From assembly GCA_965113315.1 (NCBI GenBank), contig OZ220364.1: a stretch of 64,000 bases of DNA; one strand, 5' to 3'. The stretch comes from Podarcis vaucheri (lineage: Eukaryota). How positions within the stretch are numbered: position 1 is the stretch's first letter; each line of letters begins with the position of its first letter. Under the pieces are notes generated by a model. That model worked only from the letters and a program-made list of their open reading frames with translations. It was not told where the DNA came from and did not search any database. Of the stretch, positions 1 through 64,000 are shown one piece after another. The position numbers and the translations under genes were made by a program.

Positions 1-54
1 TTTAGGATTACACTTCATGAATCTGATGAAATGGGGACGGGGGGTGGGTGGGCG

Positions 55-76
55 ACACACACACACACACACACAC
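55..76 (+). repeat. (AC)n microsatellite
   Basis: Direct reading. Confidence 0.95.
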
Positions 77-300
77 GTATCAGTCCTTAGGATGCCACAA
101 GAGTCTTTTGCAATTTTTGACTCAGCAAACCAACTTGGATGTCCCTCCAGAAACTGCTGTTGCTACTACTACTACTACTACCACTACTAGGAAAAATAAC
201 AGCAACTGGTTCTCTTATCTCTTTCTGGCAAGGTCATGCTGACTATAAAGGTAAGGCCAGAAGGAGCCTGGGTTTCACTTTCTCTTTCTATCTCTTCTTA

Positions 301-500
301 CTGTTCTTAACCTGAAGCACCACTTTAGCTAATGGGGCCTCCTGCTGCCGCCGCACCGCCGGAACACGATTTCTGTTCTCATCCTGAAGCAAAGTTCTTA
401 ATCCGAGGTACTATTTCTGGGTTAGTGAAGTCTGTAACCTGAAGCGTATGTAACCTGAAGCGTATGTAACCTGAAGCGTATGTAACCCGAGGTACCACTT
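301..500. mobile_element. Tigger-like MITE family A, opposite orientation, left end truncated, with an internal 16-bp tandem repeat
   Basis: Reverse complement of the 8143 family ending CCGAGGTACCACTT. (TGTAACCTGAAGCGTA)x3 at 433-480. Confidence 0.85.
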
Positions 501-708
501 TATGCTTAGTGTTAAGGTTTAGACTTATTATAAGTTATTGTAAGTTTAAGTTAAGTCTGCTGCAACTGGATTTCTTATGGACAGTGCCAATCCTGAATGT
601 ATTGGATTTGTGACTATTACACTCATTTGCCTTCAGTAGCAGTAAAGCTCTGCTGGATGAAATAGAATTGCCTCTGGTCTATTTTTTGTAAATCTTGCAA
701 CATGCTGA

Positions 709-967
709 CCGTATTTTTCGCTCTATAAGACGCCCCAGACCACAAGACACACCTAGTTTTTGGAGGAAGAAAACAAGAAAAAAATTATTCTGAATCTCAG
801 AAGCCAGAACAGCAAGAGGGATCGCTGCGCAGTGAAAGCAGCAATCCCTCTTGCTGTTCTGGCTTCTGTGATAGCTGCACAGCCTGCATTCGCTCCATAA
901 AATGCACGCACATTTCCCCTTACTTTTTAGGAGGGAAAAAGTGAGTCTTATAGAGCAAAAAATACGG
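709..967. mobile_element. Tc1/mariner-type MITE, family B, with internal hairpin
   Basis: TIRs CCGTATTTTTCGCTCTATAAGAC / GTCTTATAGAGCAAAAAATACGG followed by TA. A ~31-bp internal inverted repeat at 798-828 / 838-868. Confidence 0.85.
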
Positions 968-1240
968 TAAGTTTTTACTCTGCTAACTATACACTGGAAT
1001 CTATGGATCAACAGTAAATAGAATTTCATGACATCCAGTCTAGCACACTGTTCTGACGGTGACCAATCAGATGCCCATAGAAAGCCCGCAAGCAGGCTCT
1101 AAGCGCAGCAACCCTCTCTCCAGTTGCAAATCACAGCAACTAGTATTCAGAGGCATACTGCTTCCAACAGAGGTGGTAAAACATAGCTATTGTGCCTTAT
1201 AGCCATTGATAGACTTATTTTCCATGATGATGATAAGAAT

Positions 1241-1379
1241 CAGTGCTATTTTTCTAGAAAAAGAGGTGCCTTAACTCACCATGAACACCTCCCTCATTCT
1301 CTTAGAATGGCAATGGTTCCCACCAGAGATGTGCCAGAACTGAGTTCTGGTGAGTTCCGACTGGAAAAAAAAAGCCCCA
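1241..1379. mobile_element. hAT-superfamily MITE
   Basis: Imperfect TIRs CAGTGCTATTTTTCTAG / CTGGAAAAAAAAAGCCCCA. 8-bp TSD ATAAGAAT/ATTAGAAT. Confidence 0.7.
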
Positions 1380-2662
1380 ATTAGAATCTAGTAATTATAA
1401 CAACTAACAACAATATGTAGTCATTTCATGATAACTTATTCATCGCATGTCAGTTTTGCTACCTTTCATCTCAACACCTTTTCAGGTGTGGATTTCAATG
1501 GGAGGCAGGCACACTCTTTAGACTGAAGCATTATTTTCCTAACTTACTTTGATACATATTAGGGGACAAAAAGCTATTGCTACTCTTTAAGCCAGTGAGT
1601 TAATGGTGCACCCCCCCCCGTAATATAATCCCATTTTATTAAATGGGAATAACAATGCTTTCCTAATTCAGATGTGCTGTGAGCAGAAATGAGTCATGTC
1701 TGATCACTGGCAGCTGGAGTGGTGGGAACCAACGGTGTTTTTTGGTAAAGAATCCTGATGATATCATTGAATAGCCAGTTCTCCTTCCTCCAGACTACCA
1801 TTGCAAGGAGGGAAAAGCCAGACTTCATCAGATAGGCAGACTCTTCTTATGTTCTTAACTACTGATGCCAGAAAAAAAAACTTGCCTTGGCAAGGTAGGA
1901 GGAACAGCTCAGAAGGGGGAAGGCTGTATATTTTCTTCCTACTTCCAGACAGATGCAACAGATTTTCATGGCAGAAGAAATATCGCAATCCCAAACTGAA
2001 TCAGATCCTTCTATCTAGGAAAGCACAGCATCACAGGGAAGTTGGACCAAGTCAAGGACTCAGCCCTACACTAGGAAAATATTCTTGGCAGAACTATAGG
2101 ATGAAGAACTAGGTTGTGGTATCTTTCCCCCCATTGTGCACAGGAAGAACTTTCTTGGGGAGAGGACTTCTTGTGATGTGTCTCCAACCACCCAGTTCTT
2201 TACCATGAATAAGCATTTGATCATTGTCCTTGTTTAATTTATTACCCATGCTTCACTAACAGGTTCCAGGGTGGGTTACAACTATTTAAAATTCAGAATT
2301 AAAAAAAGTTAAAACATATCACAACCACAAGGACACATCTCAGGTGTCAAAGGCCAGATCTGAGAGGTGAAGGTGGTTTTGTGTTCTCAATGCCAAATAT
2401 TTTACTACTTATGATGTGTCTTCCAGGCATCTCTTGCAAAGTCTTTAGGCTGTGAGGCTCAAAAAGACTGCTCTTTAAAGCTCTAGAGAGCCATCGACAG
2501 TTGGTGCAGGCAATAAGATTGGTCTGATTTAACAGTCCAATTCTTTGTTCATTTCTATTTAAAACATCCCAGTGTTTCCTCTCATTGCCCAGAATCTCCA
2601 TCATGTACAAAAATGCTGGATTAACCTGTGTACCTCAAGCAATGGAGCTACATAATACCTTT

Positions 2663-2800
2663 GGGGAAGTGCTGTAGTTCAGTGGCAGGCTTCACGGTTT
2701 ACATGTTACGAGTTCTAGGTCCAGTGCCTACTAGCTCCAGGTAGAATATAAGAAGTCCCCTGTCTGAAAACCTGGATAGCCATTGCCAGTCAGTGCAGAG
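2663..2800 (+). mobile_element. Squam3-like SINE, degraded and 3'-truncated
   Basis: Similar to 6721-6912 (GTAGTTCAGTGG...CCTGTCTGAAAACCTGGA...TGCCAGTCAGTGCAGA). Confidence 0.65.
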
Positions 2801-3798
2801 CAGGGGTGTGGGACATGTGATTAGGGTGGCCATATGTCCTACTTTACCGAGGGCAGCCCTCTATTTTGAGCAACTGTCAGGGGGTGTTCCTCCATCTGAA
2901 GGTGTTCCCTGCTTGAACAATACAGGCCAAGTCCAGCTTATTATAGATCAACAGCAGACAGAGCAGGCAGACAAGATCTTTCTTACTACAGTGAGATTTT
3001 TAAATTTGCAGTGATTTGTCTCTATACGTTTAAATCGCCACATGCAATTTTCTGACAAACTGACAGCCACTTTTGTCCTCCTTTCTGGCGAGGCAAAACC
3101 TCACTTTTTTTCTTTTGGCAACACGTAACTAGACAATACAGCGCTAGCTGGAACGGCGGCCTGCCTTAGTATAAAGGCGCTTCCCACGTTCCCATCTGTC
3201 TATCCTACCCTGCAAAATCCCCATTTTGCCATCGCTGCACAGCAGCTGGTAAAATATCTCTCGAGATGCCCCCACCCACCCTGTTTCTTTTCCAGATGGC
3301 GGCAGGCTGGTGATGGGGGCTTGGGTTGACGCGCTGGATGCCAAAAGCAGCGCTCTTGACGCTATCGTTTGGGGCCTTTGCTGCCGCGCGTACCTTTTCA
3401 TATTGAGAGTTTCCAGGCTGCCCATCTGGCAGCGGCGCCACCGCAGAGACACCTTTCACTGTGTCACACGGAGCAGCTAAGTACTTTTGTCACATGCAGC
3501 CTTGTGTGGACTCGGCTGCTCGTTAGGACAAAACATGGAGGGAAAGATTCAGGAAAGAGCCTCTTGCCGCCTCCTTCCTGATGCAAACCCTTCCAGGCGA
3601 AAATGAGTCGTGTTGGTGGCGGTGGGGGAAAGAGAGAGAATCTCTAGCGCTCCTGTTCACTGGGTGTGACAGAAGCACAAGAGATGAAAGAGCATCCACC
3701 TGGAAGCACAGCAGGGGCCCACTTGGTACCTTGTAAAGCCTTTACCTTCCAGCTCATTAGGTGAGTGTTTTGTGCCTGGGAAGTGCCTTAAGAAAACG

Positions 3799-3829
<31 letters not shown>

Positions 3830-3904
3830 GGGCAGGACTTTGCCTCCAGATTATCCCCACGATTGCATGGAGTTTGTCGAAAATGCAGGGGGGGGGAGCG
3901 AAAA

Positions 3905-4560
3905 AAGGAAAGAAATGATAACTTAATATCTGAGAGGTAAGTGTTAGTAATTAGTCTGAAACACTTTGATCATTAATGCATGCAATCAAATTATCATCAA
4001 GAACGTTTCACAGTCAGCCCCTCCTTCCCCTCCCCTCCACCTTCCTCTCCCTCCCTCCTTCCCTGCCCTTCCCTTGCCATTTACAAAAAAAAGAAGAAAA
4101 GAAAAGAAAAAGCGTCTGGCAGGCTGCAAAGGTAACCATGTTAGCAAGGATGTTTGCAAAGGAAGATGCTGCTCCCTAGTGTCCGACGGGCTTGAAGCCG
4201 GAGCCAGAAACTGCAGCGCAGAGAAGGGGAGACTTTGTAAAGAAAGGCCGAGCAATAAACTAATGGTCCTGGGCAATCTTCCACCTAGCCCTTTTGTTAT
4301 CTGCTCAGATATTGATTGCACTCCCGATGGATATAGCTCAGGTTTTCCTGCTTTGGGTCCTTAAGTGAAATTAAAAGTGTGCAGTTCATTACAACCCTCT
4401 CCCTCCCTCCCTCCCTCCCTCTCCCTTCTCCTCCACCCCCTCTCTCTGATCTTTTGGCTGGTCGCCGATCGCTGGAAGCCAATTACACCCACGGGATTAA
4501 CAAGCTTTTTCCTTTCCCCTTTCACATTCCCATGCGCTCAGTATCCTCCGGCAGGTGGAA
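3905..4560. promoter_or_regulatory. Candidate conserved non-coding element or enhancer cluster
   Basis: Largely free of interspersed repeats. Homeobox/POU-type motifs (TAATTA, ATTAATGCATGC, CCAATTA, GGATTA) and retained CpGs. Conservation is inferred, not tested. Confidence 0.4.
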
Positions 4561-5944
4561 GGATAAACAGCAGACGCAGTAGTAAAGGGAATGTGCACAG
4601 CAGAAGCAGAGGCCTTCTCACTGCCTGCCCACTTATTCATTGCAGGTGCCCCTGGCTACTAGACTCTTATTACTGCCCCCAAAGTGCAGGCAGGGACCTT
4701 GGGCACATTGGGACACAAGACAAGCCTGCAGGATCAGGCCACTGGTGCATCTAGTTTAACACTGTTTCCTGACAGTGGCCAGCCAGGTGCCTATGGGAAG
4801 CCTTCAAGCTGGACATGGGTGCAACAGCTCTCTGCCCACCTGGGATTTCTAGCAACTGATATTCAGAGGCAAAATGCCTCTGACAGTGGGAACAGAGCCA
4901 TTGTGACTAGTAGCTGTTGATAGCATTGTCATCCGTGGATGTAGCTAAACCTTTTTTCAAAGCCATGGAAATTGGCTCTAAGGGAGCAAGTTTCCCTTAG
5001 AAGAAGTAGCCATTGCACAAGCTCTTTGCGAAACTTTCTGTGTAGTTTTTCACAAGCACATTGTTTTATTTGTGTATGCACGCATGCACATGCATGCATG
5101 CCCACCAAAATAAAATAGTTTGGCTGAAAGCAAAACCAAAATGTCTCCATCTGAACTGACCATGACCTGTGGTCAAAAAGCTGTCAAAGATCTCTAGGTT
5201 CCAGGCAATACGGATTCTCCTTTTCGAAGAATTAGCAAGTCAAGTCAGAAATGAAGATCAAGGTTTCCGTTACCTGTGTAAAATGTGAAGAATCCCCACC
5301 CCACCCCAATCTCCAGGAAAGCAGCGAACAATCGGCTCCTGTTTTCATAGGAGTAGAATATTTCTGAGGTACTGGCAGGGAGGAGAGGTTGGCCCAGCCC
5401 TAATATCTGTTCTAGGCAATACACTGCCTCATCCTCTACTTCTTTGAGGACTTGAAAGTGTTAACATGCACACCTATACATCAAAGCCCACCTCCTGCCA
5501 ACTCCCTCCTACCTTTGCTAAGTTTATATGTACAGATGTGGCCTATGTGTAGCCAAATGCATATCTTGTTTACTGCTGTGGTTGGGTTTGTGATCATATG
5601 GTGTACATATGATGGAGGCAGAAGCACACAATGAGCTTTCCATTTCTAACGTGCTAATTTAAAAATAAACATTAACTGTTTCTCACATCTTTGAGATTAT
5701 TCACTTTTTTTGTTCACCTCACTGGACGCTTCTGGGTTTGTTGGTGTGTGTGCTTCTTTTCTAAATCCAGGAATTGGGTGACCCAATTCCTGTGTATTTA
5801 TGGATTTGTTAGGCTGGATTGTGATCAGTGTAACCCATTAAATCATTCCACGTAGTATGTGGAATGTGCAGAAGTGATTTTGTGATTGCTTCAGTCGCAA
5901 TTCATCCCTGACTCCCAGCTCAGCTTACATTTCATCATCAGCAT

Positions 5945-6435
5945 TATCATTTATTTGTACCCCACCCATCTGACTTAGTTGCCCTAGCCACTCTGGGCAG
6001 CTCCCAACAGAATGTAAAAATACAACAAAACTTCAGATATGAAAAATTTCCTGATATACAGGGCTGCCTTCAGATGTCTCAAAAAAGTAATGTAGTTGTT
6101 TAATCTCTTTGACATCAGATGGGAGGGCATTCCACAGGGTGGGCACCACTACTGAGAAGCAGTGGCATAGCGTGGGTTGTCAGCACCCGGGGCAAGGCAA
6201 GTAATTTGCGCCCCCTCTGCCCTAGGGGCAGAGAGCTGCGAGTGCGAGTGCGCCCCCCAGATGTTGCGCCCGGTGCGGCCGGCCCCCCCTGCACCCCCCA
6301 CGCTACACCACTGCTGAGAAGGCCCTTTGCCTGGTTTCCTGTAGCTTCACATTTCACAATGAGGGGACCACCAGACAGCTCTCGGAGGTGGACCTCAGTG
6401 TTCAGGCTGAATGATGGAGGTGGAGATGCTCCTTC
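5945..6435 (-). mobile_element. L2-like LINE 3' end interrupted by a hAT MITE
   Basis: GGGAGGGCATTCCACAGGGTGGGCACCACTACTGAGAAG|GCCC resembles 57247-57290 of the L2 copy. The tail TTTATTTGTACCCCACCC...CCACTCTGGG is shared with ~8390, ~16475 and ~59480. Confidence 0.7.
6160..6313. mobile_element. hAT-superfamily MITE (154 bp)
   Basis: TIRs CAGTGGCATAGCGTGGG / CCCACGCTACACCACTG. Perfect 8-bp TSD CTGAGAAG at 6152-6159 and 6314-6321. CpG-rich. Confidence 0.9.
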
Positions 6436-6720
6436 AATTGCTTTATGCTGTTGGAGCATTATGACAAGTTTTGCATCAACAAAAACATACAAAGAGTTGT
6501 TTTGTTGTTTTCTCCTGAATCTTTGTGTACAAAATTCCATTGTGAGAATTGGAGCTCAGTGTGATGGTAACAAGAAGCTTTAAAACGAAAGCTAAGTAAG
6601 TAATGGTTCTCTTTGCTCTGGATTTTATTGCTTCCTTGATATGGGTCAGAAACAGACAATTGTCACCTCCTTCTAGCTATGCTAACGTCTAACAATCTTC
6701 TTGCAGACATCCCATCTATA

Positions 6721-6912
6721 GGGAAAGACCACAGCTCAGCGGTGGAGCATCTGCTTTGCAAACAGAAAGTCTCAAGTTCAATTTTGGGCATCTCCAGGTA
6801 AGGCTCGGAGAGAACCCTGCCTAGAACCCCAGAGAACTGCTGCCAGTCAGTATAGACAATACTGAGTTATATAGACCAAGGGTATGAGTCAGTATAAGGC
6901 AGCCTCCTATTT
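6721..6912 (+). mobile_element. tRNA-derived SINE (Squam3-like)
   Basis: A-box AGCTCAGCGGTGGAGCA, B-box-like GTTCAA, body CTGCCAGTCAGT.TAGACAATACTGAG and tail AGTATAAGGCAGC..CCTAT. Recurs about 7 times in the window. The family name is from recall. Confidence 0.8.
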
Positions 6913-7152
6913 CCCCAAACTTTCCCAACTTGTCACTTTCAGCTTCCTCCATCCCTCTCTTGGCATTCATTATTTTGTCATCCTTTTGTTGGGTCTTGTC
7001 TGCCTGCTTTCTTAGAGATGAATTTTCTCTTTTCTGCTGAGCCCAGAAACTGGCACCTTACTTTGGGAAACTCAAATGCTTCTTAGGAAATTCTGTGTGG
7101 CGTCCTTGTCTCCTTTTGAAGCTGCAAGACACTCCAAGGTGCCACCCAGAGG

Positions 7153-7153
<1 letters not shown>

Positions 7154-7188
<35 letters not shown>
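7154..7188 (+). repeat. (TA)n microsatellite
   Basis: Direct reading. Confidence 0.95.
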
Positions 7189-7191
<3 letters not shown>

Positions 7192-8142
7192 AGTTCTCAG
7201 CATGAGTTAAAAGGAAACCCATCCCTGTAGAAAGTGTATATTCTTGGCAAACCATAGCAATAGGGGTTTTACCGCAACTGCTGGAAGAAGAAGAAAAACC
7301 TAACTCAGTGAGAAGATCATTGAAGTGCTGTGCAGAATTAGGAATGAACTGTACGGGGCGTGCTGCAGGCAAATATTATGCTGCCTCTGGAAAAGGCCGT
7401 TCTTCCAGGGAATGTTTAAAGGAAGGCATTCAGTGTGAGCTGCCCTTACTCTGAATGGGCTTTGTAGCATTTCATGTGGCTGTCAAACATTTTTTATAGG
7501 AAAGGAAGAGAGTGATTATTTGCAGGGCAGTCGACTTGATGGCCCATCATGCCCAGGTGAGGGTGTGAACCAATAAATGACCAAGAGGGACGTATGGGTG
7601 AAAACTGATTGCAGTTTTATTGACCAACAGACATAGGTGGGGCTGGCATGGCATTGGGTTAGGAACTGTTGATCAAAAAGGACTTCATGCCTGAAGCTTA
7701 GCTGGGGACATCTGGAAAGTTTCCTCTACACGAGGAAAGGTGGAAGGAGGCCAGATGAGATGGTGGCCAGTATTTTTAGAGGAAGACACCACCCCAACCC
7801 TCCCCAATACCTTGCCAAGTTGTGTGAGATGCAGGGTCCCCCCAGCTCTCATGGGAGGATTGTCTTTCCTCATCAGCCATGACAGCTGTCATCTCACAAA
7901 GCAGCTGACAGCTTCAATGGGTTCACCAGGACATGAAACCCAGCACAAATCCAGTGATGTCTTTTTAATAAGGCATCACCTTTTCTATCAGAAAAACAGA
8001 AAGTTGAGGGACAAACAGAAATGAAGGTAGGGTGTTGAATCATGGAATGCAGTTTGGGCCAGTCCTTCTCCTTGCCCAAGTTGTGGTAGCAGATAGTGTG
8101 GATTGGATGATGATGATGATGATAATAATAATAATAATAATA

Positions 8143-8367
8143 CAGTGGTACCTTGGGTTACAAACACTTCGGGTTACAAACTCCGCTAACCCGGAAGTAG
8201 TACCTCAAGTTGTGAACTTTGCCCCAGGATGAGAACAGAAATTGCGCGCCAACGGCGCGGCAGCAACAGGAGGCCCCATTAGCAAAAGCACGCCTCAGGT
8301 TAAGAACGGTTTTGGGTTAAGAACAGACCTCTGGAATGCATTATGTTCATATCCTGAGGTACCACTG
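8143..8367. mobile_element. Tc1/mariner (Tigger/pogo-like) MITE, family A
   Basis: TIRs CAGTGGTACCT...AGGTACCACTG with TA on both sides. Four copies in the window. Confidence 0.9.
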
Positions 8368-10159
8368 TAACAACAATAACAACAACAATTTATTATTTAT
8401 ACCCTACCTATCCGGCAGGGTTTCCCTAGCCACTCTGGGAGGCTTACAACAGATTAAAAACAGAATAAAACATTAAAAACTTTCCTAAACATATAGCACC
8501 CCTGCCTATTGTCTTCATTGCATCTAGTGCACAGCAGGTGCTTAACAGTAGCTGCTGCAACAAACAATTCCTGCTATTGCTGGTGACCATTTCCTTGACA
8601 TTACTTGGCAAAGGAAAATAAGAGGTGGGAAAGGGCAGAGAAGTACCTTTGAGGCATGCACACTTCAAGATTCCAGTTCTGAACATTTTAGCTCATATAC
8701 AAATAACTGCTTTAGGACTTGGGCATATATGAAGGGATTTTTGATGCTCTGTGTTCAACAGTAGCGCCCTCGTGCCTTATTGCAACTCACTTTTGAAAGT
8801 CCAAAGTGTGGCATGGGGTGTTGATGATTAAGAAGCCCAGAGCCTCAGAAACTAGGAGTAGACCTCTCAGGGTCCCTGCCCTTAACTGGCTTTGTTCTTT
8901 TGTGTTTAGTTCTGTGCCCTCCATATCTCACCTAAAAAGCCTTGTCCCCTTTTGAATCAGGCACTGGCCCTTTCCAGTTCAACTCCAGTTTGAAATGGAG
9001 TTCATTCTTCCCATGCCTGTTAGTGTATCCATTCCTCCCTTCCAGCTCTCCTGCCCCCTTTCTAACCAAAAGAAACCCCACAACCATTCATCTGAGAAGG
9101 GGAGAGTAATTAGTAAACAGAAATAGGATATGCATTTCCAATCCTTCGTTTCCTGGGAATGATGTCACTTCCTGCCATGGGGACAAAGGATTTGCAAGTT
9201 TCTCCAACTATTGGTTCAGTTTGGGAGACAGAGAAAAATCTCTTTTTTAAAAAAACCCAAAACAGCCTATCCTCCCCAGCAGGAAAGTATATTCTTGCAC
9301 ATGCTTGAATTTCATCATTTCCTATAAAGTGAGACTGGGAAGCCTCTCCTTCATCTAGTAAGTCCTCCACAGCATCAGTTATGTGTCTGCACCTTTCTCA
9401 AGGCTTTGTTACTTTGGGAAGGGGTGGAGAGAGACTGGCAGCCAAGGGCCTCCCCCATTTGTTGAGGGATGGTTAGCTCTCTTTGAGAATACTCATTAAA
9501 ACCCTGAAGTTTCAAGATGAAAAGGCGCATGGTTTTCAAAGTGAGTGGGGGGGGAGTCTGCCTATCATTAGTGAGTAGGGGACAGTTCAAGGCAGTTTCA
9601 TTAATTTTTTTCTGTGCCTTTTCAAGTATTGCCAAGTATCTGTACAGGAAAACGTCTCTCCATCTAGATGGAACGAAGGGTGCTAGTTTATGCATCTATT
9701 TGGATTCCTGCCTTGCCCCCATTCCTTGAGTTCTAGGTGTTTTGCGGCCATCAAAACTTACAACTGATTCCTCCCCCCCCCCCACAAAATGCCCTATTGG
9801 GGGACCCATGGGGACATGGAGAAAGGTCACATCAAGTAGCCCCACCCCCTGGCAATGTTTACTTCTCTCGACATTTGCGCAGCCAGAATGAACGTCTGTA
9901 GTGAGGGTATTTTCACACACATAGCTGCACACTGGAAGCCTTCCCCAGTCTGGGTTTGAAATCCCACAGCAGTCTTGGGATGCAGAGACGCATAATAGAC
10001 CCTCACGACAGATGCTTGAGCTGTGTGTCCAAATGCCAGGGAGGATATACCGGTAGATGGCGCATCAAACAGCAACTCTTCATGGTCCCATTCCTTGTCC
10101 CCACGTTGTTGAATATTATGGAAGCGGGATTTCTGGGAAGGCTTCTGAATTGTAGTTAG

Positions 10160-10358
10160 GAAGATAGGATGCTGCTTTATACTGAATCCTTACACTATTG
10201 GTCCATCCAGGTTAGTATTGTCCACACTGACTGGCAGTGGCTCTCCAGGATTTCAGACAGGGATATTTCCTTATGCTACTTGGAGATACCAGGGATCGAA
10301 CCTGGATTCTTGGGCATGCAAAACAAATGCTCTACCACTAAGCTACAAGCTGTCCCCC
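10160..10358 (-). mobile_element. Squam3-like SINE
   Basis: Reverse complement of the 6721 family, including GTAGCTTAGTGGTAGAGCA and GGTTCGATCCC. Confidence 0.8.
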
Positions 10359-11136
10359 TATATAGGACTCATGTAGTTATACTGTATGTGCCTTTACATG
10401 TATGTACCTTTTTATATCAAGACAGATAATGCATTTGACCTGGAAATCTATTTAGCAGAAAAATGAGACCATCTAGTATTTATCTTTTCAACTGAAAATG
10501 AAAAACACCAGTACTATAAAAAGGAGATGCAGTGTAATCTAAAGCAATAAGATATAATTTTATGCCAAGATATGAAGAAGAACCTATATCTTTATCACGT
10601 TTCTCTCACTTGAGAGATGAAAATCATATGGATGCCGGTTAGAAATTCACTCTATCCACTATATCTTTCAGAAATGCATTGTAAAGCTGTTCAACAGTTT
10701 CTGAAGTGAATTACAGGCTCAGAGGTAGCCCTGCCTCTTTCCCTGTGTAAATACAAACACTCTGGTACACAGATGCATCCACACAGATTTGCTTTATACT
10801 GACTGGGTTTCAGTGGACTCTATTTTAATTCTGGGTGCTTCATAGCTCCCAAAGGCAGTACTCTGCTGGCTTGTCCTATTCACTTCTCTCTTTGCAAGAG
10901 AATATGAGAAAACACCTTAATTGCTGGGCAGAGCAGCCCTATGGATAGGAAGCTGGCAGATTTTAACATCAGCTTAAAAACCTGAAAAAAGGCGGGGTAC
11001 TGACAGCTGAGGTGGCCTGAGCTTTGTTGAGGGAAAACAAGTATTTGAGTTAAGAGTTTTGACTCACACCACCCTTTTTTGCAAGTATTTGTTGTTGTTT
11101 AGTCATTTAGTCATGTCCGACTCTTCGTGACCCCAT

Positions 11137-11500
11137 AGGTAAAGGTAAAGGGAACCCTCACCATTAGGTCCTGTTGTGACCAACTCTGGGGTTGCGTGCT
11201 CATCTCGCTCCATAGGCCAAGGGAGCTGGCGTTTGTCCGCAGACAGCTTCCGGGTCATGTGGCCAGCATGACTAAGCCACTTCTGGCGAACCAGAGCAGC
11301 GCACGGAAATGCCGTTTACCTTCCCACCGGAGCAGTCCCTATTTATCTACTTGTACTTTGACGTGCTTTTGAACTGCTAGGTTGGCAGGAGCAGGGACCG
11401 AGGAACGGGAGCTCACCCCGTCACGCGGATTCGAACCGCCAACCTTCTTATCGGCAAGTCCTAGGCTCTGTGGTTTAACCCACAGCGCCACCCGCATCCC
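11137..11500 (-). mobile_element. Sauria SINE, full length, nested in a Bov-B tail
   Basis: tRNA-like head (minus strand GGGATGCGGGTGGCGCTGTGGGTTAAACC...GGTTCGAATCC), body CATGCTGGCCACATGACCCGGAAG and (TTTACC)n tail. TSD TCGTGACCCCAT/TTGTGACCCCAT. Confidence 0.9.
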
Positions 11501-14078
11501 TTGTGACCCCATGAGTTACACTAAAAACAAAAAGCCCAGCGCTACTTTGCTTCAACTGTATGCTGGTGGACAGAGCTGCTCTTGGGACCACTCTGCGCTC
11601 TGAGACCCAGTGAGGCTCCACCTCCATGGACTTCATATGAGTTTTCCCCACACTTAGAGGTTTCCCCTAAAAATGGCCCTGGATTGATAGCTTCACATCA
11701 TGCCCTGTATTTGGCTCCCTTTATGCAACCGTGCACAGCAATGGGCTCTGAACCAGTCCATATGTTAAAGCGAAAGAACATAATTTGCTAGTCCTGGACT
11801 TTTGTGTTGACCAGAATGCACCTATCTATCATACCGTGCACTTCACTGTATTGGGTGATACAGTTTCAGTTCAAATAATGCATACAAAATGGAAATGCAC
11901 TGACTGGATAGCATATAAAAATGTGCATTTTAGGAAAGTAATGTCTACAAAATGTTTGCAAATAAGAATACGAGGAATTTAAACACATTTCTTAATGCTT
12001 AAAAAAAATCCACCAGAAATGGACACATGCAAAACTGACATAGAACAGGGTGATCCACCCATCCTTAATTGTATGCAGCGCGATTATGAGGAAACAAGGG
12101 AAGTGCAACAAATAAGAACTTCTCAGGGGACAGGAAGCGTGCAGAGCTTCCATATTCTTTTAAGGTTGCTTTCTAAAGACTACAGAAAACAGCTGATAGT
12201 TTCTTTCCACAGAAAAATATGGTCGCTTATTGTAAAGCCTAGGGGCGGGGACCCTAAATATATATACATAAATACACAATCAGCATTGCAGACTGACAAT
12301 AATCCTGGAGAGAGTTGCGGATATTGTGGGGAGGAGATAATGTACTCCAGACAATAAAGGAAGACAGCGGAGGAAGGCTTATCTGCCCGGACCCCTATTG
12401 CCTATTTAAACAATAATCCCCTTCAAAAACGTTGCTTTCTCTGCATATGTTTAAAATGCACCATATTCAGTGTGTTCATGTGGCTTTTAATAGCCTGGAT
12501 AATTTCCATACAGCTAATTCCATAAATATATTCGATTTTTTTGCCGTTGCCATTGTAGCAGGGGCCATTCACTAAAAGGAAGCGCTGCATGGAGGGTTCA
12601 TCTCACTCAGGGACATTTTGTTCAGCAAACAAGCTGCTTTTCAGCCAACAGAGTTATGACTGAATTTAACTTTGGAGAGGTTTTGTAGTGAGTGGGCGAC
12701 TGAAGGCTTTCCCTCGGTGCAACTAGTGTTTCTCTTACAGAGGGACCAATGCTACAAGGCCATATTCTCTCGTTCCTCTGTCATGCTTTTGTTTGTTTGT
12801 TTACCTCAGGGATGTTGGAGAAAGAAAAGTTGTTGAGCTTTGTCTGGACATGCAGGAGGAGCTACTGGACCCAACAAGGACCAAGACAATCTGGGGTGGG
12901 CAAATATCCCTCTGTTCACTTCAAAGTCACTTTGTGCATGTTCTTTATGAATACCAAAGCCCACAAAGGCACAAACTGGCATAAGGACATTAGAATAGTC
13001 CAGCATCCCGTTCTCACAGTTGCCAACCTATGGCTTCCCCACAAGCAGGATGTGAATGCAATAACCTGTTGGACTTTCTTTGCCAACTGAGTTTGCGCAG
13101 CGACTGGGGCGATGGAATAAAAACTTGCCCGCAATATCTTTGCTTATCTTTATTTTTAAATAATAATAAAACACCTGCAACGCACCACTCTACACCAGCC
13201 AGTACAACACAAAGCATTTGGTCAACTTAAATACAGTTTTCAAAATAATCAATTACCCTATCACATCGCTGCATTTGGTGCAGCAGGTAAACTCCCCATG
13301 CTAATTAGTAAAATTGCTAAGATACCTCAGGTGTGCTGAATTGTAAAGAGCTCACAGATGTGCTGCCATGCAGGTTATAATTACAAACACACACCTCTGA
13401 GTAGCACCATTGACCACATCCATATTAAGAAAACCCAACATAACCCTCAACCCACTTATGATTCCCTGCATCCTGTATTGTGAGGTAAACTCTGTTGGTG
13501 CTCATCACTACCAACTGGGGGCGGGGAGGCCGAGTGGAGCAGAAGACAGCCCCCATTTTAAGACCCAGTCTAGATTCACATGGGTCTGGATCTGAGTCAA
13601 AAATGTTGGGGTGTGTATGTTTTAACTGGAAAGATCATTTCTTGAGAGTCCTGTTAACTATCTCTATCAGACACACTGAGGGAAAGTTTCCACACAGGAG
13701 AGGATGAGCACCCAGGAATGGCCAATTCAATTGCCCGGGCTTAATGGATTTGAGCAATTTAATTGGTAGATTGATTGAGAAATACTTTAGTTCATTAGTT
13801 AGCACAGGTCAACTTCAATTGGTGGGGACAACATTTAATCAGCAAGCAATGCATCAAAGGCAAACTTATTGTTTTTGTGTGTGGTTATTGTGGTTCTGGA
13901 CTAGAGATTGCGGCAAATCCTTCCTGAAAACCTTTCAGCACCCCTATACATCTCAAAAGGACATCTCAAAAGTGTCTGGGCGTTAAACTGGATTGTTGAC
14001 TTTCTTTGCTATTTTATTCTTTGTGATTAGAGAATAAAGATGAAGAGAGGCCACCGAAAGGTCAAAAACAGCAACAGG

Positions 14079-15416
14079 GTCTGACATCAATACCAGGGAA
14101 GATTCTGGAACAGATCATTAAGCAAACAGTCTGTGAGCACCTAGAAAGGAATGCTGTGATCACCAATAGTCAGCATGGATTTCTGAAAAATAAGTCATGT
14201 CAGACTAACCTGATCTCGTTTTTTGACAGAATTACAAGCCTGGTAGATGAAGGGAACGCAGTGGATGTAGCCTACCTTGATTTCAGCAAGGCATTTGACA
14301 AGGTGCCCCATGATATTCTTGTAAAGAAGCTGGTAAAATGCGGTCTTGACTATGCTACCACTCAGTGGATTTGTAACTGGCTGACTGCCCGAACCCAAAG
14401 GGTGCTCATCAATGGTTCCTCTTCATCCTGGAGAAGAGTGACTAGTGGGGTGCCACAGGGTTCTGTCTTGGGCCCGATCTTATTCAACATCTTTATCAAC
14501 GACTTGAATGATGGACTCAAGGGCATCCTGATCAAATTTGCAGATGACACCAAACTGGGAGGGGTGGCTAACACCCCAGAGGACAGGATCACACTTCAAA
14601 ACGACCTTGACAGATTAGAGAACTGGGCCAAAACAAACAAGATGAATTTTAACAGGGAGAAATGTAAAGTATTGCACTTGGGCAAAAAAAATGAGAGGCA
14701 CAAATACAAGATGGGTGACACCTGGCTTGAGAGCAGCACATGTGAAAAGGATCTAGGAGTCTTGGTTGACCACAAACTTGACATGAGCCAACAGTGTGAC
14801 GTGGCAGCTAAAAAAGCCAATGCAATTCTGGGCTGCATCAATAGGAGTATAGCATCTAGATCAAGGGAAGTAATAGTGCCACTGTATTCTGCTCTGGTCA
14901 GACCACACCTGGAGTACTGTGTCCAGTTCTGGGCACCACAATTCAAGAAGGACACTGACAAACTGGAACGTGTCCAGAGGAGGGCAACCAAAATGGTCAA
15001 AGGCCTGGAAACGATGCCTTATGAGGAACGGCTAAGGGAGCTGGGCATGTTTAGCCTGGATAAGAGGAGGTTAAGGGGTGATATGATAGCCATGTTCAAA
15101 TATATAAAAGGATGTCACATAGAGGAGGGAGAAAGGTTGTTTTCTGCTGCTCCAGAGAAGCGGACACGGAGCAATGGATCCAAACTACAAGAAAGAAGAT
15201 TCCACCTAAACATTCGGAAGAACTTCCTGACAGTAAGAGCTGTTCGACAGTGGAATTTGCTGCCAAGGAGTGTGGTGGAGTCTCCTACTTTGGAGGTCTT
15301 TAAGCAGAGGCTTGACAACCATATGTCAGGAGTGCTCTGATGGTGTTTCCTGCTTGGCAGGGGGTTGGACTCGATGGCCCTTGTGGTCTCTTCCAACTCT
15401 ATGATTCTATGATTCT
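14079..15416 (+). mobile_element. 5'-truncated CR1 LINE (ORF2 RT plus 3' UTR), young
   Basis: ORF 14156-15340 has [27 protein letters not shown] and [11 protein letters not shown]. The 3' end is CTTCCAACTCTATGATTCTATGATTCT (CR1 octamer tail). Candidate TSD AGGGTC at 14076-14081 and 15417-15422. Confidence 0.96.
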
Positions 15417-15569
15417 AGGGTCATTAATGCTTCTAAAATCAAGACTCTGTAACTATGGTTATTTTGGCTCATATTTTTTTTTTAATGAATGATCTCTTCT
15501 AGCTGGTGGAATGTTAAAAGTGAAAGTTCTGTAGCTCTTAAAAAGGCAGCAACAAAAACAGCAGCATCT

Positions 15570-15900
15570 CTCAGCAAATAAAGGCGGGCCTTTATTAATC
15601 GTTGCATGGAGACATGCTCGTTATGTACATTTCCCCATCCCTTAGTTGATTAATAAGCATAATATCATCGATGATCATTGCAGGAAGTATACCGTGAAAG
15701 ATAAGCACTGAAGACCTCTAATTGTTTTCCTCTCTCGCTCGCTCTTTTTGGTAGTGCTTTAAAATAATGGCCCTAATCATTATTAATTCCTTTGGTGTTC
15801 ACTCGAATTACATCAATCACAGCTAACTCATTTGGTATTAATGTGGATGTCAGCGACACTTCTGCGGGGATTCTTTTTACTAAAACTCTGTGTTCATTAG
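15570..15900. promoter_or_regulatory. Candidate conserved non-coding element between the two CR1 copies
   Basis: Dense TAAT/ATTA motifs, TTGATTAAT, ATCAATCA (reverse of the PBX site TGATTGAT) and GATAAG. Unique sequence. Confidence 0.45.
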
Positions 15901-16503
15901 CTGTATGGAATCTTATTTTTCCCCCATGCAACTAGAAGAATTAAAAAGGGCAAAATTTGCAAAGGCTGCTGGTGGGATTGCAGAATCACAGTGATTTTTT
16001 TAGGATGGGAAATGTCATCCATTCCTTTCAGTAGGAACCATGTTGGACAGTACCTTTTTTCAGACCAACTGAATGTCATCAAATAGTGACAAACTGATGA
16101 ATTCTCCAGAACTCAGGCAAAATGTTACATGCCAGATGGAGTAAATACTCTGTGTACCTCCACCTCTATTGTCAGTACTACTTTGTGACATTTTGGTTGC
16201 TCTGAATAGGTATTGGGGATCTTAGAGCCACCTATGCTTTTCATGAAACACTATTCCTATCCTTGTTACTGCTTCCTTCATAGACCATTTCTTCTCTGCT
16301 TCATGTGCTTATCTAAAGCCCAAATCATCCCTCCTGCAGGAAAGTCCAGTGCTGATTTGATGACCTCAACATGGCTAGAGAATCTCTATTGGAAACCACA
16401 AGACCTTTGATAGTTTCCCAGCATTCTGTGAGGTAAGGAAAAGCATGGGACGGGGCTAACAACAACAACAACAATATTCATACCCTGCCCCTTTGGCTGG
16501 GTT

Positions 16504-18522
16504 TCCAATGAGACGGAAACATGGAAGGTGCCTAAAGAAGCCAGGGTGGCTATCTAAAGAACTTTTAACTGAGTTAAGATTAAAAAAGGATGTGTACAAA
16601 AAATGGAAAAGGGGAGAAACCACCAAAGAGGAATTCAAACAAATAGCCAGCACATGTAGATACAAAGTCAGAAAAGCTAAAGCACAGAATGAACTCAGGC
16701 TTGCTAGAGAGGTTAAAAGCAACAAAAAAGGCTTTTATGGGTATGTTCGTAGCAAAAGGAAGAACAAAGAAACAGTGGGGTCACTCAGAGGAGAAGATGG
16801 AGAAATGCAAACAGGGGACACAGAAAGGACTGAACTCCTCAATGCCTTCTTTGCCTCAGTCTTCTCCGATAAAGAAAACAATGCCCAACCTGAAGAATTT
16901 GGAGCAAATGATTCAGCAGAGGAAACACAGCCCAGAATAACTAAGGAGATAGTACAAGAATACTTGGCTAGTTTAGATGTATTCAAGTCCCCAGGGCCAG
17001 ATGAACTGCATCCAAGAGTATTAAAAGAACTGGCAGATGTGATCTCAGAACCACTGGCAGTCATCTTTGAGAAATCCTGGAGAACAGGCGAAGTCCCGGC
17101 AGACTGGAGGAGGGCAAATGTTGTCCCTATTTTCAAAAAGGGGGAAAGAGAGGACCCAAATAATTACCACCCAGTCAGTCTGACATCAATACCAGGGAAG
17201 ATTCTGGAGCAGATCATTAAGCAAACAGTCTGTGAGCACCTAGAAAGGAATGCTGTGATCACCAATAGTCAGCATGGATTTCTGAAAAATAAGTCATGTC
17301 AGACTAATCTGATCTCGTTTTTTGACAGAATTACAAGCCTGGTAGATGAAGGGAACGCAGTGGATGTAGCCTACCTTGATTTCAGCAAGGCATTTGACAG
17401 GGTGCCCCATGATATTCTTGTAAAGAAGCTGGTAAAATGCGGTCTTGACTATGCTACCACTCAGTGGATCTGTAACTGGCTGACTGACCGAACGAACCCA
17501 AAGGGTGCTCATCAATGGTTCCTCTTCATCCTGGAGAAGAGTGACTAGTGGGGTGCCACAGGGTTCTGTCTTGGGCCCGGTCTTATTCAACATCTTTATC
17601 AACGACTTGGATGATGAACTCAAGGGCATCCTGATCAAATCTGCAGATGACACCAAACTGGGAGGGGTGGCTAACACTCCAGAGGACAGGATCACACTTC
17701 AAAACAACCTTGACAGATTAGAGAACTGGGCCAAAACAAACAAGATGAATTTTAACAGGGAGAAATGTAAAGTATTGCACTTGGGCAAAACAAATGAGAG
17801 GCACAAATACAAGATGGGTGACACCTGGCTTGAGAGCAGTACATGTGAAAAGGATCTAGGAGTCTTGGTTGACCACAAACTTGACATGAGCCAACAGTGT
17901 GACGCGGCAGCTAAAAAAGCCAATGCAATTCTGGGCTGCATCAATAGGAGTATAGCATCTAGATCAAGGGAAGTAATAGTGCCACTGTATTCTGCGCTGG
18001 TCAGACCTCACATGGAGTACTGTGTCCAGTTCTGGGCACCACAGTTCAAGAAGGACACTGACAAACTGGAGCGTGTCCAGAGGAGGGCAACCAAAATGGT
18101 CAAAGGCCTGGAAACGATGCCTTATGAGGAATGGCTGAGGGAGCTGGGCATGTTTAGCCTGGAGAAGAGGAGGTTAAGGGGTGATATGATAGCCATGTTC
18201 AAATATATAAAAGGATGTCATATAGAGGAGGGAGAAAGGTTGTTTTCTGCTGCTCCAGAGAAGTGGACACGGAGCAATGTATTCAAGCTACAAGAAAGAA
18301 GATTCCACCTAAACATTAGGAAGAACTTCCTGACAGTAAGAGCTGTTCGACAGTGGTATTTGCTACCAAGGAGTGTGGTGGAGTCTCCTTCTTTGGAGGA
18401 CTTTAAGCAGAGGCTTGACAACCATATGTCAGGAGTGCTCTGATGGTATTTCCTGCTTGGCAGGGGGTTGGACTCGATGGCCCTTGTGGTCTATTCCAAC
18501 TCTATGATTCTATGATTCTATG
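16504..18522 (+). mobile_element. 5'-truncated CR1 LINE with frameshift (ORF2 pseudogene)
   Basis: ORFs 16493-17548 and 17505-18443 are collinear CR1 ORF2 (KSPGPDELHPRVLKEL, DWRRANVVPIFKKG). They are split by a 4-bp duplication (GACCGAACGAACCC, ~17486-17499). FADD has become SADD. (ATTCTATG)n tail. Confidence 0.96.
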
Positions 18523-18765
18523 ACTGAAAGATGTGGGGTAGGAGGACAAGACTTTAAGTAGCCATTTTAAATTACATCAAAATTCCCAAAGTGTTCATTG
18601 CAGCTAGCAGGAACTGTAAACCTTAATTAGTCTGTCGTTGCTCATTGAAACGTCTCCTTTCAGCGACAAAGATAACTGTGATGTTGTAATAGATGCCAAG
18701 CAAGGTTTCCTGCTGAGAGAGGCTGCCATTTACTTCTTACTGCTTGGCTGCCATTTGATTCAATG

Positions 18766-19126
18766 GGTAAAGGTAAAGGGACCCCTGACTATTAGGTTCA
18801 GTCGTGACCCACTCTGGGGTTGTGGCACTCATCTCGCTTTATTGGCCAAGGGAGCCGGCATTTGTCCGCAGACAGCTTCCGGGTCATGTGGTCAGCATGA
18901 CTAAGCTGCTTCTGGCAATCCAGAGCAGTGCATGGAAACGCCGTTTACCTTCCCGCCAGAGTGGTACCTATTTAACTACTTGCACTTTGACGTGCTTTCA
19001 AACTGCTAGGTTGGCAGGAGCAGGGACCGAGCAACGGGAGCTCACCCTGTTGTGGGGATTTGAACTGCCAACCTTCTGATCGGCAAATCCTAGGCTCAGT
19101 TTAACCCACAGCACCACCCGTGTCCC
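18766..19126 (-). mobile_element. Sauria SINE, full length
   Basis: Collinear with 11137-11500. Imperfect TSD ATTTGATTCAATGG/ATATAATTCAATGG. Confidence 0.9.
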
Positions 19127-20646
19127 ATATAATTCAATGGATAGAGACTCCTTATTGAAAATCTTGACTGCTGCAAATGTGGGTTTCATATCCTCACCAT
19201 GGCAAGGCCACCCATTAAAAAGAGAACTCTGAGGGATGTATATATATACTTCTATACTTTCCCCTTCTTGTATCCCTGCCACCATACAGTCCCCTCTGCC
19301 ACACCCAAAATGAGCAGAAACAGTTAGCTGAAGAATGGTCCATCAGAGGCTCATTGTTCCATCTGTTCTGGCTGTTGCTGTAATAGATGATTTTCTCTCA
19401 TCACTTCAGGTAATTACCTAACAAAGGCAAGATGAGAGGTGATAAATCTATCTTGTATTTGCTATCACTTTAGCAGACTGCATGAACTCATCCTGAAAAG
19501 TACTTGATAATCTGATAACAAATACATTTTGAATTGCCCAGCACAATATCCGAATGAAGGTATTTTATGCCCCCAGGGATGGATTCTGGTTTTGGTCCAT
19601 GTCAGTTTTAGATATTTCATTTCTGCCAATTTCTGCATTAATCATATATATATATTTGTTCTTCCAAATATTGAAGTGCAACCCTCAGCTAAAAAAGGGG
19701 AAAGTACCAAATTGTTTATAAAATGCATTTGTAAATACAAACTTTTAAAATATAAACGGTTTTTTAGCTGAGGGTTGCACTGCAGTATTTGGAAAACAAG
19801 AACGCTGAAGGATAACTGGATTCGGATCTGCACGTTAGTCAGGGAGGTATGGATCAAGTCAGCTCATAATTGGGAGTTATAAAGAATGACTCCTTCAAGG
19901 ATCCCAATATGCCTCAGTGTATTATAAATTAGACCCGCAGCATGACTGAAGGTTCTGATTGGTTGGGTATGGACACATGACAGACTTTAGCTCTATAAAG
20001 GTCCTAGAAACAGGGAATCTGTTTTATCTGGTCAGGCTGAAATGCCTGGTCATGTTCTGTCACAGCCATGGAATCCCTGGGGAAGGAGTGTGCACATACA
20101 ATTTCCTGTCCTCAGTTTTCCATCTGAAAATTGTACTAGCAATAACTTTCCTCACAGGTGTGATAAAGAAAGGAAATTACTTTGTGGGTTGATTTGGTAA
20201 ATAGATTAGTCAACTAAAACTTTAATTGCAGAGTCAAATCCCCTGCAATTAATCCAGGGAGGGGGGAGATTGAGGGAACTTCTTTTTGCAATTCCCTCCA
20301 TGTGCCAAATCTAATGAGGGCAGAGAGACTACTAAAACATGCCTCCTTTTTTATCTAAAGTTAGGTGGTCATTTGATACTGAAACCAAAAAGAATGTGTT
20401 TTAGTCATAAGAGCAACAAGTGCTGTTCTGCAGTTGGTTCCTGAGGTTTACAAACGAGACAAGGATTTTCTTAGCTTTGGAAACCATACTGACTCTGTAA
20501 AGGGGATATTCTTTCATTCGTATTCCTAGTGTGACTAGAAAAATATTGCAGTTATTTCCTTCTTACAAAGAATATTGGCTTTCATTTTGTCATTAAGAAA
20601 AAAAAATGCACCTTTCTTTGAATGCCTCAAAAGTCATATGATTCAT

Positions 20647-20648
<2 letters not shown>

Positions 20649-20686
<38 letters not shown>
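20649..20686 (+). repeat. (GT)n microsatellite
   Basis: Direct reading. Confidence 0.95.
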
Positions 20687-20689
<3 letters not shown>

Positions 20690-21059
20690 AGGGGGGAGAG
20701 GTGAATAATCCTAATGCATTAAACTCATGCTCTTGTCCCGGAAATGTAGAATTATCCAATCGCTGCTGACTGGAAATAATGGCCATGATCCAACACAAGA
20801 GTTTGATGTGCATAAACCCATTAATCTCAATGGGTCTCAGAGCACATAACTCTGTGCTGGATTGTGGCCATAGAGCACTGTTCCACTCTAACGTTGAAAT
20901 CAGCAGTTTTCTGGGGGGGTTAATTAAAAAAACATTTTGTTCTTATTGAGGGGGTACCTTCTGCACTTGCTTAGCCATATCTGAACGTAGCTGTGATTCA
21001 AGACTCACCTAAAGCAGAAAACTACCATAATACCAGTAAAACAGGGAGGGAGGGAGGAG

Positions 21060-21960
21060 GAAAGGGGGGGTTAATAAGGATTTGCTTGAATCATCCAGAT
21101 AGAGTTACGACGTGGGCTGTCTGAGAACGGGCCTTCCCTCATAATGCTCTTACCTCCCATGGCCAGTAATTTCTTTTGCCGGTCGGCACTCAGCCGTGCG
21201 TGGTTATCCTCAGCAGGTGTGTGGAGGAATCAAGGGCAGCAAAGGATTAATATTTTCTTAAATTGCCTTTAGCTCCCTGAAGTTAAAAGAAAAGGCATGG
21301 GCCTAAGTGGCTGGAGATGCTGCTTGCTAATTCCGCCGCACTTCTTCAGCCCGGAGGAAGTGACGCATTCTTTTGGCAGGGATAACAAACTTAACATGAC
21401 TGGCAGGTGTCCCGCGAAGCATCTGTGAATGTCTTTGATGAGGCAGATCAGGGATTATGGAGATTTGTGAGACTAAGCCCTGGCACTCCCGTGGCCTTCA
21501 CTCTCCCGGGTGCATCCAAGTCAATTTGCTCCTGAATAGCTCGTTATAATGAACAGACTTTGTACGACCCACCCCCTTCTTCCCCGCATTCAATCTGTCC
21601 GGTGAGCTGGTGGCCAACTTGCTTCTTCCTTTCCCCTACCTTTGCATGCATTAAAATTAATCACTTTTTTTATTTCTCGTGGACAGTGATTAATCCACCG
21701 AGCCCTTCTGCTTTCGGTTGAAATGTATTAAACTAATGAGCGTGGAAAAAGAAGAAGAAAAGAACCCCCCTCCGTTGTTAATGGCAAACAATGGAGTTTA
21801 AATACATTCCAACTCCTTTAACATTGTTCGGTAATTAGCAACAAAGGACCTCCTGTTCGAGTACAGGCAAATATTTAATACCTACCCTACTATTGTGGAA
21901 TTCATTTACCAGCCTTGCTCCTCTGCCTGCCAGGCACATGAGTTATTATGGCAGTCAATG
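21060..21960. promoter_or_regulatory. Candidate long conserved non-coding block
   Basis: About 900 bp repeat-free with retained CpGs and many GGATTA, TAATCC, TGATTAAT, TAATTA and AACAAT/ATTGTT (SOX) motifs. Confidence 0.45.
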
Positions 21961-24769
21961 TTCCTTACACACACATGCCCTACCCTAATCCTTCAGACAC
22001 AACAGAGTTCAGCATCTGTTGGAAGGGCTTCTGTCGGTCCATTTTCCTAAAGAAATGCATCCATTCATTTACTTGGCCTAGCATAAGAATGGGGACTGCA
22101 TAGCTTCCGAATAATTGCAATCATCACCTTCCAAGGGAAACTTCTCAAAGAGACCAACAAACTGCATGCATACACATTTAACACACACACACAAACACCT
22201 CTAATCACTCAGTCACTTTGTTGAGAAATAAAAAACAGCCACCCCATCCCCCTCTTACCCATAAGTCATGCCCAGTGGCTCCCATGATGCATTGGAAGTG
22301 CTGTCTCCTTGAGTATGGCAAGCGAGGGAGCCATTATCAAAACAGATGGTGGCTGGTTGAGAAAGAATCATATTTTGACTTGCTCCTGTGGCCCTGCTCC
22401 TTTTCCAGACATTTATCTGGAACATGGCAGACACAGATTCCTGCTGATAGAGCAGTTTAATGCCCAGTGTTGCTCTTTCTTTACAAAATAAAACCAACCA
22501 ACAATCCGAAAGAAAAAAACTCAGAAGAATGAGTCTCAACCAGCCCATATGCCATAGACGTTTGTTATTGTTGATCTCCCTTTCAAGATCTCATTATTTT
22601 GTTCCCTGTGATACATAGGTTTGGTGGTTTCAGTTCCTGAATTTGGTGGTAATTTTTTGCTCCTGTGATTTAAATGGCACTGTATTTTGCTGATTTTTCT
22701 GCGTTCAGGATATATCCTGGGTTGGATGGTTTGGGTTTTTGTTTTTTAAAAAAGATCATTGTGAACCATTTGGATCCAGGATAGCTTAAGGACCTCCTAA
22801 GCTCTTATGTCCGAGTCCGATCACCGGGATCATCCAAAGGAGTACTGTTAGTTGTTCCTTGTGTTCTCAGCCAAAAGTTGGACATTTAGTGTTGCAAATG
22901 GGCCTATGCAGTTGGTTAAACTTCCGGAGTTTTTAAAGGATTGTTCTGTGTTGTTTCTGGTTAAAAAAAAGGAGTTTTAATGTTGCTGTACACCACTCTG
23001 ATGTTTTCTAAGAGGGTGGTATAAAAACACTTTTGTAAATTAATAAATATAAAATTCCGTATACGAAATCTAAGACCACGCTAAACTCATTTCCCCTCCT
23101 CCTAGACAATAACAATCCCAGTGACTCTAGGTGAAGAAGAACCTGCAAAGTGAGTAACACGCCCACGCCCAATAATAACGTTCTGTTAAAAGCAACTTGC
23201 GTTCAAGGCCTGTGTCATTTCCCCTGCACTCTCAGAGAGTGAAGAAAGATGAATACATTGAGCAGTTCTTACTGGAATGCCTCCTAGGACTTTTAATGTC
23301 CTCGCAAAGCCGAGAGGTGCTTGGGGTTTAAGACCTTATCTGAAAGACCCATACAGGGGGGACTGAATGGAACTCAATTTATCTCTTGGGCCTTGGAATA
23401 AAGAAGGATCAAGCCAATCCTGCTGGGATGTGAACCTCCCTTTGAAAGGAGCCTAAAGCATTTGAAATCGGATGCTTAAATCATTAAGCCAGCCCCATTC
23501 CTTCCCAAGGACATTTTGTTGCTATCTTCCCTTACCCAGCATTCCAAGCCCCTTCCCTCTATAAATGATTTTGAGCTTTCTGGAGAATTATTACATTATC
23601 TCATGGGGCACATGAAGTGGTGTGCCAGGCCAGCCTTCGGTGCTGGGCAACCTCCCTGGCTTTTCTTATTAACTGTGATAATGATGGAGGGAGAATTTAA
23701 AAACCCCAGGCCTGTAACTGTCACTTCATCTTGTCGGTTCTCAAGATCCAAGTCATTCGAGCGTCAAAAGATAGGGTGGGTTTTTTTGTTCATTTCCTTT
23801 TTCACGCCTACCAGGAATTAAAAATAAACTGGGAGCAAAAAAATAATAAAATCATTTGATTATCTAATCACACTTGAATTGTCTCTTATTATTATTATTT
23901 GATATTAACTGGGAGCGTTAAGCCGTTCAGCTTTTTTTTTTTAATTCACACACATTGGAGTGGATTTTTTTATTAACCGTTCTGCGGTCTACTGGCAACA
24001 TGTCCAAAACATGGTTGCCTTTTCTGCTGTGACTGAGTTAAAGATGAAAGCTAGCTTTTAAACAAATGGCTTTTGCCTTGCAACTTAGCAAAGCCTTTGA
24101 AAAGAAGACACTTGGGACTTATTTTAACGACCCTCGCAGCGCATGGAAGTCATTGTTTTCAGTCAGACCATGCTGACTTCCATCCCCCAGAGCTCCCATG
24201 CGCTGGGCTGAAGCAGTTGTGTGAATGTCGGCAAGGTGTACTCATGGATCAGCTCTGGCATGTTGTCATGGGAACGGCTTTTGCAGCACTCACGGTGAAG
24301 CTCAAAAGGCCAATCCACGACCATCTCGTTGCAGAGCAGCGCAAGTGTAGGTCAGCATGTGCTGACAGAAACCCACATCTGCCACATGCCAAGATGCCAC
24401 GGGAATAGGCCTTTCTCAGTCTCAGGGCTGCATTCCCTTTCTGAGCAACTTTTTGGAGGCCACAGGCCAGTGGTGGGAGGGGCCCGAGACAATAAAATGG
24501 ATGGAGAAAAGAGGAAGGGGGAAAGCAATCAACTTTCAAGCAAACTTCACAAGAACACGAGTCAGACTTAAAAGTGCCGTCATTAGATGATGTTCCTGAT
24601 TATTATGAAGAGCTCACATCCATCTTGATGCATATAATGCAGAAAAAATATCAATGATGTGGAGCAAGGCAACGACAAATCATGACATAATGGTGTGAAT
24701 ATAAAGAGATGGAAAGAAAGCAGTGATACTGATTTCTGAACAGGGAAAAAAAAGAATCTAGATGATTGG

Positions 24770-24972
24770 GAAAAGGGTTGTATCTTGGTGTCAGAGCACA
24801 TGCTTTGCATGCAAAAGTTCCAAGGTTTGATCTCTACCATCTCCAGGCAGGGCTGGGGGGCGGGGAGAACCCTGCCTGATGCCCTGGAAAGCTGTTGTCA
24901 GTCAGTGTCAACAATAGGGAGCTAGATGGACCAATGGTTTGACTTGGTATAAAACAGCTTCCCATGGTCCCA
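24770..24972 (+). mobile_element. Squam3-like SINE
   Basis: AGAGCACATGCTTTGCATGCAAAAG...CATCTCCAGG...GAGCTAGATGGACCAATGGTTTGACTTGGTATAA. Confidence 0.8.
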
Positions 24973-26568
24973 TGAAGTGGGTTATAGATGCAACTCAACT
25001 AGCCATCGCTCAGTGGATGAATCCAAGCAGTATCTACATACCCAGGCCCAACATCTTCTGCCTAAGGATTCTGGTTTATCAGAGATGAAGAAGATTCCTC
25101 CTGCCAATTAGGTTAAACTTGAATAAAGCACAGAGTGGCTTGGCAATATGGCTAGATGGCAGGGCCGGCCCAAGAACTTTTAGTACCTGAGGAAAACCAC
25201 AAAATGGCATCCTCCTCCCCACCTGGGAAGAAGGGCTGAGTGAATATCTACATCAGGAACAAGTGGGGAATAAGGATCTGTATTAGGATCTAGTGCCCCT
25301 GTGGGTTCTGCTGTCCAAGGCAGTCGCCTGACCTTGCCTCATGGGTTGGTCAGCCCCACCAGATAGAAAAGTAGATGTCATTGTATGAAAAGAATAACAT
25401 TAAAAGGATGGTGGGGAAAAGGTTCTGAGTCTTGGGAAGTATGAGTCTAGACTGGGGAAAGGCCAGGATGAAAGGCATGGTTACCTTTACACTGCAGGAA
25501 AGATACTTTTCTGTTCTAACTAGCCTCAGTACTATTTAGAGCTCTGCCTAGTACTTTTATGAGAGGTACTAGAAAACCAGGACACTTCATATATGCTATT
25601 GACAAAGATCAAGTGCTTATAGCTCAGAACAGTAACTGAATATGGTGAGCTAGTTCCACTTCCACAAATCCAATATGGAATCCTTTCTGGCATCAATTAG
25701 TGCATAGATTACCATTCTCATTCTCCCTGTATGGACAGCCAGAAGGTCACATAAGCACCAATACAGAGTATATTCCTAGGTTAGGGAATTGATTCCTATA
25801 GATCGAAATGTTCAGCACTGCAGACATATGAAAATAAAAAGAATTAAAAGGGGGGCATTTACCATGCTCTTCTTATGCCCTGAAATTAAGGGTCTCAGGA
25901 GCCAGACTGGTCTATATGTGTATCAGTGTTTCCATAGGTTGATTAGAATCAAACAATCAAGACCAAAAGCATTGTTGCTAACAAAAATTAGTCCCATTTC
26001 AATCAATTGCACTCTTGCATGTCCTGCTAAGGAGGCCTTTCAGACAGCTTGATCATTTATGCAAAGATCAACAATACCTGTAAATTGTTAAATGCACACG
26101 TCTGTCACATATAAGAAAGAAAACGGAGCAAGAACACTACTAAATAACTGAATAATTGAATGCATTGCCAAGACTTCAAGCATTAAAGAAATTCTTTAAT
26201 CTCCCAAAATTCAGTTTCATTGGAGAGCTCCAAGTTCTAATGTTATGAGAGAGGGGAAACAAATTATCTGCACTTTCTACACACTATGAATATAAGCAAC
26301 CCACAATCCTCCCTCCATGACCCATTCATGGAATCCTGATCAGACATATGGCTTATGTGGGTAGACCACACACATGGGTAGAAGTTTGTGGGTCTGTCTG
26401 CAAATCAGCTGATGAGAAGACCACATTTAGTTATGTTATTGGTCACCGCTACCTTTTGCTGACATGCCCCCATGGGCCTGAGAATTATTTTCAACATGAT
26501 GGGGCACCTGCCATGCTCATTTTCTGTCCCAGTCTTGCATGTGCAGAGCTGTCATGCCAACACGTCTC

Positions 26569-26879
26569 TGTTGATATAGCAGAGTCCATTTGCACAACGG
26601 AATGATGAATAGTACGTGCCACATGCTTTTTGTTGCTTTATTTACAGTTCATTGTAGAGAAATTACAAACTTGCATCTTGCCTCTGCTGGAGCAGAGAAG
26701 CAACCTTCCTTCTCCTCGGACTAACGAACAAGAGAGAACAGTGAAAAACAGGAAACCAGTGTACGTCACATCCAGCTTCCCATTCCCGTGTGAAAACCCA
26801 ACAGTGCTCTGACTGTGGAATGTAAACATTGTCTTGTGACAAGCACTTTGCTGCACAGTGAAGAGAGCAGAAACCAACA
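26569..26879 (-). repeat. 3' LTR of the copia element
   Basis: 311-bp copy of 31258-31568. The track reports the same spurious 60-aa ORF in both LTRs (26630 and 31319), consistent with identity. Confidence 0.97.
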
Positions 26880-26893
26880 TCCTCCCCCTTTCT
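26880..26893 (-). promoter_or_regulatory. Polypurine tract of the copia element
   Basis: Minus strand AGAAAGGGGGAGGA directly abuts the TG start of the 3' LTR. Confidence 0.92.
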
Positions 26894-26926
26894 GTGAACA
26901 TCACTGGGCAGCGTGTTCGTACAATA

Positions 26927-29900
26927 TCAGTACAAACCCAACTTCTGTACATAGGTACAGTGTTGATCCCTTGATACAATCTTGGACAATACATCAGCAG
27001 GAATTTCATTACCTGGCATATAGGACACCGTTACGAGTCCCTTCTGAATATGTTCCCTAGCATGTTGCACCTTCAACTGCAAGTGCTTCGTGCTTTGCTT
27101 ACAACCTTCCGAATTCAGCAAAGCCAAACATGCTTTGTTGTCCTGGTAAACCTGGATTGGACATTTGACAGGAATTTTCATGTCTTTGCACAATTGTAAC
27201 AACCATTCACAATCCTTAAGTGAATAAGACAGTGCATTCAGTTCAGCTTCACAAGTACTTAAGCTAATTGTTGTTTGCTTCTTGCATGACCAATCAAATA
27301 GACCCTGATTGTACATGTAGCAAACTCCAGACGTACTTTTCCTGTCTGTAGTGTCACTTCCAAAACTTGCATCTGCAAAAATCTCAAGACCACCAGACTT
27401 CTGATTGTTAAATCTCAGTCTGTAATGCATAGTGCCTTTCAAATAGCGTGCTATGCGTTTCAGAGCTTTCCAATCCTTAACAGTAGGATTGTTAACTTGT
27501 CTGCTTAGCAAATTACAGCTAACAGCAATGTCAGGTCTTGAACATCTGGCAATGAAGTTTAGCTTGCCTAGCACACTTCTGTACAGTGTAGTGTCAGAAA
27601 ATGCTTCTTCAGTGTCTTCTACCTGATAACCTGTTGTCATTGGTGTGTCTACAGGGTTAGCATCCATCAGGTTCAGTTTGCTTAACACATCAGCAATTTT
27701 CCTTGACTGGTGTACTAGAATGTTACCACTTTGATCTTTCTCTATTTCCAGAGATAGGTAGTTGTTTACCTCACCAAGATCTTTCATGTCAAAGTGCTCT
27801 TTCAGTTGAGCTAGGGCATTATTGTACATTGTGACATCTTTCCAAAAGAATAAAATATCATCAACATAAAACAAACAATACAGCTTCTTTTGCCCCTCCT
27901 CTTTGACAAATACACATGGATCAGCTTTCCCTTGCTTAAAACCTAGAGAAAACAATGCTTCAGTGAGTTTTGTGTGCCAACACCGTGCACTTTGTTTGAG
28001 ACCATAAAGGGACTTTTTCAGAGCACAAACAAATCCCTGTTTTACCTGTACGCCATCAGGTGGAAGCATATAAAGTGATTCACCTAGAGATCCGTACAAA
28101 AACGCTGTATTTACATCGTGGTGACTAATGTGTAGATTCTCCTCTGCAGCTAGCTTGAGCATAAGCCTAATGCTCTCATATCTCACCGTGGGTGAGTAGG
28201 TCTCGTGATAGTCTTCACCTGGTACCTGTGCAAAACCTCTGGCTACCAATCTGGCTTTGTGTCTGACTATCTTGCCATTTTGATCAGTCTTCGCTTTGAA
28301 GACCCATTTGCTTCCAAGCAGTTTCATTCCTGGAACTACTGGAACTAGTTCCCAAGTTTTGTTCCTTTCTAAGGAATCAAGCTCAGCCTTCATGGCATTT
28401 AACCATGGCTCAGCTTCCTTAGAATCCAAATCCTGGATTTCTTGGAAACTTGAAGGTTCAAATACCTTCTTGGAGCTTTTAACAGCTGCTACTGCTGTCT
28501 TAGCAAATTCATCAGCAAATCTCTTTGGAGGTCTGCCTTTTGTGGCTCTTTGTGACCTGCGAATTAGCCTTTGGTCTTCAACACTTTCCTCTTCCTTCTT
28601 AGGAGAAAAGTGACCTATTGTGAACAATGGTTCTTCCAATTCCTGATCAGAGCTTTCAGAGGGTCGCATAGAGGCTTTCGCACTCTTGAAATCCTCTGAC
28701 TTATCCGAATCAGTTTCAGACTCAGAATCAGAACCTTCATCAGTGGGTGTGGGTTGCTGTTGCTTATCCTCAGTCTCATCACTGTCATCAGGATAACATT
28801 GAAAAATTCCCACGTTCTCCCCCCACTTGGCATTGTACTCAACACTTCTTGTGAGCCTAATTGTCTTGGAGTCAGACATCATTATTCTGTAAGAACCTTT
28901 CTGATAACCTAGAAAGATACCATGCAATCCACGTTTGCCTAATTTGGAGCTTTGTGGTGAGTGAATCCACATATCAGAACCAAAAATTCTCATGTGTTTG
29001 ATGTATGGTTTCTTACCAAACATCTTCTCATAGGGGGTACAACCAATCGCTGAAGATAACCTGCGATTGTAACTGTAAAGAAAACACGAGAGAGCTTCGG
29101 CCCAATAACTCTCTGGAAGATTGGCATCATGCAGCAAGGTCTTTAACCCTTGAAGCAATGTTTGATTTGCCCTTTCGCAAAGCCCATTCTGCCATGGCGA
29201 GCGAGGACTGGACAAATCGTGTTGAATTCCTTTCTCAGTCAGAAAAGCTTCAAACTGCTGAGAAGTGAATTCTCCCCCGCGATCAGTGAAAAGAGTTTTT
29301 ATCTTCTTACCATGCACATTTTCTAACCAAGCACAGAATTCCTTAAACCTTGGAAAAGCCTCTGATTTCTGCTTGAGATTGTACACATAAATATACCTGG
29401 AAAATGCATCAATGAGAACCATGAAGAACTTATTGCCACCTATAGAGGGCGATAGTGGACCAACTAAATCAGCATGAACAATCTGGTATGGTTCTGTAGC
29501 TTGCCTACTAGACACCTTACCTTTCGCAGCCATTTTCACCTTGTTTGCTGCGCATGCCTTGCACTTCATGTGGTACCTGCAGGGTTTAATAGTCATACCT
29601 TCAACCAAGGTAGGCATTTTAGATACTGCCTCAAAATGCAAATGACCAAATTTTCGGTGAAAATCATGAATACATTCTGCATGCAAACTTTTGTTAGAAC
29701 CTGCAATGCAACAAGTGTCATTCTGCACAACATCATCATAATACAAAACAAACAAACGATCAACACATTCAGCATGCAACACATAATCGTTTTTCTTTGT
29801 GATGGTGCACTTCTTGTTCTTGAAGGACACGTCAATGTTCCGTTCATTCAGCTGCATCACACTTAGAAGATTGTGTGTGGCATCTGGAACATAAAGTACA

Positions 29901-30925
29901 TCATGTATCTCTAAGTCCAAACTGTGAAGAACAACAGTTCCGTAGCCTTGACTGGGGATCGTGTGGTCATCCGCCTGGTGAATCGCACCTTCCTGCGGTG
30001 TAAAAGACACGAACAGTCTCTTGTCGTTGCACATGTGGTGGGTAGCTGCTGAATCAACAACGAAGAAAGATCTAGACGTCTTCTGGACCTTTGCAACCTT
30101 TGGAGTGAAGCGTGAGACCATTGCCTTGTGCTGCGTTGTCCTGGAGACCGGACCTTTGCCTTTGCTTTGGCCTTTTCCACGCGATGAGCTTCCGCTGCGC
30201 TGCTCTGTCTTGGCCCTGGGATATTTGCATTCCCTCTTCATATGGCCTAGACGTCCACACGAGTAGCATTTCACTGCCTTCAAAGCTTTGGCGCCCTCTG
30301 GTGGTTCCACTGCACTCTGGGATGACGTCTGTGAAGACTCCCCCTTACCCATGCAGCTAGCACCCCGGCGATCTGCTTCATTCTGGACCACGGCAGTAAC
30401 ATAGGCTACTGTGAGCTGAGCAGTTGGTTGAACAGCAATCTGAGTGGCAACGGACTCCCAACTTGGACCCAAAGAATGAAGTATCATGAAGGAATACACA
30501 GCCTCTGGAAAGTTGAGTCCTCTCTGCTGCAACTCATGTCTCAGATTTTGCATCTCCATCAGGTGTTTACGCACATCTCCACCTTCAGCAAGAGCCATAT
30601 CATGCAGCTTGGCATAGTAGTACATTGAGGAACCAGCCTCTGTCCTCAAGTGAGCCTGTCTTAAAGAGTCCCAAATTTCTCTGGCTGTGGTCTTTCCACG
30701 CAACAGACAGAGCTCTTCTGGGGATACTATCAACGTAAGCGTTCCCCTTGCTTTGGAATCCTTAGCATTCCAATCAGCTGTAATTGGAGCTGGGGGGTTG
30801 TCTGTAATCACATTAAACAGACCTTCTTTCCGCAGAACTGCCTCTGCATATAACACCCACTCTGTGTAATTATTCTTATTGAGCTTAGGAATCCCAAAAG
30901 CATCAACCAGCTTTGCGTTTGCCAT
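26927..30925 (-). CDS. Copia Gag-Pol polyprotein (1332 aa from the first in-frame ATG, MANAKLVDAFGIPKL)
   Basis: Gag N-terminus IPKLNKNNYTEW. CCHC knuckle CYSCGRLGHMKREC (~30227-30268). Protease FVVDSAATHHM (DSAA ~30044-30055). Integrase HHCC (HRKFGH...CKAC), DDE core (VHADLVGP, TDRGGEF, NGLCERAN) and GKGY-like SKLGKRG...FLGY. RT with KARLVARGF, LKKSLYGLKQS and YVDD (~27857-27868). RNase H FADAS...RKSTSG...STCEAE...QDN...ADVLSK. The track start at 31060 is a TTG. Confidence 0.97.
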   Translation of the reverse strand: MANAKLVDAFGIPKLNKNNYTEWVLYAEAVLRKEGLFNVITDNPPAPITADWNAKDSKARGTLTLIVSPEELCLLRGKTTAREIWDSLRQAHLRTEAGSSMYYYAKLHDMALAEGGDVRKHLMEMQNLRHELQQRGLNFPEAVYSFMILHSLGPSWESVATQIAVQPTAQLTVAYVTAVVQNEADRRGASCMGKGESSQTSSQSAVEPPEGAKALKAVKCYSCGRLGHMKRECKYPRAKTEQRSGSSSRGKGQSKGKGPVSRTTQHKAMVSRFTPKVAKVQKTSRSFFVVDSAATHHMCNDKRLFVSFTPQEGAIHQADDHTIPSQGYGTVVLHSLDLEIHDVLYVPDATHNLLSVMQLNERNIDVSFKNKKCTITKKNDYVLHAECVDRLFVLYYDDVVQNDTCCIAGSNKSLHAECIHDFHRKFGHLHFEAVSKMPTLVEGMTIKPCRYHMKCKACAANKVKMAAKGKVSSRQATEPYQIVHADLVGPLSPSIGGNKFFMVLIDAFSRYIYVYNLKQKSEAFPRFKEFCAWLENVHGKKIKTLFTDRGGEFTSQQFEAFLTEKGIQHDLSSPRSPWQNGLCERANQTLLQGLKTLLHDANLPESYWAEALSCFLYSYNRRLSSAIGCTPYEKMFGKKPYIKHMRIFGSDMWIHSPQSSKLGKRGLHGIFLGYQKGSYRIMMSDSKTIRLTRSVEYNAKWGENVGIFQCYPDDSDETEDKQQQPTPTDEGSDSESETDSDKSEDFKSAKASMRPSESSDQELEEPLFTIGHFSPKKEEESVEDQRLIRRSQRATKGRPPKRFADEFAKTAVAAVKSSKKVFEPSSFQEIQDLDSKEAEPWLNAMKAELDSLERNKTWELVPVVPGMKLLGSKWVFKAKTDQNGKIVRHKARLVARGFAQVPGEDYHETYSPTVRYESIRLMLKLAAEENLHISHHDVNTAFLYGSLGESLYMLPPDGVQVKQGFVCALKKSLYGLKQSARCWHTKLTEALFSLGFKQGKADPCVFVKEEGQKKLYCLFYVDDILFFWKDVTMYNNALAQLKEHFDMKDLGEVNNYLSLEIEKDQSGNILVHQSRKIADVLSKLNLMDANPVDTPMTTGYQVEDTEEAFSDTTLYRSVLGKLNFIARCSRPDIAVSCNLLSRQVNNPTVKDWKALKRIARYLKGTMHYRLRFNNQKSGGLEIFADASFGSDTTDRKSTSGVCYMYNQGLFDWSCKKQTTISLSTCEAELNALSYSLKDCEWLLQLCKDMKIPVKCPIQVYQDNKACLALLNSEGCKQSTKHLQLKVQHAREHIQKGLVTVSYMPGNEIPADVLSKIVSRDQHCTYVQKLGLY

Positions 30926-31239
30926 TTTCTGCTGCTTAAAACAAGCTGCGTCACAGTCCTGCAGCTTCAGCCAAAAGCACTTGTAAAAGTACTTTCGATT
31001 TCCCCAGCCATCCAAGCCTGTTAGCTTGTGCCTTTTGGAGCCTTGCCTGTAACACGGCAAAACGGCTTTAAAAGTTCAAAGTCCAGCAATAAAACCATAA
31101 ACTAGTAGCTGGCAGGCTGCCAGGCTGCTCCGGGAGAATGAGCACATACCTTCATCAATCAAACTTGACGCGCAGAGCAGATAACGCGATCCGTTCCTCT
31201 GTACCTCTGCCGGCATTCCTCAGTTTGATTTACGTCTTT

Positions 31240-31254
31240 CTGGGCCCGGAACCA
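31240..31254 (-). promoter_or_regulatory. Putative primer-binding site (half-tRNAiMet-like variant)
   Basis: Minus strand reads TTT-TGGTTCCGGGCCCAG right after the 5' LTR. This is a 12/14 match to GGTTATGGGCCCAG, the complement of the tRNAiMet anticodon arm used by Drosophila copia. Confidence 0.7.
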
Positions 31255-31257
31255 AAA

Positions 31258-31568
31258 TGTTGATATAGCAGAGTCCATTTGCACAACGGAATGATGAATA
31301 GTACGTGCCACATGCTTTTTGTTGCTTTATTTACAGTTCATTGTAGAGAAATTACAAACTTGCATCTTGCCTCTGCTGGAGCAGAGAAGCAACCTTCCTT
31401 CTCCTCGGACTAACGAACAAGAGAGAACAGTGAAAAACAGGAAACCAGTGTACGTCACATCCAGCTTCCCATTCCCGTGTGAAAACCCAACAGTGCTCTG
31501 ACTGTGGAATGTAAACATTGTCTTGTGACAAGCACTTTGCTGCACAGTGAAGAGAGCAGAAACCAACA
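31258..31568 (-). repeat. 5' LTR of the copia element
   Basis: 311 bp with TG...CA ends and terminal inverted repeats TGTTG/CAACA. Minus-strand AATAAA and a CRE-like TGACGTA. Matches 26569-26879 with no difference seen. Confidence 0.97.
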
Positions 31569-32016
31569 GTCTCACCAGCACTAAAAATCCACTTCAGCAT
31601 GTTCATATTAATTTGTTTAACATTCGCTTACAGCCATTCTGAGGCATTAATTAAATGCCTTTTAAAAGTTCAGTGACGTAAAATGTACTCGAGTGGGAAC
31701 AAAATGATCTGACCTCGACCTCTGCAGACAAGGAAAATCAAATTCAGCGTCATCTGGAAAATTTGGGATTGCCTTTAGGCCATCAGTCGTTCCTTCATAA
31801 CGTCACTTCAGGTGGAGGTAAGTGAGCAGTAAGCCTGCAGACTAGAAAGTCCTACTGTCGTCTATTTCATGCCTGGCATTGCCTTCTTCAGGGCACAAGA
31901 AGAACTGGGGATCAACACTCCCCCAACCAATTCAACAAGACCCTCTCTATTTAGAGACTCACTCAAATTCAGGCTGGGCTCAAAAGACTACCACAGTTCT
32001 TTAGCCAGCCCTAGTC

Positions 32017-32125
32017 ATAAGAACATAAGATGAGCCTGTTGGGTCAGGCCAATGGCTTATCTAGCTCAGCATCCTGTTTTCACAGTGGCCAACCAGATGC
32101 CTGTGGGAAACCAGGGACCACAAGA
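32017..32125 (-). mobile_element. 3' tail of a CR1-type retroelement (CATAAGAA repeat end)
   Basis: CATAAGAACATAAGA...TCAGGCCAATGG...ATCTAG..CAGCATCCTGTT.TCACAGTGGCCAACCAGATGCC. Related copies at ~1030-1215, ~4722-4975 and ~12980-13060. Confidence 0.6.
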
Positions 32126-32819
32126 GCACTTTCTTTGAGCACTAGAGCACTTCCCCTTCCTGACATTTCCCTTGTTCTCCGAACAAATAAAATGCTTCAG
32201 GAAACAATGCTTGTAGTTCCTGGTCCTACTTTGCTGCTTCCTGCTCGTCTTGACCCTTGATCATCAGATTCCCTGACCCATGTGGATTGCTGTTTGCCTG
32301 ATCCTAGGACTGGACCCGACTTTAGATACTGCCTCTGCCTCCAGGCAAGTACTCCTCAGAGATTCTTCTGGTTGGCTGGTCTCCCACTCCACTGAGCTCT
32401 GCATGTTGTTGCTCAGCAACAAGACTGAAATCAAGATATACTACATCCTCAGCATTTCCCTGATCCACCAAGCTCAATATCAAAAAAGTGTCCAACAAGA
32501 AAAGACATACGGAATAAGTTGTTTAGATGATGATGATGCTAGAAGACAGCAATCAAAACCATTACTCAGCCTCAAACATAGACCAGAGATGGTAATCATG
32601 TGGCCATCCAAATGTTATTGAGACTAAAACTTTTATCATCCCTGAGCATTAGCCATGCTGACTGGAGCTAATGGGAATTAGAGTGCAACAACCATCTGGA
32701 GGGCCGCTTTCACAACCCCACCTTAGATGTTTTAAATAGCTGCATAAATAAAATGTTTCAGCCTCGTGTCAAAAGAATTTCAATGTGAGCACTGGAGGGT
32801 CTCTTTATGGAGAACTTTG

Positions 32820-33060
32820 ACTGACTGACTGATTGGTTGATTGATTGCATTTATATCCTACCTTTTTCTCCAAGGAGTCTAAGGTATCTTACATGGTTCA
32901 CCCCTCCTCATTTAATGCCCACAAAAACCCTGTGTGGTAGATCAGGCTGAGAGACAACAACTGACCCAAAGTCCCCCAGTGAACTTCTTGGCTGAGCTAG
33001 GATTTGAACCTTGGTCTTCCAGGACCTAGTCTGACACACTAGCCACTGTGCCACACTGCT
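32820..33060 (-). mobile_element. Older MIR/CORE-like SINE
   Basis: (GATT)n tail, CCCACAAAAACCCTGTG...GCTGAGA...CTGACCCAAAGTC...GATTTGAACC B-box and CCACTGTGCCACACTG head. Confidence 0.65.
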
Positions 33061-34688
33061 TATTCCACAGCTGAGATGCCACCCATGAAAAGCCTTCATG
33101 CACACTTGCCTGAAGTCAGCATGTGATAAACTGTAACGTAGAGAAGACCTTTGTAAAGGAAAGCGAGACAGTGCTGGCACGATGTCAAAGGAATTAAGAG
33201 GAGCTTGTTACTGGGATGGAGATGGATGCTATCTCAGAATCACTTCCTAAAATAATAAAACATCGGGGGTGGGGCAGGCAGCATAAGGAATCGCCATGCC
33301 TCCCAAAAAGTATCACTGGCTGTACCATATTTCTACATTGCAAAATGTCACATGGAAATTGTGCCAAGTCTTTATCAATAGGTATCCCTGTTGCATTGCT
33401 ATTGGTTACATTCATCCTGCTGCTGCCTAGGAGATGGAAACTGTTATTCCTATTGGGAAAAGCTTTGGAGCACATGCATATGGCAGCATATGGTCGCCTG
33501 CTTGCAAGTTTTAGTCTACTTGGCATCCTTGAGAATTGGCTTCTACTTGATTTAAGAAGTATTTGAGCTATTCCATTTGATTATAAATGGGCAATATCGT
33601 TACAGGGAGGTCAAAGTGTACAGTCATCTCTGGAGCTTTTGTTTAATTAAAACCCCCCACTAATGGTTGCTGTCAAATATTACTACTGCGGAATAGCTGC
33701 CATCAATGTTTAATGGGGCTTTTAATTTTCTTGCACTGTAAGTGATGTAGAGAAATGCAGCAATCACATTGTAGGAAATGTGTGCAGATTTGCAGAGGCA
33801 AAATTAAGACATCTGCATTGCTTTTGGTCAGTCGATCCTCAGAAAAAAGCTGCATGGTCAGATTGTGGTGGGGTTTCATATGTGTCAAGCATGGCAGGAA
33901 GAATGTAGATTGGGATCTACTGGTGGACCTCTGAGTGTTATTTTGCAGTGGATTGGCAAGGCTGTGCTTTCTGATTCCTAAATCTTTAACGGTGGCAACA
34001 ATGCAGAAGTGCTTTCTCCTCCTTAAATAAGGTTGCTGAAGTGAAGAAAGCTTGGAGTGAATTTTGGGGTGGAAGAACTATGAGCTGAGCACAACCCCCT
34101 TTTCTTAAAATCTAACTCTTATGTCTTTTGAACTTGGCACTGGTTGGTAGACGATGGAGTTCTAGTAAAAACATGCACACCCAACAAAGCAGATTTGACA
34201 AGCCTGGTCTGCCCCCTACCTGGAGTGAAGTGTCTACCTCTTGAGTCTTCTCTACCCCACGTACCACCACAATGCTTGGGTGATGCTGCTGTACTTATCC
34301 ACTGATGAAGGGGAAATTGTAGGGGGCATACAAAGCCTCCCTTGGCCACCTGCCCTGTTCCCTCTGCCGGCATGCTCACTCATGCCCCATCTCCCAAAGT
34401 AGCCAGTAGCAGCAACAGAGCAGGAAGGCTTGCAAAGGCTGCCCTGCGGTAATCTGCCTGCCTGCCTGCCTCTGCAGGCTGGCGATATCTTTATTTCTTG
34501 CTGTTTCAGTTACTTGAATCCTTTGCTTAAATTTTAACCCTTGCCAGTTCCAGGAATGAGAAGAGAGCTCAGTCATACAGCCCATACACCCCCAAACTCA
34601 TAACAATATAGTATAGAAAGATATATTGCAGTCTTGCCCAACTGGGACACAGCATGTATTTTGAACTACAATTCCCATCATGCCTTCT

Positions 34689-35086
34689 CCTCCTCCTCCT
34701 CCTTCGGCAATCACTTGTAGCCGAGTAAGATTGTCTTCCATAAACACGGTTTTAACAGTGAGTCCGTAAATGACTGTGGAGGCCAATTCTGGATCCACAC
34801 GTCCTTCCACAGTGGGGACATTGGTTTCCGGGTGGGAATTGATCACAGTGTGGATTTGCCAAGCGTGCCTTCCTCCTAGCACTTTTCTCCCTTGCATCCT
34901 GAGTTTGAGTATCTTCAAAACCCATGACACCTTTGGTAAAGGCTGTTCTCCAACTGGAGCGCTCACAGGCCAGTGTTTCCCAGTTGTCAGTGTGTAGACT
35001 ACATTTTTTTAGATATCCCTTGAGACAGTCTTTAAACCTCTTTTGTTGACCACCAGCATTACGCTTTCCATTTTTAAGTTCAGAAT
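34689..35086 (-). mobile_element. RTE-clade LINE 3' end with C2H2 finger, inserted in a MITE
   Basis: ELKNGKRNAGGQQKRFKDCLK...WETLACERSSWR...CPHCGRTCGSRIGLHSHLRTH. (GGA)n tail. Imperfect TSD ATGCCTTCT/ATGCTTTCT at 34680-34688 and 35087-35095. Confidence 0.88.
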
Positions 35087-35157
35087 ATGCTTTCTGAGGC
35101 TGATGGGTTTTGTAGTCCAAAACACCTGGAGGACAGCAGCTTGGGGAAGGATTGTGC

Positions 35158-35162
<5 letters not shown>

Positions 35163-35213
<51 letters not shown>
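35163..35213 (+). repeat. (GA)n microsatellite
   Basis: Direct reading; abuts the tRNA-Lys SINE head. Confidence 0.95.
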
Positions 35214-35215
<2 letters not shown>

Positions 35216-35347
35216 CAGTTAGTTGTGCATGAGACTCTTAATCTCAGGGTCGTGACCTGGAGCCTCACATTGGGCAAAAGATTCCTGCATTGCAGGGAGT
35301 TGGACTAGGTGACCCGTGTGGTCCCTTCCAGCTCTATAATTCTTATG
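35211..35347 (+). mobile_element. tRNA-Lys(CTT)-derived SINE with CR1 3' tail
   Basis: AGCTCAGT...GCATGAGACTCTTAATCTCAGGGTCGTG...GAGCCTCACATTGGGC matches tRNA-Lys-CTT. It is followed by TTCCTGCATTGCAGGGAGTTGGACTAG...GTGGTCCCTTCCAGCTCTATAATTCT, homologous to the CR1 3' UTR at 15347-15416. Confidence 0.82.
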
Positions 35348-38300
35348 TTTATCAAGGATAAGCAGCATATATGCTATCTCGTTGATTTATTTCTGTATTT
35401 ATTTAGTTTTAGTTATGAAAAATTGGCCGTGAACGCTTCATCCTCCGTTAGGGCAACCCCATAAACTACCAATCAGGAAATGGAGAAAAGACCTTCTGAT
35501 TCTCCTGCCTGCAGCGTTGCCATGTTGGCACAGACTCCAAATCTGCACAGAATGAAAGCACACTGGGAAAGAAGGGCTGTTTGAAGAAATAAATGGTGAT
35601 GAATAATTTTAAATAATAATTGCCATTGCTAATTTGGCAATCGTTTAGCGGACATTCATGAACAGTTAATAAGAATGACATTGCTTGAACAAGAGATTAG
35701 CTATTATCCAACTCAAACGCAACACTTGCCTTCGTCTCACTGGAGGTCTGATGCTTGATTAGTTAATGCTGTGGACACATCATTTGAAAATGTAAAGCTC
35801 TTCTAAAAGCAAAGTATTGTTACGACTTTGGGTGGGAGAGCAGGCTGTATGCCAAGACCCTTCTGACCCCTGGATTATTTGATTCCCCTGGTGTTGAAAT
35901 ACAAGTCAAGCTATCTTCCTGGTGAGGCGATTGCCTGGGTGATGAGCCTTTAAGGGAAACAAAGGCAAGGGGCTCTGTGCAAGATAAATGGGTGGGGGTG
36001 GCCAACTCACGGATACCCTCCCCCAACTCATGGGTAGTTCAAAGGACAAAGCTTTGTTTGTCACAGGCACTGCCCAATAGGTATCCATGATACACATTCA
36101 GATTCCACATTCCACTGTTGGAGACATAGGCCCAGATTCAACCACCCAGTGCACTAGCAAAAGAGTTCATTGGGGCTTACCTCCACTCTTCCCCCTATAT
36201 GCCCCCTTTCCCTTCCCCATATACGTTCTGGAGGGTCAGGGCTGACACTGAATTCCTTAGACTAGATGTACCCCTAGGCTGATTCAGGATAGGCAGTTCT
36301 CTGACTTATGGAAATATGTGAAGTTGTAGTGTGATTTTGATACCAAGCGTATAAACAAATTGCTAATAAATTTGAATCTCAACTTGAATCCTGAAGGATT
36401 AGAACAGAGGTAGCCAATGCATATTTTAAAGAATCTTATCATCCACTCTGTGATTATTTTTACACTGGAAGGTGGGCTAGAAATCAAACAAATACATGCA
36501 TAATTATATATGCTCAATATACGAACAACATATAGGATCTTGGTGCAGCCATTGGATTTATTATACTACCAATGTATAATACAGCTGCTGCACATCTGCA
36601 ATCCGACTCAAGTTGGTGGTGGTTTCTAGTCCAGTCCATGCTGGGAGGTCGGGGAGAGAGATTGATGGCCAGTAAAAATTACTGTTTGGTTCCAACCCAT
36701 CTCTCACCATGATCTTTTACCCAATTATGGTAGATCTTACAGAGCAGACCTTTCTCAACCCTGAAGTCACTACCCAAAACTGAAGCACAAAAGGATCACA
36801 GGCAGCCATGACTTCTGTTTTCGAAGCTATTTTCTGAGCGGCAATAAGGTCACGAAGATTTACAAAAGGTGCCTGAGCTCAAAAGACTGAAAATGATTGT
36901 TTAGAAGACACTCAATCTTGGCGAGTTTTAGTTTTTCATGACTTTGGCACTCCTCTTTGTGAATGGACAGCTCTTGGGTTCCACCGTCGGGAAGTGAGAG
37001 CATTAACTTGGGGCCGAGCATATGCTGCAGAGTGTTTAACATCCTTGCTGTCTGTAGAGCATTTCCTAATTTCCTTAACAACCAGTCTAGTGAGTAAATA
37101 TAGAGTAGCAGACTTTTCTAGCCACAGTGTTTACTTGGTGCTTTCCAATGGCGCTGAATGAGTCATTAAGGAGTGTTGTTTAAACAGAGGATTATGGGCT
37201 CTTCAAACACATGCTAACCACTTGCTAGGCCACCACCAGGGAATCTCTTCAGCTAACATATTAGTTTGTAACCGATCCTTCATTTCCCCAACAGCAACAG
37301 AGTTTCTGAAAAGGTTGACAATTTCAGGGGGGACCGGAGACTAGTTGAAGACAAAGCATTGCCCATTACCAGTTTTGCCCAGGATTTTCCTAGCAGTTAT
37401 TGAGAATGCAGTTCTTGCAGCCTGTACATGCAGAATGCATTGCAGTGCACGCATGCAAGAATGTGGCTCTTGCAGTCCATGCATGAAGTTGCAGCTTCAT
37501 TTGCGGTGATGGGAGGTTGGCATGCAACTCAATAAACCTTCTTCCCTCCCGCCCCTCTATGGCTAGCACATGGTCATGTATGCATATGTGCACATGCACC
37601 GCTGCAGTAGCAGGTGATGGGGATGAGAGCTGCTGCATACCTGATGGATGCACAGTTCAAAAATGTATGAACCAGGCTCTTGACTGGGCATTAGTGGTAC
37701 GTCCCTCTTACCCTAGTGTTAAAGAGCAGGGCAAGACCAGTCATTTGCGCAATTCTCATTTCAAGCAAGAAAACTGTGCTTGCAAGTGCACATTCCTACG
37801 GGGGAGGGGGCAGGGGCAAGACCAGGTCTCTTTGTGCCACTGCAGATGACACCACATGCATGGCAACAGGACCCAAGTCTAGCCTTTTAACTTCCCAGTT
37901 CTGGTTTAGCCAGGTCTGCTGATTGGCCAGCCACCTCCTCGGCTAACAAGGGAGCTTTGCTCTCAGGATGGAGGATAGAAACTGACCCAGATGGCTTCCC
38001 CTCCCTTTCTGTGACATCTGGCTATGAAGGGGGCAGAACCACCTTCTGAGTCACTCTATGAGCTGCCCCCATTATCAACCTTTGGACCCACTTCCTCCTC
38101 CTCTGACAGAACCAGCCATTCCTGGCCTGTCCCAGCTGGCATTACAGTTAGTTATTTTCCTTTAGTAATGTATTTTTTTACAGCCAGGAAGGGGAGGGGG
38201 TGCAGCTGAGAGAAACCAGAGTGGACAGAATAGCTTATACTTACCTCTGAGAAACTGTTGGGGAAAGTCAGTAAAACAGTCCCCCAACTTGTCTCCATCC

Positions 38301-39666
38301 ACAAATAGGGTGGAGGATTCTGAGCACATTTCTAAACAGTAAAAAAATGTCAAAACACCCAACATGAGGCTACATTTTCAACATATTGACTCAAATCCTT
38401 GTTGCAGGCACAGAAGCATTCATGAGATGTTTACAAAACCCTAAGTCAATATTAAAGTCTAAACAACATGAATAGATTTGGGATCTGAAACTAGACACTA
38501 AATAGCCATAATCCAGTCAATCACTGAAAAGCTCCCATTGATTTAAATAGATTCTAAGATTTTCATCAATCTGTGCACATCTTTGGGACTTTTTAATTAA
38601 AAACTGCATTGATCCTCTGGTATAAAGCCCATCCTGTGTCCATTCATTTCAATGGAGATGCTGAATGGAATTCTGAATTGCAGATTCAGAAAGTATAAAT
38701 AACCACCTGTACTGTAGAATAACAGCAAGGTAATGATTATTGTGAAATATTCAGTCAGTAGAGTCATTCATAATAACTCCTTTGTTTATTCCTTACATAT
38801 GCTGTGTTTCTTCTGGGTTGAAATAACAAGGTAATGATGTTGTGGGGTTTGAATTTTCTATGCCATCACACATCAAGTTGATGATTTCATTGAGGTTCTT
38901 GAAAGGAAGACTACACATTAATATAATTGTCGGCACCACAGAATGCTTGATGTTGATTCACAAATTTGCAAGCTGCTATCTAATTTCCGATGTAAGTGGT
39001 TTCAACATTGTTCTGGAGTTTCAGTGTCTGTGTGTATATTCCTCTCAACAGTTGAAACATTCTGCTTTGGTTATTCAATATTGGCTCTTCAATTCTGAGG
39101 TTCAGGATCTGTCACATATTAGTGGAGATGGAACACCAGATAAAACTGTAACTGGGGATGCCAAAGGGATTTTTCCAGACCTTCTACAAGGTATGATGAT
39201 TGGCCCCTCCACCCCACCTTTGGGCAACAGTCTAAAAAGTCTTATTACACCTGTCACACGGTTAATCCAGTTCCTACTTCCATAGATTTTCTCTCTCCTT
39301 CCTTTCTAAGGCTGTAATTCTAGTCATACTTATCTGGGTCTTGTTAATTGGCTTGCACATCCCCCACAACTTCACTCTCACTCACACAGTCTACGCCTGC
39401 TTGGGAAGAATTCCTAAGTGTTGGGCTGTGCGGATAAATGGAAAGGGAAGGAAGGGAAAGATCAGTAGCAAGCATGGCGGAGGGTGGAGAGAGGTGGAAG
39501 AGAAAATGGGGAGAAAGAGAAGATGGAGTTAGGGGAAAAGGCAAAAGGGGGCCTGGAATGGAGAGGGGACAAGCCAAGAAAGAAAACAAAGAGATAAATA
39601 GCCAGAAAACAATTTCAAGAGGGAAAAAGTCCCAACTACAAAAGTGGGCAGAAGAACAAATAAATA

Positions 39667-40133
39667 CCACATTTTTCCGTGTATAAGACAATGTTTTTTG
39701 CTATTAAAAAAGGCAAAAATTGGGTGTCGTCTTATACACGGATAGTGAATGCGGGGGAGGGACATGCAATTAATGGCAGCAGCAAGCAGAAGATTGGCAG
39801 CAGTGATTGGGTGGGTAATTGGTGGCTGTGGCAAGGCTTGCTGGTGATTGGCTGCGGCTGCAGCAATTGGGCAGGTGATTGGCGGCTGTGGCAAGTAGGC
39901 GGGTGGACTGTTGGTGGCGACAAGCGGGCAGACAATTGGCGGCTACGTCAAGGTGTGCAATCAGCAGTGGCTGGGGCAAGCGATCAGCAGTGGCGGGCAG
40001 GCAGGTGAGAGATTGGCGGAAGTGACCTTCCCACCCCCACCCCCAAAGCTAAACAACTTAATTTCTTAATTTTGGGTTGAAAAAAGGGAGGTCATCTTAT
40101 ACATGGGGGCATCTTATGCACAGAAAAATATGG
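39667..40133. mobile_element. Tc1/mariner-type MITE related to family B, with an internal GC-rich tandem array
   Basis: TA|CCACATTTTTCCGTGTATAAGAC...TCTTATGCACAGAAAAATATGG|TA. Repeated GATTGGCGGCTGTGGCAAG-like units at ~39770-40020. Confidence 0.75.
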
Positions 40134-42085
40134 TAAATAAAAATAGGAAGGGAAAGCAAAGCTGGATCTCTCCGCCTCCCCTTGCCTGCCCTGAGTGTTT
40201 TTCAGAAGCCAACCTCTACAGCTGTGTGCACTAAGGTTGTGCAAAACTCCTCTCACTCTGGATACCAACCTTCAGATTTGCCCAGGTCTGATCTGTGACT
40301 GACCCAACCAAGATCCAGGCCCCAAAGTGATGCAGATGCCAGCCTTGATGTTTAATCAGGGCTTGTGAAACCCCAATGAAACATTTGGCCAGGAGCAGGG
40401 CAGGGGGAAAGAGGAGTGTTGCATCTTCCTCCCCACTTCCAAGAACGGCACTGCAGTGAGCAGGATTGAACTTACCAGCCGATGAGAAGAGAGTTTGATC
40501 ATGCAGGATGCTGCTTCACCACTTAGGAGCTTTCTGGTGTATGCTTTCTTGAGCTCTGCCATAGAAGCAAGGCAAGATGTAAGCGTATATAACCAATGAA
40601 AAAGGATGATAATGATGATTAGAATGGCTGGAGCAGATTAGTCTGTTGCAGCTGAACGATAATCGGTGCTATTTCTACACAACTCAGGAGTGACTTGCCT
40701 GATGGGATGAAGCGGGAGTGATAGGCTCCCTGCAGCAGTGCTGTTGCCACTTCCTAGAAGGAGCAAAGTGGTAGTAAGGTTGGGGTTACACACAGGCAGG
40801 AGACCAGATTAGTTCTGGCAGTGCATCTTCATAGCCCCAACCTTGCCAATGTCTCACTCTTCCCTCTCCTTGGAAGGCCTCTCCAGGGAGCCATTGCTCT
40901 GCCTCCAGCCCGTTAATTAAGCTGCTTCTGATAGAACCCCGAAATTTGCAGCTGGTAGACAATCAAATAACCCAGAGATTGGTCTGAAGTCACACGATGC
41001 CACTCTTATGGTCAGATGATAATGCTAACACCAAGGATGCTCTGACCTTTTCAAGTTAAGCGTTTCAGCTGCTGATGCTAAGTGGGTTTGACTCCACAAA
41101 CGATCCAGATGTGGGACCTCCTGCAAATGATGTGCTCCGAGCTCAGAAGAGAAAGAATATAGGTGTAGTAATGTAAAACTGCATTAGGAAGAAATACTTA
41201 CCGTATCTTTATACAGAATAAGCCCTATAAGCAGGAGAGAGGTGCACAAGAGAGTACCAGCACTCAAAAGTATAAATGCCAAAACTCAAAGCACACATCT
41301 GCATAATCATGTTTAGGAAGATTGTACTCTTGCATCGCTTGCAGTCCAAGTACTTTGATTTAAAATGATCTGTGAATCAGGCTTTTGAGATAAATGTTGG
41401 GAAATCATTTTTCATTTGTGCGGATGGGTTCATTTAACTAGGATCGTTGTAAAATATTATGTGTTTTACACCGTTAAGGAGAGGCTGTCAAATCACAGGG
41501 CACTGCTGAAATAGCGCCTGTAGAAGAGTAGAGTCACTAGACAAAGTATGCATCATTCTTAAGCAGATTAATAATTGTTTTGGAGCACATGAAGTGATAT
41601 GATACATTATCTAGTGTATCTTTGACTCTAGACAGACTTTGTTCCATTCAGAACTTATGAGAGGGAAGGGAAGGTGGGGGGAAAATGTGTTGCACACAGA
41701 CTCGGATTTGAAACTGGAATAAGAATTCTGTTCACCCAAATATGCTACTCAGAGAACAGCCTGAGGGTGGCTTTTAATTAGGCACATTGTTATCATTCAC
41801 TAGGAAAGCTGGTTCTCTGGGGATATCAGGGCATCAACAATACTTTGGCAAAGCCTCCAGCACACTCCATATTCTAGAGATAAGATGACAAACACAGTGC
41901 TGAGGAATCATCAAGGCATGATATGGGCAGCTATTTCTGGAGGGATCTAAAGGGTTCTTGGCGAATGAAAGAATATTGTCCACAAAATAGATTGCTCCTC
42001 ACTTACAAGGCTTAATTGGAGAAGGAAAGAGTCTAAATAAACTTAATTTTCCTGTCTCAAACTCTAAATATATCATTCTTGGTAT

Positions 42086-42446
42086 TAGGGATGGGGGAGA
42101 AACATGGTTCAGTTTGCATTTTAATGTGAACCTACTTCATTCACACTTCCCTTGAAACAATATGTGAACCTGAATTTTGTGATGCAGTTCTCCGAACAAA
42201 TAATGTATACAAAAATGTGTATATTAAGGAGAAAGTGTGCACATATTAGTCAAGAATACATACAAAAATGCATTATATTGGGGGATGTGCATATACAGAT
42301 TTATCAGGGGGGGGAAATGCACTGAAATGCTGGTGAATTTTCATGAATCCCTCCCCCATTTTTAATCACTCACTCATGCAGAAAACTGTAATTAAGAATG
42401 GATAAAGTAAGAAACTGAGAGGAGCTGGTAAATTCATCTATCCCTA
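42086..42446. mobile_element. Degraded AT-rich non-autonomous DNA transposon
   Basis: Ends TAGGGATG / TATCCCTA. Internal ATACAAAAATG...TATATT.GG motifs resemble ~11800-12065 and ~19575-19850. Confidence 0.45.
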
Positions 42447-44266
42447 CCTGGGGGGAAATAAATCAAATAACAATAATAATATGTATGATGGAATTGAATA
42501 CATAATTACATTTGTGTAAGTCTACTGAGTTTGCTTTTTGCTGCGTGTGTGTGTATGGATCAACTTATGTTAGAAACTGAATCTTAATTAAGGGTCACTT
42601 AATGTAATTAGCATCTAATGCCTGCTCTTTGGGAAGTGTAATATCTGTGTAATGAACATGTGAAATGGCAGCTCACAGATTTTAGCCACAGCACATTCCA
42701 TGTTCTTCTGTGTATATATATCAGCATTTCGAAGGCATGGAATCTGTTGTGATCTGGAAGAGCCTGGAAATACCAGTGCACCCATTTGCTCATGTGTTAA
42801 TGCAATGTCAAGAAAGTGGGTGTATAAAATGGCAGGTCTTACCACTAAGAATAACGAGAAGTAAGGGGATAGCACCTGTCATTTTTGTTCAGTGGGGTGA
42901 ACATGCAGCTGTTGTTGTGAGATACCACTGAAAAGATGCCTTCTTCCAGAGAACTGATGACAGGACGTTTCTCAAGGGAAATGCCCATTTTTCACTTCCT
43001 TCCAAATTATCAGTCATAATTTGGGCCACAGTGGATGTATTTCCAGGCTGCAGGAAATAAACAACCCCACACAATTGTTTTGCTATCGCAGCACTTTTAC
43101 CTGCGGGGGAAAATTACTGCTTAGCTATACTTTCCTAGAGCAGAGGGATCAAAGGCTACTTTGCGTAAATGAAAATAATATATAGCTAAGTATCTTTTAA
43201 ATCTTTGTTACCCATTACAATATTTTTTTGTTTCTGATTTTCCATCCCTGCCAGATACTGAAAACCGATTGTCCTTTCCTCCGTTTATGTCTTGGTAAAT
43301 GTTCTTACTGGCCTAGATTTTTCTGTAGAGCTGCATTATGCCTTTGAAAATTGTTAGCAGGCTTCACAACGGTGTATCCTTTGCATCATTAGTAACCACA
43401 TAATATTTCCTCGGTTTGCTCTGCTGCTCGCTACCATTTGAAGATGTTGCTTTCTACCCCCCTCTGGTGGCTGCAAGATAAATATAGTTTAAATCAGCCT
43501 CAGAGTCAACCTGCTGCCAGCTATTCACAGCTGACCTGTGCACATCCCACCAGGCAGTTTCAGAGCTTTGGAGCTTGGACTGGTGGGGTCCAGAGGAAGA
43601 GGGCAAGAGAATGGGCAGCAGGTACAAGGGTCAACTCAGGGTGGGAGACGTCTTGCCCAAAGCCCCTTCAAAACATTGACCTAGCCCCAGATATCTTACA
43701 AGAGAACACTGAACCCTAATAGACAACTCCAGGCATGATGCACAGGTTAACCAAATGTGCATGCTAATACAAGCTCAAAGACACACATGCCAAAAGTCTG
43801 GAGCCTTCTCGAGCCACAGGGAGACAACAGAAATGGAATAAGTACTTAAGCAGGGTTGTGGAAAGCTGGCTGAGTATTTAGCAAATGATCACCTAATTTA
43901 TCAGATGTCAGGGAACTTAAGTTAGAGCTCTACACCAGGGAGGTTTCATTCCTTTCTAGCAGCCGGCTCTTGCATAATGAGGAGCCAGATTACTACTGCG
44001 CAGTATTAGCCAATTCCAAGGGGAAGCTTCACAATAAGACAAGCTGTGCACAACCCTTCATAGTGTGGTGACAGCAGACAATGGGATTTAAAGGAGAGGA
44101 TGAAGACAATAACCTTAATTGAGGCATCAAGGAGGGCCGGAAACACAGAGAAGGAAATCACAGTGTTTTCCACTCCAAAACTGGTGCAGGCTGCCTTTCC
44201 TTTGGAAAATCCGATAATTACTGAATCTTTGGACTGGGGAGGGTCTAGATGTTGAGAAAATGCAAA

Positions 44267-44331
44267 GGGGGGGGGGAGAGAGAGAGAGAGAGAGAGGAGG
44301 AGGAGGAGGAGGAGGAGGAGGAGGAGGAGGA
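44267..44331 (+). repeat. Compound purine tract G-run/(GA)n/(GGA)n
   Basis: Direct reading. Confidence 0.95.
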
Positions 44332-46233
44332 CAGCACCTTGTGTTGGAGGAGAGCTGCCTGTCAGTGCTGTGCTTGCAGAATTGCAAACTCGCAGCTACA
44401 GAAGCTGGGCTAATGAACGATGGCATCTTGCCTTCTGTCTACTTTGTATCTGGTGAATGAAAGAGCAAGAAAGCACATCACAAGCTGGCAAAGCCAGGCA
44501 TGCAGTCCTTTTGAGTCAAAACGATAAGGAAGCTATGGAACTGCCTTTCCAGCATCCTGTTTTTGATTCAGGCGAGCGTGAGGAATTCAGTCATGGCAAA
44601 TTCCACTATGACTGACATGATCCTCAGTTCTATTCGCTTCCTGTATATGCATCTGCAGTCTCTGCACAAAATCTGTAAAAAGAAAAGAAAAGAAAGTTGG
44701 ATCTGTATCAATATATTGTGCAGATTTTCTTTTTTTTAAAGAAAAAAACATAGATCAGTGCAGAATGAGGACAGAGTAGATTTATGAGTGCAGATATGCA
44801 AAAACAGAAATGATCAGAAATAGACTTGCAATGCAATCCTAACCATGTCTGCTCAGCTCTAAGCCCTATAGAATTCAGTGGTGCTTAATACCAGGTAAAG
44901 TGGGTTAGCATAACAGTCTAAATTGCCAAACCCCCTTCTTCTTCTTCTTTCATTTCCAGCATATTTTTTCAATCTCAAGAAAGTAAAAAGTGTCTTTTCT
45001 TGTCTTTGGCTTCCTGGCCTAGCAGACAGGCATCTGTGTCTGAAGCACTGTGATGTCTAATCAACCAACTAACTGGGTGCTTTGTGTCACAGGGAAAACT
45101 GACAACATTGCAACAATTAAAAATATCTTAGCTGCTACACTTAAGTTCCATCACAAGCTCTGTTCAAGCTTTTGAAAACAGATCATAAATTTTACAAGAG
45201 TGGAACAGCTGGAGCTGGCATCAGGGAGTACTGTTGTTTTGGCTCACAGATACAATAATGCCATGGCAATAAAGACAAAAAATATGCTAGATACATGCCA
45301 ATTCTATAAGTGTCTTCTTAGTTATTTTTGCACAATTTCCCTCAAACTGTTTTATAAACTCGGGAGAGAAAATATTTGGGTGCTTTCGTTTTTCTTCCCT
45401 TAGCAATGCCATTTCCCAACTCAGTTTTTTCATGCACTTGAGAAATGTTTATGAACTTTCAAAAAAAGACAATAAAAAACCTCTGATCTGCAGAAATGAC
45501 TGGTGCATTGTGCTACTTAATACTTAACCAATCAGAAGAATTTTGCCTGAAACAAAATCCTGAGGCAAAATCAAGGGTTCCTTCCTGCTCAGGTGACATG
45601 TCTGAGGAATTTTGAGGGAAGTGTAGAAGCCGTCTGCCCCTGGGTGCCTCCAGATGTTTTGGGTTTACGACTCTGATCAACCTCCTCCTACGCTGTACCA
45701 CTGTGATTGCCCCCCCCCCGCACACTCCCTGCAGATCCTCTCTTCTCAGACACATCTGCCCTCCCCAAATAGAAACAAACAAACAGCAACAAAACTGCCA
45801 CACTTAAAAACAATTGTAGCAAAAGCTCTGTCTCGGCTTTGTAGCTGGTACTGTAGCCAGGAGATGTAGCATGGCTGCATTTGCAGAGGTCCTATATTTC
45901 CAACACACTAACAGTATTTCATGCCCCCTGAGTATGCCCAGTCCTTTTTGGGCTGTTGTGGAAATCCTCCCCCCCTTAGGTCTCTCTCCTCCCACCCCCC
46001 ATGTACTGTATATCTGCAAGCCTGGGATTCTGCAAAGCCTCTCATTTCCTCTGTCTCATACATGGATGGTGACATTGTGGCTGCATACAAGTTGGCCCTT
46101 ACCCAAACCTCAGAAACAGAGAAAACGGAGACTGCTATTTGTGTGCATGTAGTTTTCATAAGACTAGTACCATTTCTCAAGGGAAGGACCTCACATCTCT
46201 TAAGCTGCCACTGAATTATTGCTCTTAAAGCCA

Positions 46234-47013
46234 AGTAAATCTGTAGGTTCCTGGTAAGATTACTCATCCATTGATGCCGAAATCCAGCAGCGCCTGAGCT
46301 CTGCGAGTGCAGCTTTCTCCCCATTTTAGTGCAGAGTGTTTGAGGGCCAGGACATTCACAGAGAAACCAAAATGCTTGTTTACAAAGCTGCTGTACTACC
46401 AACCTTAATGTATGCTTGTGAAACATGGACCACTTATAAATGCCATCTTCAACTCCTCGAAAGATTCCATCAATGGTGTCTCCAATGGTGTCACTTGGGA
46501 AGACAGGTGAACTAATACCAGTGTACTGGAAGAAGCAAAGATTCTTCAACATTAACTTCGTTGGACTGGTCATGTTGTGCGGATGCCTGATTATCATCTT
46601 CCAAAACAACTACTCTATCCCGAACTTAAAAATGGAAAGCGTAATGCTGGTGGTCAATGAAAGAGGTTTAAAGACTGTCTCAAGGCAAATTTTTAAAAAT
46701 GTAGTATAAACACCAACAACTGGGAATCACTTGTCTGCAAGCACTCCAGTTGGAGAACAGTCTTTACCAAAGGAGTCATGGGCTTTGAAGACACTCAAAC
46801 TCAGGACACAAGGGAGAAAAGTGCTAGGAGGAAGGCACGCTTGGCAAATCCACACCATGATCAACTCCCACCCGGAAACCAATGTCCCCACTGTGGAAGG
46901 ACGTGTGGATCCAGAATTGGCTTACAGACTCATTGTTAAAACCGTGTTTATGGAAGACAATCTCACTCGGCTACGAGTGATCAAAGAAGGAGGAGAAGAA
47001 GAAGAAGAAGAAG
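46234..47013 (+). mobile_element. RTE-clade LINE 3' portion, degraded
   Basis: Same family as 34689-35086 (shared GAACTTAAAAATGGAAAGCGTAATGCTGGTGGTCAA and CCGGAAACCAATGTCCCCACTGTGGAAGGACGTGTGGATCC). (GAA)n tail. Confidence 0.88.
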
Positions 47014-48059
47014 ACACATCCAAAGAATCTGAATGAGGCAAGATTATTTATTTATTTTAGTAGCAAAATCTTGTGGGGGACGGGTGGGAGTCCACACAAC
47101 CTGAACTAAAGCCCACAGGAAATAGTAATACAAGGTGCTAGTGAATCTGTGCTGCATCACTTGCCTCTCATCTGGCACTGGCTGCCCTGTTGAGAGTTTA
47201 GGGCCACTGAAGAAATTTCCCACACAATGGACAAAATTGATAAAACTTGGAGTTAGAGTTGTCTGCCCTTTGTACCTGAAATGAAGGATAGAGCTGTGTG
47301 TCTAGTGCCTCATATAGTTTGGTCATAAAATATATTGTGTTTCTTTTATTTTCTGTGATTTATTTAGATTTTTGCTATGCCCTTTACCAGAGTGGGAATC
47401 TTTGAGCCTGGGGGCCAAATATGACTCAATCTGGCCCTCAAAACTTTGCAACCTGAGTGATTTTGGCTGGCTGGAATGTGTCCTGGAACCCTGTTAACCC
47501 CTCTTGCTTGTGTGGATGGAGAAGAGGTTAGAGAAGGGTGTCTGAGCATGTGCAGAAAGTAGCTCACGGCTCAATTTGTTGCCCCACCTAGTTTCCCACC
47601 GGTCCTCCCCACCACTTACATGTGACCCCCCAGAAAGTTTCCCACAAGGGAATGTGGCCAAAGAGGTTTCCCTGCCGCTTCCCTTTATTTTATTTTTTTA
47701 ATGGTTGTATTTTGAAGTGGAATGCTACATGCTCTTTTTTTTTAAAAAAAAAACATTCCCATTGATGTTATACTCTCTCTCTAGCAGAGCACTTTTGTCT
47801 CTTAAAAAGATATGTGGCCAATCCCTTCCCTCCTCCCCAAATCCACTTCATGAGGAAATGGTATTTCCCTACTAGCGCTAGATCTGCCTAGCACTGCTTT
47901 GGCACTACAGAAAAGAATCTGGTTGGGACTGGGCTGCCTGGAAAACATTTATTGTGTTATTTCTGCTGATGCTCATAAGCATTTTGAGCAAAATCCATCA
48001 AGAACTTCTGTTCAAGTCAGAAACGGGAGCTGTGCAAGATCACATTTGTGAGTTTTGAT

Positions 48060-48350
48060 GTCTCTTTTATCCTTATCTTGTATCTGTTTACGTGCCATTC
48101 AATTTGCTGTTTCTGACAGTAAATAGCGAAGCATCAAAATATATTTTTGATGCAATTTTATATGATTTATGGTTGTTAAGAGTTAATAGTCTGAGTCTGC
48201 AGTGTGCGGTGGATTATATATTTGCTGTCTGCGGTGTTCTCGGCTTGTTTTAGCCTTGTGATGGAAAATCAGCACCACATAAAACGCCATTTATTGTTTA
48301 AGCAGCAGTGCTCAAACAATTAAAGAGATGTTCTCATTGAAATGCCACTT
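48060..48350. promoter_or_regulatory. Candidate PBX-HOX/MEIS enhancer
   Basis: TGACAG at 48114-48119 and TGATTTATGG at 48163-48172, with a 9-bp inverted repeat between them. Confidence 0.5.
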
Positions 48351-48637
48351 GACTTAGGGCCACATCCAGTGCCAGTCCTACTCAAAGTAGACCCACTGAA
48401 ATGAATAAACCCAACTTAATGATGTTCATGAATTTAATGGGTGTGCTCTGAGTCAGACTAGCATGGCTTACACAATCCTTACAGGGCAATCTTCCTTTCA
48501 GTGTGCAGAGGGCAGGGTACAAAGGCTACCCATACCATAGGAACAAGAAGGACCTTTTCCTCTATCTCCCTTGCCCTCACATAGCTTATCAGATGCCCAG
48601 CTCATAGTTGCTGCTTCTCATGCTGAGCACATGAGCA

Positions 48638-48884
48638 GAAGAAGAAGAGGAGTTTGGATTTGATACCTCTTTATCACTACCCTAAGGGGTCTCAAAGTGA
48701 CTAACAATCTCCTTTTCCCTTCCTCCCCCACAACAAACACTCTGTGAGGTGAGTGAGGCTGAGAGATTTCAGAGAAGTGTGACTACCCCAAGGTCACCCA
48801 GCAGCTGCATGTGGAGGAGCAGGGAACCCGGTTCACCAGATTTCAAGTCCACCGCTCTTAACCACTACACCACACTGGCTCTCT
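48638..48884 (-). mobile_element. Same SINE family as 62485-62735
   Basis: Reverse-complement match from the GAAGAAGAGGAGTTTGGATTTGATA tail to the CTTAACCACTACACCACACTGGCTCTC head. Confidence 0.82.
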
Positions 48885-51574
48885 CGAGGCCCCTTCCCTC
48901 CAATTCAGGTAAGCAAAGTAGATCCCTGTATTTCACAATGTGTTTTTTTAAAAAAATAATAATTATAATTTTATACCTCGCTTCCCCCCCTGACAGGATT
49001 CAGGGCAGCTGGCAGATAAAAACAACTGCTAAAAACATACAGGGGGTTTGGTGTGTTGTGGCATATCCAGCATGGCTGAAGCGTCTGTGCCTGCACCTAA
49101 GATGCAGAAGTGACCGCTCACCAGTCACGATGGTGAGTGGCTTTTGCAGCCCGGCATGGGCTCCCCAGCCCCCTGAGCCATGCCATAGCTGCCTGGGCCC
49201 TTGCTCCACCCCCTGGCCTGGCCAACGAGGCTGTAGGGCTCCCACCTGACCCTCGTTTGAATTAGCCAGTTGGCAGTTGCCAAGGGGGCAAAGGGCAAAG
49301 GCCAGGTAAGGAGGCTCCTGCGAATGCCGGCCAGCTTGGCACATCCCACCCAGAGGTTCCCAGCCTTCCAAGCATGCTCATATGCCCAGAATGAAGACTG
49401 CACAGGTAGGACTTTGGTATAAGGTTTAATTTCTTCACATATAACAGATACATGCAGCAAACTATTGTAGTGTGGCCAGGTGGAACCTGTGTAGGCAGAG
49501 GAGGAAAGGTATCCTGTCTACAACTCTGGGCAAAGTCCCTATAATGTGTGTGATCAGAAGTAAATCTTTCTGTCTCCTCGTATAGGGGAGCAATGGAAGG
49601 TGGCTGGAAAAGTGCCCTTCACCCCAAAGCACTTACAGCTGGCATTCATCCTCACACAGTCACCTGCCCACACTAAATGCCAACTGACATCAAGAATGAA
49701 GCTGCCAAATCAACAAGCTGAAACCCACCACAATCTAATCATAAAAGGGGCAGTGGGGAGGAGGCAAAATAAAGTTTTCCAAAGGGCTAGTTGCAGGACT
49801 ACCCCCCAAAAAAAAAATACTAGTCGACTCTTGGAAGGGCAACTAGCAAAGGCCACTTTGCTCAAGGGTGACTGGGAGGACAGAGAAGAGCTTCAGAGAA
49901 GAGCAAGCAATCGGAGCGCTTCCAACCTTAATAAATTCAAATTTATTAATAAGGCAACCCAATACAGGTTGTAGCCAAACAAAGACGTATGAGCATAAAT
50001 TATACATACACACCATAGTTGCAGATTAAAAACCTGACCCATAAATTAGATAAAACACACATAAAAAATAGAATCTTAGATGTCGGAGGAGGCGTCCTGG
50101 CCTTCTCTAGGGTGAGCACCCTTCACTGCAAATTTAGCTGTACTGAACATTACAAACCTGTTGGAACCAGGCAACAGATCTTACCCATATCACAGCGCGT
50201 AGCAACCACTGCTAAAGATTTCTCTAAATATTTTGCCTAAGTGTTTCATATACTTTACAGGACAGCATATGGTGTGCGGTGTCCTCTTCCCAGGGTCTAC
50301 CACATATCCAAAAGTGCTGCTCTCAAGGGATTTTCTGGACTCTCCCTTCCAGAAAATGAGACATCATGCAGGGCTGTAAATGCTTTGCGGTGCCAGCCTT
50401 CTAAAGAAAAGGCTGGTCCTGAGCTGATTGGCCCACTGAGCCAAGAAACTTCTTGTTCACCACCATTTGGGAGGAGAACCCTAAAGACTTCCTCTACGGG
50501 ATGGGGCAAATTTGTACCCCTGGCAGGGACAGGAATGACATTGCCCAATAAATAGTTCCATCATGTCTCCTTTGCCCGCTTCAGTAATTAGGGATCTGTA
50601 GCCCCCTTCACACAGGAGTCTCAGACAGGTGGATTAAATGCTGTCCAGAAGAATGAAGTATTATTAATGTTTGTTAAACCATTGACACCCTAAGATAGAA
50701 GTGCTAAGTGCCATTGTATTATCATTATTAAATATACATATCTCAGTATTCTCTTCCCCATTAAGAAAGTCCACCTTCCTCTCTAGCTGATGGAAAAGGA
50801 ATGATTGTTTCCAGTGTGTTTTATTGGGGGAAAATGTATTACATTTTCTTTTCTTTCTTTCTTTTAAAAAAATCTAACAATGATAATATAGACCCTGTAA
50901 TTAAAGTGCCATCAACTGCTGATAAGTCATGGATGGTGAACTGCATCAAATGAGAAAATGCAGAGAATAAAGGGGAACAGAAGTACAAAGAACTGCATTG
51001 TATGTCCATCATATGGGAATATTAAATGAAATAAAGAAAACATAATACCCATGGTAATAATGTGAGAGAAATGCTTTTGAGATTTATGTTCAAACCCCTA
51101 TCTGAGTTGTCGAATCCCTGTAATTACTTAAACTCTCCTGAACTTCAGGGCAAACTTCTCCTCTCTGAACTGCTTTCCACTAGCATTCTATTGATTAGCT
51201 ACTTTAATACTCCATCACTTCGACCCATGATGGGTAGGGAAGGCATAAAACTGTGGGCATTCTACCCCTGCTTTTGCTCAGGCTCTGCATGTGGGTCATA
51301 AATTAAAAGGGAAATGTTAAATAACATAAGAGGCTTTGCCCTCTCTGGATGGGTTCATTGGCACGAAATGAAGAACTGATGGCCCTCCAGATGTTGTTGA
51401 ACTATTTAGAGACATAAGAAAAATTGTGTATGTTAGGAGAAACAAGCACTTAGATGAGGACATTTCTTTCTTTTTTTTTACAGAAATTGTAGACTTATGT
51501 GGAAATATGGTGAACCTAAGACTAGAAAAATAAGTGAAAGAAACCAGAACAAATTTATCTTTTCCTGCCCTATA

Positions 51575-51803
51575 CAGTGGTACCTCGGGTTACAGACACT
51601 TCAGGTTACAGACTCTGCTAACCCAGAAATAGTACCTCGGGTTAAGAACTTTGCTTTAGGATGAGAACAGAAATCACGTGGCGGTGGTGCGGCTGCAGCA
51701 GCGGGAGGCCCCATTAGCTAAAGTGGTACCCCAGGTTAAGAACAGTTTCAGCTTAAGAACAGACCTCCAGAACGAATTCAGTACTTAACCTGAGGCACCA
51801 CTG
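51575..51803. mobile_element. Tigger-like MITE, family A
   Basis: TA|CAGTGGTACCTCGG...CTGAGGCACCACTG|TA. Confidence 0.9.
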
Positions 51804-51813
51804 TATATATTGT

Positions 51814-51873
51814 GGCTCTGGTCCGTGGGGTCACGAAGAGTTGGGCATGACTAAATGACTAAACAACAACAAC
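51814..51873 (+). mobile_element. Bov-B 3' tail fragment
   Basis: CTCTGGTCCGTGGGGTCACGAAGAGTTGGGCATGACTAAATGACTAAACAACAACAAC matches 58432-58487. Confidence 0.85.
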
Positions 51874-52080
51874 AGGTCATTTTAGATGCATCTTCAAAGT
51901 GGTCAGCAGCTAGAAGACTGTCAGAAAAATTGAAAAAGACAAATAGAAAGCAGTCCTCAGACCACCTCATAAATCACTTTTAAATATTTTATAATTCACT
52001 AAAAGTGTGGAGATTTTCAAGGATTTTGTCTTGAAAAATCTACATGGAAACAAGGCAGGAGAGACTTAACACTGAACATA

Positions 52081-52265
52081 TGTAGCTATGGCTCAGGGAC
52101 AGAACATCTACCTTGCAAACGAAAGGTCCCAGGTTCACTCCTCAGTATCTTCAGGTTGGGCTGTGAATGTCCCTTGCCCACAACCTTGGAGAGCTCCTGC
52201 CCATCAATGTATGCAATATTGGGTTGTATAGACCGATGGGGATACCTCAGCATTGTATGGCTTCT
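52081..52265 (+). mobile_element. Squam3-like SINE, degraded
   Basis: GCTCAGGGACAGAACATCT...AAGGTCCCAGGTTCA, with a body like the 6721 family. Confidence 0.65.
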
Positions 52266-52297
52266 GCGTGGCCTCCTCTACTCCCCTAACCCCTAAC

Positions 52298-52387
52298 CAT
52301 AGCTGTCAACATTTTCCTTTTTTTAAGGGAAATTCCCTTATTCCAAATAGGATTCCTCGCAAGAAAAGGGAAAAGTTGACAGCTATG
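52298..52387. mobile_element. 90-bp hAT-type MITE
   Basis: TIRs CATAGCTGTCAAC(A)TTTTCC / GGAAAAGTTGACAGCTATG. Perfect 8-bp TSD CCCCTAAC at 52290-52297 and 52388-52395. Confidence 0.85.
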
Positions 52388-52908
52388 CCCCTAACCTCTA
52401 GCCTTAGCCTATCCCTGCTTCTATGTCAGCATGTATCAAACTAGGCTGCAACAAGATGTTGTCCAAAACCTAAGGCTGGTGACAAGCTTGAGGCAGCTCA
52501 CAGAAAAGTATAGCCTCCAGTGGGCTTATCCACAGCAACAAATGGCAGCAGCATTACCATAATCTGCAGGAGGCTCCCACAAGCTGCCCCTTGCTTTGAC
52601 ATTCCCACAATGCTCCAGTATAGCATGAGCCACTCTGAGATTGTCAGAATGGCTTGTCAAGGACCCACCACTGCTGTGAAGCAAATTTGAGGCAGGGAAC
52701 ATCGGTGAGGGTCGGAACTCAAGACCTGGAGATGTTGCACATCAGTTAGCATCAGCCCCAGCCAGCATGACCAATGGCCAGGGATGGTGACAGCAGAGCC
52801 CAGCACCCTCTGGAGGGCGACAGTTTCTCCATCTCTACCCTATCCAAAGGCAGATGGGCCCTACTATGGCTCAGTGAAGCTGGGTGCTGGCCCCAGCTCT
52901 ACAAGAAT

Positions 52909-53163
52909 CAGTGGCGGAGCAAGCCAATCGAGTGTCTGGGGCAGGGCGAGCCAAGGCAGGATGCTCCGAGGTGTCTGTCTGCCTCCTCTCACCCAGCCGC
53001 CCTACAGCTGAGGGGGAGGCAGTGGGCAGACAATTTGGGCAGCTGTGTCTCTCCCAGGAGAGATGTGTGGCTCTGGCGTGAGTGCCGCCCAGCATTTTGT
53101 CACCCCGTCAGTGGTGACACCCGGGGCGGACTGCCCCTATCGCACCCCCTTCCTCTGCCACTG
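52909..53163. mobile_element. hAT-superfamily MITE
   Basis: TIRs CAGTGGCGGAG / CTCTGCCACTG. 8-bp TSD ACAAGAAT/ACAAGAAC. Confidence 0.82.
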
Positions 53164-54023
53164 ACAAGAACGGCCCTTTCTGTAGCTTTTCAGCACTGTC
53201 TGGTTTTGAGGTTCTTCAGCTGCTCTCGTTCTGCTTTGTGAAATTACAACAAACGATGTTCCATATTTTTTCTTATGAGCATATTTTTTATTTCCCCCTC
53301 CTCTTATTTTCAAATGAATAAGTTACTTTTCAGACCGAAAGACTGTCAACAGCAGCCGGGTTTTGTTTTCACATTTTCCCTGCAAAAGTGTATCAGGCAG
53401 CACCATCTGAATCCTTTTCTTGCCGTTCTTTTGTGTCTTTCCTTTGTAAGCAAAAAATGAACACATTCAGCCCAGAGAGAAAGAGGTGAAATCAGATTGC
53501 GTTGCATTTCTTTCGGATAGGCGGAATATGGTTCCTTATTTTATTTTATTTTATTTATTTCTTCCCTTCACTTTCCTTTCTCTCCACTCCTTAAATTTCA
53601 GATAGCCTGAGAAAAATACAAACAGAAACAGAAATGTGCAAACAATGCCAGGAATATACCTTCCATTGAAACGTTATTATTAGAAAAGCCAACCAAAATG
53701 TAAATGGTCCTTTTTTTCCACCATAGAGAATTCTTTTTATTCTTACAGCAGATTTAATGCCTTTTCCCATCTCTATGCATGTATGTTTTCAGCCAGTTCA
53801 GCTTTTGGGGGGAAAGAAGGAGCTGGTGCAGTATTTTTAAAATAACTCCCTGGATGTTCTAACAATGAATCTCCTCGCTTGTCTTTGTTTTTATACTGGT
53901 TGGTTGCCAGAACAGGTCTGAGGGGCTCCTATCTCTCTCTATATATTTACATGGAAACTGATGGGTTATGGAGGAGAAGCAACCATTGCAGGCAGTGGAC
54001 TTCTACCTGTACCACTATGTAAA

Positions 54024-54332
54024 GGAAGAGCTGTGTAGCTCATTGGTAGAGCATCTGTCTTACATGCCATGCAGAAGGTCCTAGGCTGAAGTCTGGAGAC
54101 CTTTTTTCGGTTTTGCCCAAAATTGTTCCTCTTTTTAAAAAAAATTAAAAATGAAGTTTTTGGGCTATTTTTAAGGAAATTCACCAAAATCCTTACTTCT
54201 GACATTGGTTGCAATATGTCCAGATTTCCCCAGACATTTCCATGATTTCCTCCGGATACTGTTTCTGACTGCAGTATTTCGGACATATGGCAACCTTAAC
54301 TGAGCTAAGTGGACCGATAGTCTGACTCAGTA
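54024..54332 (+). mobile_element. Squam3-like SINE split by a hAT-like fragment (~54098-54298)
   Basis: SINE head at 54024-54097 and tail CTGAGCTAAGTGGACC...CTGACTCAGTA after 54299. The intervening piece ends GGACATATGGCAACCTTA, the reverse complement of the TAGGGT(T/G)GCCATATGTCC terminus seen at 2822. Confidence 0.6.
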
Positions 54333-54456
54333 CTGCACCTTTGCTTATCACAGAATCATAGAGGACTCAGGCATTTACATAGAAATGCCTAATTCTGGTA
54401 CACCTCTGTCAGAGAAGTCCTATCCAAGGCCAGCTTTTTAAATCATGAGTTGATGT

Positions 54457-54571
54457 TCACCTCACAGAGTGTTTGTTGTGGGGGAGGAAGGGAAAGGAGA
54501 ATGTTAGCCGCTTTGAGACTCCTTAAAGGGGGTGAAAGGCGGGATATCAAATCCAAACTCTTCTTCTTCTT
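54457..54571 (+). mobile_element. 3' half of the 62485-family SINE
   Basis: TCACCTCACAGAGTGTTTGTTGTGG...GGGATATCAAATCCAAACTCTTCTTCTTC. Confidence 0.85.
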
Positions 54572-54584
54572 AAGGGTGCCTATT

Positions 54585-54627
54585 GGGACGCGGGTGGCGC
54601 TGTGGGTTAAACCACAGCAGGACTAGG
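54585..54627 (+). mobile_element. Sauria SINE 5' head fragment
   Basis: GGGACGCGGGTGGCGCTGTGGGTTAAACCACAG is the reverse complement of the heads ending at 11500 and 19126. Confidence 0.75.
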
Positions 54628-54729
54628 AAGGCTCGTTGCCCAAGCATCATTCTTGCAGCAGCCCCACCTTCTGGGATCTCTTGTTTGATTTGGAACACTG
54701 GAGGATTGATTTAGCATCTCAAATCAATA

Positions 54730-55330
54730 AGACTGATGGCAAATTCTGGGGATTTACCTGATTTGAAGGGAGAAATAAATAAAAACATCACTGTAGGAGT
54801 CTTCTATAGAGCAATCGGAGGAAGTAGAAAAAAGCTTTCCCCGTGAAGATAGCAAAAGTATCAAAAGATCCCAAAATGGTAATAAAGGGAGACGTCACCT
54901 GCCCTAATTTTTGTTGTAAGGTGGAAAATATATAGATATAATATGCTGTTCAAGAGGTAGAGATGGGAGGGAGATGGGAGAAAGCTCCAGGCACAGCTGG
55001 GAAAAACTCTCTTCTTTGAGAAGGCTGAAGAAACAGTGAGAGCTCGTCGGTTCAGGCTTGGTTCTCCTGACCAACAAAGAAGAACGGTGGAAGTGCTCAG
55101 GTGCCTTGGGAGATGGGGAAGATTAAATGATAGAATTCGAGACCTTTATGAAAAGAAAAGTGAAAGTGCAGCCAAGTAGAGACATTCAATTTTTTTCCCT
55201 TCTTCTGACAAGTGGGTTGTGGCAAACTGAGTAAGTCCTGCGTTGAAAGAATGAAAAAAAGAAGCAGCTTTATGAACAAGGGATTCCAGAAGCCTAGCAG
55301 TTTTTGAAAGTCGTATTGGAAGCACAAATT
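54730..55330 (+). mobile_element. Highly degraded ancient CR1 fragment (endonuclease region)
   Basis: Decayed matches to the CR1 motifs VGV(F/Y)YR, VI.GD..., L.LTN.EE and LG..D....IEF in collinear order, with many stops and indels. Confidence 0.55.
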
Positions 55331-56264
55331 GCATACCTGAGTGGTAAGCGAATAGGAAGAATGGTCCAAATCTGACACGGCTTTGCAGGGGTCTTTTTAA
55401 TGATCTGTAAACAAAAGAAGGAAGGACAGGTGGGCTGGCAGACCACAAGGATGCTGGTATCTATATTTCCTCAAAATAATACTTCTTGTCAGTGGATCTG
55501 CAGTCAGCCCTCAGGCTGAGAAAGGTTCCCCACCCTTGTTGTAAAAGCTTTGGGGATGGCTACAAGAGCTCTGGGGCTGGTTCCACCCACCCTCTGCCGC
55601 TACTGGAGCTGCAATGTCAATAGATGGTGCTCTGAGGCAGGAAGCTGAGCCTGGAGTAAAGAGAGGAGGTCAGCCCAATGTTCAAAGCTACAACTTTCAG
55701 AGCTTCCCTGCCTCTTCCAGATCTCTAACGTCTAGTAAGGGGGGGGGGAACCCTCACTTTTTAAAGTATTTATATTCAAGTGATAGAAAATGCATTTGAT
55801 CTGTCTTCTCCAGAGATTCAATCTGGCTAGAAATCCGATAACTAATATCTTGTCTTTTCCATCATAGGAAAAAAGTCCACGGAAACTTCAGCATAGCTTT
55901 TATTAAGCTGTGTACATTTTGGAGAGACCTAATAGCATCTTCTAGAGGGCAAACTACATAGTATACAAGCATTTGCAGGGGCTGGAAGTTTTTAAAGATG
56001 AAAATCAGCATTGGGAGGGGTGTATTTGTGCAGAGGAGCACTAAGGGAAAGGAGCTGCTCCAGCCATTCCCTGCCACTATTTCCCCCACTCCAATTCCCC
56101 TCCCCCCAGCTGTTTTTCCTGTTATGGGAAAGCCCGCATATGTAGAGGATATGGAGCAGAAAAAATAGCCAAAGAGGTAAAGGTTATGGAACTCCCCTGA
56201 TGATTCTCTCCTTAGACTTACACTCACCCAAAGGTGTCCCCCGCCCCACTAAACAAAGCAAGCA

Positions 56265-56885
56265 CACAGCAGACTGTACCTAAGGGTACTAGAGGAGCTT
56301 GCAGATATAATATCAGAGCCTCTGTCTATAATCTTTGAGAATTTTTGAGAACAAGTGAGTTCCCTGTAGACTGGAGGTGGGCAAATGTTGTCCCCATCTT
56401 CAAAGGGGGGCGGGGCAGAGAAGACCTGGGTAACTACCTACCAGTGAGCTTGACACTGATAAGAAAAAAACCCCTCTAGAACAGATAATTAAACAATCAG
56501 TCTGTGAGCACCAAGAAAAGAATGCTGTGATTACCAAGACCCAGTATGGGTTTCTCAAAAACAAGTCATGCCAGACGGATCTCATTTCTGTAATTGAAAG
56601 AGTTACAAGGTGGGTGGATCAGGGGAATGCTGTGGACGTAGTGTATCTTGATTTCAATAAGGCTTTGACAAAGTTCCCCATAATCTTCTTCATGGAGAAG
56701 CTGATAAAATGTGTGCTGGACGAGTTACTTGTTAGGTGGATTTGTTGGTGGTTGACTGATCACACCCAAGGAGTGCTCATTGGTGGTTCTTAATTATCCA
56801 GGAAAATAATGACAAATTGCAAGGTTCTGTCCTGGGCCCATTGTTGTTCAAAGTCTTTATAAATGACCTGGATGTAGGAATTGGG
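56265..56885 (+). mobile_element. Degraded CR1 RT fragment
   Basis: RVLEELADIISEPL, DWRWANVVPIF and ORF 56527-56793 ([16 protein letters not shown]...VDVVYLDFNKA). Confidence 0.9.
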
Positions 56886-56987
56886 CAACTGTGGCTAAGT
56901 GGATCCATGATAACTGTGTAGAACTGCCTGCTCTGGAGATCTGCTGCCACTCCAAAGTATTGCTTTACCTTGCTGGGTTAATATTTA

Positions 56988-57710
56988 CTATTATTATTAT
57001 TATTTATTGAATTTATATTACGCCCTATTCCCAGAGGTCTCAGGGCGGTTCACAGAAAACATCAACATAAAAACCACAATATATATATAATCAAAATAAA
57101 AACAACAACCCAATAACATCCCCCCCAAAAGAGCCACATTTTAAAAGGGCATAGGATGTCAATCAGAACAACCAAAGGCTGGTTAAAAGGAACATTTTTG
57201 CCTGGTACCTAAAGGTGTATAATGAAGGCGCCAGGCAAACTTCCCTGGGGAGAGCATTCCACAGAAGGGGAGCCACTGCAAAGAAGGCCCGTTCTAGTGT
57301 TGTCACCCTCCGGACCTCTCAAGGAGGGGGCACATGAAAAACGACCTCAGAAGATGATCTCAGGGTCCGGGTAGGTTCATATGGAAAGAGGCAGTCCTTG
57401 AGATATTGCAGTCCTGAACCATTTAAGGCTTTGTAGGTCAAAACCAGCTCTTTAAATTGGGCCCGGAAAGTAACTGGTAGCCAGTGCAGTCGGACCAGGA
57501 TCGGTGTAATATGCTCAAACCGTCTTGCTCCGTTGAGCAACCTGGCCGCTGAATTCTGCACTAGCTCGTTTCTGAGCCGTCTCCAGAGGCAGCCCTACAT
57601 ATAAAACATTGCAGTAATCTAACCTTGAGGTTATCAGAGCATAGACAACAGTAGTTAGGCTATCCCTGTCCAGATAGGGGGGTAGCTGGGCTACGGGCCG
57701 AAGCTGATGG
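56988..57710 (-). mobile_element. L2-clade LINE 3' fragment
   Basis: ORF 57319-57561 QNSAARLL...HITPILVRLHWLPV.FRAQFK.LVLTYKALNG is a typical L2 ORF2 C-terminus. (TAT)n/(TTTA) tail near 56988-57010. Confidence 0.9.
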
Positions 57711-57784
57711 TTAGACAGTCCGGTGGAAACTTTGTTTTCTGGGGATTGGCTCTGAAATGAACCACTGTCTGAGTGCCTACCAGC

Positions 57785-57966
57785 TGGGTAGCTCAGTGGC
57801 AGGTTATCTGCTTCGCATCCAGAAGCCTGTCATTTCAATCCTTGGCATCTCTGGGTAGAGCTGGGAGAGAACCCACATTTGAAACCGTGAAGAGCTACTG
57901 CCAGTCAGTGTAGTTGTCTACACTGGGCTAAATGGACCAATGGCCTGATTGGCAGCTTCCTCTATG
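57785..57966 (+). mobile_element. Squam3-like SINE
   Basis: GTAGCTCAGTGG head, CTGCCAGTCAGTGTAG body and GGCAGCTTCC tail. Confidence 0.75.
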
Positions 57967-58101
57967 CATTTTGTTTCCAAAGGAGGGCAAGTGTCATGTG
58001 CAAAAACGGAGAAGTGCTCTAAGAGGATCTCTCTGCAAAAGAAGCAAAACAGAGCTGGGCAAGTCCAGCTTTCATGAATCCTAACCATCCATGTGCCTCC
58101 T

Positions 58102-58487
58102 AAGAAGGCTGATCGCCGAAGAATTGATGCTTTTGAATTATGGTGCTGGAGGAGACTCTTGAGAGTCCCATGGACTGCAAGAAGATCAAACCTATCCATT
58201 CTTAAGGAAATCAGCCCTGGAAGGACAGATCGTGAAGCTGAGGCTCCAATACTTTGGCCACCTCATGAGAAGTGAAGACTCCCTGGAAAAGCCCCTGATG
58301 TTGGGAAAGATGGAGGGCACAAGGAGAAGGGGACGACAGAGGATGTGATGGTTGGATAATGTTCTCGAAGCTACCAGCATGAGTTTGACCAAGCTGTGGG
58401 AGGCAGTGGAAGACAGGAGTGCCTGGTGTGCTCTGGTCCATGGGGTCACAAAGAGTCGGACACGACTAAACGACTAAACAACAACAA
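58102..58487 (+). mobile_element. Bov-B (RTE clade) LINE 3' end
   Basis: KKADRRRIDAFELWCWRRLLRVPWTARRSN...LKEI and tail GGTCCATGGGGTCACAAAGAGTCGGACACGACTAAACGACTAAACAACAACAA. Confidence 0.95.
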
Positions 58488-58959
58488 AGCCTGGATGACT
58501 ATTGTGGTCCCTACAGTTCTATGATTGCACACACCTGCCCTTCCGTCGACTCTGGTCCCACTTATCCACTCATCCCTCCATATTTTTTTTAGCCCAAGAA
58601 AAAAGAAAGAGGAAAGGGGGGGGGTTAAACAGTTCTACCCACAGAGGCTGCCGACTTATTGCTCATTCAGAACTCTGTGTCCAAAATATCAAGGGGGCTG
58701 GCAAGAGAGCTGCTTGAGGCAACCTCTGCACGGAGTTGAAAGGCAGCCGAGCATGAAGGGAGAGCAGCCCAGCACTCTGGGTCAGCCAGGCATAAAGCTC
58801 TGGCACACCCCTGACAGTACAGTCAGCTCCATTATTATCACATGAGGGGAGAGGGGGTGGGTTGTCAAACGCTCTGAAGGGAATAAAAGGGATGCATCTG
58901 TCGACTCTGTCCTTTGGCTGGGGCTGGGGCGGGGGTGGCGGCAGAGGTCGGGGGCGGAG

Positions 58960-59380
58960 GAAGGCGAGATTATATTTACGGATTGCAAAAAGGGGATTGA
59001 CGACCGCTGCTGACCAGGGAATATTCCTTATTGATTCCACACACACACGGCACGTTCCAGGAGGGATATGTTAGACTGGGCGAGCAAAGGCTTAATTGTA
59101 CATGTATATTCCACACATTCGTCTGTTTGGCTTTGCTGGAGAACAGCTGACGGGAAAATGTGTTGGCGGAGACAGATTGTTTTTATGTACATTTTGCCTT
59201 CTCGCGAAATAAATAAATAAATAAATAAGGCCGTGCAATTGTCAAGTTTGTTCGGGCAGAGTCGGCTTTCTGAGCTGCCTCGAATGTGCAAATTCAAACT
59301 GTCATACAGTAAAATACCACGTGAAGCAATAAAAGAAGCAATAGCATTTAATTATAAAATCTATAGGGATATTTAATGGG
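58960..59380. promoter_or_regulatory. Candidate conserved non-coding element
   Basis: Unique, CpG-retaining sequence with TAATTG, TGTCA, CACGTG, CAATAAA and TTTAATTATAAA motifs. Confidence 0.45.
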
Positions 59381-59493
59381 GGGCATGCCACAGACCCCCT
59401 GAAGGAGGCTCGTGGACCACGGAGCACAGTTTGGCAACCTGTGTTCTAGAACCTTTCAAGGTGCCAGCCGGATGGATGGGGTATAAATAATAA

Positions 59494-59494
<1 letters not shown>

Positions 59495-59539
<45 letters not shown>
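59495..59539 (+). repeat. (ATT)n microsatellite at an L2-like 3' tail
   Basis: Follows GATGGGGTATAAATAATAAA. Confidence 0.9.
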
Positions 59540-59542
<3 letters not shown>

Positions 59543-59589
59543 ATGTTAGGCCGACCTGTCAGTGGTTTACTAGTCCTAGAAGCAAGCAA

Positions 59590-59780
59590 AATTTCAACAT
59601 TTGCCTGCTTCCAGTCTGGTAGCCCTTCCCCCATTCTCTGAGAGCTTGCAAAAATTCAGGCAGAGGCTCTGGGATCACATCTTCAAGTTCCTTTAGTACC
59701 GTTGGAGGCAGTTTGTCAGGCAATGAAAACTTCAATTCATTTAGAAAGTCTAGGGACTCCCAAGCCACCTTATTATCCTA
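59590..59780 (-). mobile_element. Degraded CR1 fragment
   Basis: ORF track shows PDKLPPTVLKELEDVIPEPL and PDWKQANV. Confidence 0.75.
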
Positions 59781-60370
59781 TCTTGGGCTAGATGCTAATT
59801 AGGCATGCAATAGCACCTGCAGTGTAAAGCACATTTTCATGTGATATCTATCTCTATAGATATATAGATATATATAGGTAGGATATCTCAGGGGACACTT
59901 AACGCTAGAGACATTAAGTTGTCAAGCATGGTTTTAAGGTATATATTTCCAAAAGTGTGCATCACCTTTTTAGATTTTTGAAACTTCTGAGTTACTTGAC
60001 TCTATCTACGGATCATTTACATATAGTGACAGTGCTGGTCATGTCGACTCTTCCTGATAATTACACATATGCATGGATCACTTTCCCCCTCTGTGGGTGA
60101 AATCAAGCCATCCATCACTCAGGTGAAATGAGACAGACTACAGCAACAGTTCTTTGTTTCCCCACAATAGTATTCAAAGACTTCGAAACAGGAAATGAAG
60201 AGTGTTCTGCCCTATTTATCAGTGTGCTGTGTTTTGGAAACTTTCATCTACTATACTATAGATCTCAGCAAATGACACAACAGATTCAGAAGCCGTCAGA
60301 CTTGCATGCAATCCATACCCTGCCCAACTCCATTTCAAGTTCACTATCACATGGACTCGGTAAGTATATA

Positions 60371-60596
60371 CAGTGGTACCTCGGGTTACAGACGCTTCAG
60401 GTTACAGACTCCGCTAACCCAGAAATAGTGTCTCGGGTTAATAACTTTGCTTCAGGATGAGAACAGAAATCGTGCTCCGGCAGCATGGCAGCAGTGGGAG
60501 GCCCCATTAGCTAAAGTGGTGCTTCAGGTTAAGAACAGTTTCAGGTTAAGTACGGACCTCCAGAGCGAATTAAGTTCTTAACCTGAGGTACCACTG
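60371..60596. mobile_element. Tigger-like MITE, family A
   Basis: TA|CAGTGGTACCTCGG...CTGAGGTACCACTG|TA. Confidence 0.9.
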
Positions 60597-61954
60597 TAAT
60601 ATAGCTACATCTTCAATAACAATTTAGAAACTGCTTGTGATTACAGTGTGTAACAGCATTGATGTTCCTAACAAAAGTGAGTGAGTTGAGGGGGGGGGGA
60701 GATCCAAAGGAAGAAACTATTTTGAGATCTGATCATCTATATATACTGCAGATGTTAAGATTCAAACTGTGTGCCTTTGTTGCCATAACATCTTGGTGGT
60801 TTCACAAGGACCTGCCGATCTGCCTAGCCCTAGGTTTTTAGCAGCTACCAGTAACCTGGAGCCATTAATAATTGTTTTTTTAGGGGTGCTTTTCTAACCC
60901 AAACAAAATTCCAATGTTTCTTGGGTACTATTTGGCCCCAAACCAAATAGAAGATATGGTGTTAGAAGATGTCTAATTCCCTGGATCAGTTTTTGTTTGG
61001 AAAATGTGAGGCACATGGGAGTGGGCATGTTTTACTCTAGTGCATTAACACTGATAGGGGAAGGGGGGAAAGTATCCTAGTTGGGGTGTGGGAGAATCAG
61101 TTACTAAGAATATGGGGATACCTTTGGCCAAGGAACCTTTTGGACAATCTGTATGAGCACCCCTTCTTTTCCTGTACCTACCAAAGCTTCATTCTTGCAG
61201 GACTTGTGGTGTTGGGGCAGTTTTTGTTGGTTAGGTTAAAAACAACAAGAACATAACTCAACATGTTACATTGGCTGGGACAGTCTTTTTGTACCCCACA
61301 TGTAAAATCCCAGTAATTTTCTCGAGATATTTCATATCCCACCATAGAAGTTTGGTTTTTTGGGGTTCAGAAAGAAAAAACAAATGGTAAGTGGCTGAAA
61401 TTGGGAGATGTTATTTACTACTGTGCTGGTGAGAAGACATTCTGTTGAATGTCTATTTCTGTGTAAATTCTCCATCGGAAAGTGCCCAGGAGGTGTAATT
61501 GCAACTTCAAAGGTTTGGGTAAGGGGTATTCTCCTCTGGGCCTTCTGGCTTTGAGTGAGAAAGGGAGGTAGAGTTGAAGTTGAGGCCCACTCCCATGTGC
61601 CCACTCTATGACCTTTTTTGTATTGTTTTAAAGTGAGGCCAGCTCCCTCCTAATGCTGGTTGGCTGGGATGCAGAATGTAGATTGCTGGCCATTGAGTTT
61701 GATGGATGGCTTCATTCAACAGATGGGCCATGGTGATTAATGGCCAGTCCAGCGTTCAAGCCAATAGCTACTGAGTGGCACACTGGAGAGAAATGAATAG
61801 ATTCCATTTCAGCCCTCTTGGAAGGTGCTGGCCAACGCATTTCATTAAGCCAGCCTTTTGGATGTGGGTTGTCAAAATATTTTAACATCCACTTCTGACC
61901 TCCAAGCACTTTCCTTTCCCCTTCACTGATTGCTCCAGCCCCAGACCTCACAGT

Positions 61955-62290
61955 CACAAATGACAGCGTTAGCCATTAGAATCACTCTTTGAATTAATTA
62001 CCCAGAAATATGCTTTCAAATCTTCCACTCCATGTCACAGCACATTTAAAGGGCAGTCTGGGTGGGGTTTTACACGCGCTGTTTTGACTGGCCTTTCCTA
62101 GTTAATGCGCCTGTTAACACCCTTATCAGCGCTGTCACTGGAACTGCACTCATTCTCTTTACTGCACACCGATGGAGTTTGTGTTGGGGAAATAATCTGT
62201 TTCAGGCTTCTGGTGTGCTTTTGCTTTGCTTTTATTTCCTTTTTAATCGACATAGGCATTGTCGAGGTAAACAAACCTGGTAGACAGAAG
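61955..62290. promoter_or_regulatory. Candidate conserved non-coding element
   Basis: TGACAG, CTTTGAA (TCF), TTAATTA, CTTATC (GATA) and CTGTCA in unique sequence. Confidence 0.4.
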
Positions 62291-62484
62291 GTGTGAAGGG
62301 CCCTAGTGCTGAGTACCAACACTTACTCTTACATCACCCATACTCACATATGAGTAAGAGCAAGTGAAGAGAGATGGTTTTCAATACATTGTGGTTATCC
62401 TTGGAAGACTGCACAATCTGACTGCAGAAGCCCAACCATGCTCCATCAAGCAGTGTTTCCATTACGGAGGGAATCATTTGGTTT

Positions 62485-62735
62485 GAGAGCCAGTGTGGTA
62501 TAGTGGTTAAGAGCGAGAGACTCGTAATCTGGGGAACTGGATTCGCTTCCCCGCTCCTCCACATGCAGCTGCTGGGTGACCTTGGGCCAGTCACATTTCT
62601 CTGAAGTCTCTCAGCCCCACTCACCTCACAGAGTGTTTGTTGTGGTGGAGGAAGGGAAAGGAAAATGTTAGCCTCTTTGAGACTCCTTCGGATTGTGATA
62701 AAGCGGGATATCAAATCCAAACTCTTCTTCTTCTT
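62485..62735 (+). mobile_element. tRNA-derived SINE (MIR/CORE-like body, (TTC)n tail), full length
   Basis: A-box TGGTATAGTGGTTAAGAGC, core GGGTGACCTTGGGCCAGTCAC...CTCTCAGCC and tail TCAAATCCAAACTCTTCTTCTTC. Confidence 0.82.
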
Positions 62736-63022
62736 ACCCGTATGCAGAGGGCTAGTCATTGTTGCTGGAAAAAGATTAGCTTTGGCGCCAAACAAATGAG
62801 ACTTCCGCCTCATCCTTTATAGTGAGAAAGGTAATAGAGGCAGCTATTAGATGGTGTGGGAAGCAACAGGCCCATCACTATCTCCCCCTCTGCCAACCTG
62901 CTCCATTTTGAACACCTGCCCATTTGAAAACAATTTACACCCTTTTGTTTACTCCCTTTCCCCTACTCTTTGGATGGCTTGCACAATTGCCCTCTACAGT
63001 GCTCCTTCCTAAAAATCAGGGA

Positions 63023-63158
63023 ATCAGGGGAACCTGTGGCCCCCCAAACACTGTTGAATTCTAGCCCTCACTAGCCCCAGCGAGCAGGCCCAATGGTCAG
63101 GAATGATGGGAGCTGCTGTCCAGCCAACATCTGGAAAGGCAAAGGTTCCTCATCCCTG
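63023..63158. mobile_element. Old hAT/Charlie-like MITE
   Basis: GGGGAACCTGTGGCCC...GATGGGAGCTG...AACATCTGGA...AGGTTCCTCATCCCTG. Related pieces at ~32590-32720, ~34630-35160 and ~52730-52820. Confidence 0.6.
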
Positions 63159-64000
63159 ATGTAAATTTATCACCTCTACCTTCTCCTGAAGCAAGGAGAA
63201 GTGATAACCCACCTTGGTTGGAGTGGACAGGGCCAACATCAAGGGTTTGGCATCACTGGGCAACACTCCAGAAGTCTCCTCACTTTTGGCAGCCCCCCAA
63301 ACCCTCTGGATTTCTTGCTCCTTGTTGTTACTGCCTGTTCACTTGCTCTCTTAAAACACGGAAGTGCTGAGCAGTGACAAGACCAAAGAGAAGGAGCTGC
63401 AGCTTCCACTCGCATTCTCTCTCTCTCAATCTCTCTCTCTCTCCCTCCCTCCCTCTCTCTCTCTGGGTGGCAGTGCAGACTGTACCCAACAGAGAGAATG
63501 AATGGCTGCTGGTCATAATGGCAATGTGGTGAGTCCCATTATGGCAGCTTTCCAAAGGCCACACACACACACACGTGTGTGCGCATTTGTGTTTGTGTGT
63601 ATAACAGGAGTTGCCACTGGAGATAGGGATTCTGCTCCAGCATGAGAACAGTGCTAACAGAAAGCTTCCATTACTCGCCAATCTTGAATAGCCTGCAAGG
63701 AGGGAGACAGAGCAAATATCAACTATTATTTTCTGGTGTGTGAAACGCTAGTTGTACATTCAATGCAACGTAACAGTGGGCAGAATTTAATGTCGACTCC
63801 TAGTACATTTTTATGTGCTTTTGCTGCATAGTAGGAAGAAAGGACAATCACCCTGCCCAGGAAACTCACAGTCTAGTTTGACAGACAAGATCTGGGTCCA
63901 GTTCTCTGCTAGGCCACCTGAAATGCCAAATGTGTTTCTGGTCTGCATCACTTCACCCCACCCAGGTGGGGCAGGGGGTTCATTTGTCTGAATGCTCTTC

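Follow-up and report, generated by a model that had tools for sequence, protein, structure and literature searches.

Structure of the element

The window, by which we mean the whole analysed stretch of 64,000 nucleotides, carries a 5,000-bp Ty1/copia LTR retrotransposon at positions 26569–31568 on the minus strand. An earlier reading of the letters (below, the sequence-only reading) had described the layout of this element, and all of the structural parts that it named were recovered. What had to be corrected was the orientation: the ORF runs from 30925 down to 26927 and, because the element lies on the minus strand, the right-hand LTR (31568 to 31258) is the 5′ LTR. The features of the locus are listed below with the evidence for each in brackets.

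26564–26568, no strand: target-site duplication (TSD) GTCTC, left copy (sequence)
26569–26879, minus: 3′ LTR in element orientation, 311 bp, with TGTTG...CAACA termini (0 mismatches to the other LTR)
26880–26893, minus: polypurine tract (PPT) AGAAAGGGGGAGGA, abutting the 3′ LTR (sequence)
26927–30925, minus: single Gag-PR-IN-RT-RNase H ORF, 1,332 codons plus stop (no internal stop from the ATG)
26966–27388, minus: RNase H region, about residues 1180–1320, with DAS..E..D..D acidic residues (alignment and motif positions)
27635–28363, minus: reverse transcriptase, RVT_2, residues 855–1097 (Pfam E 2.7e-69, full-length profile)
28832–29755, minus: integrase, comprising the HHCC zinc region, DDE core (rve) and SH3-like C-terminal domain, residues 391–698 (Pfam)
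29837–30064, minus: aspartic protease, Pol_BBD, residues 288–363 (Pfam E 3e-19)
30224–30271, minus: CCHC zinc knuckle, zf-CCHC, residues 219–234 (Pfam E 1.3e-5)
30362–30844, minus: copia-type Gag, Retrotran_gag_2, residues 28–188 (Pfam E 7e-28)
31240–31254, minus: candidate primer-binding site (PBS) TGGTTCCGGGCCCAG, 3 nt downstream of the 5′ LTR (position and sequence)
31258–31568, minus: 5′ LTR in element orientation, 311 bp (LTR comparison)
31569–31573, no strand: target-site duplication GTCTC, right copy (sequence and empty site)

Alignment of the two 311-bp LTRs, in which no mismatch had been noticed by eye, yielded 0 mismatches, and the identity ends exactly at the LTR boundaries. The perfect GTCTC duplication was found at both ends as described, together with the PPT (26893 to 26880 in element orientation) and a candidate PBS (31254 to 31240). 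An AATAAA within the 3′ LTR, at 26637–26642, is a consensus match only. The 1332-codon Gag-PR-IN-RT-RH frame without a stop was borne out by the ORF and by Pfam domains in copia order, and all of the motifs attributed to it (CCHC, DSAA, HHCC, DDE, YVDD and the RNase H acidic residues) were located. The integrase region matched the Pfam profiles gag_pre-integrs, rve (residues 477–577), rve_3 and SH3_retrovirus, the RT catalytic motif YVDD lies at 27857–27868, and the RNase H motifs are located after residue 1183, that is, downstream of RVT_2. Assignment to Ty1/copia follows from the Pol order PR–IN–RT–RNase H, with the integrase upstream of RT, from the Pfam matches to an RVT_2-type RT and a copia-type Gag, and from direct LTRs with TG...CA ends flanked by a 5-bp TSD. 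A PPT is present, and the candidate PBS is correctly placed.

Established knowledge of Ty1/copia elements allows us to propose a life cycle. Transcripts would extend from the 5′ LTR as far as the poly(A) signal of the 3′ LTR; they would encode a single Gag-PR-IN-RT-RH polyprotein, cleaved by the protease after translation. Reverse transcription would be primed at two sites, the PBS flanking the 5′ LTR and the PPT flanking the 3′ LTR, and this would account for the identity of the two LTRs. Last, integrase would insert the DNA via a 5-bp staggered cut, giving rise to the GTCTC duplication.

Drosophila copia, the prototype of the superfamily, has short LTRs with TGTTG...CAACA ends and shares with the element a single Gag-PR-IN-RT-RH ORF, a 5-bp TSD and a length of ~5 kb; the polyproteins of insect relatives are only ~28–36% identical to that of the element. 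Priming in Drosophila copia relies on an internal fragment of the initiator tRNA-Met. The candidate PBS presumably resembles the Drosophila copia site, but differs from it at both of the positions expected to face the anticodon. ARAGORN found no tRNA gene within the window, and a complement of at least 8 nt to the PBS region (an ‘anti-PBS’) is absent anywhere in the element.

The protease active-site motif DSAA, at 30044–30055, carries DSA in place of the usual DSG. Among 224 related polyproteins, DSG is found in 193, and DSA in 15; both of the closest relatives, P0001 and P0200, have DSG. These counts lend some weight to the idea that the copy is intact but non-autonomous, mobilised in trans by the proteins of other copies owing to a DSAA-weakened protease, another subtle defect or the odd PBS, and a family of about a thousand copies would make such complementation easy. 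However, DSA arose about 11 times on the tree and was kept in three groups of intact polyproteins that are 43–65% identical to one another. Because it is retained in these diverged groups, DSA is compatible with long-term function, and we rejected DSAA as proof of a dead protease. Every other catalytic motif of the copy is intact, and its dependence on other copies seems to us rather doubtful.

Relatives, host and known Copia systems

The closest whole-length protein in collections of 5.8 billion sequences and 1.84 billion cluster representatives is P0001, which is ~57% identical to the polyprotein of the element. The only closer match is P0235, a 286-amino-acid fragment that is 79% identical over the RNase H region, and the exact polyprotein was not found in a collection of 15 billion proteins. 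A scan of metagenome contigs returned no close relative, with one plant-metagenome match at 31%, and a scan of viral contigs found no relative. In a tree of the RT–RNase H segment, the element, P0235, P0001 and P0277 from the lizard Elgaria multicarinata form a clade with 100% SH-aLRT support and a long private stem. P0277 (LOC134395383) is the nearest named relative of the element; it differs in being ~41% identical (BLASTP) and in being annotated as a chimeric gene model that has LINE-type domains too. The lizard-sequence group is nested in a clade with 99% SH-aLRT support that also holds Anopheles, spider, pseudoscorpion and nematode elements, among them the Anopheles darlingi polyprotein P0137 and the arachnid elements. 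No copia clade other than Mtanga is reported from Lepidosauria (PMC11889832). Membership of the element in Mtanga, a clade whose reference element is from Anopheles gambiae, is putative.

If the one lizard sequence is set aside, the closest relatives with a name come from arthropods and a nematode (36–41% identity), and horizontal transfer has been discussed as a possible factor in the distribution of the Mtanga clade (PMC11889832). Both points would fit a family that was gained horizontally and recently, with an arthropod or another organism as donor; the sequence-only reading had suggested a possible horizontal acquisition. Against them stand the grouping with an anguid lizard sequence in a fully supported clade that has a long private stem, the lack of any donor-like sequence above 57% whole-length identity in either of the two collections in which P0001 was found, and the occurrence of the family in many related lizard runs. 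With another lizard's element as the nearest named relative, the suggestion found no support, and we regard such an acquisition as highly improbable.

A CR1 ORF at 14156–15337, a neighbour of the element, is 96–97% identical to Podarcis muralis proteins, which indicates a lacertid host. We put at roughly 85% the probability that the locus holds a complete Ty1/copia element with its coding capacity preserved, that this element represents a high-copy family within the squamate part of the ‘terrestrial’ metazoan copia radiation (known in the literature as the Mtanga clade), and that the host genome is lacertid (Podarcis-like).

That copia elements are rare or poorly known in reptiles, as had been assumed for this locus, is contradicted by the literature. 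A 2025 survey reported Copia in 23 of 24 squamates, at the highest copy numbers among metazoans, often hundreds to thousands (Mob DNA, PMC11889832), and a recently active Copia lies behind two corn-snake colour mutations, OCA2 amelanism and CLCN2 Stripe (PMC4657000, PMC11948899). The squamate Mtanga elements of the survey resemble the present one in being Ty1/copia, in having lizard and snake hosts and in being recent enough for recognisable LTR pairs (PMC11889832), whereas the closest protein in the collections is the merely ~57% identical P0001. The corn-snake Copia, of 5,832 bp, has 85 copies at >95% identity, and fresh insertions of it segregate within the species (PMC4657000, PMC11948899); it sets a published precedent for an amniote in which Copia was recently active. 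It shares with the element a squamate host, near-identical copies and insertions segregating within species, but is a different family, judged by length (5,832 versus 5,000 bp) and by its reported hosts, which are Pantherophis and Pituophis alone (PMC11948899). Copies were counted to that family when >5,000 of the 5,832 bp matched at >95% identity (PMC11948899), which is out of reach for our element because it is exactly 5,000 bp long. Corn-snake insertions cause colour morphs, whereas the insertion in the window has no linked phenotype. The literature searched held no description of a lacertid Copia family or of its insertion polymorphism. The element is an additional Copia family member of an already known squamate type, and it leaves the general picture unchanged because the abundance and recent activity of squamate Copia are already published. 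To our knowledge, mammals and birds are without copia elements, and squamates are therefore the amniotes in which live copia can be studied.

Empty site and age of the insertion

Public reads contain a joint from 26563 to 31569 that skips 5005 letters, has a 5-letter ambiguity equal to the TSD length and leaves a single GTCTC. This is the empty allele (...CCAACAC-GTCTC-ACCAGCAC...) that the sequence-only reading had predicted. In run X1, which carries this joint, the two flanks differ from the window at 0 of 469 and 1 of 432 letters. The right-flank contig of X1 reads uninterrupted through the empty junction, and the left-flank contig stops exactly at 26568, the filled/empty junction, which suggests a branch into the filled allele. 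The same joint is present in run X4, where one 1,825-nt contig spans the site and the flanks differ at 13 of 896 letters (~1.5%). Judged by these flanks, X1 is of the same species as the window because 1 of 901 letters differs, and X4, because 13 of 896 do, is on the same measure a close relative of that species. From the empty site in X1 and in X4 it follows that the insertion is young and not fixed, and the empty-site contigs of both runs agree with the proposal that it is insertion-polymorphic. Lacertid lizards serve as a leading model in work on speciation, introgression and colour polymorphism; the verified filled/empty polymorphism of an intact copy offers a concrete marker locus in them and hints at a probable source of their structural variation.

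Taken alone, the identical LTRs limit the age of the insertion only to less than ~2–6 Myr (0 differences in 2 × 311 bp, at assumed rates of 0.8–2.4e-9 per site per year). Ages of this order would allow for an inactive family, with the copy a leftover polymorphism up to a few Myr old, kept by large population size, incomplete lineage sorting or introgression among close lizards, its frame intact as too little time had elapsed. Against such a leftover stands the coexistence of the two alleles, empty and filled, on flanks that differ at just 1 of 901 letters. The anatomy, the identical LTRs and the empty site bear out the description of an intact, coding-competent and very young Ty1/copia in a squamate genome. 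Together, the intact ORF, the identical LTRs and the unfixed insertion are what is structurally expected of a currently active autonomous element.

Repetition, divergence and probable activity of the family

The word depth summed over contigs is 1e5–5e5 on the element and ~100–140 on its flanks, a roughly thousand-fold excess. The element family is thus highly repeated, although a summed contig depth is no formal copy number. Part of the element is present in 20 runs from 11 organisms and 12 studies. In X1, 3,701 of the 8,148 contigs placed on the element are at least 99% alike. A high fraction of the X4 contigs is also at least 99% alike; most of these are only ~100 nt long and so are little informative. 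Internal ‘skip’ joints from 26968 were considered as deletion derivatives and left unused, as their short side measures only 20–25 letters.

The window copy carries a letter that is in the minority in the family at five positions (27077, 28868, 28876, 29345 and 30479), and four of these five letters are synonymous (chance 0.009–0.05), which is consistent with divergence under selection in replicating lineages. These letters bear on two of the alternatives. First, a highly repeated family is a setting for chimeras in short-read assemblies, and the identical LTRs and the open frame could in principle be an artefact of collapse or polishing of many near-identical copies. Several minority letters are unexpected in a collapsed consensus; moreover, the junctions are clean, the perfect TSD agrees with the independently seen empty site, and the X1 left-flank contig terminates where a real filled/empty branch would lie. 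We therefore give an assembly artefact very little credence. Second, departure from the family majority at several sites is what an inactive family might show, but the differences are mostly synonymous, unlike decay, and the thousands of contigs that are at least 99% alike also argue against inactivity. The lack of a clear full-length sense transcript among the single-cell RNA (scRNA) reads, of which 232 in 17.8 million fall on the element, would again fit inactivity, a reading that on balance appears improbable.

Ongoing transposition of the element is plausible. The wider proposal, to which we assign about even odds, is that wall-lizard-type (lacertid) genomes currently harbour a transposing Copia family of about a thousand copies, which would yield segregating insertions there and possibly feed RT-less parasitic derivatives, and that this family uses a DSA protease variant and a PBS unlike the classical half-tRNA-iMet primer. 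If this is true, natural populations of lizards would lend themselves well to the study of live Copia activity in an amniote.

The sparse scRNA reads on the element fall on both strands, and 43% of them continue into unlike sequence. Their main peak carries 27617 T>A, a letter missing from the window copy, and most of the reads derive from other copies. We infer that transposition of the element family, though not necessarily of the window copy, took place very recently and probably continues.

Structure and coding capacity of the element

The Ty1/copia element on the minus strand at 26569-31568 is exactly 5,000 bp long. Alignment of its two LTRs gave 0 differences, with the match ending exactly at both edges, and both copies of the perfect GTCTC target-site duplication (TSD) were located, as the sequence-only reading had claimed by eye. 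The stop-free frame of that reading was likewise recovered; it is the only long ORF and lies on the minus strand, so the element reads right to left. Of the two priming sites it had named, the polypurine tract (PPT) stands, and the primer-binding site (PBS) is a candidate by position that would match the copia half-tRNA-iMet site at 12/14 positions. No stretch of 8 nt or longer complementary to the PBS region occurs within the element. No second copy or fragment of the element was found within the 64-kb window, and its flanks are unique there.

Features of the element
26564-26568 and 31569-31573: GTCTC TSD, either side of the element
26569-26879 and 31258-31568: LTR pair, 311 bp each
31568..31258, minus: 5′ LTR
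31254..31240, minus: candidate PBS, TGGTTCCGGGCCCAG, 3 nt past the 5′ LTR
30925..26927, minus: sole long ORF, 1,332 codons from ATG, no stop
26893..26880, minus: PPT, AGAAAGGGGGAGGA, adjoining the 3′ LTR

In the 5′ leader (31047-31149, minus strand), a donor-like AAG/GTATGT (31150 downwards) and an acceptor-like TTACAG/G (31047) were seen by eye, between which a candidate 5′ UTR intron of ~100 nt would lie.

Pfam matches in the ORF run in the order copia-type Gag, CCHC knuckle, Pol beta-barrel protease, pre-integrase zinc region, integrase core, SH3-like integrase tail and full-length RVT_2, an order that defines Ty1/copia elements. The polyprotein also has the HHCC, DDE and YVDD motifs and the acidic residues of RNase H, and the CCHC and DSAA motifs listed with them at first reading were also found. 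The protease carries DSAA, whereas its nearest relatives carry DSG. Among 224 related polyproteins, the motif is DSG in 193, DSA in 15 and DTG in 13, with ~11 state changes on their tree. DSAA might be read as the sign of a dead copy; this was set aside because DSA recurs in intact proteins whose groups are only 43-65% identical to one another, a distribution that, together with the repeated state changes, marks DSA as a tolerated natural variant.

An empty allele in public reads

Four public runs were compared against window positions 26100-32000, and the empty allele predicted from the sequence was found there as an exact joint with a single GTCTC. Flank contigs of run X1 (organism A) showed 0 differences over 469 letters and 1 over 432, which makes X1 conspecific with the window. 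One of its contigs joined 26563 straight to 31569 across a gap of 5,005 letters, with an ambiguity of 5 letters; this joint is the pre-integration site. The X1 left-flank contig stopped exactly at 26568 and shared a 30-letter overlap with the empty-site contig, as should happen where a filled and an empty allele diverge; X1 may therefore be heterozygous for the insertion. In run X4 (organism C), a single 1,825-nt contig crossed the empty site, and its flanks carried 13 differences over 896 letters (1.45%); X4 is therefore a close relative without the insertion. Precise excision does not occur in LTR retrotransposons, and the empty site is therefore ancestral. Together with the empty alleles in X1 and X4, this makes the insertion young and unfixed, upholding the earlier suggestion that it is insertion-polymorphic. 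LTR identity alone would narrow its age only to less than about 2-6 Myr, at an assumed 0.8-2.4e-9 per site per year.

Position 31599, 26 bp beyond the right TSD, is A on the filled haplotype and G on both empty haplotypes (organisms A and C); this SNP is in phase with the insertion and could serve as a marker.

Family size, variants and transcripts

Summed word depth was 1e5-5e5 on the element and about 100-140 on its flanks, in X1 and X4 alike, which indicates a family on the order of a thousand copies, summed depth being no formal copy number. Among the X1 contigs aligned, 3,701 of 8,148 were at least 99% alike. Parts of the element were present in 20 runs from 11 organisms and 12 studies; a small run of organism K had internal pieces only, 3-6% diverged, and no LTR sequence.

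The window copy differs from nearly all other contigs at 27077, 28868, 28876, 29345 and 30479, and is thus not the majority variant. These minority letters also argue against the possibility that the assembled element is a collapsed family consensus. Four of the five are synonymous (chance probability 0.009-0.05, the listed sites being tool-selected), which fits divergence among several lineages in which selection preserves function.

The element matched 232 of 17.8 million reads in a single-cell RNA run from organism C. Only 19 of these were at least 99% alike; the reads came from both strands and 43% ran on into sequence unlike the element. Their main peak spans 27479-27872 and shows 27617 T>A, a letter that the window copy lacks, and another family copy in organism C seems to sit within an expressed transcript. 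It follows that some copies of the family are transcribed, at a minimum within other transcripts; on the window copy, or on full-length sense RNA, the reads say nothing firm. The X23 RNA pile-up (organism C) over 27479-27872 is on the plus strand at a depth of 11-13, with 27617 T>A in 14 of 16 reads.

Relatives, published squamate Copia and neighbouring features

The exact polyprotein was not found in a collection of 15 billion proteins. Its best whole-length relative, from an ENA contig (P0001), shares ~57% identity with it overall and 70% across RT-RNase H, and P0235, a Logan fragment of 286 aa, reaches 79%; all others reach about 41% at most. The nearest named proteins are from the lizard Elgaria, spiders, a pseudoscorpion, Anopheles darlingi and Trichuris. 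In a quick RT-RNase H tree, built without named reference elements, the element, P0235, P0001 and the Elgaria sequence formed a clade at 100% SH-aLRT on a long stem, nested in a 99% clade that also contains the arthropod and nematode elements and is separate from those of plants. This tree fits long residence in squamates. The sequence-only reading had raised horizontal acquisition; recent transfer gains no support from the tree, in which the element groups with a lizard.

Nor is copia poorly studied in reptiles, as that reading had it. In a 2025 survey covering 263 metazoan genomes, Copia was present in 23 of the 24 squamates, with very high copy numbers in thirteen, a snake average over 2,500 and about 7,000 in one species; all lepidosaur elements belonged to the Mtanga clade, 90% of whose clusters come from squamates (PMC11889832). 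In the corn snake, the same 5,832-bp Copia, one nucleotide apart, lies in OCA2 (amelanism) and CLCN2 (Stripe), and 85 genomic copies exceed 95% identity; the authors suggested current activity (PMC4657000, PMC11948899); the window element, in contrast, measures 5,000 bp. Because abundance and recent activity of squamate Copia are already published, the element is no new kind of element. Podarcis genome papers yielded total LTR content alone and no Copia analysis, and within the literature searched this is probably the first specific Copia record for lacertids.

Other features of the window
34752-35159, minus: 135-aa ORF with a CxxC...HxxxH zinc-finger-like tail
32989-33060, minus: weak Rfam tRNA match (32.7 bits)
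10287-10347, minus: weak Rfam tRNA match (31.4 bits)
14156-15340, plus: CR1-type LINE reverse-transcriptase ORF, 394 aa (ORF also given as 14156-15337)
16493-18443, plus: second CR1-type reverse-transcriptase ORF, 351 + 312 aa

The 135-aa ORF has no Pfam match and is possibly a C-terminal remnant of a LINE ORF2. Both tRNA matches score just over the gathering score, ARAGORN calls no tRNA at either, and they probably mark the heads of tRNA-derived SINEs, not tRNA genes. The first CR1 ORF is 96-97% identical to Podarcis muralis, 75-80% to Anolis and 50-70% to turtle and bird proteins. This identifies the host as a lacertid lizard, either Podarcis or something closely related, and bears out the squamate genome of the sequence-only reading. 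The two CR1 ORFs are nearly alike in sequence and look like young CR1 copies separated by about 2 kb, of which the second has a broken frame.
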